This document shows positions 1-40,438 of a DNA stretch of 40,438 nucleotides, one piece after another. Source of the stretch: a virus (lineage: Duplodnaviria; Caudoviricetes); IMG/VR virus record IMGVR_UViG_3300022936_000006, positions 1 to 40,438 of that record. The stretch is one strand, 5' to 3'. Positions within the stretch are counted from its first letter, which is position 1, and the number at the start of each line of letters is the position of its first letter. The position numbers and the translations under genes are program-made. The notes below the pieces were generated by a model, which worked only from the letters and a program-made list of their open reading frames with translations, did no database searches and was not told where the DNA came from.

Positions 1-127
1 TCTTTGCCGGATTGCATGTGCCCAGCATTTTCGGTATAAGATCAAATTCATTTAATTTATACCTTATCCTGGATTTAACAATTTGCCATGCCTTGTAAAC
101 TACCTGGTTGCATTCATCCACTACCGC
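1..127. repeat. Terminal direct repeat, identical to 40312-40438 (circular assembly overlap)
   Basis: tctttgccggattgc...ccactaccgc is identical at both ends. The 127-nt length is typical of an assembler k-mer, and the repeat lies inside terL. Confidence 0.95.
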
Positions 128-499
128 GCCCGTTATCTCCAACGAACCTAAAGCATCAAAATTAGGGTCTGATGGGTATAGGAATAAATCTTTAAGTAAA
201 ATATCACTTCCATTTTTCCAATGAATAACGTTCTCCTGTGCATTAAACTTGAATTGATCTGATATTTTCAGGATAGATGACAATTCAAAAAATGTGTTTA
301 AGGTTGTTTCCTTTAGTGTTTTAAGCTTTGACCTACCCATTAACCAGCGACTACCTTTGTATTTCTGGCATTGCTCAATTAGGTACAGGCAATCTAAAGC
401 AGACTTACCGCCTCCCGCGGCACCTCCATACAGCACTTCTTCTGTAACTTTATCCTTAAGGTAATAAACCGCGTGGCTTTGTTTAAGAAGTAGCTTCAT
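1..499 (-). CDS. terL: Terminase large subunit, N-terminal part (continues across the junction into 40311-39512; about 432 aa total)
   Basis: Manual translation from ATG 499 gives MKLLLKQSHAVYYLKD..VLYGGAAGGGKS (Walker A)..EITGAVVDE (Walker B), in frame with ORF 39512..40432. Confidence 0.93.
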   Translation of the reverse strand, partial: MKLLLKQSHAVYYLKDKVTEEVLYGGAAGGGKSALDCLYLIEQCQKYKGSRWLMGRSKLKTLKETTLNTFFELSSILKISDQFKFNAQENVIHWKNGSDILLKDLFLYPSDPNFDALGSLEITGAVVDECNQVVYKAWQIVKSRIRYKLNEFDLIPKMLGTCNPAK

Positions 500-1001
500 T
501 TGGATTTACTCCCTCGCCTAAATTTATTATGGTTGTTGATTGTGGTTTAGATTGCTCGTTATCTTTCTCAAATAGACCTAAATGTTTACCTAAAGCCTCT
601 AATGCACGCAATTTATCATACATTTTAATCTTACGATTTGTTCCAAGCTTTTCACCTTCCCTGGTAAATTCATCAAAAGATTCTATACCAGATATGGCCG
701 CAGCCGTATCATCATCAAGATCATCAATGCTTCTTAAACCACCATCAATAGTTAAAACGTTACGAACATCAGAGAATGCAATCTTACGATATTCGTCAAT
801 AACACGGTCTTTATTTACCCCGTGTTTTATACTGTATTCTTCCCTAAGTTTTTGTAAATATTCCTGTATTTCGTCTTCATCCAGTATTTGACTGGCCTGC
901 GACCTTGCAGATAACTCAGAATAACCTGCATATATAGCTGATTGATAGCCGTTTAATGTTTCAAAATACCTATCACAAAATCTCTTTCTCTGTTCGGTCA
1001 T
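483..1001 (-). CDS. terS: Terminase small subunit
   Basis: MTEQRKRFCDRYF..NGYQSAIYAGYS..A N-terminus and DKLRALEALGKHLGLF motif; immediately upstream of terL. Confidence 0.9.
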   Translation of the reverse strand: MTEQRKRFCDRYFETLNGYQSAIYAGYSELSARSQASQILDEDEIQEYLQKLREEYSIKHGVNKDRVIDEYRKIAFSDVRNVLTIDGGLRSIDDLDDDTAAAISGIESFDEFTREGEKLGTNRKIKMYDKLRALEALGKHLGLFEKDNEQSKPQSTTIINLGEGVNPNEATS

Positions 1002-1013
1002 GTTTAGTATTGT

Positions 1014-1250
1014 TTACCCACGTTTAAATATTTTATTTGTTTCAGCTTTGCAAAAATATGATATTTCATTTAGACATAAATAATCAAATAAAGTGTCAGT
1101 GTCAGGATAAAAACAATATTTACGCCACCTTCCGAAGAAACATATTTTTCCTAATTTAGTTTTATTTGAATATACATAAAATATTTCAGTTTTTCCACTT
1201 ACACTTTTACCTACTTTCCTGAATTCAAGCATATACCCAAAGCTAGTCAT
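1014..1250 (-). CDS. Hypothetical phage protein
   Basis: 78-aa ORF in the operon, LGKICFFGRWRKYCFYP motif. Confidence 0.65.
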   Translation of the reverse strand: MTSFGYMLEFRKVGKSVSGKTEIFYVYSNKTKLGKICFFGRWRKYCFYPDTDTLFDYLCLNEISYFCKAETNKIFKRG

Positions 1251-1587
1251 TTATCCCAAATATACAATTAATTATTTTAACAGTTTCCTCGAACGACCTG
1301 CAAACGTGTACAGGGACACCATTCGATTCCCATATCTCATGTATTTTAATCTGCTCCGGCCTTACCCTTCCTATATCGGTTTTAAGCTCTATGCCGTAAC
1401 ATCTGCCCTGACGCAATACTAACAGATCAGGAATGCCTGCGACTACACCAGAAGCCTTTAATTGCGTGGATTCTATTTTTGATCTCTTTCCTCCATTTGG
1501 CACGTGAAATATTAATCCCCTTGTTTCTGGATGGTTGTTATGGAAGTGCTGGAATATTTTAGCTTGTATTTGAATTTCTGACGTCAT
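1243..1587 (-). CDS. VRR-NUC domain nuclease
   Basis: SEIQIQ..FHVPNGG..GVVAGIPDL..IELK..Q PD-(D/E)xK pattern. Confidence 0.88.
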   Translation of the reverse strand: MTSEIQIQAKIFQHFHNNHPETRGLIFHVPNGGKRSKIESTQLKASGVVAGIPDLLVLRQGRCYGIELKTDIGRVRPEQIKIHEIWESNGVPVHVCRSFEETVKIINCIFGIND

Positions 1588-1604
1588 TTTAAATGGTTTT
1601 AAGT

Positions 1605-1912
1605 GTAAAAATTACAAAGTTGGGTATGAAAATTACAAAGTTTAGGGTAAAAATTACAAACATTTGCCAAAAAATTACAAAGTTGAAAATGCTAAGTTGT
1701 TGTTAATTAGTATAATTAGCTTAAAAATTACAAACATTACAAACATTTTATATATTTTACGTGTGTGATGTAAAATAGGTATATATATAAGGTTTAACTT
1801 TGTAATTTTTGTAATTTTAGACTTAACCGTTTGATAATGTGTTTTTTAACTTTTCAAACTTTGTAATTTATTTGTAATTACTTTGTAATTTCGGCATCAA
1901 TGTTTGTAATTT
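1605..1912. repeat. Iteron-like repeat array, probable replication origin
   Basis: ATTACAAA at 1611, 1632, 1653, 1674 (21-bp period), 1727 and 1736. Inverted TTTGTAAT at 1799, 1808, 1860, 1871, 1882 and 1903. AT-rich centre; directly downstream of the helicase genes. Confidence 0.8.
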
Positions 1913-3326
1913 TCTTAGTGAACTGGTAGTGGCGAATAGACTGGTAAACGTAATCTTTGCATTCGTAACCATTGTATTCAGAGAAAGCAATAACCCATTT
2001 ACTAAATAATTGCTTACTGAAATATTTTTGGGTAAGGTACTCATCAAACTGATTAACAAAATTATTATAAAGCGTAGCCCTGGGTATCGTAACGAATTCA
2101 AAATCCTTCATGAAATCTATGAAATCTATATTTGTTGCAGCTATTAATCGTTTTTCAGGCAAGTTTATAAGCTCTTGATGTACAAGTCCGTTCCTTAAAT
2201 AAAATTGGCAGCATTCAATTATAAACGCGTCAAACAAATAAAACTCATTAGCGTCCCAATCAGTGAACATCATCTTTTTAAATTCATCAAAAGGCGTTCT
2301 ACTACGGTTATAGTACTGGCTTATTTCTAATTCGTGTCTACGCCTAAAATGGCTATTACCTGCGCCCTTTATGGCGTAATTCGTAGTTATAACTACTTTT
2401 GGAGTATCATGAAAACTATAATGTATAGCCTGCATTCCTTTCTTTTCTACATTTATACCATCGGTAAGTACAGAAAATAGCCGCTCGAAATCAAAAGACT
2501 TATTAACATCCTGAAATGACAACAACTTAGTGTCAGGATTTACAGATTGGTACACAAAATTCTTATCAAAATTGAATGTCTTGCCCTCTATTGTAACAGT
2601 TGTTATAAATTGCTCTATTGCCTTTATCAATATGCCTTTCCCTGTTCCGCCCTCCGGGTTGTTAGATATAACCTCATCATTCAGAATAATCGCCGGGCAA
2701 TATGCCGGGTTTTTGTAATTATGCACCAAAAACCCTAATACACTGCAAATTGATTTATATCTTTCAGGGTCTTGATTACTGATATTATACACGAACTTTT
2801 TAAAATCACTATCAGTTAAATCTTCAGGTTCATTGTAATTTCGGCTAAGTATTTGACTTTCCCAAATATAACCATCCAAATCAGAGTATTTATGAGTAGT
2901 TATTTTTCCTTCTGTAACTTTAACTATGCAGTTCTGGTAATACAATTGCATAGCGTTTTTACGGTCTTTACGGAACTCAATTTTCTTTTCCGGTAAAGTC
3001 TCTATAAACTCGTATGATGTTGCTTTAGCGATATTCTTTAGAAAGAATTGATGCATGTGCCTGGATTCTTTAGAATCTACTATAAAGTTTATAATTTCAT
3101 CTTTTAACTCTTTAGTATCTACTACGCGTACAATGTTGTCTATTATTCTGATAGGAGAATATTTACCATCCCCATCACTATAGACAAAATAACCGCGTTC
3201 AACAAAAAATGCTGTTAAGTTAACGAAATCTATTTCCCATTTACCCTGCCCGTTTGTTGAATATAAATCAAAGTGATTGTATTTTTTTTCTGCTGCTATG
3301 TGAGCAATTGACATTTTTGCGCTCAT
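1878..3326 (-). CDS. P-loop NTPase, primase-associated (SF3/D5-like) helicase
   Basis: Walker A PEGGTGKG, Walker B-like LLSFQD, VVITTNY sensor-like motif and RRRHELE; adjacent to the origin. Confidence 0.75.
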   Translation of the reverse strand: MSAKMSIAHIAAEKKYNHFDLYSTNGQGKWEIDFVNLTAFFVERGYFVYSDGDGKYSPIRIIDNIVRVVDTKELKDEIINFIVDSKESRHMHQFFLKNIAKATSYEFIETLPEKKIEFRKDRKNAMQLYYQNCIVKVTEGKITTHKYSDLDGYIWESQILSRNYNEPEDLTDSDFKKFVYNISNQDPERYKSICSVLGFLVHNYKNPAYCPAIILNDEVISNNPEGGTGKGILIKAIEQFITTVTIEGKTFNFDKNFVYQSVNPDTKLLSFQDVNKSFDFERLFSVLTDGINVEKKGMQAIHYSFHDTPKVVITTNYAIKGAGNSHFRRRHELEISQYYNRSRTPFDEFKKMMFTDWDANEFYLFDAFIIECCQFYLRNGLVHQELINLPEKRLIAATNIDFIDFMKDFEFVTIPRATLYNNFVNQFDEYLTQKYFSKQLFSKWVIAFSEYNGYECKDYVYQSIRHYQFTKKITNIDAEITK

Positions 3327-4732
3327 ATGAATTTAGCTGATAAGTGAACTGCCATATTTGGTGATATTGTTTGACTTGATTGTGTGTGTAATTTCTTTAT
3401 TGCCGACTCCATGACTTTACGCTGTTCGTATAAATCTAATGGCTTCGTCTTGACTTTTTCGGCTATTGATATTATAGTTTTTTCCATCGTTATCGGGCTA
3501 TTTTTTGGTACAATTAAAGTGTCTGGTACAAGTTGTAAAGCTATAACCATATCCGAATAAACTACCTCACGCGGAAATAAATGGCCGCAAAATTCACAAA
3601 TCGTACAAGACATATAAATCATACAGCCACATTTAGGATTTGGACATTCTTTCATTGGAGCTACCCCGGCACCAGGCTTATCTGGAAAATGAAATATACT
3701 ATGCCAGTCATGCCTATGCTGAAAATAACCATGCTGCGCAACATTACCAACCTGATCAATAATATTAAAATACTCTTTTCCGGGATAAGGACGTGAACCC
3801 CTGCCAATCATCTGAAGCCATAGGGCTAATGAAGTAGTAAGGCGATTTGGTATTACGTTTATAATACTTGGCTCATCAAACCCGGTTGTAGTCATGTCTA
3901 CAGATTGCAATATAGCATTAGGGGTTTCTTTAAACCACTCGTAAATTTCATCTATTTGGCCCTGTTTCATAGATCCGTCTAGGTGTCTGGATTCGTAGCC
4001 ATGAGATACAAAGCATTCGTTAACCTTTAGGCTATGTTCGATTAATGTATTGAACACAACCGTTTTAAGGTTCTCACCTATCCTTACGTAATTAGCCAAA
4101 ACCCCATCAACTAATTTGGTTTTACTTAATTGGTCGGACATTGATTTTAAATTGTAATCCCCCGCTGTTTTCTTAAGCGCCTTTTTATCGAGCAGATTTT
4201 CAGGACAATGGTGATGAGCTTTTACAAGTCCCTGTGTTGGATCTCTTTGATGTATTTCAATTAATTCACGAGTAGAAATTCCAACAACTATTTGCTCATA
4301 ATCAGCTTTCATAGGATGTTTTTTACTTGCCCCGATAGGTGTAGCCGTAAATCCCAAAATAACCGAGTCACGGAAATGTTCAAATACTTTTTTCATTTCA
4401 CCACGATGCGCTTCATCGATAATAATCAAATTTGTATTTAAATAATTACCTTTTTTTAGCTGATTAACAAACCCTAAAACCATATGCACAGGCACGTGAC
4501 CAGCTCCGAATTTTTCCAGCTTGGCTGCTGCTTGATTAAGTAAATTTTCCCTGTGTACTAAAATACGGCAGACATGATCTGGATTTGCCTTTAAGTACCT
4601 CGATAATAGATAAGCGAACTCAACGGTTTTACCACCTCCTGTTCCTAGTTGAACGCAAATACGTTTATGCCCTTTTGATATAAGCCGTACAATTGCATTT
4701 ACCTGATCTTTTTGGTAATCTCTTGGTGTCAT
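3323..4732 (-). CDS. Superfamily 2 (DEAH) helicase with C-terminal Zn finger
   Basis: PRDYQ, GTGGGKT, DEAH, TATP, TTGFDEP, QMIGRGSR; CPNPKC..CEFC. Confidence 0.92.
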   Translation of the reverse strand: MTPRDYQKDQVNAIVRLISKGHKRICVQLGTGGGKTVEFAYLLSRYLKANPDHVCRILVHRENLLNQAAAKLEKFGAGHVPVHMVLGFVNQLKKGNYLNTNLIIIDEAHRGEMKKVFEHFRDSVILGFTATPIGASKKHPMKADYEQIVVGISTRELIEIHQRDPTQGLVKAHHHCPENLLDKKALKKTAGDYNLKSMSDQLSKTKLVDGVLANYVRIGENLKTVVFNTLIEHSLKVNECFVSHGYESRHLDGSMKQGQIDEIYEWFKETPNAILQSVDMTTTGFDEPSIINVIPNRLTTSLALWLQMIGRGSRPYPGKEYFNIIDQVGNVAQHGYFQHRHDWHSIFHFPDKPGAGVAPMKECPNPKCGCMIYMSCTICEFCGHLFPREVVYSDMVIALQLVPDTLIVPKNSPITMEKTIISIAEKVKTKPLDLYEQRKVMESAIKKLHTQSSQTISPNMAVHLSAKFI

Positions 4733-4843
4733 AAAATAAAAAAAGCCGTGACTGTGAGAAGTTTAGCCACGGCAATTTGAAATTAGTGTTTAACACGCAT
4801 CCTGCTTCTCACTTCAAAATGCATGCCCTCGAATAATAAGAAA
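4733..4843 (-). ncRNA. Structured 5' leader: two hairpins with complementary loops plus a U-tract (element A)
   Basis: 11-bp stem with loop AAGUGAGAAG; 9-bp stem with loop AAACUUCUCAC followed by U7; lies between promoter 4844-4851 and ATG 4732. Confidence 0.65.
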
Positions 4844-4851
4844 CAAATATA
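4844..4851 (-). promoter_or_regulatory. Bacteroidota -7 promoter element TATATTTG
   Basis: Matches TAnnTTTG; intergenic. Confidence 0.7.
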
Positions 4852-5793
4852 CTACAAATTATCTAAAATGTAATCACACAAATCGTATCCTTTTGGTTTT
4901 GATTGTATCATTTTCATAGACCATTGACCTGGTATTAGTTCCTGTAATTGGTTCATTTTTTCAAGCCAACGTTCTTCCGCGCCAACATCAGGATATAATA
5001 CAATTTTACGACCTTTTAGTACATGGCACCTTTTGTAGGTTAGGTTTGTCAGGCTTCCTGATGCAAGCCATATAAAGCCAGGGTATTTTATGGATGCCAC
5101 AATTGCGGTCTTTTCTGATTCAACTATGCAGACTGTTTTATCCAGGAAACGGTTTAATAAATGCTCTCCGTATAAGCACGTATCAAAATTAAAATTAGGT
5201 AAACGCAAAACTTTATGCACCCATGTTATTAAAGGCTTAGGCTCCTTTACCCGCTTACCTGTTTCCGGGTTATATTGCATGATCTTACCGGACCTAACAT
5301 TCCAGTTTATATCAATATACCAAAATATAACTGCTCCCGGCCAATGTTTTGATGTACTTATATGGTGCTGTAAATCATGTAAAGGATAAATTGAATAAAG
5401 CCATTGACGGAAATTATTTGATCTACTCCCTTTAAGTAAAGCACCTCTAAATATATCTTCTGGCAAATAGTCTGTTGGCGGTTCAATATATTCTTTGGTT
5501 ACAAATCCAGGGTCTAAGGTTATATTTTGCGTGTCAGCTATCCATTTAATTGCCTCGTTCTTGGATTTACCAGTATGGCTAATAACAAAATCAATAACAT
5601 CCCCACTTTTACCGCACCCAAAGCACTTAAATATATTTTTGGATGCGGATACCGTAAATGATTTTGAACGCTCGTTATGGAACGGGCACGATGCAGTATA
5701 ATTTGCACCATCACGTTTTAATTCTACAAAATGCCCAATCACTTTAACGATGTCAGAATTTTGCTTTATGGATTTAATTTCTGCGATTGTCAT
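4852..5793 (-). CDS. DNA primase-like protein (CHC2 Zn finger plus TOPRIM-like domain)
   Basis: CPFHNERSKSF..FKCFGCGKSGDVI; IVESEKTA and VLYPD TOPRIM motifs. Confidence 0.88.
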   Translation of the reverse strand: MTIAEIKSIKQNSDIVKVIGHFVELKRDGANYTASCPFHNERSKSFTVSASKNIFKCFGCGKSGDVIDFVISHTGKSKNEAIKWIADTQNITLDPGFVTKEYIEPPTDYLPEDIFRGALLKGSRSNNFRQWLYSIYPLHDLQHHISTSKHWPGAVIFWYIDINWNVRSGKIMQYNPETGKRVKEPKPLITWVHKVLRLPNFNFDTCLYGEHLLNRFLDKTVCIVESEKTAIVASIKYPGFIWLASGSLTNLTYKRCHVLKGRKIVLYPDVGAEERWLEKMNQLQELIPGQWSMKMIQSKPKGYDLCDYILDNL

Positions 5794-6002
5794 AATTTAC
5801 CTGTTTTAAGTGCGTAAGCCAAATCAATATAATATTGTGGCGGACAAAATCCGTTATTAGTGTCAATTAAACAAACCGCATGATGCGCATCATAGGCGTA
5901 AGAATGTCCTAAATGATGCACTGGCATTGAGTTTAAGCAATTCGTTCTATGCGGCTCCGGTAATTTTTGGAAGTGTTGGCGTATGGTTAGGGTGTATTTC
6001 AT
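5790..6002 (-). CDS. Hypothetical protein
   Basis: 70-aa ORF with ATGA-type overlaps to its neighbours. Confidence 0.6.
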   Translation of the reverse strand: MKYTLTIRQHFQKLPEPHRTNCLNSMPVHHLGHSYAYDAHHAVCLIDTNNGFCPPQYYIDLAYALKTGKL

Positions 6003-6154
6003 GACTTACGTTCCATGTATTGGCGGTATTCGTGTAGCAATTCATGAACGTCTATACATTCATCCTGATTCTCTTTGTCATAGTAGAATTGCTTAAGGTT
6101 GTTCTGCTCGCAAAACTCCTTCTCGTGTTTTAATTCGTATTTTTGTTCTGGCAT
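5999..6154 (-). CDS. Small hypothetical protein (51 aa, MPEQKYELKHEKEF...)
   Basis: Manual translation; fills the gap exactly with coupled start and stop. Confidence 0.6.
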   Translation of the reverse strand: MPEQKYELKHEKEFCEQNNLKQFYYDKENQDECIDVHELLHEYRQYMERKS

Positions 6155-6155
6155 T

Positions 6156-6830
6156 TTAAAATAGTTTAGTTTGTGATAAAATCATTTGAACCCTTTTATT
6201 TGCATCATTAAATCTTTCTTCATCAATTTCATGCCCTATAAATCTTCTGTTTAAATTACTACAGGCTATTGCGCATGATCCAGAACCAAAGAAATTATCT
6301 AAAACTAAGTCTCCCTGCAATGAAGACTTTTCTATGAGTAGCTGTATTAACGGAACTGGTTTCTCTGTCGGATGGTTTTCGTTTCCAGTTTTAGGGCATC
6401 GGATAACATTTGATAGGCGTTTACCATTAAGCAATTTTCTTCCCTTTGTTAAAAATAATATCAATTCGTATTGGGGAGCGTAGTCGCCAAATAGGTCTCC
6501 CTGTCCGGCATTATTTTTAAACCAAATTAAAATGTTTTTAAGCTGAAAACCTGCATTAGATGCCTGAATTTTAAATACATCAATATTATGCCAGCTGCAG
6601 AAAACATACGCGTGAGAGTTATCCTTTAGTAACCTAAATTGATCTTTAAACCATTCAGGAAGCCATAGTAAATTATCATCATTTGCAATTGGCCTATGTT
6701 TTATCTTTCTTATGTTTGAAACAAAACTCATTCCATAAGGAGGGTCTGTAACAATAAGGTCTATTGATTCGTCGGCTATTTCTTTGTTTAGTTCAAAGCA
6801 GCTCCCTTTTATTAATTGTATATTGTCCAT
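6156..6830 (-). CDS. DNA N4-cytosine/N6-adenine methyltransferase (beta class, orphan)
   Basis: Motif IV DPPY near the N-terminus, HPTEKP, motif I LDNFFGSGS. Confidence 0.92.
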   Translation of the reverse strand: MDNIQLIKGSCFELNKEIADESIDLIVTDPPYGMSFVSNIRKIKHRPIANDDNLLWLPEWFKDQFRLLKDNSHAYVFCSWHNIDVFKIQASNAGFQLKNILIWFKNNAGQGDLFGDYAPQYELILFLTKGRKLLNGKRLSNVIRCPKTGNENHPTEKPVPLIQLLIEKSSLQGDLVLDNFFGSGSCAIACSNLNRRFIGHEIDEERFNDANKRVQMILSQTKLF

Positions 6831-7027
6831 TATGATGCTAAATAAACTACTATTTCTAAATTATTATTCCTGTTAAATATCCAGCCATCATCACGTTTAA
6901 CCCGCAGTGGATTGGTGAATATGACCGTGTAAATGGTGTCGTAACATTTATGCCTGAACTGTTGGCCGTAATTAAGCCTACCCATTTTTGTTGGCGTTCC
7001 GGTGTCGATTCGGATAGGTAGAGCCAT
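6830..7027 (-). CDS. Hypothetical protein
   Basis: 65-aa ORF, translationally coupled. Confidence 0.6.
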   Translation of the reverse strand: MALPIRIDTGTPTKMGRLNYGQQFRHKCYDTIYTVIFTNPLRVKRDDGWIFNRNNNLEIVVYLAS

Positions 7028-7350
7028 TACACTCTCGATTTTAAAGTTAAATTTTCTGTTGGTTTCTTGAAGTAACGACTAATTACCGCCGCTGCTTTTG
7101 GATAACTTAAACCACTGGCCTCTGCTGCTTCCCGTACGGACATTTTAAGGCCAACGTAGCACTCTATAGCCTTAACTGATATTAACAGCATGCTCTTATC
7201 TTTCTCTCGCTGTATGCCATTAATACGGGCTATTCTGTGTATAGTACTAACCGCAAAGCCTAGCATTGTAGCTATTTCCTGAATTGTTAGCGTGTTGTAA
7301 TTAGCCCGGATAGTTTCTATGTCGGATTTTGATACTCTAGGTGGGTTCAT
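7027..7350 (-). CDS. Tandem HTH DNA-binding protein
   Basis: LTIQEIATMLGFAVSTIHRIA and MSVREAAEASGLSYPKAAAVI helix-turn-helix patterns. Confidence 0.7.
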   Translation of the reverse strand: MNPPRVSKSDIETIRANYNTLTIQEIATMLGFAVSTIHRIARINGIQREKDKSMLLISVKAIECYVGLKMSVREAAEASGLSYPKAAAVISRYFKKPTENLTLKSRV

Positions 7351-7514
7351 TACTTCGTCCTTTTAATTGTTAATACCATACCGCCTAAGCAGCTTTGCCA
7401 TTCTCCCTTACCAAGCCTTTTAAGCCTGGATTTAATGTTTTGTACGGTGTCGTACTTGTCGTATGGAAACGGACGCTTTTCGCCTACCTCCATTGCTAAT
7501 AGTTCTTTTGTCAT
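7350..7514 (-). CDS. Small basic putative DNA-binding protein (start revised to ATG 7514)
   Basis: MTKELLAMEVGEKRPFP...; promoter-like TATCATTG (7525-7518) sits 3 nt before this ATG. Confidence 0.6.
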   Translation of the reverse strand: MTKELLAMEVGEKRPFPYDKYDTVQNIKSRLKRLGKGEWQSCLGGMVLTIKRTK

Positions 7515-7577
7515 GCACAATGATACGGAAAATTGACTAACCAACCAAATTATTTAATGTAACATTTCTGTAACAAT

Positions 7578-7602
7578 AAAAAGCCGGGACATAACCCCGG
7601 CC
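7578..7602 (-). terminator. Intrinsic terminator after the exonuclease gene
   Basis: Minus strand GCCGGG-gttatgt-CCCGGC followed by a T-tract. Confidence 0.7.
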
Positions 7603-7671
7603 AGTTTGATACAATAAGATTTAAATTAAATTTTTACACTTCCCTATTCTGAACCCGGAAAGTTTGGGGTT

Positions 7672-8295
7672 TTACCATTGGCGATTAGCCATTAATTTTT
7701 CTACAAACGCGTCCCTAATAATTACGGCTTCATCAATCCTAATTTTCATTAAATCAATCCTTTCCTGATCTCTGGGGACTATAATTTCATGTGAAGCTAT
7801 ATCACCGTTAAAAATAGCATAGTTTAAGAAGTACGCCTGTTTAGTTCCTGTTACCCACATTTGATGTTGCATTTGATCAATGTAACATTGATCAATTATT
7901 CCATCTGCTATAAGACGGAATAGTTTACCGGGCTTGGGGCATTTGATTTCAAGAACTGAATTATCAGAAACTAATCCATCGGGACTACCGCCTGTATTCT
8001 GATTTAACGCAAAGAAACCACATTCAGTAACTTCTAAGAATTGTAATGATTTTTGCCATTTAAAAAACTCAAATGCTAAAGGCTCCGTTTCAATACCATG
8101 CTGCATATCAAATGAGGTAAAACCTTCATCTTCATTTTGGCCAAAAACAATGTCACAAGCCATATCGAATGCGTATGTTTCGCCCGTTTTACCAAGTCCT
8201 TTTATACCCATTAAATCGTTTATACGGGAGCTTGTGAACTTGCCGTATCTTTGTTGTCTCCACTCCGGACTACGCTGTTGTATTATCTGTGACAT
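7672..8295 (-). CDS. YqaJ/lambda-exonuclease family recombination nuclease
   Basis: QRSPEWRQQRYGKFTSS, MQHGIETEPLA, GGSPDGLV, LEIKCP, QMQHQMWVTG. Confidence 0.92.
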   Translation of the reverse strand: MSQIIQQRSPEWRQQRYGKFTSSRINDLMGIKGLGKTGETYAFDMACDIVFGQNEDEGFTSFDMQHGIETEPLAFEFFKWQKSLQFLEVTECGFFALNQNTGGSPDGLVSDNSVLEIKCPKPGKLFRLIADGIIDQCYIDQMQHQMWVTGTKQAYFLNYAIFNGDIASHEIIVPRDQERIDLMKIRIDEAVIIRDAFVEKLMANRQW

Positions 8296-8803
8296 ATTTT
8301 AAATAAGCTTGTTTTACTTCTTCTGTTAACTGGTATGCTTTTTCAATGGCTTCAACGGTTGCTTTTGCTGCATGCGCTTTTTCAAAATTAGCTTCTGAAA
8401 ATACCGGCTTTACTTTTTCTGCTGGGGGTACTGGATTTATCCTAATGCCGTCCTGAATTTTACCGAAAGCTTTAATATCTCTCAATACGTAGAACTCAAT
8501 TCTTATGCCGCCCCAATTTCCAATGTTCCAGCAATCTATTTCGTTAAAACCTCTTTTACGGGCAAATGAAGATATAATTTTACGGTTAGTTGAATTGAGA
8601 ACCATATCTTTTATGTCCTCTACAAATGAGCAAAAATAACCGTCTGTCTTTTCCCCCGATACATCAACCTTAGTATCATACCAAGCTTCTTTTATGGTAA
8701 AAATTAAAGGACGACCCTCTATTGACATTGCATCTAAATCCGCAGCAGCTAAGTGCGTTGATTTCCTGTATTTCCTACAGTCTATATTTGTTTCTTTTGG
8801 CAT
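8270..8803 (-). CDS. Hypothetical protein, candidate ssDNA-binding/annealing partner of the exonuclease
   Basis: HLAAADL..VLNSTN..WGG..GIRI pattern of a phage family often found beside exonucleases; function inferred from position. Confidence 0.5.
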   Translation of the reverse strand: MPKETNIDCRKYRKSTHLAAADLDAMSIEGRPLIFTIKEAWYDTKVDVSGEKTDGYFCSFVEDIKDMVLNSTNRKIISSFARKRGFNEIDCWNIGNWGGIRIEFYVLRDIKAFGKIQDGIRINPVPPAEKVKPVFSEANFEKAHAAKATVEAIEKAYQLTEEVKQAYLKYVTDNTTA

Positions 8804-9885
8804 TACAATAATGTTTTAGAATCCTGAATAATAATTTTTTTAACCAATGCCATAGCTTCATCAACCCGAAGCTTCATAGCCTTACCTTGATCACTTTGCA
8901 AATCTGGAAACTCTAAACGTAAAGCCTCGAATTTAGCAAAGTAGGCTTTCACCTTTTCTTTGTCCGGAGCAAGTAAAGCAGCTTTCTCTTTGGCTATTTT
9001 TTCGGCTTCTTCTGCTTCAATTCTGGCTTTATCCTGCTCAATAGATAACTGTTCGGCTTCTTGTTTGGCTTTTAGTTCATTTGCTATACGGATGTTTTCG
9101 GCTTGAATTGCCGCTAATTTATCGGACTCAATCTTTGCTAACCTGGCAGCTTCCTGATCTTTTTTATCCTGCTCAATTTTAGCCATCCTATTTGCTTCCG
9201 CTTGCTTTTCCTGCTCCGCTTTCAGTTTTTCATTCTCTAACCGGATTCGCTCGTTTTCTTCTGCTTGTTTCCGTTCAGCCTCCAATCGCTCTGACTCTGC
9301 TTTTTTTTCTGCCTTAATTCGGGCCAATTCAGCAGCTTTTTCTTGCTCAATTTTTGTGTTAAAAGCTAGCTTTTCATTCTCTAAATACTTAGCAAATGAT
9401 TCTTCATCCATAGCCCGTAAGTCAACAAACTGGTTAATTTCTCCGTACGGCTCAAGTAATGCAACTCGTTCCGTATACAGCACTTCTTTTTTAGCGGCTT
9501 CAATACGCTCCTGATGTTTTTCTACTGCTGTAAATTCCGCCTCTGTTAACAGGCATGTGTTTTTTACAACGTTAAAAAGATCCTGTATTAAATTCCCTTC
9601 CACCAAAATGATAGCCTTTAAATCATCTTTGATTGTTTCGGCGCCAGTTCTGATTTTAACCATTTTTAAACGAGCTTCACGAGCCTTTTTACTGTCCTCT
9701 GCTGTTGGACTAACTTTATCCAAATCAGATAGCACAGCAGCCAATTCGTGGTACTGATTCATTGATGGAGCAAACGCAACCGCATGTTGTTGTGCTTTTG
9801 ATAATTCGATTTTACTTTTTGAAACAACCTCTGTAAATTCTGGTTGCTCGATTACTGATAATTCTTGTGTTTTAACTTTTGCCAT
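8803..9885 (-). CDS. Coiled-coil protein of the recombination module
   Basis: Long E/K/A/R-rich helical region; AREARLKMVKIRT and APDKEK motifs. Confidence 0.7.
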   Translation of the reverse strand: MAKVKTQELSVIEQPEFTEVVSKSKIELSKAQQHAVAFAPSMNQYHELAAVLSDLDKVSPTAEDSKKAREARLKMVKIRTGAETIKDDLKAIILVEGNLIQDLFNVVKNTCLLTEAEFTAVEKHQERIEAAKKEVLYTERVALLEPYGEINQFVDLRAMDEESFAKYLENEKLAFNTKIEQEKAAELARIKAEKKAESERLEAERKQAEENERIRLENEKLKAEQEKQAEANRMAKIEQDKKDQEAARLAKIESDKLAAIQAENIRIANELKAKQEAEQLSIEQDKARIEAEEAEKIAKEKAALLAPDKEKVKAYFAKFEALRLEFPDLQSDQGKAMKLRVDEAMALVKKIIIQDSKTLL

Positions 9886-9989
9886 TTTATTTTTTTAAAA
9901 AAACCCGCTTCAAATTTCCCAGGCACTACACTGGTTATTATTCACGGGCATTGAAATTAGGTTAACAAGGTAGTGCGCTTGTTTGTGGT
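9886..9989 (-). ncRNA. Structured 5' leader with complementary loops plus a U-tract (element B)
   Basis: AACAAG[CGCACUAC]CUUGUU; CCAG[UGUAGUGC]CUGG on top of a GCCCG/CGGGU stem followed by a U-tract; linker CUAAUUUCAA identical to element A. Confidence 0.6.
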
Positions 9990-9994
9990 GCAAT

Positions 9995-10858
9995 TTAGGT
10001 ATTCTTTTCCTGCCTGAATGTAACATTGTAGTGATGCAATATATCTTCTAAATCTGATGGGTAAAGTACCGTTTGTACATCATTCAAACGCATAATTGTT
10101 ATGGTATCCTGTCTTATTATTACTGTTTTTCCTCCCCACAATGATTTGGTTATTTCTACAGGCTTATTCTGTTCATCTATCCATTTAAGGGCGGCTTCTT
10201 TTGAATGGAAAGCTTTGGATTTATCTATAGACTCACGTTCCATGCATGTATATGTAACATCGGCCTGTAATTGGAATGGATCTTCTAAGTACCATTCCCC
10301 TCTATTTTGACCACCTAGATATTTTCGGTACACTGGCGTAATAAAATCACCAACATAAAGCGGTACGCCGTCCTCTGACTTCATGACGAATACCGGAACA
10401 GGAATATTGCATTCGGCAGCGAAATCTGAGAAGGGAACTATTTTATAGCCAGCCCCATTAAATGAATGCTGAAATTTGTCATGATACTTTATTGCATTTG
10501 GTAGCGGAAAATAAACACCCCTTCTGTTTACAGCATCAACTCCCGATGACCACACCCACCCCTTACCCTTGTAATGCCCCATGAGCAATTTAAACTCCCT
10601 TTCATTATTCACCTGAATAGCAACCTTACCATCAAGCAACCCGGTTTTTTCGGGTTCGGCTGGTATTATTTCCCCCCATTTTTCTACTGACGCTCTATAT
10701 ATACAAAAACCAGTAGGTGATTCTGCCACTGAATCACACCCATCAATAAAAAACTTACCCGTACTAACGGCAGTTTCATTTGGACTCAATACACTGTGGT
10801 ATTTTGTCCCCGCAGGATAATCCCGCATTGCTTTTTCTAATAGTTGGTACTTTTTCAT
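9995..10858 (-). CDS. Hypothetical modular phage protein (start revised to MKKYQLL at 10858)
   Basis: ORF track; the upstream extension is occupied by another small ORF. Confidence 0.7.
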   Translation of the reverse strand: MKKYQLLEKAMRDYPAGTKYHSVLSPNETAVSTGKFFIDGCDSVAESPTGFCIYRASVEKWGEIIPAEPEKTGLLDGKVAIQVNNEREFKLLMGHYKGKGWVWSSGVDAVNRRGVYFPLPNAIKYHDKFQHSFNGAGYKIVPFSDFAAECNIPVPVFVMKSEDGVPLYVGDFITPVYRKYLGGQNRGEWYLEDPFQLQADVTYTCMERESIDKSKAFHSKEAALKWIDEQNKPVEITKSLWGGKTVIIRQDTITIMRLNDVQTVLYPSDLEDILHHYNVTFRQEKNT

Positions 10859-10863
10859 CTTTT

Positions 10864-11001
10864 CTAAAACCAAATTGTTTTCACTGTTAAAATTAATAGG
10901 CAAATTAAAACCACTACCGCCCATATAAGGACGATATTTAACGGCTGGCTGCCCGGCTTATCCTCGTGCATGTATAAGCCTTTAAGGTGTTTGTTTTTCA
11001 T
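10864..11001 (-). CDS. Small single-TM protein (45 aa)
   Basis: MKNKHLKGLYMHEDKPGSQPLNIVLIWAVVVLICLLILTVKTIWF, manual translation. Confidence 0.6.
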   Translation of the reverse strand: MKNKHLKGLYMHEDKPGSQPLNIVLIWAVVVLICLLILTVKTIWF

Positions 11002-11404
11002 CCTGCAAAGTGTTAATGTCAATAGCTAAACCGGCGTCTATGAGTCCGAAAATATCGTAAAGATTCGATAGTAAATAAACCATGTGCCCGTATGGAATAT
11101 CATTGACTACATACTCGCGGCCGTACAGTTCGACTAATCCAGCAAACTCATAAGTTAAATAATCTATATAGCACGCAAAACCTGCATCTTCGAGAATATC
11201 TCGGGTCAAATCACTTAAAGGCCGTAGGATTGGTTTGCACCTATCCAATGTCATACAATCGTTAACACCTATAGGTGAACCAACTAAATGTTTTATAGTT
11301 CCCAAAGTATCAACTTCGGTTGTATTTTTTTCACCCCAAGAACACCATTGGTATTTCAACCCATAAGGCAAGTAAGGGGCAATATGTTTTAATTCTAATT
11401 TCAT
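10982..11404 (-). CDS. Conserved Bacteroidota-phage hypothetical protein
   Basis: LELKHIAPYLPYGLK..KPILRPLSDL..DIFGLIDAGLAIDIN pattern. Confidence 0.75.
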   Translation of the reverse strand: MKLELKHIAPYLPYGLKYQWCSWGEKNTTEVDTLGTIKHLVGSPIGVNDCMTLDRCKPILRPLSDLTRDILEDAGFACYIDYLTYEFAGLVELYGREYVVNDIPYGHMVYLLSNLYDIFGLIDAGLAIDINTLQDEKQTP

Positions 11405-11406
11405 CC

Positions 11407-11604
11407 CTAAACCTCCCCGTTAGCTAACATGAAATCCTGAACGTCTTTGAGAACTAGGTACTCCGCCCATGCTTTATCCTCAATTCGCTTTGCTTCTGAC
11501 CAATCCCAATTCGTAGCATCGTTCTTCTTTGTCTCCCTTGATAGTTCAACTGCGGTTAATAAGGTATTTATCCGCGCTGTTATGTAATCGTATGTCTTAC
11601 TCAT
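11407..11604 (-). CDS. Hypothetical protein
   Basis: 65-aa ORF in the operon. Confidence 0.65.
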   Translation of the reverse strand: MSKTYDYITARINTLLTAVELSRETKKNDATNWDWSEAKRIEDKAWAEYLVLKDVQDFMLANGEV

Positions 11605-11605
11605 C

Positions 11606-11836
11606 TTATTTCTGAATTACGTTATAAAAATAATATTCTGCACACTTATCGAAATTGTCGTCGAAATAAGTGTTAATGTCAACCGCTGGAATTTCCGCAC
11701 CAGAATGGTCTTTCTTGTTCAGGCCTGCAGATTCGCAGTATTCCTTGATCTCTTTAACGGTTGCGCTAAATGTTCCGGCCGTAGTTTCAAATCCTACCTG
11801 ACCTTTGTATTCCCACCAAGTTTCCTCTAGTTGCAT
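11606..11836 (-). CDS. Hypothetical acidic protein
   Basis: 76-aa ORF in the operon. Confidence 0.65.
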   Translation of the reverse strand: MQLEETWWEYKGQVGFETTAGTFSATVKEIKEYCESAGLNKKDHSGAEIPAVDINTYFDDNFDKCAEYYFYNVIQK

Positions 11837-11916
11837 TTGTTCTGAATATAGAAGTTAACAACCCATCCAATTAAGATTACACATGCTGCCGCAAATACAT
11901 ATACTATTGTTTCCAT
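11827..11916 (-). CDS. Small hydrophobic peptide (29 aa), first gene of the leftward operon
   Basis: METIVYVFAAACVILIGWVVNFYIQNKCN; A-rich start context. Confidence 0.55.
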   Translation of the reverse strand: METIVYVFAAACVILIGWVVNFYIQNKCN

Positions 11917-11973
11917 TTTTCAAATGCCGTTTATTATCGACAGGACAAAGGTGATGAATGTATTTGACAGTTG

Positions 11974-12043
11974 CAAATTTATTTTAATAAAAATATTAAT
12001 TAAATATTTTGTTAGGTTCTTATGTAAATAATATCTATGTTTG
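11974..12043. promoter_or_regulatory. Divergent early promoter region with central inverted repeat
   Basis: Leftward TAAATTTG (11981-11974), rightward TATGTTTG (12036-12043), and AAAATATT-N5-AATATTTT at 11990-12010; gene strand switches here. Confidence 0.75.
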
Positions 12044-12047
12044 TGGC

Positions 12048-12221
12048 ATGAGTTTAACACAGGCAAAACAAAAAGTAAAAGACAGGCGTGATTACGTATA
12101 CAAGGCATACGTTAACAAGCCTGCAGATTTAGCGGTAACAACTTTGGTTAATACGCTATCAAAAAAATACAAAGTTTCAACAGTTACCATATTTGGCGAC
12201 ATAAAAAAAATGAAGGGGTAA
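12048..12221 (+). CDS. Small HTH regulator in a Cro-like position (start revised to ATG 12048)
   Basis: LSKKYKVSTVTIFGDIK helix-turn-helix pattern; first gene of the rightward operon. Confidence 0.7.
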   Translation: MSLTQAKQKVKDRRDYVYKAYVNKPADLAVTTLVNTLSKKYKVSTVTIFGDIKKMKG

Positions 12222-12224
12222 GTT

Positions 12225-12296
12225 ATGAAACATCTATTATTGCTACTCCCCTTCCTAACCGCAGCGTATTGGCTGTTTAATTATATTAATGTATAA
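12225..12296 (+). CDS. Small hydrophobic peptide (23 aa)
   Basis: MKHLLLLLPFLTAAYWLFNYINV directly after the HTH gene. Confidence 0.45.
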   Translation: MKHLLLLLPFLTAAYWLFNYINV

Positions 12297-12315
12297 CCCA
12301 CCTAAACAATAAGCA

Positions 12316-12549
12316 ATGAAAACAATTAAACTAGGAGATGTAATGCCAGACCCCTGTAAGAAATGCGGGTTAAAATATGGGTACCAAGTGACGGATAATG
12401 TCCGAGGAGGATATACCATTATGTATACCGGAGATGGAGATGTAGATGGTGGTGCCTATACTGATTCTATGTACACATCCAAATTTGGTACCAGAGCATA
12501 TTGCTCTAACTGTGGAAATGATTTAAAGCTTAAAGTTGACCGGACATGA
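12316..12549 (+). CDS. Zn-ribbon protein
   Basis: CKKCG...CSNCG. Confidence 0.7.
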   Translation: MKTIKLGDVMPDPCKKCGLKYGYQVTDNVRGGYTIMYTGDGDVDGGAYTDSMYTSKFGTRAYCSNCGNDLKLKVDRT

Positions 12550-12965
12550 CCGATTTCAAAACAATAGAACCAAAGCCAGGGGTTAAGCTGTTGGCAGTTA
12601 AGGTGCCGGAGAATAGCCGAAACTTTGGCACCGACAATTCATATCAGACCAGAACCAGAATAATGTATTGGGACACTCTGAATGAATGGAACTCATCTTT
12701 CTTTGTTGAGGGCAAACACACCTTATTAGGTATATCCACTGAACTAACAGAAGAGCAGTGCTTGGAAATTATGCCTGAATTTGAATGTCCAAATCAATGG
12801 TGTGAAAACGGATACATTGATCAAGGCTATAACCAAAAGTGGCGCTGTGACTATTGCCAACAAGAGGAAGACGATGAATCTGGATATAGGGACAGGTTAG
12901 CCACCCTAATGCAGTCAGAGGGGTTGACAAACGGCAAATATTTAATTTTAAAAATAGTAGAGTAA
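12546..12965 (+). CDS. Hypothetical protein with Zn-finger insertion (paralogue of 13967-14362)
   Basis: LLAVKVP..ELTEEQ..CPNQWC..CDYC. Confidence 0.7.
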   Translation: MTDFKTIEPKPGVKLLAVKVPENSRNFGTDNSYQTRTRIMYWDTLNEWNSSFFVEGKHTLLGISTELTEEQCLEIMPEFECPNQWCENGYIDQGYNQKWRCDYCQQEEDDESGYRDRLATLMQSEGLTNGKYLILKIVE

Positions 12966-13126
12966 TGGAAGAACATAAATTAAGAATACCTAAAAACTAC
13001 GAGGTAGATGTTGAGAAATTAAAGACATTTGAAGATGTATTATCTATTCTGTCCTGCTTCAAAATATATGTGTCGGATTCAGAACCAAACTTCGAAAAAG
13101 TAAAACCATTTTTAAAGGAGGCATAA
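12965..13126 (+). CDS. Small hypothetical protein (53 aa)
   Basis: MEEHKLRIPKNYEVD...; TAATG coupling. Confidence 0.6.
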   Translation: MEEHKLRIPKNYEVDVEKLKTFEDVLSILSCFKIYVSDSEPNFEKVKPFLKEA

Positions 13127-13128
13127 CC

Positions 13129-13722
13129 ATGAGCAAAGAACAGAACAAAAGCGCAGCTACTAAAGAATGTAGAGTTGTAAAAATACTATCTAATAGAGAT
13201 CAAAATTCTTACGTATTAAATAACAATACAGAAGCATGGGAATGTGATTGGAGTCACCCCGCATATTATCATGTTGATCCAACAGACAAACAACATATTA
13301 TTACTAAAGACACGTTTAAACCAAATCCAAAGTTTTGCTGGAAGATATTAGCCTCAACCGATACAAAACTGGGATTACCCCTTATTCCGAATGACTACCA
13401 AAAAGATACGCTGACGATTGTCTACGAACCCATAAAATGGGATATGAATACTAATCCCTCTTTAGTTGGGCAACTAGCCATCAAAGTCGATCATGAAAAT
13501 TTAGTTGTTAGTCATACTCCGCAATCCAGCCTATTCTCATTGGAAGCAGAGAATAAGGCGCTTAGGGAGGCTCTGACTATAATCGCTAATCCGCTTAAAT
13601 TTCTTCAAGAAAGGGCAAGGTATGAGAATTACACGTTAAACGGCGTAAATGCGTCAAAAATAGCCAACAGTGCCGAATATTTAAAATCAATAGCAGAACA
13701 AGCACTTAAACAGAAACCATGA
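13129..13722 (+). CDS. Hypothetical protein
   Basis: KILASTD..LGLPLIP motif and C-terminal helical segment. Confidence 0.7.
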   Translation: MSKEQNKSAATKECRVVKILSNRDQNSYVLNNNTEAWECDWSHPAYYHVDPTDKQHIITKDTFKPNPKFCWKILASTDTKLGLPLIPNDYQKDTLTIVYEPIKWDMNTNPSLVGQLAIKVDHENLVVSHTPQSSLFSLEAENKALREALTIIANPLKFLQERARYENYTLNGVNASKIANSAEYLKSIAEQALKQKP

Positions 13723-13970
13723 GAAAATTAACAAAAGCTCAAGCTCATATAGTTTCTCTTTTGATAGATGATCCCGATTTGATCATTATGCCAACTTCAT
13801 ATGGAGCGCATCAAGCAAGCATGATAGACCCTACAGGTAAACACAATGAGTTTGGTAGCACATATGTTCAATCATTCTACCAAAGCACATTTGAAATATT
13901 AATTGCTACAGGCATGTTTACAGAGATAAAAAAGGGTCAATTTAAGTTAACTCAAAATATTAAGCCATGA
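13719..13970 (+). CDS. Hypothetical protein
   Basis: ATGA-coupled ORF. Confidence 0.65.
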   Translation: MRKLTKAQAHIVSLLIDDPDLIIMPTSYGAHQASMIDPTGKHNEFGSTYVQSFYQSTFEILIATGMFTEIKKGQFKLTQNIKP

Positions 13971-14362
13971 CCGACCAAATGCAATTTGAAACCAACGGGG
14001 TTGCCGTGTTAGTGGTGACGGTACCTAGTGATTCCTATGATTTTAAAATGCAGGAGTCACAACACCTTTACCCGGGAGAATTTGTACTTACCTATAAATG
14101 TCCTACTACATGGGATGCATATAAAAAGGAATCTTGGAATTGGTCAGTAAGAGGTGATTGGTCTATCCATGCAGTTACACCAGAGATCACAGAAGAGCAA
14201 GCCAAGGTGTTGGTTAGGTTGTTGCCTTGGGGAGCTTATAAAGACTATGAAACACCTCTTAATTGGCATAGTAGCGCAGTAAGATCGCTTCATTCCCTTC
14301 TCCGCTCCTACGGCATAGACCCTAAACAGAAGAATGTATTACTAATTAACCGAAAGAAATGA
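13967..14362 (+). CDS. Hypothetical protein (paralogue of 12546-12965)
   Basis: VLVVTVP..EITEEQA..SLHSLLRSYGI. Confidence 0.7.
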   Translation: MTDQMQFETNGVAVLVVTVPSDSYDFKMQESQHLYPGEFVLTYKCPTTWDAYKKESWNWSVRGDWSIHAVTPEITEEQAKVLVRLLPWGAYKDYETPLNWHSSAVRSLHSLLRSYGIDPKQKNVLLINRKK

Positions 14363-14363
14363 T

Positions 14364-14774
14364 ATGGCAACAAGAGCAGATTTTTACATAAGAAAAAACG
14401 GAGAACTTGAATTTTTAGGTTCCACATCAAACGATTACTACGGTGATTTTGAGAAGTCAAGAACTGAAAAGCATTTTAGACAATCCGTAAATGATTTATT
14501 AGCAGGTAATCAATCCTTACAAGGTAAATGGTATTGGCCATGGAAAACATCATTCATTACTGATGAAGTATTTATTTTCGATGTTAGACCTCAAATTTTC
14601 AATAAACAGGCGGGCATACTATTAGCTAAGGTTCATACAGAAAAAGAGCGTAAAGAGCCTATCCTTGCTTTTTTGCAATATGATAAACGGTACAGCGACA
14701 AATATAGTAATGGAGAAGGCGACCATTACTCAAAACATTGTGAATTTATTGAAATGCCAGTAATTGGTAGTTAA
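14364..14774 (+). CDS. Hypothetical protein
   Basis: MATRADFY..EFLGS..WYWPWKTS motif. Confidence 0.7.
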   Translation: MATRADFYIRKNGELEFLGSTSNDYYGDFEKSRTEKHFRQSVNDLLAGNQSLQGKWYWPWKTSFITDEVFIFDVRPQIFNKQAGILLAKVHTEKERKEPILAFLQYDKRYSDKYSNGEGDHYSKHCEFIEMPVIGS

Positions 14775-14816
14775 CCCCCATCCTATAAACGGGAACTTAA
14801 AACAAGATTGAAAAAT

Positions 14817-15002
14817 ATGGAAAAGTTAAACTGGCAATTATGCCCAAAATGCAATGGCGAAGGATGGGTTATGTTCTATAGATATATTAACTCTACAAAC
14901 GCAAATCCAAAAGTAACATGCAACTTATGTAATGGTTATAAAATCATTTCAACAGAAACAGGATTGCCTCCCAACACATTTACACAAAATCCACAACCAT
15001 GA
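14817..15002 (+). CDS. Zn-finger protein (DnaJ-type CxxCxGxG)
   Basis: CPKCNGEG...CNLCNG. Confidence 0.65.
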   Translation: MEKLNWQLCPKCNGEGWVMFYRYINSTNANPKVTCNLCNGYKIISTETGLPPNTFTQNPQP

Positions 15003-15448
15003 AAGAAAATAAACCAGAATACCAGACAGAAGCCGACTTCATAGATTCTCTTGACATTAGAGAAGTGTATAGGCTTACGGATTCAAGAGAGAAGCCCTAC
15101 GAACTCCTTTCAAAATACAAACAGCACCTGATTGATAACGCCCCGAGTAAATGGATAAGCATAGATGACAGGCTGCCGGTTAACGGAAGTTGGATACTAT
15201 CGTTTGATGAAGAAAGAGGCAGACATATATCATGGTTTGATAAAACTAATGGATGGAAGGACAGAAGTAACAAGAAGTTAAATACAGTTACCCATTGGCA
15301 GCCTTTACCCGCTGCACCAGATCAATATCAATTAGAAGCCGTAGTTATCACTGATGAAGAAATGGAACACCTTTGGAATATTTGCCCGTACAATGATGCA
15401 AGGCAGTCTTACAAATGGATGCAGGAACAATTAAACCCGAAGCCATGA
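14999..15448 (+). CDS. DUF551-like domain protein
   Basis: KWISIDDRLP...VTHWQPLP. Confidence 0.75.
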   Translation: MKENKPEYQTEADFIDSLDIREVYRLTDSREKPYELLSKYKQHLIDNAPSKWISIDDRLPVNGSWILSFDEERGRHISWFDKTNGWKDRSNKKLNTVTHWQPLPAAPDQYQLEAVVITDEEMEHLWNICPYNDARQSYKWMQEQLNPKP

Positions 15449-15585
15449 CCAGAACGCAACGATTAAACCAGCACTGGCAGGCAGCACAGAGGATGATGCG
15501 AATTATAGCTTTAGATGCCGCGTTAACATTCCGATTTAAACCAGAAATACAGTCCAGTTTTTACAGTGAAAGATTTAAGAAATGA
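15445..15585 (+). CDS. Small hypothetical protein (46 aa)
   Basis: ATGA overlaps at both ends. Confidence 0.5.
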   Translation: MTRTQRLNQHWQAAQRMMRIIALDAALTFRFKPEIQSSFYSERFKK

Positions 15586-15962
15586 AACCAGAAGAATTAA
15601 GAAAAGGCAATATAATAAAGGTAATTGGCCGCAACCCTACAACGGTAGAAACAATTTCCAGCAGCGGCATTAATAAATGGCAAGATATGGGTATGAGCGG
15701 TGAAATTAAGTTTGAGGAACTAACAGGCATAGCTTTAACAGAGGCCTTATTAATAAAAATTGGTTTTGAAAAGCATACTATGTTGAAAAACCAATGGCTG
15801 ACATTCTATATCTCAAAAGAGGATGGTATAGGTTTGTTTTTAAGTATAAAAGATATGTTGATTTATTACTCAAATGATCCTATACATCATATAAAGTACG
15901 TACATCAGCTCCAAAATCTATATTTTTCTTTAACAGGGAAAGAACTAACAATTAAATTATGA
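15582..15962 (+). CDS. Conserved Bacteroidota-phage hypothetical protein
   Basis: ELRKGN..LTEALLIKIGF..YVHQLQNLYFSLTGKEL. Confidence 0.75.
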   Translation: MKPEELRKGNIIKVIGRNPTTVETISSSGINKWQDMGMSGEIKFEELTGIALTEALLIKIGFEKHTMLKNQWLTFYISKEDGIGLFLSIKDMLIYYSNDPIHHIKYVHQLQNLYFSLTGKELTIKL

Positions 15963-16129
15963 GAAAGTTTTGGCATTCAATTGGTTTCCATTCATGGGAT
16001 AATTTATGGGATATTTCTTATATTAAACAAGGTAGAATAAGAACATGTAAAATATGCGGAAAGAAGCAGTATTGCTGCGTCCGAGGAACAACGCAAAACT
16101 TAATATGGTATTGGGAAGATGTTAAATAA
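15959..16129 (+). CDS. Small Cys/His protein (56 aa)
   Basis: GFHSW...RTCKICGK; ATGA overlap. Confidence 0.55.
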   Translation: MRKFWHSIGFHSWDNLWDISYIKQGRIRTCKICGKKQYCCVRGTTQNLIWYWEDVK

Positions 16130-16156
16130 CAAACACAGAAAAAAAGGAGATAAAAA

Positions 16157-16453
16157 ATGCAGAACAGAGTAACAGTAGAACAAGTGTTAATGTGGTATAT
16201 TTATACCTCTACATTCACTATGATTTTAAATAAAATTATAGGTTCAGAAATGACAGCAAAATATATGTTATGGAAAGTCAGAAGAAAGTACAAAAGATAT
16301 AATTCTCAATGTGATTATTTCGATTGTAAGCAAATGATTATCACAAACAAAGTTCTTGAAGAAATTGGTAAAAGCATCAGCAACGATGAAAAAAAAACAA
16401 TTTTAGATATTCAGATTGAACGCTTATTTGATGATTTTAAAAATAGAAAGTAA
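16157..16453 (+). CDS. Hypothetical protein
   Basis: 98-aa ORF. Confidence 0.6.
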   Translation: MQNRVTVEQVLMWYIYTSTFTMILNKIIGSEMTAKYMLWKVRRKYKRYNSQCDYFDCKQMIITNKVLEEIGKSISNDEKKTILDIQIERLFDDFKNRK

Positions 16454-16662
16454 TGGTAATAGAAAATCTCTACAAACAATGGTGCAAGGAAACAAAACGA
16501 AGTGGAGGAATTTTAGTTGGCGGTTCAATTAATGAATTTTTCCGATGGGTAGATGTACAGGGTTATAAATTAACTCTTGATTATAGCAAAGTACTCATTT
16601 TACGCACAGATGAAGAAGTGAGAAACGCACAGGTCAACGGGTATACTTATTTAGTTCCATAG
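16453..16662 (+). CDS. Hypothetical protein
   Basis: 69-aa ORF; its 3' end overlaps the convergent spanin gene. Confidence 0.6.
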   Translation: MVIENLYKQWCKETKRSGGILVGGSINEFFRWVDVQGYKLTLDYSKVLILRTDEEVRNAQVNGYTYLVP

Positions 16663-17171
16663 ACGGACACTAACCTCTTAACCGCAGGCCAACCCCAAAT
16701 ACCAAACGCAATACCCAACACCAGCCCGATAACACTAAAACCATATCTTTCACTAGATGTGGTTTTTTTCTTTTCGTATGATGTTACCGTCCGTTTAGTA
16801 TCAATCATCCGCTCCATATTTACCAACCTATAACGGGTTTCATCAAATGTCCTATTTCGTGTCGAACTTGAGTTATCTGTACTCTTACTATTGAGCAATT
16901 CCTTTATCCTGGACCGCAAAGAACCGTTTTCATTAAACAATTCCGTTATCCTGTATTCTTGCTTTTCTTCTACCTTTTCAGTTTGGTCGGTTTGCGTGTC
17001 TGTGGCCTTAGTTGTAGCGCCGGACTGTTCATTTACCTGTTCTTTAATATTAACGTCCTGTGTGGCCTTATTTTCGGTTATTTCGGTAGCTACTTTACGA
17101 GTACCACAAGCCACTAAGGCAATGGCGCAGTACAGTGCAAGCAAGATTAGGCTATGTAGTAGGTTTTTCAT
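16647..17171 (-). CDS. Putative unimolecular spanin (lipoprotein with C-terminal TM)
   Basis: Lipobox ALVA-C, hydrophilic T/E/K-rich middle, C-terminal TM FSVIGLVLGIAFGIWGW; follows endolysin and holin. Confidence 0.7.
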   Translation of the reverse strand: MKNLLHSLILLALYCAIALVACGTRKVATEITENKATQDVNIKEQVNEQSGATTKATDTQTDQTEKVEEKQEYRITELFNENGSLRSRIKELLNSKSTDNSSSTRNRTFDETRYRLVNMERMIDTKRTVTSYEKKKTTSSERYGFSVIGLVLGIAFGIWGWPAVKRLVSVYGTK

Positions 17172-17463
17172 CAGTTGGGGCTTTTATCGGTTCTGTTGTA
17201 ATTGTTGTAGTATCCGGCGTTATTTCGGTTGTCGTTTTAACATCTTGCTTTTTAGCAATGTTGTTCGCAATGCTGCCAGTTAACAAGAACCCAACTGCAG
17301 ACATTATCAATGAGCCTTGTAAAAAACCCTGTGCGTTTGCTGCTTGTTCTCGCATGTAAACTGGAACCCCTAAGAACAGTAAAGCCATCATAGCTGCAAA
17401 ACTTACCGTAAATACGAATACGCAGAACCAAAATAGGTAAAGAAATTTATGTCTCTCATCCAT
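17152..17463 (-). CDS. Putative holin (2 TM)
   Basis: Two hydrophobic segments and a charged tail; lies between endolysin and spanin. Confidence 0.6.
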   Translation of the reverse strand: MDERHKFLYLFWFCVFVFTVSFAAMMALLFLGVPVYMREQAANAQGFLQGSLIMSAVGFLLTGSIANNIAKKQDVKTTTEITPDTTTITTEPIKAPTDEKPTT

Positions 17464-17464
17464 C

Positions 17465-18007
17465 TTACGCCTCGTTAGTTGATAATTCCCCTGTCTCTGT
17501 GAGTATTATTTTACGAACATTCGCAGGTACGCCTACAGTATACGACGGTCTTCTAACACCAACACATCTACTCTTTAATATCCACGCAAAACCAACAGCA
17601 TTAGATTGATTCCCTCCGTAAACAAGAAATGCCGTTTTGTTTTCTCCCACATAAAAACCAACATGACCTCCTCCCTCTCTTGAAAAGATGAGAATATCCC
17701 ACAATTTAGCTTGTTCTTTTGGAATTACTTTTCCGTACTCGAGCCACAATTTAGCCCCTAATAGCTTAGCTGCCGTAAAAGGGTAATTGCATCGTTTTAC
17801 CACAACCCCAACAAAAAGGCCACACCAGGGAATATCATCGTCTGTATACCATCCTGATACACCAACTTCTTTAGCCCATTTTGTAATGTCTATATTACTC
17901 CCTTTGCCTTTAATCTCTAATACACCGTAATGCCTTAAAGCCTCGACTAACATTTTGGGCGCGCCCTCTTTTGCTAGCCATTTATATTTTTCTGGTAATG
18001 CTGCCAT
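17465..18007 (-). CDS. Endolysin, TIGR02594-like (NlpC/P60 clan)
   Basis: GVLEIKG..DDIPWCGLFV..GGHVGF..GGNQSNAV (Cys-His catalytic pair). Confidence 0.85.
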   Translation of the reverse strand: MAALPEKYKWLAKEGAPKMLVEALRHYGVLEIKGKGSNIDITKWAKEVGVSGWYTDDDIPWCGLFVGVVVKRCNYPFTAAKLLGAKLWLEYGKVIPKEQAKLWDILIFSREGGGHVGFYVGENKTAFLVYGGNQSNAVGFAWILKSRCVGVRRPSYTVGVPANVRKIILTETGELSTNEA

Positions 18008-18019
18008 ACACAAATGTAA

Positions 18020-18184
18020 CTAAACATCTGCATTTAGCATAATTTTAATTATCCCCGTTAGTTCTGTGTTTTCGTTCATTTGAATATTATAGCCAAATAT
18101 GCCTTTTATTTCTTCTCCTTTTGGGGTGGTAAATACTGGCTTACCGTTAACAAACTGCACGCGTATCATTTCTGATTTATCCAT
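18020..18184 (-). CDS. Small hypothetical protein (54 aa) with its own promoter
   Basis: MDKSEMIRVQFVNGKPVFTTPKGEEIKGIF...; TACCTTTG at 18196-18189. Confidence 0.6.
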   Translation of the reverse strand: MDKSEMIRVQFVNGKPVFTTPKGEEIKGIFGYNIQMNENTELTGIIKIMLNADV

Positions 18185-18199
18185 GTGGCAAAGGTAAAT

Positions 18200-18234
18200 A
18201 AAAAACCCTGCGAAAATGGACTAAACGCAGGGTT
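18200..18234 (-). terminator. Intrinsic terminator
   Basis: AACCCTGCG-N13-CGCAGGGTT plus a T-tract on the minus strand. Confidence 0.75.
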
Positions 18235-18276
18235 ATTGGAAACAAATCAAAAGTGAATAAGCGGGTGCAATATACG

Positions 18277-18633
18277 TTACTTAACCGATGTTTTAAAATA
18301 TAATATCCAATTCATGCAGCACCACACGATAGGACTTGCTGCCAGCATCCATGCGTTACGCTCAAATAGCTGCGAATCCGCAAGCAATCCGGTAAGCTGC
18401 ACAATCAAAGCAAATAACCCCATCATAGCAACGGTACCCACAAAAGCGAACGGATTGCATCGCAACCAGAACTTGAACCAATACAGGTATCTGAAATCAA
18501 AAACAATTGTTCTGAAAAATATCTTTAAAAGGTTATATTCCATTTTTAAGCTGCTAATGTGATGTAGCAGTACGAACATAGCACCTATAAGAGCCAATAT
18601 GTTGAAATAATATAGTATGATGAATAGTGTCAT
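18277..18633 (-). CDS. Membrane protein (about 3 TM)
   Basis: Hydrophobic segments; coupled to the upstream gene. Confidence 0.65.
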   Translation of the reverse strand: MTLFIILYYFNILALIGAMFVLLHHISSLKMEYNLLKIFFRTIVFDFRYLYWFKFWLRCNPFAFVGTVAMMGLFALIVQLTGLLADSQLFERNAWMLAASPIVWCCMNWILYFKTSVK

Positions 18634-19079
18634 TTTATATCCTCCTGTTTTTTGGCTTCGGAAATTGTCTCATCCGATGCTAAGTATTTATTGAATATTC
18701 CCCGTAAGGCTGTCTTTATTGACATTCTCCCCATCTTATCTAATTGCTGTATTATGAATACAGATAGAAAGCTGCACAGAATAAGGTACAGTTGTATACC
18801 GAAAAACATAAACAAAGCGACATTGTGAAAAATCTGAAGCCATGCCTGATATGCAACATATGAAATGATAATTGTTGCTGCAGCGTGTAGGGCAATAACA
18901 TTTTTAGTTATTTTATTGTCTTTGTCGTTTAGTAATATCACTATCCTGCCACCAAACCCGCATATTACAGAAGCAGAGCAAGCAAGTACATAGGCTAAAT
19001 CGTGATGCGGGAAGCCTATAAAAAAAGCGTTAATTGTAAATAGTTCCACAGCCATTAATTTTGTACCGTTTATATTCAT
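18630..19079 (-). CDS. Membrane protein (about 4 TM, holin-like; start revised to 19079)
   Basis: Hydrophobic segments and charged C-tail; MNING start lies just after the upstream stop. Confidence 0.65.
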   Translation of the reverse strand: MNINGTKLMAVELFTINAFFIGFPHHDLAYVLACSASVICGFGGRIVILLNDKDNKITKNVIALHAAATIIISYVAYQAWLQIFHNVALFMFFGIQLYLILCSFLSVFIIQQLDKMGRMSIKTALRGIFNKYLASDETISEAKKQEDIK

Positions 19080-19080
19080 T

Positions 19081-19448
19081 TTAAATATCTCCGTTTTTAT
19101 CTGATAACAGCAGGGCATACAATGTATACGCAAATGTTATTCCGTTAAAATAATACACCTGGAGAGCAGGCGCCGGAATTAATCCGAATTGATTAAATAT
19201 CGTTATTCCTGTAATAGCAGTAAGAACTATCCATGCTATTTTTGTGAATTCTATCTCCCGTTGCGTTTTATCCGGATAGGTACCCATCTTAAGTAGAGGC
19301 GCAATAAAAAGAAACAACTCGATGTTATACCATGTCTTTTTATCAAACGAACTTAGACCGCAATTTCTGATATTATACAAATAAAGGTTATGGCTCACGA
19401 CAAAGCCAAGAACCATAACCCCTATCAAAGTGCTGCGACTAACCACCG
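19081..19448 (-). CDS. Membrane protein (3-4 TM; start uncertain, about 19448 or 19416)
   Basis: Hydrophobic segments; the longer start at 19518 overlaps a better small ORF. Confidence 0.55.
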
Positions 19449-19576
19449 ATGTCCTCAATAAATACCCATTCGCCCTTAATACATTTCCATTCTCCGGGTA
19501 CATCACCTGGAATACCATGCGGCGCAGGACCCTCGCAATCTTGGAACAGCCCGTTTTCTTCTTCGTTCTCTGACAT
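19439..19576 (-). CDS. 45-aa acidic Cys/Trp/Gly/Pro peptide
   Basis: MSENEEENGLFQDCEGPAPHGIPGDVPGEWKCIKGEWVFIEDIGG; A-rich start after promoter-like TACTTTTA (19606-19599). Confidence 0.65.
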   Translation of the reverse strand: MSENEEENGLFQDCEGPAPHGIPGDVPGEWKCIKGEWVFIEDIGG

Positions 19577-19694
19577 CTTACTATTTTTTAGTTCATTGTA
19601 AAAGTAACATTCTAATTACATATATGCAAATATCAAGTAAAGGACGTATCATTGCATTACCATTTCATAGTGGCGTAATATTTTAGGATGAATT

Positions 19695-19730
19695 AGCCCC
19701 TAGTATTCGGATGGATACTAGGGGTTTTAT
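19695..19730 (+). terminator. Strong hairpin with T-tract in the leader of gene 19745
   Basis: AGCCCCTAGTAT-tcggatgg-ATACTAGGGGTT-TTATT. Confidence 0.6.
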
Positions 19731-19744
19731 TAAAAGAAAAGAAA

Positions 19745-20035
19745 ATGAAAAATATATATAAATACGAATTGCCATTAGGTTTAAGTCCCATTATTGAAAT
19801 GCCTTATGATGCGGAAATTTTATCTATTCAATCACAGGATGGCAAAATACAGATTTGGGCAATTGTTGACGACAAAGATATGCTAGTTGGCAGACAGTTT
19901 CATATTTTAGGCACAGGCAATGGGTTCCCTCAAGAAGTTGGTTATGCTATTGCCGGAAACGCATTTAAACACCATGCAACAGTTCAGCAAGGCGAATTTG
20001 TATGGCATGTGTTTGAGAATTTAATGCCGTTTTAA
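19745..20035 (+). CDS. Hypothetical phage protein in opposite orientation (moron-like)
   Basis: IYKYEL..IEMP..AEILSIQ..IWAIVD..GTG..VWHVFE, a common phage pattern. Confidence 0.75.
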   Translation: MKNIYKYELPLGLSPIIEMPYDAEILSIQSQDGKIQIWAIVDDKDMLVGRQFHILGTGNGFPQEVGYAIAGNAFKHHATVQQGEFVWHVFENLMPF

Positions 20036-20316
20036 TATGCACCGCGTAACCTTCAAACAACCATACGTTTTCATTCAGCAAGGCGTAATGCAGCAAGGCA
20101 CATTCATTGAATGCAAAAAGGTCATCATGTTACATGACAACCTTTTAATTTGGACAAGTCCCAATGACTGGTTTATAGTAAACACAGACTTATGCTCGTC
20201 CTGGCAATAGCAGTCATTTGCATCGGTTCACTGTATTGCGTTCCGGTGTACAGATTCATGAAGCCAGAGGATAGGGATGATTGACGGTGTATATCTCTAG
20301 TGATCTAATCATTGTT

Positions 20317-22866
20317 TTATTGAATTAAAAACGGTACATCAATTGCGAACCTTGCAGCCATAGCAGCATAACCAGTTACATTTGGGTGTACTCCATCTTG
20401 AAAGTAGGATGAAATTTGAGCAGCAGTAGGATCACCTCCGGTTGAGGTAGCAACATCTAACAGCATACCCCTTATTGCACCAGTATCTCTGCAAACCTTA
20501 TCTATCATCTGGTTTATAGCAACATGGTTCCCGTTACTCATAGCGGGTATGTGATTTAATATAGTCTTACTTCCGTTAGCCGCCCCCATTGTAACAAGCT
20601 GTGTTAATTTAGCTTCAGTATTGCCTCCGTTTGTTCCAATAGTGAACATATTGTATTTTGCTTTTATAAACGGTGCCTCTGTGGTCATTTTAAGTATAGT
20701 TCCGTCTATATTTTCAGAAGCCATTGCGCTAACCAAAAGGTTTCCGTTAATTTTAGAATCTATCAATGATGTATACGTCAATCCAGCGTCCACGGGACTA
20801 ATACCTAGCCCCTGCGTAATGCTATCACCACACCACCACGCTAAAGGATTTTCTCTACTAAAAACCATGAAACGATGAATTATACAACCTGCCGTATTAC
20901 CAGATACCAGATATATTTTATAAGCCTCGTTATGTAGGAAATCCTGTATATATGTTGCACTAAATGGAGTATAGTTTATTGAGTAAGATACACCTGTGAT
21001 TGAATCCGAAATAGTAATGTATGTTTTTGTAAAGTCCCTACTAAGGTAAATACCATAACGCCTTCCTGCAATCCATGTAAAAGGTAGTGTTTGCTGTGCT
21101 ACCAATACATTTGTAACACCTTTATGTATTGTAATGATGTTGGCTGCAACATCTATCCTGACAGAGCCCAAGCCCTGCGTCATAGTTATTGTGGTACAGT
21201 CAATAGCTAGCACATCGTCAGACGCAAGTGTACATTCTAATAATAAATCCCTTTGATCTACGTGGTATTTCCTATTTAAAAACAAGGCGTTAGCGACACC
21301 AACAGCAGAAGGGGAAACTCCTCCAGCAACAAGCGACCACGTAGGCGCTGTAAAATTAGTTAAAGCCGAAAATTCATCCTTAAACAATACACACCTGTCT
21401 AGAGTCCTTTTTTTGTTTGAAAAGTTTAACTTGGTGGCAGATTCTATTAAAGATATTTTATTTGATACTTTATACTGGTCGCTTTCATATCCAGTAAAAT
21501 CGTATGCAAATCTGATTGTGTTAGTTGTAGATGCAACCGCAAGCGTCCCTTTAGTTATAAGCATTGATGATCCAGCGCCACCTACAACATAAAAAATTCT
21601 TGATCCTGTAGCTAAACTCAATCCTACGTAAGCTCCTGCTGGTATCACAAATCCATCATCTATATTATGAACCTGAAATACTGATGTTGTTGTAATTGGA
21701 GCATAGGAATGGATTATCTCCATCACTTGGTTGGTGCTTAGATTATTTCTTAATACACCAACCACAAAAGTTATAACCGAACCAACCGTTGCTTTAGTTC
21801 TTGTTTTTATCCCGTACGTCTCCTTTGTAACCTGAGACGAGGGTATATCAAATATAATGTCTACACTTGCAGTGTCAAGTATGTAAGATTCAATAGGTAT
21901 AGAATTGGATTTAGGAGTTAACCCAAGTTCTAAACTTACAGACTCATGCTTATTAATTAGGTCAACTAATCCTGTTGTAAGAAGCTTATTTAAAATAACA
22001 TCGTATGATCTTCTTTGATTAGTTGCCGTCGTAAATCCTACCCTCCACCCAAACCCTGTTTGAGCAATATAATAAGGTGCAACGTCAGCAGTATACCCAA
22101 TAAAGTTACCTGTAGCTAAAACGTGTTTATCGAATATTTTTTCTGTATGCTCTAATGCGGTTGTGTAAAATGGAGCGTATGAGTAAACAACAACAGGCTG
22201 TGAACCTGGAACCCTGCTCATTTCGTGTATAGTTACAAGCGCCCCTGCAGAAACCAGCTTTATCCTGAAAGTATCTAATATTGTTGGCTCTGTGGCAACC
22301 TGGTCATCATGATAATAAGCGCCAAAAACAGCTCCTGTTAAAGTTAATAGGGAAAAGTCAATTGTTCGGGCTACTAGATTAGGGAGGTTTATTTTTTGCA
22401 AAACACCTCCTACGTCTACGGTTCCCGGAGAATCCACCAACTCTCTATTTAAAATCCAAGCCGTACCATTCCACACAAACCTTGCATTTGATACATATTG
22501 TTCGCCTACTTTTACAGGAACAACTTGATTCCCGAAATTAGTAAATGTAGCTCCATAATTAGCGGTCAATACTGTCCATGTTTCACCAATAAACCTTGTG
22601 CCTGTTGGTGTGCCCGCCGGCGTTGCTATGCCCTGAACAGCACCAACTCCTTGCGCCCCTATATCACCCTTAGAGGCAGATAAAAGCCAATACGTAGCAT
22701 TTGTAGGCAACGTGCCCGCCGGAACCTTACCAGAAGAAAAAGGCCATATAACAACATAGGTACTGCCATTGTACAATACTTCATCCAAACGTTCATATGT
22801 TGCCTCCGTTGAACTCCAAACGCCCCTCGGATTATGACCAACCTTACCAATTATTACCTCTGCCAT
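20317..22866 (-). CDS. Tail spike/fibre with C-terminal SGNH hydrolase
   Basis: N-terminal RGVWS..Y..D.V.YNGSTY module; GDSITQG, IGTNG and DGVHP SGNH blocks. Confidence 0.8.
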   Translation of the reverse strand: MAEVIIGKVGHNPRGVWSSTEATYERLDEVLYNGSTYVVIWPFSSGKVPAGTLPTNATYWLLSASKGDIGAQGVGAVQGIATPAGTPTGTRFIGETWTVLTANYGATFTNFGNQVVPVKVGEQYVSNARFVWNGTAWILNRELVDSPGTVDVGGVLQKINLPNLVARTIDFSLLTLTGAVFGAYYHDDQVATEPTILDTFRIKLVSAGALVTIHEMSRVPGSQPVVVYSYAPFYTTALEHTEKIFDKHVLATGNFIGYTADVAPYYIAQTGFGWRVGFTTATNQRRSYDVILNKLLTTGLVDLINKHESVSLELGLTPKSNSIPIESYILDTASVDIIFDIPSSQVTKETYGIKTRTKATVGSVITFVVGVLRNNLSTNQVMEIIHSYAPITTTSVFQVHNIDDGFVIPAGAYVGLSLATGSRIFYVVGGAGSSMLITKGTLAVASTTNTIRFAYDFTGYESDQYKVSNKISLIESATKLNFSNKKRTLDRCVLFKDEFSALTNFTAPTWSLVAGGVSPSAVGVANALFLNRKYHVDQRDLLLECTLASDDVLAIDCTTITMTQGLGSVRIDVAANIITIHKGVTNVLVAQQTLPFTWIAGRRYGIYLSRDFTKTYITISDSITGVSYSINYTPFSATYIQDFLHNEAYKIYLVSGNTAGCIIHRFMVFSRENPLAWWCGDSITQGLGISPVDAGLTYTSLIDSKINGNLLVSAMASENIDGTILKMTTEAPFIKAKYNMFTIGTNGGNTEAKLTQLVTMGAANGSKTILNHIPAMSNGNHVAINQMIDKVCRDTGAIRGMLLDVATSTGGDPTAAQISSYFQDGVHPNVTGYAAMAARFAIDVPFLIQ

Positions 22867-23387
22867 TATATTGTATTTAAAACTAATTCCCCGCTATTAT
22901 TTAATTTAAATTCAACGCCTAAATCGTTGATGCTTGTTGCTATAAGATGCGATGTATTGTCTACGTAAAAGGCCGGATATAATACCGAACCAGTATTGCC
23001 CTTTTCGCCTTTTAGTGAAGCTAACCATTGCAATTCCGTACCAACAAAGCCATTGTCTAGAGCGACCTGATACGCGCTTTCTCCGTCTATTCCTTGCAGT
23101 GAAGCAATCCATTCCTGCTGAGTTCCCGAAAAACCACCATCTACAGCCAATTGGTAGGCGCTCAAGCCATCCTCTCCTTGTAAAGAAGCAAGCCACTCCT
23201 GAACAGTACCTACAAATCCGTTTTTAACCGCTACCTCATAAGCAGAATACCCTTGCTGATTAAAGTCAACTTCAACATCAATCAATGTTACAGGCTGTTG
23301 AACTTCTACGATTATATCCGTAATGTCATTAGCTACCTCAACTATGACGTTTGTTATCTCTTCAGTCACTTGTACATCTACGCTCAT
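22866..23387 (-). CDS. Tail-associated protein with three GxSAY..A..GF.GT..W..SL repeats
   Basis: Repeats visible in the translation; likely start MSVDV at 23387. Confidence 0.75.
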   Translation of the reverse strand: MSVDVQVTEEITNVIVEVANDITDIIVEVQQPVTLIDVEVDFNQQGYSAYEVAVKNGFVGTVQEWLASLQGEDGLSAYQLAVDGGFSGTQQEWIASLQGIDGESAYQVALDNGFVGTELQWLASLKGEKGNTGSVLYPAFYVDNTSHLIATSINDLGVEFKLNNSGELVLNTI

Positions 23388-23743
23388 GGTGCTGTTGTTA
23401 CGTCTTGAATAAATGACCAATAACCTTTAAGGTAGGTCCTAACCTCACCCGCTGCGTCCGTAACCTGCAAGTCATAAGCGTAATTGTCCGCTACTAAATT
23501 CCATGAATTAATTACAGGAAATTGAATAACTCCATTAGGTAGAATGGTTAATTGATTTTCTCCCGTTAGTAAGTTTGAAAATTCATATGCTACCTTGTTA
23601 CCTGTTTTCAACTGCATGCGTATTATGGAGCCAGTTAAATATATAGGATTACCAGTTTCAGGATACTTCAATGTTATTCTGATCGTACCAAGCGCATCAC
23701 CTCGGTAATGTGGCGGGAAGTCAAAAGGTGCTGGGTTGTTCAT
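23384..23743 (-). CDS. BppU-like baseplate adaptor protein
   Basis: RGD..PIYLTG..RMQLK..YAYDLQVTD..VRTYLKG..DVT pattern. Confidence 0.7.
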   Translation of the reverse strand: MNNPAPFDFPPHYRGDALGTIRITLKYPETGNPIYLTGSIIRMQLKTGNKVAYEFSNLLTGENQLTILPNGVIQFPVINSWNLVADNYAYDLQVTDAAGEVRTYLKGYWSFIQDVTTAP

Positions 23744-23767
23744 GGTCAAATATAAGTAATTTTTATG

Positions 23768-24148
23768 TTACATTACAGGTGGAGCGGAAACAAGCTGCCA
23801 AACATCATTACTGCCGTTCTCTGTTGCTTTTACATATATAGCACCACCAAGGGTAATAGCCGGGCAAAGTACTCTGTAGCCAATAGGTACATTTGGGTAA
23901 GAAGCATTTAATTGCGCCTTAGAAAGGCCAACCGTAGCAGCGTTATAAGCATAATTTAATGATGACACCCGGGCAAACCATCCAGTGGCTGCACTCTTAA
24001 CAATTATGCTGTCGGTTGCTGTCCCTGTTGGTAGGTTTAATGTTTTTAAATAATTTGTTTGGACATTCCAAGGTAAGTAATGGTTCATTGTCTGCGATTT
24101 TGCAGTTAGCCCGAGACCAAGAACAAGAATAAAAAGTGTGATTTTCAT
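23768..24148 (-). CDS. Signal-peptide protein sharing the tail-fibre tip domain
   Basis: MKITLFILVLGLGLTAKS-Q signal; LNASYP..G..YVK..W matches the C-terminus of 24160-26046. Confidence 0.7.
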   Translation of the reverse strand: MKITLFILVLGLGLTAKSQTMNHYLPWNVQTNYLKTLNLPTGTATDSIIVKSAATGWFARVSSLNYAYNAATVGLSKAQLNASYPNVPIGYRVLCPAITLGGAIYVKATENGSNDVWQLVSAPPVM

Positions 24149-24159
24149 AATTATAGGGA

Positions 24160-26046
24160 TTAAATATTAGTTGTTGACCATGCCGCCCATTCTCCGCCAG
24201 ATGATGCTGTTTTTTTAACATACATCATGCCAGTACCTACATTAGGCATAGAGATCATTGTGCCTACTACTGCGCCTGGATAGGCTGTATTTAACGTAGC
24301 ACTTGTTTGGGTTGTTGTGGCGCCTATATTTGTAAAGAACGGCCTAACATCATCAAGAAGGGCCATTTTTCCGCTTTTATCAGGCATCTCTATGGTCCTT
24401 TCATCTGTAAGGGTTGCGGCAGGTATAAAGTGCTGATAAAAACCGTCTTTAAAATAACTAAGTTCATCTAATCCATAAATTCCCAATTGAGGGGAACCTG
24501 TGCTTTTCTCGAATATTACTGCGGTACTTGTCATCACTCCGCTATATCCAGTTAATCCAGAAGCAATCCACTTGCTCTGATCAGTGAATGTCTTAGCCCC
24601 GCCGATGTTTTGTACTGTAGTTAGATCAACATACCCCGCAGCCATTGCGGCATTAACAAAAGCAGTTGTAGCTAATTGAGTTGTATTTGTCCCTACTGTT
24701 GCTGTAGGTGCAGCAGGCGTCCCAGTGAAAGTGGGGGATGCTATATTAGCCTTTAAAGCCAGTGCCGATGCCTGTGCTGTGCTTACTGGCTTGTTAGCGT
24801 CTGATGTGTTGTCTACGTTGGTAATAAAAAGGAATGTTTTAACTAAGGATGCGCTCATGCCTTTAGATACACCCTCATTAGTAAAACCAATCAAAGAGCT
24901 AAGTGTTTCCCCGAGTCCAGAAGTAAATAATGCGGTTGCGCCGCCCCAACTTGTTGCGGCATCCGCAAGACCTTTAAATAAAGTGGCTTTTACGTTTCCG
25001 TTAACCTCTAGCTTTTCAGTGGGAGTAAGCATCCCAATACCTACGTTACCCCCTGAACCCCCATTTAAAATTAAAGGATTTGCAGTTCCATTTCTTAGCT
25101 GTGAATATTTAACCGTTGCGCCGGAAGAGGTGCTTTCAAAAATTAGATTGTTATCTACATTATTGGTTATAACAATTGGATGCGTTGTAGTCGCACCCCT
25201 ATCAGTCACATCCTGCAATGTATCAGAGCCTCCACCTCCGCCGCCTGAACCGGCCAAAGCAAAATGTTCAGCAGGAAAGAAAGCGGCAGAATCAATACCT
25301 AAGAAATCTACTATTGTAGCAACATCAGTAGGGTGATATTTCCCATCTTCACCTAATGCCAAAATAGCTGTAACAGGCGCAGCCGCAATAGCACTGTAAA
25401 GATTCCATAAACCAGAACTTGCAGGTGGATTATTCCCTACTACATAAGGCAAATTTCCCGAAGCAATAGAAGGAACGTATATGTATGACAATATAATAGC
25501 ATCATCAAAAATACCATAAGGTTCAGGGTCTGCCGCCGGGTTGCCGTCTATGACGCCGATGTTGGTCGTGTTGTCCGCGAATATCGTGTCTATCCTGTCT
25601 AGTGTAGCGTGCGCGGCAGTTAAGTCTATTTGTGTCTGCGTGGCTTTGCTGTAGATCACATTATTAATTGCCCAACTTCCGGGAGAAACGGTTACAGTCA
25701 TATCGTCAACCGAAACATTCACAGTAATGGCCCCATCAATAATATTAACACCTAAGCTAACAGATGTTTCATTTACCCAAGTTCCAGAGCGTTTGCGCCA
25801 GAATTTAAGCATTGACCCACCTTGAATGTATAAGTCAAGATCTTGACCATTTAGGTCTGATGGCGGAACTACACCCCCGGTAATTCCGAAATCATTAATT
25901 TTATTAAGGATTGGATTTAGCAAATCCGCTAATTGCAAACCAATATTAACAACATCAGTGGGGTCAATTGAATCCAATGAAACTTTACTGCCTACCAATT
26001 GGTTAATCAGAACTTTATAAGCCGCTATTTGATCGTTATATATCAT
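24160..26046 (-). CDS. Tail fibre protein
   Basis: TLQDVTDRGATT, NVGIG..KLEVNGN, VDNTSDANKPVSTAQ and ASPTFTGTPAAPTA..TTQLATTAFV fibre motifs. Confidence 0.85.
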   Translation of the reverse strand: MIYNDQIAAYKVLINQLVGSKVSLDSIDPTDVVNIGLQLADLLNPILNKINDFGITGGVVPPSDLNGQDLDLYIQGGSMLKFWRKRSGTWVNETSVSLGVNIIDGAITVNVSVDDMTVTVSPGSWAINNVIYSKATQTQIDLTAAHATLDRIDTIFADNTTNIGVIDGNPAADPEPYGIFDDAIILSYIYVPSIASGNLPYVVGNNPPASSGLWNLYSAIAAAPVTAILALGEDGKYHPTDVATIVDFLGIDSAAFFPAEHFALAGSGGGGGGSDTLQDVTDRGATTTHPIVITNNVDNNLIFESTSSGATVKYSQLRNGTANPLILNGGSGGNVGIGMLTPTEKLEVNGNVKATLFKGLADAATSWGGATALFTSGLGETLSSLIGFTNEGVSKGMSASLVKTFLFITNVDNTSDANKPVSTAQASALALKANIASPTFTGTPAAPTATVGTNTTQLATTAFVNAAMAAGYVDLTTVQNIGGAKTFTDQSKWIASGLTGYSGVMTSTAVIFEKSTGSPQLGIYGLDELSYFKDGFYQHFIPAATLTDERTIEMPDKSGKMALLDDVRPFFTNIGATTTQTSATLNTAYPGAVVGTMISMPNVGTGMMYVKKTASSGGEWAAWSTTNI

Positions 26047-27932
26047 TATTTAAACTCTTCTGTAAATTGCTCCGTAAATATACCATTATTATTTGTTCCA
26101 TTAGGGTCTTGTGTGAAAATTGGCGGACTAGAACCCTCGTAAGTAGGAACCGTTATGTCGTTTGATTTGCTAGGTCTATTAAAAGCCTCGCATAATTTAA
26201 CGTTGCTCATCGTATTGTATTTAAGGTCAATATCGCAACCTAACACGCAAAATGTTTTATCGTTAAATTTCCTCTCCCCTGGGACATCAAAGCTGAATGT
26301 ATTTAGATAATCAAATTCATTGGCCCCATTTTTTAGTTTAAAATCTCCTGTATAGGTCATGTACTGTTTTTGGCGCGCCCTTAATATTGACTTAGCTAAT
26401 GCAAGGCCAAATGCTACCGGGCTATTTGTTGTACCATATTCATACCACCCCGTACTGAATTGGTACGCCTCGCCTACGTATATTGCATACAGTAGACTTA
26501 ATTGGCTACTGCCTTCTGTGGAACTGAAATAGTCCCCAAACAGTATTTTGATTGGGTCTGGCTTATTGGTATAATACGCCAAAGATTCAGATACCGAAGT
26601 CATTCCGGTATAGTCGTTTGATTTATCCTGACTTGATTTTGAAATAGATATGTCGTCTATTGTTATCGGGTTATATTCTGGTGATATGCTATAATTAGTA
26701 CCTACGCCAGTAGCCCCCCTTATAGCTTCATATGAATCCTGTACAACCTTTTCAAAGCCGTACATCTGAATAAATATACTTCCTGTTATAGGGCATTCCG
26801 GAGCGGAAAAACTCACAGAATAATTATTTATGTTACCATCTTTATTGGCCACCCTATGATTTACAGTAGCAAGTGAATTAACCCATGTATAGTCACTCCC
26901 GTAATTTGTATTGTAAAGATAACGTGTTGTAGAAGCTACGCCGTTAACATACTCAACACATGCAATACGTATCTTAAACGCATAGTAAACGCTTATTTTA
27001 TGCAGTATAGTTACGCCAATAAAACCGCCAATATTTTCCTCATAGCTGTAATCTTGAATATCCAGCATCTTGCTAACGAAATATTGCAGCTTTATATTGT
27101 CGCCTTTCTGAACAGGTATTGGTGCGGATTCTAAATACTTACCGGAATTAGCACGCTCATTAAATTGCATCGCATAATTAGGAATGGATATTTGAGCACC
27201 TGCAGCATTCGTAACAGTTCGCTGTACCCGGCTAAAGTTTAACCCCCCGTACCTGGTCCAGAAGTTAAAGTTACGTCCGTCCCACTGTTCAAAATTGCCA
27301 TTATAAAGTATGGATGGCACTTTACCGAATTCAGATATTACATCTACTCTTTTATAACCGTCTTGCCTTTCTATTTGTGCGCCTGATAATGCAATAACAT
27401 CTTTTACCGCTGGGGTTATTACGATTTCTTCCTGTACCGAGCCTATGGTAAATTCAAACAGTAAAGGATCTGTTCCTGATGAATCCTGAACGAACCCAAT
27501 ATAAGTGCCTTCGCTGAAGTTATCAAAAAAGTTGGATGACTGATATACATTTGCTGATGTCTTATATTGATAAGGTGCAGTTCCACCGCTTACATTTATT
27601 GTAACCGAACCATATACCCCGGTTATGTAGTTTACCGGAGTTGTCACTATTGAATCTATTACAACGGCAGACGGATTTGGTGTTATAAAAATCAATTCAC
27701 TATATGCAAACGGGTATTCCGGCACCCAACTTATACGTATTATTTCACCTGAAAAGTCACCCCTAAATATCTCTTGATAAGAACCTGGATTTGGCGAATA
27801 CGAATCATAAGTAACAAGGGGTATCCCTCCGCTTTCTGTTCTTGCTGATACCGTATCTGTATCATGATCATAGTCAATGTTAACGTTATCCGAACCCATT
27901 GAACTGTAACCTGTAAAACTATAAATTATCAT
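26046..27932 (-). CDS. Tail tip/baseplate protein with SprB-like repeat
   Basis: GSVTINVSGGTAPYQY; LYNGNFEQW; position downstream of the tape measure gene. Confidence 0.65.
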   Translation of the reverse strand: MIIYSFTGYSSMGSDNVNIDYDHDTDTVSARTESGGIPLVTYDSYSPNPGSYQEIFRGDFSGEIIRISWVPEYPFAYSELIFITPNPSAVVIDSIVTTPVNYITGVYGSVTINVSGGTAPYQYKTSANVYQSSNFFDNFSEGTYIGFVQDSSGTDPLLFEFTIGSVQEEIVITPAVKDVIALSGAQIERQDGYKRVDVISEFGKVPSILYNGNFEQWDGRNFNFWTRYGGLNFSRVQRTVTNAAGAQISIPNYAMQFNERANSGKYLESAPIPVQKGDNIKLQYFVSKMLDIQDYSYEENIGGFIGVTILHKISVYYAFKIRIACVEYVNGVASTTRYLYNTNYGSDYTWVNSLATVNHRVANKDGNINNYSVSFSAPECPITGSIFIQMYGFEKVVQDSYEAIRGATGVGTNYSISPEYNPITIDDISISKSSQDKSNDYTGMTSVSESLAYYTNKPDPIKILFGDYFSSTEGSSQLSLLYAIYVGEAYQFSTGWYEYGTTNSPVAFGLALAKSILRARQKQYMTYTGDFKLKNGANEFDYLNTFSFDVPGERKFNDKTFCVLGCDIDLKYNTMSNVKLCEAFNRPSKSNDITVPTYEGSSPPIFTQDPNGTNNNGIFTEQFTEEFK

Positions 27933-29074
27933 AATACACCCCCTATAACCCGTTTTGTCTGTAAATTCTCTCCGTACAAAAATAAACCTTTATAGTTATA
28001 TCTGCGTGACCTAATAATAGGATTTGACAATTCATTTTCACGAACAAAATACCAAACTCCATCCCTTTGTACAATGAACGCGCCCCATGCCTGGGCGACC
28101 TTTTCCAGTACATCATAAACTGTTAAAGTAGTGCCGTTGTCATTGGATAGCCGCAATGGATTGATTGAAGCCAGCGACATTGGGTCATCATTTAAGCCCG
28201 TTGGCATTGTCGCCTCGTATAGGTTGCATACAGTAATTATATCCAGGTTAAGATTCGTTACAGCAAAGCAGTAGGCTAGTATATCTTTAAATGATTGCTT
28301 AATGTCCGTAGTAGAACCAACAGGAACTGGATATGTAACAGCCTTTAGCCCCCCGATTGAATCCGTAGCCCTTATATTCACCTCGTAAGGCGGAGATACA
28401 AAAGCCTCTGACCCCCCCGATGGCATAATGTAGCCTTTAAACTTAACCTGACCTCCTTTAGTAATTGTAACCTGAAACGACCGTTCATCATTGGCATATA
28501 GTTCCTCTAAAGCAAAATTGCTTTCAACAACAAATGATAATTTACATTCAACAGGCCGGAATACATCAAATCTTTCAACTTCTTTATAAGACAACACAAC
28601 CGGACTTTTTCCGCCTACTTCAATTGGTAATGGCAGTCCACTGTATTTATTTGAACTTATCAGCACATTAACATTCACTCCGTCAATATCACAAAAGTCC
28701 ATTACCCTGTACGGCACATAAACTGGATTACCGAACGGATTAACCGGAACGGCGGGTTCGGGAAGTGGCTCTAAATATCCGCATTCAGGTGCATTGATTA
28801 CCGTTTCAGTGTATGCGAAAGGTCGTTCATCTTGTGCCCTGATATAATAATGTGTGTGTGTTGTGGTATTACAGAAATCCGTTATTAGATCACCTGGAAA
28901 ATATCGCCTGTCTACACTGTTGTAGTCGCTCAACCTATCTAGGTTTAAATCAACCTCACCCTCTACACCCGCAGTGGATATAATGCCATTGTCATCAACC
29001 AGTATCCTGATGTATCTGCGCGGTTGATTAAAACCGGAACGCTTACCTGAAAATCTATCTATTTCCCAAGCCAT
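27929..29074 (-). CDS. Distal tail/baseplate hub protein
   Basis: Immediately after the tape measure gene; FKGYI..ATDSIGGLK..VLEKV..GAFIVQRDGVWYFVR. Confidence 0.65.
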   Translation of the reverse strand: MAWEIDRFSGKRSGFNQPRRYIRILVDDNGIISTAGVEGEVDLNLDRLSDYNSVDRRYFPGDLITDFCNTTTHTHYYIRAQDERPFAYTETVINAPECGYLEPLPEPAVPVNPFGNPVYVPYRVMDFCDIDGVNVNVLISSNKYSGLPLPIEVGGKSPVVLSYKEVERFDVFRPVECKLSFVVESNFALEELYANDERSFQVTITKGGQVKFKGYIMPSGGSEAFVSPPYEVNIRATDSIGGLKAVTYPVPVGSTTDIKQSFKDILAYCFAVTNLNLDIITVCNLYEATMPTGLNDDPMSLASINPLRLSNDNGTTLTVYDVLEKVAQAWGAFIVQRDGVWYFVRENELSNPIIRSRRYNYKGLFLYGENLQTKRVIGGVL

Positions 29075-31317
29075 TACCCTAACCTATTTAGTCGTCTTTC
29101 CTCTGTTCTTATTTTCGCTACTAATACGCCCATTTCTATTCCTAATTCACTGCTAATTATTACTGGTTGATTCTGTGCACTGCCCATTATTGAGCGCGTG
29201 CGGGTATTTGTCATTACATCGGCCCCTGTTGGCAGATTTACCAATTCAGGTCCCCGTTCGCCTACTAATGCCATGCCGCCCTTAAAGTTGTTTACTCCCG
29301 TTGCGAATTGTGGTATTTGGTTAACTGGGGTATGTGAATTACCACCTCTGCCTTTCGCCCCTGATGCCAGGCCACCTAATACCGATATAGCAGCACCTGC
29401 AGCAATCATACCTGCACCCCCTGCAATGTTATTCGCCCCGCTTCCGGGCAGAATTAAATTCTTGGCAATACCATAACCAATTTGCGCGACACCCTCTTTA
29501 ATAAACATCTGGCCTAATTGACCTAAGAACCCTGCAAACGCTTGTATAATTGCCGATCCAAAAGCATCAATTGCGCTTGTGCCTTCTGCCAATGCAACGC
29601 CAATAGAACTAAATGCCGAACCTATCGCCTCACCAAAACCCGATGTGGCCAACTCACTTATTGATGAGTAGAATTTTTCTGTACTGGCATCGGCTGCTAA
29701 TATCAGTCTCTCATATTCCGTTAAGCCTTTAAGTACCGCAGGCGGAACCATCCTAAATTGGCTGTCTGATATGCCCGGTAACGCTGGTAAATTTGCAGCC
29801 GGATTGGCTTGTAAATTCTGCCCACCATATTGCAAAGCGTCAGTTAGCTTATTTTGCTTATCAATTAAGTCCTGTACGGCAGTAGAAGCGGGCTTGTAGC
29901 CATTATCTATTAAGCCGTTTATGGCGGTCTGGTAAGACGAAATATTAGCCTCTGCGATACTGAACTTATCCGCTCCAAAAGCAAGCGGGTTTTTCTTTAG
30001 GTCATTAGCAAGGTTTTTATATATTTCGGCTATTTTGTCTATGTCTTTTGCTTGCTCTTTACCTACCTTACCCGTAATATCTGCACCCTGTTTAATCTGT
30101 TCTGTTATAGCCTTTTCAAGCTGTAAGTTTTTTTGATTTAAACCGCTGATTCCCATTTTTAGCTCCATCTGGCTAAGAATGTTTTTTTCTAACTCTTCAT
30201 TTAGTACGTTTAGAGTTGTTTGCTTTGATATTTCGGAAGATCCGTTTGCCTGTGCCACACCACCAGAGCCAGGGACAATATAATTAGCGTTCCTCGCCTC
30301 TCGTATCCTTGCCTCAATACCTAACTGCTTTTCTCGTAGGTCGATTATCTTTTGTTCTTCCTCTAATTGCTTAGAAGCGTTCTTTGTAATCAAATCCTGC
30401 GCAGCCCTTGCCCTGGCCGTAGCTAAAATAGAGTTGGCTAACTTATCATAAGCAGTTGAGGCATTACCAGCAAGGATTGATTCGTCCTTAATATTTTTAA
30501 AGTATTCCGGGTATTTACTTTGAAGCTCATTAACGGCGTCAACACGCTGTTTGTAAGATAGAGTTACATCTTGAGATACATTGTATAATGTACGTAATTC
30601 TGTAAGCTCTTTTTGTGCGTTCTGCGCGCCTTTTACCTTTACCTGGTCTAATTGGTTCAGTGAATTTATATAAGCATCTGTATCGGTCTTAGCCTCTTTG
30701 GTAGCCTTGTTTGACCGTTGTTGCCACATGGTGTAGAACGTGAACGCAGCCGTAACAAGAGATAAAGCCACACCCAGGCCAGCAGGACCAATAAAAGATT
30801 GTCCTAACGCGCGTAAAGCAGCCGCATTACTCCCGGTTTCTTGCCTTAGTCTTGTGAAGGATTCTAATAAAGGGTTTAAGTTATTTTGTATACCAATAAA
30901 ACCAAAAGGTGCGTCTTGCGCCACCCTGCCCAAATTGGTTAAGGCGTTGCCAGCTTGATTAGCTCCAACACTAAACCTACTAAGGTTAACAGAATTTATT
31001 GCCCTGTTTGTTTCTGTAAGCCTTCTGCTGGTTATCTCTATAGCGGAATTTAAAGTTGTTATCCTGGCTGGGTCTAAAGTATTCCTTAGCCCCTCTCTAA
31101 AAGTAGATAATTGCCTCTCTAATGTAGATATGGTTTTTGTAAATCCAGCCATTCCGTTAGATGCGGCGTTTGCCGCCCCCACAGTTTGACTTATAGCGTT
31201 TGTAGTCCCCGTTACTGAATTTGTTAACCTGTCCGAACTACTTGCCGCAGCGGTGATGTTACGGACAAAGTTGTCCATATTCGCCTGTATTTCCGCTGAT
31301 AAAACTACGTTAGCCAT
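29074..31317 (-). CDS. Tape measure protein
   Basis: A/G/L-rich helical 747 aa; QDAPFGFIGIQNNL; C-terminal FATG..GERGPELV; follows the chaperones. Confidence 0.9.
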   Translation of the reverse strand: MANVVLSAEIQANMDNFVRNITAAASSSDRLTNSVTGTTNAISQTVGAANAASNGMAGFTKTISTLERQLSTFREGLRNTLDPARITTLNSAIEITSRRLTETNRAINSVNLSRFSVGANQAGNALTNLGRVAQDAPFGFIGIQNNLNPLLESFTRLRQETGSNAAALRALGQSFIGPAGLGVALSLVTAAFTFYTMWQQRSNKATKEAKTDTDAYINSLNQLDQVKVKGAQNAQKELTELRTLYNVSQDVTLSYKQRVDAVNELQSKYPEYFKNIKDESILAGNASTAYDKLANSILATARARAAQDLITKNASKQLEEEQKIIDLREKQLGIEARIREARNANYIVPGSGGVAQANGSSEISKQTTLNVLNEELEKNILSQMELKMGISGLNQKNLQLEKAITEQIKQGADITGKVGKEQAKDIDKIAEIYKNLANDLKKNPLAFGADKFSIAEANISSYQTAINGLIDNGYKPASTAVQDLIDKQNKLTDALQYGGQNLQANPAANLPALPGISDSQFRMVPPAVLKGLTEYERLILAADASTEKFYSSISELATSGFGEAIGSAFSSIGVALAEGTSAIDAFGSAIIQAFAGFLGQLGQMFIKEGVAQIGYGIAKNLILPGSGANNIAGGAGMIAAGAAISVLGGLASGAKGRGGNSHTPVNQIPQFATGVNNFKGGMALVGERGPELVNLPTGADVMTNTRTRSIMGSAQNQPVIISSELGIEMGVLVAKIRTEERRLNRLG

Positions 31318-31659
31318 CTTTTTTCTTACCTAAATTTCTAAACAATGTATCTAACTTAACTATTTTTGCCCGGCTTATAGATTTAAACTTAGGTTTCGGC
31401 TCTCCCTCAATTGGCCACCATTGCTGCATTGACTTAGGCATTTTCTTTGGGTCTCCAAAGCTGGAATAAATCATCCAGTTCAATTGCCTTTCCGAATGTT
31501 CTAATCTTTGCAACTTATTCCGGTGTCCTAAAATCATCGTATAATATTCTGCATCGGTCAACCTTATAAACTCCCACGGTTTTAATCCTAATTCAGAGTA
31601 AGCAAAAGACTTAACTAAGTTCCAGTCTTCTAACTTTGGCTTTCCTCTACTTTTTTTTT
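31310..31659 (-). CDS. Tail assembly chaperone, frameshifted (GT-like) C-terminal part
   Basis: The -1 frame is open from the A9 run: SRGKPKLEDWNLVKSFAYSELGLKPWEFIRLTDAEY... Confidence 0.8.
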
Positions 31660-32004
31660 ATTACCGTTAACCAGGTTTATCAGAGCCTCATTTGGTTTTG
31701 CTTCCTCCCATGCCTTGTAAATGCGCATAGTCAATTCATCATCACCCGCAATCGCTTCCATTAATTCATAAGCCTTTGCAAATGTCGGCCTTAGAACTTC
31801 ATCAATATCCGCCTGGTTACACAATGCGCCGTACATAATGGCTGCAAATGATTGCTCTGATTCTGGAGCCGGGTTAATGCCCGCTTCCTTTTTTCGCTTT
31901 ACAATTTCATCTAATTTCTCCCTGAATAACCTGGACGCAAGCACACCAAAATAGAGGGAATGTTTTACCCCCTCTACTTCAAATGATATTTTTGCTGTAC
32001 TCAT
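31630..32004 (-). CDS. Tail assembly chaperone (G-like; start revised to 32004)
   Basis: Between tail tube and tape measure genes; ends at the slippery A9 run. Confidence 0.8.
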   Translation of the reverse strand: MSTAKISFEVEGVKHSLYFGVLASRLFREKLDEIVKRKKEAGINPAPESEQSFAAIMYGALCNQADIDEVLRPTFAKAYELMEAIAGDDELTMRIYKAWEEAKPNEALINLVNGNKKKVEESQS

Positions 32005-32005
32005 A

Positions 32006-32485
32006 TTATGGAGTAATTGGTGCAATGTCGTCTTGATCTCCGGGCTGTCCTACGCCTGTTAAGCTGATAGAAAAGGTTTGAGCCTCGTTATCAGGCGCTC
32101 CATCACTAAACGAATCAATACGAGCCAATCCGTAACGCATAGTTACTTTTGGAGTTGCAGTGTCCATCATGAACGCCCAAAATATCTGGCCTGATCTCCA
32201 TAATTTAAACAGTGCGTTGTGGTTAATTCTTGGGTCTGCAAGCTCTAAAGATTGAGCCTGACCTTCTGCGGACATTGTCCAGCCTTTTTCACCGTCCAAT
32301 GATTCAGCAAAACCGCCTGAACATTTAGTTGTTGTAGCGATTGCCGATGTTGTACCATCAAAGCCATTAGAGGTCAGACAAGCAACTAAAACGGCATCTT
32401 CAACCGTTACGTCCTCAATATCTGTAGTGATTGGTGTTGTAGTGTCGATATAAAGTAATACCGTTCTACCGTTTAAAAATGCCAT
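32006..32485 (-). CDS. Major tail tube protein
   Basis: LNGRTVLLY..VACLTSN..TTTKC..G..WTMSAEG..FSISLTGVG. Confidence 0.88.
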   Translation of the reverse strand: MAFLNGRTVLLYIDTTTPITTDIEDVTVEDAVLVACLTSNGFDGTTSAIATTTKCSGGFAESLDGEKGWTMSAEGQAQSLELADPRINHNALFKLWRSGQIFWAFMMDTATPKVTMRYGLARIDSFSDGAPDNEAQTFSISLTGVGQPGDQDDIAPITP

Positions 32486-32534
32486 AGTCTTTTTTTATTT
32501 CAAATATACAACGTAACAACGATATTACAAAATG

Positions 32535-32651
32535 TTATCTACTTTGCTCTTTAACCCACCTCTCCCTCATAAACAAAACTCGTTGCCTTGCCCATACGCA
32601 TTTAGTCTTAGGCATAGGGTATTTAATCTCCGCTTGTTGTTCCAGTGTCAT
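32535..32651 (-). CDS. Small hypothetical protein (38 aa)
   Basis: MTLEQQAEIKYPMPKTKCVW..., manual translation. Confidence 0.4.
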   Translation of the reverse strand: MTLEQQAEIKYPMPKTKCVWARQRVLFMRERWVKEQSR

Positions 32652-32784
32652 CTTTTTTTGATTTGGGTGTAACCACTCTTTTTGCCACACCAATAGATTT
32701 CATGTAGCGGTAAACTTTTGCCTCTACTTCGTGCTTTGTTCCGGCTTTCTCGCCTCTGTAGTTAATTAACAATTCTATTTTCAT
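32623..32784 (-). CDS. Small protein (53 aa), paralogue of 34646-34813
   Basis: MKIELLINYRGEKAGTKHEVEAKVYRYMKSIGVA...; ATGA overlap. Confidence 0.6.
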   Translation of the reverse strand: MKIELLINYRGEKAGTKHEVEAKVYRYMKSIGVAKRVVTPKSKKDDTGTTSGD

Positions 32785-33254
32785 TGCGATACTGAATTAG
32801 TGAATAATAATTGTGTTACCCATACGCTGTTTGTGTCGGTTGTGTATGGTATATTTATTGTGCCCTCAAGAGTTCCTTTCCAGCAATTAAGTGGCTGTGG
32901 TAGTTCCAATTTGGTAAATAAACCGTCATCTGTAAGCAAACGGCCAACAACTAAGTCCCCTATTAATTCGGCATCTTCAGAACCGCCCTTAAATAGAGGC
33001 CATTTGGTTGTGATCTGCACTTGTATGGCTAATTGGTCGTTACGTAGACATTTAGCCGATATATCGTTAGAGGTCTGGTTAAGCAGGATTATATAAGACT
33101 CAAAACTTGACGATCCTACAGGGATTACCGCAATAGGGCGGGCAGTTGTAGGTTGTAAATATTCTTCGTATACAGGGATGGTTACGCCCTTATATGTAAG
33201 TCCCGCTAATGCTGTTACGTATGCTTTGCGAAGTGCTAAGTTTGGGTTTATCAT
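32781..33254 (-). CDS. Tail completion/terminator protein
   Basis: Position in the neck gene block; NPNLALRKAY..YIILLNQT. Confidence 0.7.
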   Translation of the reverse strand: MINPNLALRKAYVTALAGLTYKGVTIPVYEEYLQPTTARPIAVIPVGSSSFESYIILLNQTSNDISAKCLRNDQLAIQVQITTKWPLFKGGSEDAELIGDLVVGRLLTDDGLFTKLELPQPLNCWKGTLEGTINIPYTTDTNSVWVTQLLFTNSVSQ

Positions 33255-33760
33255 ATTTTTAATTTCTTCATAGCTGCATCCAGCTCTTTTACAAAAACAA
33301 CACTGTATTTATTGAACGCTGGCAATAAGTAAGGTTTAGCTATTATCGTACCGCGTCCGTTAATATAAAACTTTTGCGCAACCGCTCGCCATTCAGGCGG
33401 AACCGTTAGCAAATACGATTTAGCACTTTGCCCGGTTCCCATTTCAACATATACCGCAATGTCACCCGCTGACTTCTCGACATAAACAGACCCTTTTAAT
33501 CCTGATGCCTCAATCTGATTCCCAATAGCTGCAGCAATATTACCATTGTTGGTTCCTTTTCTTTTTTCTGCAATCTGGTTAGGCGAAATACTACCGCCCT
33601 GTGTTTGTATCCTGTCTCCCCCGCCTGGTGCATTTCGGTACGCTTCCTGCTCCATATCTCCTAAAGTTACTGCAACAATCTCTTTTACCTCTGTCTCAAA
33701 TGCAGCAGATAAAGCCAGTAACCGGGCAGACAAAGTATTTATATTGTTGCGGGCTGCCAT
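33251..33760 (-). CDS. HK97 gp10-like neck protein
   Basis: AVYVEMGT and AKPYLLPAF motifs. Confidence 0.8.
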   Translation of the reverse strand: MAARNNINTLSARLLALSAAFETEVKEIVAVTLGDMEQEAYRNAPGGGDRIQTQGGSISPNQIAEKRKGTNNGNIAAAIGNQIEASGLKGSVYVEKSAGDIAVYVEMGTGQSAKSYLLTVPPEWRAVAQKFYINGRGTIIAKPYLLPAFNKYSVVFVKELDAAMKKLKI

Positions 33761-34101
33761 TATCTTTGGGGTAATTGAACTGATTTAGCAATAATAGTTA
33801 ACCATTCTTTATAAACAAAATCAACCTCGGCACTAGTAATCGTAAAAACCTGACCTCGCCATTTCAAAAACATATCTTCAGCAACGAACTTATCATTCCT
33901 ATTGCGTACCGTAAACGAGAACGATGGCTTTAATTCTTCCTGATTCGCTTGCACCGTTCTTAATGACCGTAGCGGCTTTACTTGTGCCGATGTAGCCCAA
34001 TATACCACTTCACCCGGAATACTTCCCCCTGAACCGTTATCTGTGTCCGCATTCTGGTATATGTCTATACGCTGGTTTAATTCGCCACTGTTTAGTTTCA
34101 T
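33760..34101 (-). CDS. Head closure (SPP1 gp16-like) protein
   Basis: SGELNQRIDI..DNGSGG..W..FTVR. Confidence 0.85.
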   Translation of the reverse strand: MKLNSGELNQRIDIYQNADTDNGSGGSIPGEVVYWATSAQVKPLRSLRTVQANQEELKPSFSFTVRNRNDKFVAEDMFLKWRGQVFTITSAEVDFVYKEWLTIIAKSVQLPQR

Positions 34102-34646
34102 TGTATAAATAAATTACGGCTGTACTGTGATGCTTTGCTTAATGCTAGTCCAGAAATATCAGAAACGGGCATACCCCTGTTTTTGTATTCGTAATCTATC
34201 TGAATTAATAACGCTTGTTTCAGCCCATAAGGTAATGTATCGTAACCAGCATTATAGGTAAGATTAAACAGCCCGAAATTTTCGTTATACCCAACAGGAT
34301 AAACTATATAATGGCTATCGCAATAGTCGTTACCTATCATAGGAAAATCCAATCCTGAAATGTTGTAAGTAAGTTCCGTTACCTCGTCTGATGCAGTAGT
34401 CAACTTTACAACTTCCGTAACAGGGCCATAAGGAATATAAATTCGGTCGCCATTCCATTGCATTTTTAATACTTTTGGTTTAAACGTTAAATTCAATTCC
34501 TTTTCCAGCTTTTCCCTGGCACCCCGGCAAGTAGCAATCAAATCATCATCATCAGATGTATAATCTGCATCAATCCTAAGAAAGTTTTTAATTTCCTCAA
34601 GTGTTAATGGCTCTGACGAATCATCGGATACTGTTTTAACTTCCAT
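34098..34646 (-). CDS. Head-tail connector (gp6/gp15-like)
   Basis: EPLTLEEIKNFLRID..DDDLI..YNAGY..LP..LKQALL..YKNRG. Confidence 0.88.
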   Translation of the reverse strand: MEVKTVSDDSSEPLTLEEIKNFLRIDADYTSDDDDLIATCRGAREKLEKELNLTFKPKVLKMQWNGDRIYIPYGPVTEVVKLTTASDEVTELTYNISGLDFPMIGNDYCDSHYIVYPVGYNENFGLFNLTYNAGYDTLPYGLKQALLIQIDYEYKNRGMPVSDISGLALSKASQYSRNLFIQ

Positions 34647-34813
34647 TACTTAGTATTGTTAGTTTGTTTCTTTTTTTTGTTAACGTAAGGCTGTTTTTCT
34701 TCTTTTACAGACAAGCCAATTCGCTCAAAATAATCTACCTGCTCATTGTCAACCTCTATAGTTTCTCCGGTCTCTTTCCCGTTGTGTGGTCTTGATAATT
34801 TAATTTTTGCCAT
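34646..34813 (-). CDS. Small protein (55 aa) after the capsid gene
   Basis: MAKIKLSRPHNGKETGETIEVDNEQVDYFERIGL...; promoter TACATTTG at 34838-34831. Confidence 0.65.
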   Translation of the reverse strand: MAKIKLSRPHNGKETGETIEVDNEQVDYFERIGLSVKEEKQPYVNKKKKQTNNTK

Positions 34814-34854
34814 GATGTTTTTGTTTTAATCAAATGTAGTTAATTAGTTACAAT

Positions 34855-34884
34855 AAAAAAAGCCCCGAATTTCTCCGAGGCTTT
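34855..34884 (-). terminator. Intrinsic terminator after the capsid gene
   Basis: Minus strand AAAGCCTCGG-agaaat-TCGGGGCTTT followed by T-run. Confidence 0.75.
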
Positions 34885-34910
34885 CCAAACAATCCAAACC
34901 TAAATTATTT

Positions 34911-36194
34911 TTATGCTGTAGCTGCCGAGCCTAAGACAAAATAGTCTGGGCCATAAACTGGCAAAGCAACAGTTTCCTCAATACGGCAAGTAACCTGGTT
35001 AGTCCTCACGTTGGTTGAATCTTGCTCAAAGAACTCAATTTGCATTGCTTCTTGAACATACAATTCAGTGCCGTGCTGGAAGTCTCCAACTACATAGTCG
35101 TTTGCATTCAATGCAGTTGTTTTTGAAACAGGTACACCTAAGATGTAAGGAATACCACCAACAATATCAACTCCTGGCGGCAAATCATATTCACCTGAAC
35201 CGGTAGCTTTGTTTTTAACAAGGTTATACCATTGAGCCGGGCGTAAAGCGATACCGGTTGCTAAACGTTTGTAAGTGTCCTCTAACAATGACATATCATT
35301 GATGATCTTTTCAACCAATGCTGTAGAGCCTGCTGCAGAACCCGCAACATAGTTACCGGCAGTCAGAATACCTTTAAGGTTTGGTGATGTACCGTTACCG
35401 TAAAGGATTTGCGCATCTTCAACATCCCAAAGTTTTTCAGGCAACCTGTAGTTAAGGAACGCCATTAAGCCCGGAATGTTACGCATTGCTTTTTTAGACA
35501 ACAGTAACCAACCCGCAATGGTTTCAAACTTAACCGATGACTCAACTAAATCCAAATCAAACTGTGGCTTTAAACCGGTTGCTTGTGTGGTCGGAGTTGC
35601 GGCACTTGTTGCCTCTGCTGTCGGAGCGATTGAACCCTCACCTACACCGTTTTCACGCATGAAGTAAAAGTCTGTACCAGGACCAGAAGGAAACACATTA
35701 ATCAGGTCACGCATGTGTGTCATGGTGTTCTGATTGGTAATGATTCCCGGACGCTGAATACCTGCCCATTGAGTGCCCCCGGTTACGTTATTGATACCCA
35801 TTGCGCCAACCGCTTTCATGTTAACGCCTTTAACGTTAAGGTCAAGGCTGATTTTTTTGATCTCACCACGGCCAAATTTCTCAATGTTGTCTGTTGCGTC
35901 TTCAATCGCTTTACCCAAAACATCACCAAATGATTTCTCACCTGATTGCGAGTTGCGGGATGTCTCAAACTTAACAATTGCTTCGTCAATAGACTTCAAC
36001 AATTTCTTTTCCAGGTCTTCAACTACGTTTTTCAACTTAGTTACTTCCTCTGTGTCGGCTTTTTCGCCTAATGCTTCGATTGCTTTCTTGGCCGAATCTA
36101 CAGCCGAATTTGCCAGGCGTAATGCTCCTGCTGATTCCTCTTTTAAGGCTTTTGCAGCTTCGTCAATCGCGTCTTTTACTTCTTTAATTTCCAT
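34911..36194 (-). CDS. Major capsid protein (HK97 fold, N-terminal delta domain)
   Basis: Coiled-coil N-terminus; EDAQILYGNG..LKGIL, ILGVPV, VVGDF, VTCRIEE. Confidence 0.93.
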   Translation of the reverse strand: MEIKEVKDAIDEAAKALKEESAGALRLANSAVDSAKKAIEALGEKADTEEVTKLKNVVEDLEKKLLKSIDEAIVKFETSRNSQSGEKSFGDVLGKAIEDATDNIEKFGRGEIKKISLDLNVKGVNMKAVGAMGINNVTGGTQWAGIQRPGIITNQNTMTHMRDLINVFPSGPGTDFYFMRENGVGEGSIAPTAEATSAATPTTQATGLKPQFDLDLVESSVKFETIAGWLLLSKKAMRNIPGLMAFLNYRLPEKLWDVEDAQILYGNGTSPNLKGILTAGNYVAGSAAGSTALVEKIINDMSLLEDTYKRLATGIALRPAQWYNLVKNKATGSGEYDLPPGVDIVGGIPYILGVPVSKTTALNANDYVVGDFQHGTELYVQEAMQIEFFEQDSTNVRTNQVTCRIEETVALPVYGPDYFVLGSAATA

Positions 36195-36195
36195 G

Positions 36196-36846
36196 TTAGT
36201 TTAAGGAATTTTTTAAGTGATTTAAAATTTGATTTATCGGCTCATCTTCATGGGTGCTGAACTGCGGCGCAATCGTGAGTGATTTTAATATGTTTTCGAC
36301 CTGTAAAAGCCTACTATCTGAATAAGGCAGGTTGTACATTTTCATTAAATGGTCAATTAATTTATTTGTGTTTGTAACTTCTTTTAGCCCGGTTACTACA
36401 GCTAACGGATTTGCGCCCCAACTGGTAAGGAATGAATATTCTTTAAGTCCGTACTCTTTAATAATACGGCTATCCTTAGCATCACGCCTTAATACCCTGT
36501 AGCCAATTGATAAATCGGCATCTTGTCCGTTATCGGTAATCAACTTAACGTCATTGAACATATCACGACCTAAATCTGTGTTCATTTGAAATTGCGTACC
36601 AGTAAGCAAACCGTAATTGTCCTGCGTATCTATTTTCTTAGGAACGCCTACCATTAAAGTAGTGTCGTGATTTTTATATACACGAATCTTTTTAAAATTT
36701 TCAGATACAGACTTGATAAAAGAACCGGGAGCGGAAATATCCTTGTCGCTATCCTCATTGTTGTAGGCATTTGCATACGCTTCAACATAGCCCGTTTTAT
36801 CGTCTAAATCTTTTACCTCTGACTGGAAATCTTTAGTTAAGTCCAT
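36196..36846 (-). CDS. HK97-family prohead protease
   Basis: YANAYNNEDSDKD..GSF..NHD..LSIGY..EYSFLTSWGANP. Confidence 0.9.
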   Translation of the reverse strand: MDLTKDFQSEVKDLDDKTGYVEAYANAYNNEDSDKDISAPGSFIKSVSENFKKIRVYKNHDTTLMVGVPKKIDTQDNYGLLTGTQFQMNTDLGRDMFNDVKLITDNGQDADLSIGYRVLRRDAKDSRIIKEYGLKEYSFLTSWGANPLAVVTGLKEVTNTNKLIDHLMKMYNLPYSDSRLLQVENILKSLTIAPQFSTHEDEPINQILNHLKNSLN

Positions 36847-36915
36847 GTATTATTTATGTTACGAAACAAATGTAATAAATAAAATTGATATGCAAATAAA
36901 AATGTAACAATTATG

Positions 36916-37755
36916 CTACGATGCCCCTATAACCCTACCGTTAACAATTCGTCCGCGCTTAACTAATCCATTATAACGGTTTTCGGACATATACGATTCA
37001 GTACACCTGCAATTAGCTCGCTCTTTAGGCGTCAACCTTACATCACCAGGCGCTTCACACTGTTCACCTCCTACAACGTGCAATTCCTCAATCATTAGAA
37101 TGGTATCATTTTCTTCTAAGTGCGTTTTACGTTCTCTTGGGTCTTGACGGCCTAACCATAATTTATATCCCTGTCCGCCTTGTTGTTTTATCCATGAATC
37201 AGCACCTATACGCTTACCCAAATTAGCCATGCTTGTCACCTCTGTACGTGTTATGGTATCTCCGCGCTTCTGCAGGTTTTCACGAATCCATTTATTGAAT
37301 AACCGTGTTCTGCCTAATCTGTCAACTCCCAATTCGTAGGAATCGCCCAGGGCTTTTGTGATTAACTCAATCGTCCTATCATTTAAATAACGCTCGATCT
37401 GGTAAGTGTAGGTTAAGGCGTAGTCCCTAAGCAATGACGACCAAACATTAATAAGCAGGTCAATTGCGCTGGCTTTAGATTCTATACCCTCTAATGTCCT
37501 TTGCCTGTAGAATTCTTTACGCGCCATACGCATACCTATTCGCTCATATAAAGCAGGGTAAACAGAACGCCAAACATCTGTTCTGATTATTAATGCTACC
37601 GGAATATTTCGCATATCCATTCCGCCAGCTACAGCATCAATTACGGGCTGATAGGAATTACGTAGGGCTTTACGAAACATTGACCGGCATTCCTTTTCCG
37701 CTGATTTGTGGAACCGGGCAAAATCAATGCGTTCTTGTCGGAATTCTTTAAGCAT
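36916..37755 (-). CDS. Head morphogenesis protein (Mu F/SPP1 gp7-like)
   Basis: ITRTEV..K.W..D.RER.TH..PGD..ANCRC. Confidence 0.85.
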   Translation of the reverse strand: MLKEFRQERIDFARFHKSAEKECRSMFRKALRNSYQPVIDAVAGGMDMRNIPVALIIRTDVWRSVYPALYERIGMRMARKEFYRQRTLEGIESKASAIDLLINVWSSLLRDYALTYTYQIERYLNDRTIELITKALGDSYELGVDRLGRTRLFNKWIRENLQKRGDTITRTEVTSMANLGKRIGADSWIKQQGGQGYKLWLGRQDPRERKTHLEENDTILMIEELHVVGGEQCEAPGDVRLTPKERANCRCTESYMSENRYNGLVKRGRIVNGRVIGAS

Positions 37756-37946
37756 TATAATTGAACGGTTGCTTTTACTTCGGATAAAATATAATTTGGA
37801 GTATTGACGAATTTAGATGTTACATTTACTTTAGTTAAATCTATTGATTCAACCTTAAGCCCTGTTCTATTCTCAAATTCAGATATTGAGTCAAATATTA
37901 CCTTTTCTAAGGTTTTTTTAAGCGATACTACGTTTTTTATGTCCAT
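37755..37946 (-). CDS. Hypothetical protein
   Basis: FENRTGLKVESIDL motif; coupled to its neighbours. Confidence 0.6.
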   Translation of the reverse strand: MDIKNVVSLKKTLEKVIFDSISEFENRTGLKVESIDLTKVNVTSKFVNTPNYILSEVKATVQL

Positions 37947-37948
37947 AA

Positions 37949-38113
37949 TCAAATATCGTCTTTATCCTCAATATCTACAGTATCAATACTGTTACAATTC
38001 AATTCACTATCTAACTCCGTGTAATCTGTAGCCATAATAAAACCGGCTTCTACCCCTTTATTGTAAGCCTCAATAAGTAGTGAGCAATCTATAATAAGTT
38101 CCAGGCTTGCCAT
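37949..38113 (-). CDS. Small acidic hypothetical protein (54 aa)
   Basis: MASLELIIDCSLLIEAYNKG...; fills the gap after the portal gene. Confidence 0.55.
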   Translation of the reverse strand: MASLELIIDCSLLIEAYNKGVEAGFIMATDYTELDSELNCNSIDTVDIEDKDDI

Positions 38114-38114
38114 A

Positions 38115-39470
38115 TTACAATTCCTCCGCTCCCCGTTCAGGGTCTAATTCATCGATAAACACCGCATCCAGATCCATTAAACCAGACGGTACCAGAAACT
38201 TATTCATATTCGGGTTACTATCTTCATCCATGTTGAATATCTTGCGCTTTTCGTTACCTGTCACGTACCACGCATCACCATAAACGGCTTTCATTTGTAC
38301 CAGATCAGGCGCCAATTCACTGAATTCCGTTAAGTCGTGACTAGGGTGCAATCTTTCACCTTTATACCATTCAGCAGAAAACTGTCTAAATTTAGCGTCA
38401 AACTCCCTTAATTCGGATACGACAACATTTGTTACTAATGCTTTATATGCCCCGGCAACGTTTGCGTCTGTACCGCCTGTCATATCGCCAATAAGGATAG
38501 GAGAAACGCCCCAGCCTGCAGCAATACGTACCGCGTCCTGATTGTCTGCATTGATTGCGTTTAAATCAACCAGTGTATCGCCTAATTTATCAACTTTAAC
38601 AAGGCCATTGGTAACATGGAACTTGCCATTATTTTCTACTCCGGTCCAATCTCTTTGTATAGTCTCTTTTATGCTTTTAACCTGCTCAACTGATAATTTA
38701 GAATGAGCCGTTCCGTTATCAACAATAACATCAGAACTTAATATAGTGCCCGTACCTCCGTTTTTAAACGCTGCGCCTTGCGCTATGTCATTTTGATTAT
38801 TCTTTGCTACGTTTGAACCCACAGCCTGTAGGGGAGAGAACCCGCCCTGCAAAGGGTCATTAGGCGACCATTTCGGCATGTGCATTAAATCCTCCATTGG
38901 AAGCTCTATTGTTTCGCCTGTCCATGAACTGAATTTATACCCTGTTATCGGCTTTCTCCAATCGTTACCCTCTCGCCTTGGAACAACCCTGTCTGATGGC
39001 AGGCAGTGTAAAAATACAGGTCTATCACCAATCCTTTCTACAAACAAATAACCATCCCCGGTAAGCTCGTAATTAAACCAAAACGCTTTCCTTAACTCAA
39101 TACCTGTCTGATATTGGTTAGGGATATCAAGTAAAGTTATTAATGGATGGTCTTCTAATTCTTCCAGCGCCTTAGCCTGTAAAAGATTGTACTTTCCCGT
39201 TTCGTTGCCTTGGCTGAAATTGTATGCTTTAACCTTTCTTAGATCTTTTTTGCTCGTAACCTTGCTTACGATTATAGGAGCTTCGATCAGTTTTCTGACC
39301 AAAACATTAACAACCGCGTACACAATCTTATTCCTGTACCCCTCGCTTAACTGCCCGGACTTAGCTTTATAACTCCATCCCCACGTATTACCGAACATCA
39401 TCGTTACCCCTGGAGCGTAATAAGCCTTTATACCAAGTAATGCGGCCCCGATCTTTTGCAGTTTATTCAT
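38115..39470 (-). CDS. Portal protein (HK97 family)
   Basis: HPLITLL..PN.YQTG..LTGDGY..GFSPL..FKNG..IAAGWGVSP..T.NEKR. Confidence 0.9.
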   Translation of the reverse strand: MNKLQKIGAALLGIKAYYAPGVTMMFGNTWGWSYKAKSGQLSEGYRNKIVYAVVNVLVRKLIEAPIIVSKVTSKKDLRKVKAYNFSQGNETGKYNLLQAKALEELEDHPLITLLDIPNQYQTGIELRKAFWFNYELTGDGYLFVERIGDRPVFLHCLPSDRVVPRREGNDWRKPITGYKFSSWTGETIELPMEDLMHMPKWSPNDPLQGGFSPLQAVGSNVAKNNQNDIAQGAAFKNGGTGTILSSDVIVDNGTAHSKLSVEQVKSIKETIQRDWTGVENNGKFHVTNGLVKVDKLGDTLVDLNAINADNQDAVRIAAGWGVSPILIGDMTGGTDANVAGAYKALVTNVVVSELREFDAKFRQFSAEWYKGERLHPSHDLTEFSELAPDLVQMKAVYGDAWYVTGNEKRKIFNMDEDSNPNMNKFLVPSGLMDLDAVFIDELDPERGAEEL

Positions 39471-39511
39471 GTTTGTAAAAGTAGGTTATTTTATATTAAG
39501 TAACAAAAAAG

Positions 39512-40438
39512 TTAGACTAACTGTGATTCGAGTTGTAGTTCCTTTCGTAATTCAAACCACATCCGCATCATAATCATATCCGAAACATCAGGGGACCGGC
39601 CTAGTAATTCCTTTACCTTGTCCTTTGGAACTACCTGTTTTTTCCCGTCCTTATCCATATCCTTTTGCTTAACCTGTTCAAATTCTTCTATAAGCCTGGC
39701 TACAAATTCAGGATCATCCGATGCAACAAATAGCTGATTCGCCCTTACCACTTCAGCTAATTTGAAATAGCACTGTGATTTAAGGTTGTTAAAATTCTCT
39801 CCATGCAAAGGACTTGAATTATTTACAAAGCCTTTACAGCCCAACTGATCCATAACACCCCCGCCGACTCCATCTTCATCTACAATTATTTGCGATAATG
39901 GTATTTCAAATTGTTGAGCCTGGCTCATTATCTCGGAAACCACCCACGTAGTAGGCTTTTTATTCAACTCAATGTATTTTACAAGCCTTAACCCATCCCA
40001 TACCCCAATCATTGTACTGTCATCGCCAAAACGCGCTATATCTGCAGTAATATATCTTTTACCTCCTCTAACGAATTTATTTGTAAATACATTATTAATA
40101 TCATCAATTGACATTAAAGCCGATGGGTCATCGTCATACTCCCAATCACCATAATAAAGCCTCTGTTTGCTATTTTTATCAAGCCTAAGCAAAGATTGCA
40201 GGTAGGATGGATGTAAATGTGGGTTGTCTGTTGGTAATGCCTGTATGAACTGCCGGAAAGGTTGTAGTGTTTTATCCTTACTTGGTTTATAGAAATGGGA
40301 ATAAGTCCAGTTCTTTGCCGGATTGCATGTGCCCAGCATTTTCGGTATAAGATCAAATTCATTTAATTTATACCTTATCCTGGATTTAACAATTTGCCAT
40401 GCCTTGTAAACTACCTGGTTGCATTCATCCACTACCGC
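39512..40438 (-). CDS. terL: Terminase large subunit, C-terminal part (nuclease domain)
   Basis: GTCNP, ITADIARFGDD, VDEDGVGGGV, GRSPD motifs. Confidence 0.93.
   Translation of the reverse strand, partial: AVVDECNQVVYKAWQIVKSRIRYKLNEFDLIPKMLGTCNPAKNWTYSHFYKPSKDKTLQPFRQFIQALPTDNPHLHPSYLQSLLRLDKNSKQRLYYGDWEYDDDPSALMSIDDINNVFTNKFVRGGKRYITADIARFGDDSTMIGVWDGLRLVKYIELNKKPTTWVVSEIMSQAQQFEIPLSQIIVDEDGVGGGVMDQLGCKGFVNNSSPLHGENFNNLKSQCYFKLAEVVRANQLFVASDDPEFVARLIEEFEQVKQKDMDKDGKKQVVPKDKVKELLGRSPDVSDMIMMRMWFELRKELQLESQLV
40312..40438. repeat. Terminal direct repeat, identical to 1-127
   Basis: Direct sequence identity. Confidence 0.95.

What the first reader, a model, noticed from the sequence alone, without database searches (positions are those of the whole stretch)
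4733..4851. Kissing-loop/terminator RNA leader (element A) ahead of the helicase genes
Seen, on the minus strand: promoter TATATTTG, then hairpin P1 CAUGCAUUUUG[AAGUGAGAAG]CAGGAUGCGUG, linker GUUAAACACUAAUUUCAAAUU, hairpin P2 GCCGUGGCU[AAACUUCUCAC]AGUCACGGC, U7, and the helicase AUG 5 nt later. The loops are perfectly complementary over 8 nt (GUGAGAAG/CUUCUCAC; plus-strand 4805-4812 and 4754-4761). Inference: P2 has the form of an intrinsic terminator between a promoter and its gene, so the loop-loop pseudoknot could act as a cis attenuator or antiterminator, or as a small standalone ncRNA. I do not recognise it as a named Rfam family.
Basis: partly seen in the sequence, partly recalled or inferred. 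Interest (0 to 1): 0.85.

Follow-up and report, generated by a model that had tools for sequence, protein, structure and literature searches.

The report
Kissing-loop gate on phage replication genes
In front of this bacterial virus's helicase genes lies the DNA for a roughly 100-base RNA with two predicted hairpins whose tips match base for base, a design that many related phages, including cultured lytic Flavobacterium phages, keep through matched letter changes; it likely works as a transcription stop that the tip-to-tip pairing can override, but this function is untested.

Summary
Observation confirmed. The window is a complete 40.3-kb Bacteroidota-type siphophage. Element A (Bacteroidota promoter box, hairpin P1, terminator-like P2 plus U7) lies between the primase and SF2-helicase genes, and its loops are complementary over 8 nt. 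It is not chance. A search that ignored the loops found at least 7-nt loop complementarity in 48 of 70 stable viral leaders, against 1.4% of cross-pairs. Kissing pairs covary, and the geometry is fixed (41-51 nt between the halves, 90-99 nt in total). Downstream genes are mostly replication-type. Cultured lytic Flavobacterium phage morran9-1 has A's exact loop code; its relatives tooticki6-1 and mumin9-1 carry other codes and other replication modules. No Rfam match and no description in nine paper searches. It works like the guanidine-IV kissing-loop antiterminator but lacks its conserved loops; it also lacks the third site of P4/C4 and an antisense promoter. Best reading: the kiss likely hinders terminator closure, and terminated RNA may compete in trans. 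No expression or functional data exist. This scan has already noted this class on other DNA many times; the cultured-phage link was not in those notes.

The parts
4844..4851 (-). Bacteroidota -7 promoter box TAnnTTTG, abutting the primase stop codon; no canonical -33 box seen; start site predicted near 4840
   Evidence: consensus recalled; the same box heads homologs
4792..4827 (-). Hairpin P1 (11-13 bp) with a 10-nt loop
   Evidence: 6 of 12 pairs change on both sides in 5 homologs
4805..4812 (-). Kissing half 1 (GUGAGAAG), preceded by two unpaired A
4774..4793 (-). AU-rich linker; shares CTAATTTCAA..TGCC with element B
   Evidence: 2 matches, 0.01 expected
4745..4773 (-). Hairpin P2, 9-bp intrinsic-terminator-like stem with an 11-nt loop
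   Evidence: 3 of 9 pairs change on both sides
4754..4761 (-). Kissing half 2 (CUUCUCAC), 43 nt after half 1
4738..4744 (-). U7 tract
3323..4732 (-). SF2 helicase (ResIII/Helicase_C; phrog_16), first gene behind the leader
1878..3326 (-). DUF5906 protein, likely the replicative helicase/ATPase (inferred), second gene behind the leader
4852..5793 (-). Primase (CHC2 zinc finger + DUF6371), upstream gene
9896..9997 (-). Element B, second leader of the class: variant box TAAATTGC 9997-9990, P1 9983-9964, kiss 9976-9970 with 9929-9923 (7 nt, 40-nt gap), P2 9949-9903, U run, AUG at 9885; leads the operon that contains the YqaJ exonuclease
   Evidence: missed by my scanner and by both covariance models, so weaker than A

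Best explanation
Element A is a member of a widespread, uncatalogued family of phage leaders with covarying complementary hairpin loops, and it likely acts as a transcription attenuator in which pairing of the P1 loop with the nascent P2 loop would hinder closure of the predicted terminator and let polymerase read into the helicase genes. Shown: the sequence anatomy, covariation of both stems and of the kiss across homologs, fixed spacing, and position mostly before replication-type genes of phages that mostly lack an integrase. Inferred, in falling order of confidence: (1) transcription starts near 4840 from the local box; (2) P2 plus U7 terminates, releasing an RNA of about 100 nt; (3) a kiss formed first closes a ring (P1, linker, P2 5' arm) that slows winding of the P2 3' arm, as proposed for guanidine-IV; (4) the input is the terminated RNA itself, which would build up with phage copy number, occupy the P1 loop of new transcripts with the same 7-8-letter code, and so damp replication-gene expression. 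Step 4 alone is about 25% likely.
For: Loop-blind search of viral contigs: 48 of 70 distinct stable promoter-plus-terminator leaders have at least 7-nt loop complementarity and 56 of 70 at least 6 nt, against 64 of 4610 cross-pairs with different codes. An independent pattern gave 7 of 8 box-bearing leaders with at least 6 nt. Kiss pairs changed on both sides: 6 of 7 (27 sequences), 5 of 7 (8 sequences), 3 of 8 (4 cultured Flavobacterium phages, one with A's exact code). L182/L579 keeps A's loop flanks with another 8-nt code. Gap between halves 41-51 nt in 48 of 48; box-to-stem-end 90-99 nt in 46 of 48 against 37 of 151 other hits, for both short and long P2; this points to a cis, co-transcriptional constraint. 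32 of 59 downstream proteins are DUF6291, HTH_36, BT4734/PriCT primase-helicase or SF2 helicase. The cassette's place moves within related replication modules but stays ahead of the replicative genes. Guanidine-IV has the same topology, and there the kiss opposes the terminator (passages of PMC11611296; PMC9788692). Kiss columns change about as fast as stems and linker, as expected of a pairing code and not a ligand pocket. In the cultured phages three codes go with three initiator modules.
Against: No transcript, start site, 3' end or read-through measurement exists for any member examined. In A the 9-bp P2 and 20-nt linker may let the kiss coexist with a complete terminator (my geometric estimate), so the kiss need not antiterminate. 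A has no canonical -33 box; if it is read mainly from upstream promoters, loop 1 is predicted to be buried. In A's five closest homologs the code is invariant while stems diverge (partly fixed by my search pattern), which does not look like diversifying selection. Code and module may travel together by simple linkage (only 3 lineages). Many codes precede the same DUF6291 family. 27 of 59 downstream genes are nucleases, others or unassigned. Homologs are related, so counts are not independent events.
Confidence: 0.48

Rival explanations
1. The product is the point: a stand-alone RNA of about 95-100 nt in which the kiss compacts or stabilises the terminated molecule (decoy or protein scaffold); downstream genes rely on leaky read-through or upstream promoters.
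For: Tightly fixed length; own promoter box and terminator; in short-P2 members such as A the kiss may coexist with a full P2 (inference).
Against: Sequence, including the loops, is free to change. The element sits a few bases before an AUG, mostly of replication genes, which a free RNA would not need.
Confidence: 0.2
2. Translational control, as for the IncI/IncB rep pseudoknot or C4: the read-through mRNA keeps P2 12 nt before the AUG, and the kiss or a third site sets ribosome access.
For: Stem ends 12 nt before the AUG in A and often 7 nt in homologs. One NUMOD4-HNH lineage has a third copy of the loop-1 word between terminator and AUG (5 of 38 leaders against 11 of 836 controls).
Against: No third copy near A; all 5 cases are one lineage; the U tract is kept throughout the aligned families.
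Confidence: 0.12
3. Protein-dependent antitermination (nut-like): a phage or host factor binds the linker or the kissed fold and controls P2.
For: A and B share a 10-nt linker word at the same place; in one family the linker is far more conserved than P1 or the kiss (0.29 against 1.0 and 0.93 changes per column).
Against: The word is not kept in A's homologs and linkers of two-leader genomes are not generally alike; no candidate factor was identified.
Confidence: 0.13
4. A ligand-sensing riboswitch related to guanidine-IV.
For: Same two-hairpin, kiss-over-terminator topology.
Against: No Rfam hit; loop letters vary freely and even swap polarity; downstream genes are not transporters or metabolic enzymes.
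Confidence: 0.04
5. An ordinary terminator with a chance 8-nt match upstream.
For: Single 8-nt matches can arise in a 40-kb genome.
Against: Loop-blind enrichment, covariation and fixed geometry.
Confidence: 0.01

Closest known systems
Guanidine-IV riboswitch (mepA/GGAM-1) and its variant Gd4v (passages of PMC11611296 and PMC9788692)
   Same: Two hairpins joined by a loop-loop pseudoknot; the 3' hairpin is an intrinsic terminator; kiss and terminator elongation compete.
   Different: No conserved nucleotides around the kiss, variable code, phage replication genes instead of efflux genes, no Rfam match, no known ligand.
Phage P4 CI RNA with seqA/seqC (passage of PMC4825925) and P1/P7 c4 with c4-a1b1 (table and supplement passages of PMC2864571; mechanism partly recalled)
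   Same: Short complementary words inside one phage leader; premature termination ahead of replication or antirepressor genes; a short RNA from the same transcript may act in trans.
   Different: No downstream third site at A, no c4 three-way junction, no Rfam C4 hit, an intrinsic terminator that carries the partner loop itself, and carriers are mostly integrase-free or described as lytic.
I-complex plasmid replication control (RNAI with stem-loop I and the rep pseudoknot; passages of PMC10724649, pseudoknot seen only in reference titles there) and pT181 attenuation (recalled)
   Same: An RNA loop code upstream of replication initiators; single loop letters can set specificity.
   Different: No countertranscript promoter found (9 of 64 against 6 of 52 controls); complementarity limited to 7-9 nt; phage, not plasmid.
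IsrK of Gifsy-1 (passages of PMC4825925)
   Same: A terminated short RNA and a read-through mRNA come from one promoter, and the short form acts on the long form.
   Different: IsrK activates translation in a temperate phage; no Rfam hit here.

Membership tests
Guanidine-IV / Gd4v riboswitch | Two hairpins linked by a pseudoknot, 3' hairpin terminator-like | tested here: met
Guanidine-IV / Gd4v riboswitch | [quoted passage not shown] | tested here: not met
Guanidine-IV / Gd4v riboswitch | Ligand-dependent read-through | not testable with these tools
   needs probing and termination assays
P4 CI / P1 c4 antisense immunity | Complementary word upstream in the same leader (seqA / a1) | tested here: met
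   loop 1 versus loop 2
P4 CI / P1 c4 antisense immunity | Second target downstream (seqC / a2) | tested here: not met
   none near A; only one HNH lineage among 38 leaders
P4 CI / P1 c4 antisense immunity | c4 three-stem fold, Rfam C4 match | tested here: not met
P4 CI / P1 c4 antisense immunity | Temperate lifestyle that needs immunity | tested here: not met
   tyrosine integrase in 1 of 29 records (1 of 14 near-complete), resolvase in 0 of 29; mumin phages described as lytic only; episomal lysogeny not excluded
Plasmid countertranscript control (I-complex, pT181) | Antisense RNA from an opposite-strand promoter | tested here: inconclusive
   no TAnnTTTG box on the + strand between 2394 and 5041 and no enrichment in homologs; degenerate promoters would be missed
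Intrinsic-terminator attenuator (general class) | Terminator between a promoter and the first gene | tested here: met
   by sequence form only
Intrinsic-terminator attenuator (general class) | Regulated termination | not testable with these tools
   needs transcript data or assays

The most novel reading that the evidence does not exclude
Lytic Bacteroidota phages carry an RNA-only copy-number and compatibility control. Each leader's terminated 100-nt RNA blocks, through a 7-8-letter loop code, the antiterminating kiss of new transcripts with the same code. Replication genes then shut down as genomes accumulate, co-infecting phages with the same code throttle each other, and codes are swapped together with the origin-binding module, much like plasmid incompatibility groups.
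Probability: 0.25. Interest if true: 0.88.

Novelty: new variant of a known kind. Interest (0 to 1): 0.67.

Why it matters
How lytic phages of Bacteroidota time and limit DNA replication is poorly known (my knowledge). This is a common, uncatalogued RNA design placed before their initiator and helicase genes. It uses the architecture of a riboswitch without conserved ligand-binding loops. Finding it in cultured Flavobacterium and Cellulophaga phages, with natural code variants on near-identical backgrounds, makes the mechanism directly testable. If the trans model holds, it would add an RNA-coded interference layer between co-infecting phages and give orthogonal, programmable terminators for Bacteroidota genetics.

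Tried and rejected
Single-protein locus searches found no relatives; blastn of the region against cultured phages gave only chance hits. The first pattern built on the A/B shared linker gave 4 chance hits. Loop-1 patterns gave mostly coding chance matches: 5 of 53 distinct hits were real, one being the window's own copy; a pattern leaving the code free gave 4 real of 15 distinct. Cellular genomes: 2 plausible leaders among 50 stable hits. Sequencing runs: no RNA holder listed, so no reads were laid. Refolding of read-through transcripts as a general switch: rejected, seen in A but in only 1 of 44 homologs. A second complementary site between A's linker and P1 top is not kept in homologs (by eye). 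Codes differ in all 7 two-leader genomes, but with more than 20 codes in circulation this is uninformative. One search used a mis-registered structure string and is discarded in favour. Cofolding cannot model a kiss and gave only a P1 strand-swap dimer. No such leader was seen before the helicase of phi18:1, pippi8-1 or PF672P1, nor before the primase of phi46:1 or in the P12024S and Leef_1 gaps inspected.

Full report
Context. The window is a complete virus record with 127-nt terminal repeats, 38.6% GC, with terminase, portal, capsid and tail-tube genes. Named helicase relatives are from Cellulophaga, Flavobacterium, Parabacteroides and Nonlabens phages and from Chitinophagaceae, so the host is likely Bacteroidota. 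No tyrosine integrase or resolvase was found. The finding fills the 119-nt gap between a primase (4852-5793) and an SF2 helicase (3323-4732), which is followed by a DUF5906 protein and a repeat array.

Observation. Every stated part is present (coordinates under parts). P1 and P2 fold at -13.5 and -13.2 kcal/mol and the 8-bp loop duplex at -10.1. A terminator-anchored scanner recovered A as the best kissing candidate in the window; the only other hit was a 6-nt match. Rfam gave nothing at E<=1 and only chance hits at E<=10. Seven homologous loci gave no family over the leader either; the one hit, DUF805b, lay elsewhere. A second element, B, lies at 9896-9997.

It is a family. Loci fetched by helicase homology alone already showed the design with other loop letters. 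To avoid circularity I searched with patterns that specify only promoter box, stem ends and U tract. In viral contigs (119 loci; the scan stopped after 38 of 64 parts), 96 distinct hits held 70 stable hairpins. Of these, 48 had at least 7 nt and 56 at least 6 nt of complementarity between leader and P2 loop. Cross-pairing leaders with different codes gave at least 7 nt in 64 of 4610 cases. In cellular genomes (120 loci, 22 of 64 parts) only 2 of 50 stable hits looked real. A second loop-blind pattern gave 7 of 8 for box-bearing leaders; among 33 without the strict box, 3 had 8-nt matches and variant boxes.

Covariation. In a 27-sequence long-P2 subfamily, 6 of 7 kiss pairs change on both sides and 89% of cells pair. 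In an 8-sequence short-P2 subfamily, 5 of 7 do while 9 of 10 P2 pairs are invariant. A's five closest homologs covary in P1 (6 of 12) and P2 (3 of 9) but keep the code; loop 1 was partly fixed by my pattern. L182/L579 has A's loop flanks with a different, still perfect 8-nt code. These sequences are related, so the shuffle controls overstate significance, but slid-partner controls drop to about 30-50% pairing. On trees built without the loop columns (23 of 27 rows kept, 4 out-of-register rows dropped; and all 8 rows), kiss columns change at 3.5 and 0.93 per column, against 3.8 and 1.0 for P1, 3.8 and 0.29 for the linker, and 2.95 and 0.10 for P2. The pairing is conserved, the letters are not.

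Geometry and context. The two halves lie 41-51 nt apart (median 43.5; A 43), and box-to-stem-end is 90-99 nt in 46 of 48 leaders (A 99) against 37 of 151 other hits, whether P2 is short or long. Of 64 selected leaders, 59 downstream proteins were scanned (4 short ORFs and 1 without ORF left out): 17 DUF6291, 7 HTH_36, 5 BT4734/PriCT, 3 SF2 helicase, 9 NUMOD4-HNH, 3 others, 15 unassigned. Reading DUF6291 and HTH_36 as initiators is an inference from position before helicase genes and from the elemoA annotation 'replication protein'. In relatives with the same module the leader sits elsewhere: before a small ORF ahead of the helicase (L007), or between helicase and DUF5906 with primase and helicase adjacent (L063). 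One of 29 records searched (the window and 28 others chosen as carriers or likely carriers) has a tyrosine integrase.

Cultured phages. The design precedes the replication module in Flavobacterium phages tooticki6-1, mumin9-1, snusmum9-1 and morran9-1, in elemoA, and in Cellulophaga phages phi19:3 and phi18:3. morran9-1 has A's code and the same 14-nt P1 top, and is the best hit of the A-subfamily model among these loci (E 2e-4). Across the four aligned leaders 3 of 8 kiss pairs change on both sides with 100% pairing; 4 of the 11 differences between tooticki and mumin are kiss changes. Among 46 records, 28 have the tooticki leader, 16 a mumin-like one and 2 the morran one (sequences read for 4 records). 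The 28 are those with DUF6291 hits and the 16 those with VirE-type primase hits. The tooticki and morran initiators share the C-terminal half but differ at the N-terminus (DUF6291 versus weak DUF1376). Three lineages cannot separate selection from linkage. PMC7077304 (passages) describes these isolates as virulent. In phi19:3, phi18:3 and B the purine-rich word is in P2, so polarity can swap.

Mechanism. The form of P2, its place between a box and an AUG, and the fixed spacing favour a cis attenuator. The only characterised RNAs of this topology that I found, guanidine-IV and Gd4v, use the kiss against the terminator (passages). Free loop letters argue against a ligand. The downstream third site of P4/c4 is absent at A and found in one HNH lineage only, and no antisense promoter is enriched. 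The simplest available input is therefore the terminated RNA itself, which carries both loops; this is inferred and untested. Against the model: in A the kiss may be compatible with a complete 9-bp P2, the -33 box is not evident, and upstream-initiated transcripts are predicted to bury loop 1, a feature not shared by homologs.

Prior art. Nine paper searches returned no description of this class. Seen: passages of PMC2864571 plus supplement passages; passages of PMC11611296, PMC9788692, PMC4825925, PMC10724649 and PMC7077304; passages and supplementary tables of PMC10690425; only the listing of PMC5737381. PMC10690425 lists unnamed phage RNA candidates upstream of NUMOD4, ResIII and VirE genes, and its alignment files, like the supplement of PMC5737381, could not be read, so members may be hidden there unnamed. 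Earlier notes of this scan report the same class in other genomes; they are leads, not support. The words Muminvirus and morran were met in none.

Verdict. A real, conserved, uncatalogued leader design; it works like a kissing-loop attenuator and is not a member of the guanidine-IV, c4/CI or plasmid countertranscript families. Novelty: new variant of a known kind. Interest 0.67.

Noticed in passing
window 9896-9997 (-): Element B, a second leader with a different code, branched P2 and a possible extra helix between linker and the P2 3' side; shares a 10-nt linker word with A that A's homologs lack (unexplained: duplication or a shared factor).
   Followed up: partly
window 1599-1924: Array of AATTACAAA repeats with 21-nt spacing and inverted copies right after the DUF5906 gene; likely the replication origin.
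   Followed up: no
window 4845-4856 with 4798-4820 (-): The promoter-region sequence can pair with P1 and loop 1 in read-through transcripts, forming a long alternative hairpin; specific to A.
   Followed up: yes
L393, L405, L417, L426, L446, 9 nt after the terminator stem: In one NUMOD4-HNH lineage the loop-1 word recurs between terminator and AUG, a seqC/a2-like third site.
   Followed up: partly
L582 11590-11690 and L586 5666-5770 (NC_048844.1, NC_048837.1): A second kissing leader before the NUMOD4-HNH gene of tooticki6-1 and mumin9-1; morran9-1 has a DUF805b RNA and a ParB-like gene at the matching place.
   Followed up: partly
L591 2075-2185 (-) (Cellulophaga phage phi18:3): Leader with swapped polarity whose P2 loop resembles A's P1 loop; sister phage phi19:3 has another leader and another initiator gene.
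   Followed up: partly
window 12316-16662 (+): Block of about ten small plus-strand ORFs, almost all without Pfam match, diverging from the minus-strand early genes.
   Followed up: no
window 8803-9885 and 9995-10924 (-): 360-aa and 309-aa proteins flanking element B with no Pfam, PHROG or NCBIfam match.
   Followed up: no

Follow-up and report, generated by a model that had tools for sequence, protein, structure and literature searches.

The guanidine-IV riboswitch (GGAM-1/mepA motif) consists of two linked hairpins, the second of which is an intrinsic terminator, with a pseudoknot formed between their loops. In the available portions of two accounts, the kissing loop is described as favoring transcriptional read-through (PMC11611296), conserved loop bases bind the ligand, and the rigid kissed rod possibly stretches the linker so that the outer pairs of the terminator cannot form (PMC7736828). 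The motif lies before genes of the sugE/mepA type.

Other described systems also employ complementary RNA segments. The c4 RNAs of phages P1 and P7 are relatives of the P4 CI RNA, and in I-complex plasmids the letters of a loop define specificity groups, an opposite-strand antisense RNA is needed, and control acts on translation. For the P4 CI RNA (seqA/seqB/seqC) and IsrK of Gifsy-1, the accessible part of one report describes a self-complementary leader in which premature termination gates replication or antirepressor genes and whose short isoform could act on its own transcript (PMC4825925). In the I-complex plasmid ColIb-P9 (Inc RNA, together with the repZ pseudoknot), the available text describes an upstream stem-loop whose loop pairs with a complementary segment downstream and which controls a replication gene (PMC10724649). 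Finally, Fremin et al. (2023; PMC10690425) list DNAVirus_8377, an element of 105 nt with a predicted terminator, found in 88 viral sequences with a Bacteroidetes host where one is assigned, upstream of HNH_3/NUMOD4/AP2 genes; their accessible main text discusses neither DNAVirus_8377 nor a kissing-loop leader. In the literature that we searched, almost nothing concerns RNA-level gene control in phages of Bacteroidota.

Here we describe a leader, element B, in a complete virus record of 40,438 bases with direct terminal repeats, analyzed over its whole length (the window). On the evidence of sequence comparison, we regard B and its relatives as a real, uncatalogued variant of terminator-based leader attenuators.

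Genome context

The 40-kb window carries a siphophage gene set. From about position 12,100 down to the left end of the window, all called genes lie on the minus strand, in the order small early genes, a 360-aa protein and a 177-aa protein of unknown function, YqaJ exonuclease, HTH, methylase, primase, SF2 helicase, DUF5906 protein, VRR-NUC, and small terminase. No integrase was found in the window phage. The host is likely a member of the Bacteroidota, because the genome has TANNTTTG boxes and A-rich starts without Shine-Dalgarno sequences and its nearest cultured matches are Cellulophaga and Flavobacterium phages; the promoter and start consensus was taken from the available part of PMC6847099. 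A blastn search of window positions 3300–11000 against cultured phages returned three short matches only.

The first gene behind B (8803..9885, minus strand) encodes the 360-aa coiled-coil-like phage protein, which has no family in Pfam or PHROG. It is followed by the genes for the 177-aa protein (phrog_21613) and the YqaJ-like exonuclease (7672..8803, minus strand), an order also present in the related locus L229. We looked for functions of the 360-aa and 177-aa proteins and found none. Behind a second leader, element A, lies the gene for the SF2 (ResIII/Helicase_C) helicase (3323..4732, minus strand). Single-protein locus searches of IMG/VR with B's downstream protein and with the helicase returned nothing, and alignment queries were needed.

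Several other features accompany these genes. A plain intrinsic terminator at 7582–7602 (minus strand), not flagged as a kissing-loop leader, lies 3′ of the YqaJ exonuclease gene and may close the unit that B opens. Eleven copies of AATTACAAA are clustered at 1610–1911, around the end of the DUF5906 gene, five on the plus strand (1610–1734) and six on the minus strand (1799–1911); the window holds 12 where 2.2 are expected, and the cluster likely marks a replication origin whose iterons lie in both orientations. An ORF of 35 codons with a hydrophobic stretch occupies 10864–10971 (minus strand), and the gene after it probably starts at 10858 rather than 10924. A hairpin at 10936–10915, considered as a third leader element, was rejected; it sits inside this ORF.

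Element B

Element B spans 9997–9886 on the minus strand, in the intergenic interval between a stop codon at 9995 and the AUG at 9885. A preliminary description had resolved it into a promoter-like box, two hairpins (P1 and P2), a U-tract, and the start codon, each of which is present where it had been placed. The promoter box, a variant of the −7 type (TAAATTGC, 9990..9997), overlaps the upstream stop and is weak, scoring 1.8 against a family median of 11.4; it is also present at the orthologous junction of L229, which is without the leader. P1 (9964..9983) pairs AACAAG (9983–9978) with CUUGUU (9969–9964) across an 8-nt loop, CGCACUAC, and its 6 bp give a stability of about −3.9 kcal/mol. Flush with the 3′ side of this loop is the kissing word GCACUAC (9970..9976). 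The AU-rich linker that follows (9950..9963) contains a 10-mer common to A and B (9951–9960). It had been quoted at 17 nt, of which the first three bases belong to the 3′ arm of P1, leaving 14 nt. P2 (9903..9949) is a terminator-like hairpin with a large internal loop, an upper stem of CCAG/CUGG, an 8-nt apical loop (UGUAGUGC, 9930–9923), and a predicted energy of −14.9 kcal/mol. Its loop holds the word GUAGUGC (9923..9929), and its 7-nt complementarity to GCACUAC is exact. The last part of B (9886..9903) joins seven U (9903–9897) to an A-rich translation-initiation region before the AUG, and the U-tract doubles as an AU-rich initiation region.

Taken alone, B is a weak case; the case for it comes from comparison across phages. 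Its fold is no more stable than shuffled sequence (z = −0.19), and a match of at least 7 nt to the P1 loop arises in the shuffled P2 interior in 0.35% of shuffles (p = 0.0035). An alternative fold, a nested long hairpin, melts P1 and uses the linker, so that pairing of the B loops is not necessarily a true kiss.

A second −7-like box (TATATTGC, 10043–10027, minus strand) lies within the end of the upstream gene and is directly followed by CACTACA, a second 7-nt partner of the B P2 loop. Such an upstream second partner occurs in 1 of 40 family members against 0.67 expected, and this one may be due to chance.

Element A and its relation to element B

Element A, also on the minus strand, has a consensus −7 box just past the primase stop (TATATTTG, 4844..4851, score 15.0) and a 13-bp P1 (4792..4827) whose 10-nt loop carries the kissing word GUGAGAAG (4805–4812). 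Its P2 is a terminator hairpin of 9 bp (4745..4773) with CUUCUCAC (4754–4761) in the loop, followed by a U-tract (4738–4744) and the helicase AUG at 4732. The fold of A has a z of −2.57 against shuffles.

B had been introduced as a second, divergent copy of A. The architecture is indeed common to the two, with no detectable sequence homology, but "copy" overstates the relation because a covariance model of five A-type leaders matches A and not B in the window. The loops differ as described, and cross-pairing between P1 and P2 loops of A and B reaches at most 1 nt. The difference had been called covariation within one genome; covariation does exist across genomes, and the phrase is loose for A versus B because they are different subtypes.

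Loop complementarity across phages

An alignment of 50 helicases fetched 191 loci, a redundant set in which many loci are truncated and one is the window itself. Loop-match statistics were computed on the helicase loci, the loci of B's downstream gene, and cultured phages, with loci selected for their loops excluded. Among leaders with a promoter, a terminator, and an AUG, the loops match over at least 7 nt in 14 of 37, against 0.73 expected from swapped partners. Without the promoter filter, the same loci yield 19 of 134 such matches (2.06 expected), and terminators without an AUG show a loop match in 24 of 1026 (15.85 expected). In whole records (25 virus records, six cultured-phage stretches, and the window), a set made up mostly of records picked for holding a member and in which one element is counted twice, the figure is 25/68 versus 0/68 for a parallel-complement control.

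The kissing words themselves recur. A search of IMG/VR with B's two words plus the terminator end gave 19 hits, comprising five full members, five of other architecture, six plain hairpins, and three apparent chance matches. B's exact word pair is found with unrelated stems in L207, L211, L213, L222, and L225, which represent four lineages. A's words returned 11 members among 12 hits, seven of them distinct. Both sets were selected for loops and show recurrence, not a rate of conservation. A different type of leader, in which an unpaired 5′ word matches the loop of a long hairpin, was seen in L212, L215, L217, and L221. These leaders lie about 80 nt before acidic ORFs of 190–260 aa, which may encode scaffold proteins, and their promoters do not appear Bacteroidota-like.

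Compensatory change is evident where leaders can be aligned. In five A-type leaders, a small alignment in which P2 of L098 is off by one column, the kissing helix is 100% paired (40 cells), 4 of its 8 pairs are changed on both sides (all from L098), 6 of 12 P1 pairs are changed on both sides, and P2 covaries too; the covariation score was reached by none of 500 shuffles. The leaders of L037 and L170 are nearly identical, yet 5 of the 9 kissing-word positions differ between them, with every change compensated. L270 (G008) carries tandem leaders at 10147 and 10765, before an HNH gene and a replication initiator, with similar flanks and different loop words, an arrangement that apparently reflects duplication and then loop change. 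The loops differ in all eight within-genome leader pairs (8/8), as had been suggested for distinct loop pairs in one genome. The excess of loop matches and the compensatory changes of the A type likewise support the original proposal of a family of cis-placed leaders, with complementary and covarying loops, before DNA-metabolism genes.

The family as listed has 45 members, of which 40 were parsed (L021, L043, L128, L251, and L255 were missed). L025 was mis-parsed and dropped from the rod-length analysis, and several P1 boundaries are uncertain. One candidate member lies in the cultured Cellulophaga phage phi10:1 (L249; KC821618.1, about 10253–10336), ahead of gp024–gp026 (primase/helicase); five other cultured Bacteroidota phages (phi18:1, phi46:1, lotta8-1, FPSV-S1, and P12024S) gave no candidate leader in the whole-record scan. 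Across 151 genomes of the family of G027, the A-type covariance model, a narrow model that misses B itself, gave one match, an unrelated tandem repeat. In L320 (1420–1680; G106, of the same family), we observed an intergenic repeat in tandem, about 90 nt long and bearing a terminator-like hairpin, unrelated to the kissing-loop leaders.

Geometry, promoters, and terminators

In 31 of 40 P1 loops (5′-flush in 10) and 26 of 34 apical P2 loops (5′-flush in 9), the kissing word directly abuts the 3′ arm of the stem, and the spare 5′ loop bases are mostly A. A 3′-flush word with 5′ A bases resembles known kissing complexes such as HIV-1 DIS.

The family has the general layout of an attenuator, namely a promoter box, a short leader, a GC stem with a U-tract, and a gene; the box of B, though weak (1.8), is retained in L229. 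Of the 40 members, 38 have a −7-like box no more than 60 nt upstream, versus 6 of 40 control windows. All 40 parsed members have 6–8 U within the first 9 nt past P2, a count to be read with the parser's requirement for a U-tract. The AUG lies 5–45 nt past P2 (5–14 nt in 24 of 38 members and 17–45 nt in 14 of 38, with B at 18), a range that suits termination better than ribosome occlusion.

The heights of P1 and P2 are anticorrelated (rho = −0.47, n = 39; −0.41 for n = 27 lineages), and total rod length stays near 31 bp, with a standard deviation of 4.7 versus 6.5 by chance (p = 0.0008), in statistics whose subfamilies are not independent. Both A (13+8+9) and B (6+7+19) fit this length, A with a long P1 and short P2 and B the reverse. 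Because a taller P1 goes with a shorter P2 and the sum is less variable than chance predicts, the leaders are consistent with a rod acting as a ruler, although two subfamilies, or a limit on total length, could also produce the anticorrelation. Rod length against linker length gives a rho of −0.38, opposite to the prediction of a tether model, from parses that are noisy. The estimated span ratio is below 1 at the median (0.89), and the stability of terminator hairpins often far exceeds that of the kiss duplex. The nascent minimum-energy fold (ViennaRNA, no pseudoknots) pairs the kissing words in nested form in 27 of 39 members, a result that does not discriminate because ViennaRNA cannot model pseudoknots.

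A third complementary site was considered and rejected; one count gave 5 downstream repeats against 0.67 expected, 4 of them from one lineage, and a further count gave no excess. SeqC-like third sites of at least 7 nt numbered 1, 1, 1, and 0 of 40 against 0.3–0.9 expected. An antisense promoter was rejected as well, with antisense −7 boxes in 10 of 40 members versus 11 of 40 controls and none of 40 above shuffles. Tyrosine and serine integrases (PF00589, PF07508) were found in 0 of 23 records and 0 of 12 near-complete ones, one record being labelled a provirus. Classical lysogenic immunity is therefore unlikely.

The linker 10-mer

The identity of the 10-mer in A and B is exact, and it occurs just twice in the window, at 4777–4786 and 9951–9960. 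The preliminary description had further taken it for a conserved single-stranded box and had named its absence from homologues as evidence to the contrary. That absence is what we find: among 40 parsed members, the 10-mer is exact in two (A and B), has 2 mismatches in two, and has at least 3 mismatches in 36, and it is absent from all same-loop homologues of A and of B. Linkers of the family are 79% A+U and have no fixed motif except an A/U-rich run ahead of the GC stem, and no conserved protein-binding sequence was found in the linkers of the 40 members.

The likeness between the A and B linkers is real but modest. It falls in the top 1% of 949 different-loop pairs, with about 22 of 25 aligned bases alike, and the other seven within-genome pairs are without the box and show ordinary linker likeness (15–82%). 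At least 10 nt are held in common by 12 of 780 linker pairs. A scan of IMG/VR for the box plus a terminator gave 14 hits that look like chance, none with the two-hairpin architecture as judged by eye. Local common descent or gene conversion probably accounts for the 10-mer in A and B, a factor specific to this genome being a less likely cause, and the linker itself may act as a spacer.

Downstream genes and turnover of the leaders

All members for which an ORF was called lie in cis, ahead of a gene. The 25 downstream genes that were scanned comprise eight HNH/endonuclease-VII-like nucleases, ten primase/helicase/initiator/VirE-like genes, and seven without assignment; many further downstream genes are helicases by ascertainment. 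In phages with the same primase–helicase–DUF5906 module, the position of the leader shifts. It precedes the primase in L097 and L098 and, in L099, an HNH gene that is itself ahead of the primase. A sits between the primase and the helicase, L103 and L019 carry the leader past the helicase, and in L016, L101, and L105 it precedes a small gene ahead of the helicase. In close relatives, primase and helicase abut at the place of A.

The closest relative of B's gene is found in L229 (64%). At the junction of B, this locus shares the downstream gene order, the TAAATTGCA box, and an A-rich start, but about 77 nt of leader are missing. Of the 17 loci of B's downstream gene that were examined, 4 carry a leader; they come from two lineages, one without a U-tract, and the leader is thus dispensable there. 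In the lineage without the U-tract (L231/L232/L238), the loop match is present; the leader of L231 (about 240–320), before a homologue of B's gene, has a 6-nt loop match. Together, the shifting positions, the state of L229, and the count of 4 in 17 argue for gain and loss of the leader as a whole.

Discussion

Computationally, the phage leaders share with guanidine-IV the two linked hairpins, the terminator as second hairpin, and the loop-loop pseudoknot. In contrast to the conserved, ligand-binding loop bases of guanidine-IV, their loop words vary widely among 40 members and no conserved ligand-like core is present, and they precede helicase, primase, initiator, and HNH genes rather than sugE/mepA-type genes. 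As in the P4 CI and c4 RNAs, one segment of the leader is the complement of a site further upstream in its own transcript. However, no downstream seqC-like site and no integrase accompany it, and the complementary segment belongs to an intrinsic-terminator loop rather than to a processed internal RNA. Unlike the I-complex plasmids, these leaders show no antisense promoter signal. They do not qualify as members of the guanidine-IV or P4 CI classes, despite a guanidine-IV-like shape and P4 CI-like gated genes. Rfam 15 gives no gathering-score match in the window, none over A or B at E ≤ 10, and, in 13 member loci, one tRNA only. We found no description of the kissing-loop leader family in the searched literature, which lacks most subscription papers; DNAVirus_8377, compared by its table description only, may overlap it. 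Since a loop match is kept with different letters in dozens of related phages, B is likely to be an RNA gate, so far uncatalogued, that acts on DNA-metabolism genes of phages.

We propose that B, as a member of this family, acts as a ligand-free transcription attenuator, in which the kiss would hinder closure of the terminator and let part of the transcripts into the recombination genes. The proposal is made by analogy, the sign of the kiss effect (read-through) being drawn from guanidine-IV only, and we put its chances at about even. Host RNA polymerase would start at the Bacteroidota −7 box or arrive by read-through from upstream early genes. P1 and P2 would then fold and their loops pair over 7–9 Watson-Crick pairs, as covariation indicates for the family and prediction suggests for B. 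P1, kiss, and P2 would stack into a rod of about 30 bp, barely spanned by an AU-rich linker of 14–20 nt, and the stretched linker may delay the bottom terminator pairs while the polymerase sits on the U-tract, as proposed for guanidine-IV. With no ligand pocket, folding kinetics would set the split between a terminated leader of about 95 nt and read-through, and helicase, primase, recombination, and HNH genes would be kept at a low or timed dose. Against this model stand the fold of B (z = −0.19), its weak P1, its poor promoter, its nested alternative, the rho of −0.38 between rod and linker, and the leader without a U-tract.

Other readings start from the same observations. A released terminated leader might bind the P1 loop of new copies in trans, block the cis kiss, and raise termination as leader accumulates, each loop pair being a separate channel, with a logic like that of P4 CI and IsrK. 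The differing loops of all eight within-genome pairs, including the apparent duplicate pair in G008, are what separate channels would produce, as are the 5 of 9 loop positions at which the near-identical L037 and L170 differ. The gated genes are replication genes, as in P4, and IsrK, in the available account, is an earlier case in which a terminated leader acts on its own read-through transcript (PMC4825925). Yet 0 of 8 common loops is not significant given the diversity of loops, the counts of a third seqC-like site (1, 1, 1, and 0 of 40) are near expectation, 23 records are without an integrase, and an intramolecular kiss should outcompete binding in trans; we consider this reading unlikely, though far from negligible. 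Equally tentative is its extension, in which the leaders would be an RNA-only clock of lytic Bacteroidota phages. The cis kiss would pass the first transcripts, and released leaders would poison it in trans, shutting replication, recombination, and homing-nuclease genes through orthogonal loop channels; co-infecting phages with the same words would cross-silence, and the cassette of about 90 nt would move between junctions, possibly by HNH homing. The kiss could instead form on the finished terminator and strengthen termination or protect a compact small RNA of about 95 nt, with read-through requiring something further, such as a protein or infection time. Both stems covary and can coexist with the kiss, and the span ratio (median 0.89) and the frequent excess of terminator over kiss stability fit as well. 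We nevertheless hold this distinctly unlikely, given that guanidine-IV, the one experimentally studied analogue in the literature consulted, is an ON switch, that no conserved protein-binding sequence was found, and that members with a called ORF are all in cis before a gene.

Control might also be translational, with P2 occluding the initiation region, which has no Shine-Dalgarno sequence, and the kiss modulating ribosome access. Structure near the start lowers initiation in Flavobacterium, according to the available part of PMC6847099, the AUG is 5–14 nt past P2 in 24 of 38 members, and one lineage has no U-tract; but the spacing of 17–45 nt in 14 of 38, including B, and the U-tract in 40 of 40 parsed members, though required by the parser, make this improbable. 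The model first offered for the linker, in which the 10-mer binds a phage or host factor that co-regulates both operons, draws on the high rank of the A–B linker pair (top 1% of 949, about 22 of 25 bases) and on the exact 10-mer at just two sites in the window. We judge it very improbable, because 38 of 40 members and every same-loop homologue are without the box, the other seven within-genome pairs are unremarkable, 12 of 780 linker pairs have at least 10 nt in common anyway, and the scan anchored on the box yielded no members. That B is a decayed remnant or a chance arrangement without present function would agree with its z of −0.19, its weak promoter, and the leaderless state of its closest relative. 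It is nonetheless hard to credit beside a perfect 7-bp match in the geometry of the family (p = 0.0035), a word pair found in four other lineages, and an intact U-tract.

The presence of a candidate in the cultured phage phi10:1 makes the leader directly testable. With their freely variable loops, the leaders would form a natural library for the effect of loop-loop contact on intrinsic termination, and they may supply orthogonal leader parts for synthetic biology in Bacteroidota. If the ligand-free attenuator that we propose is correct, it would show that the switching geometry of guanidine-IV is a general device.
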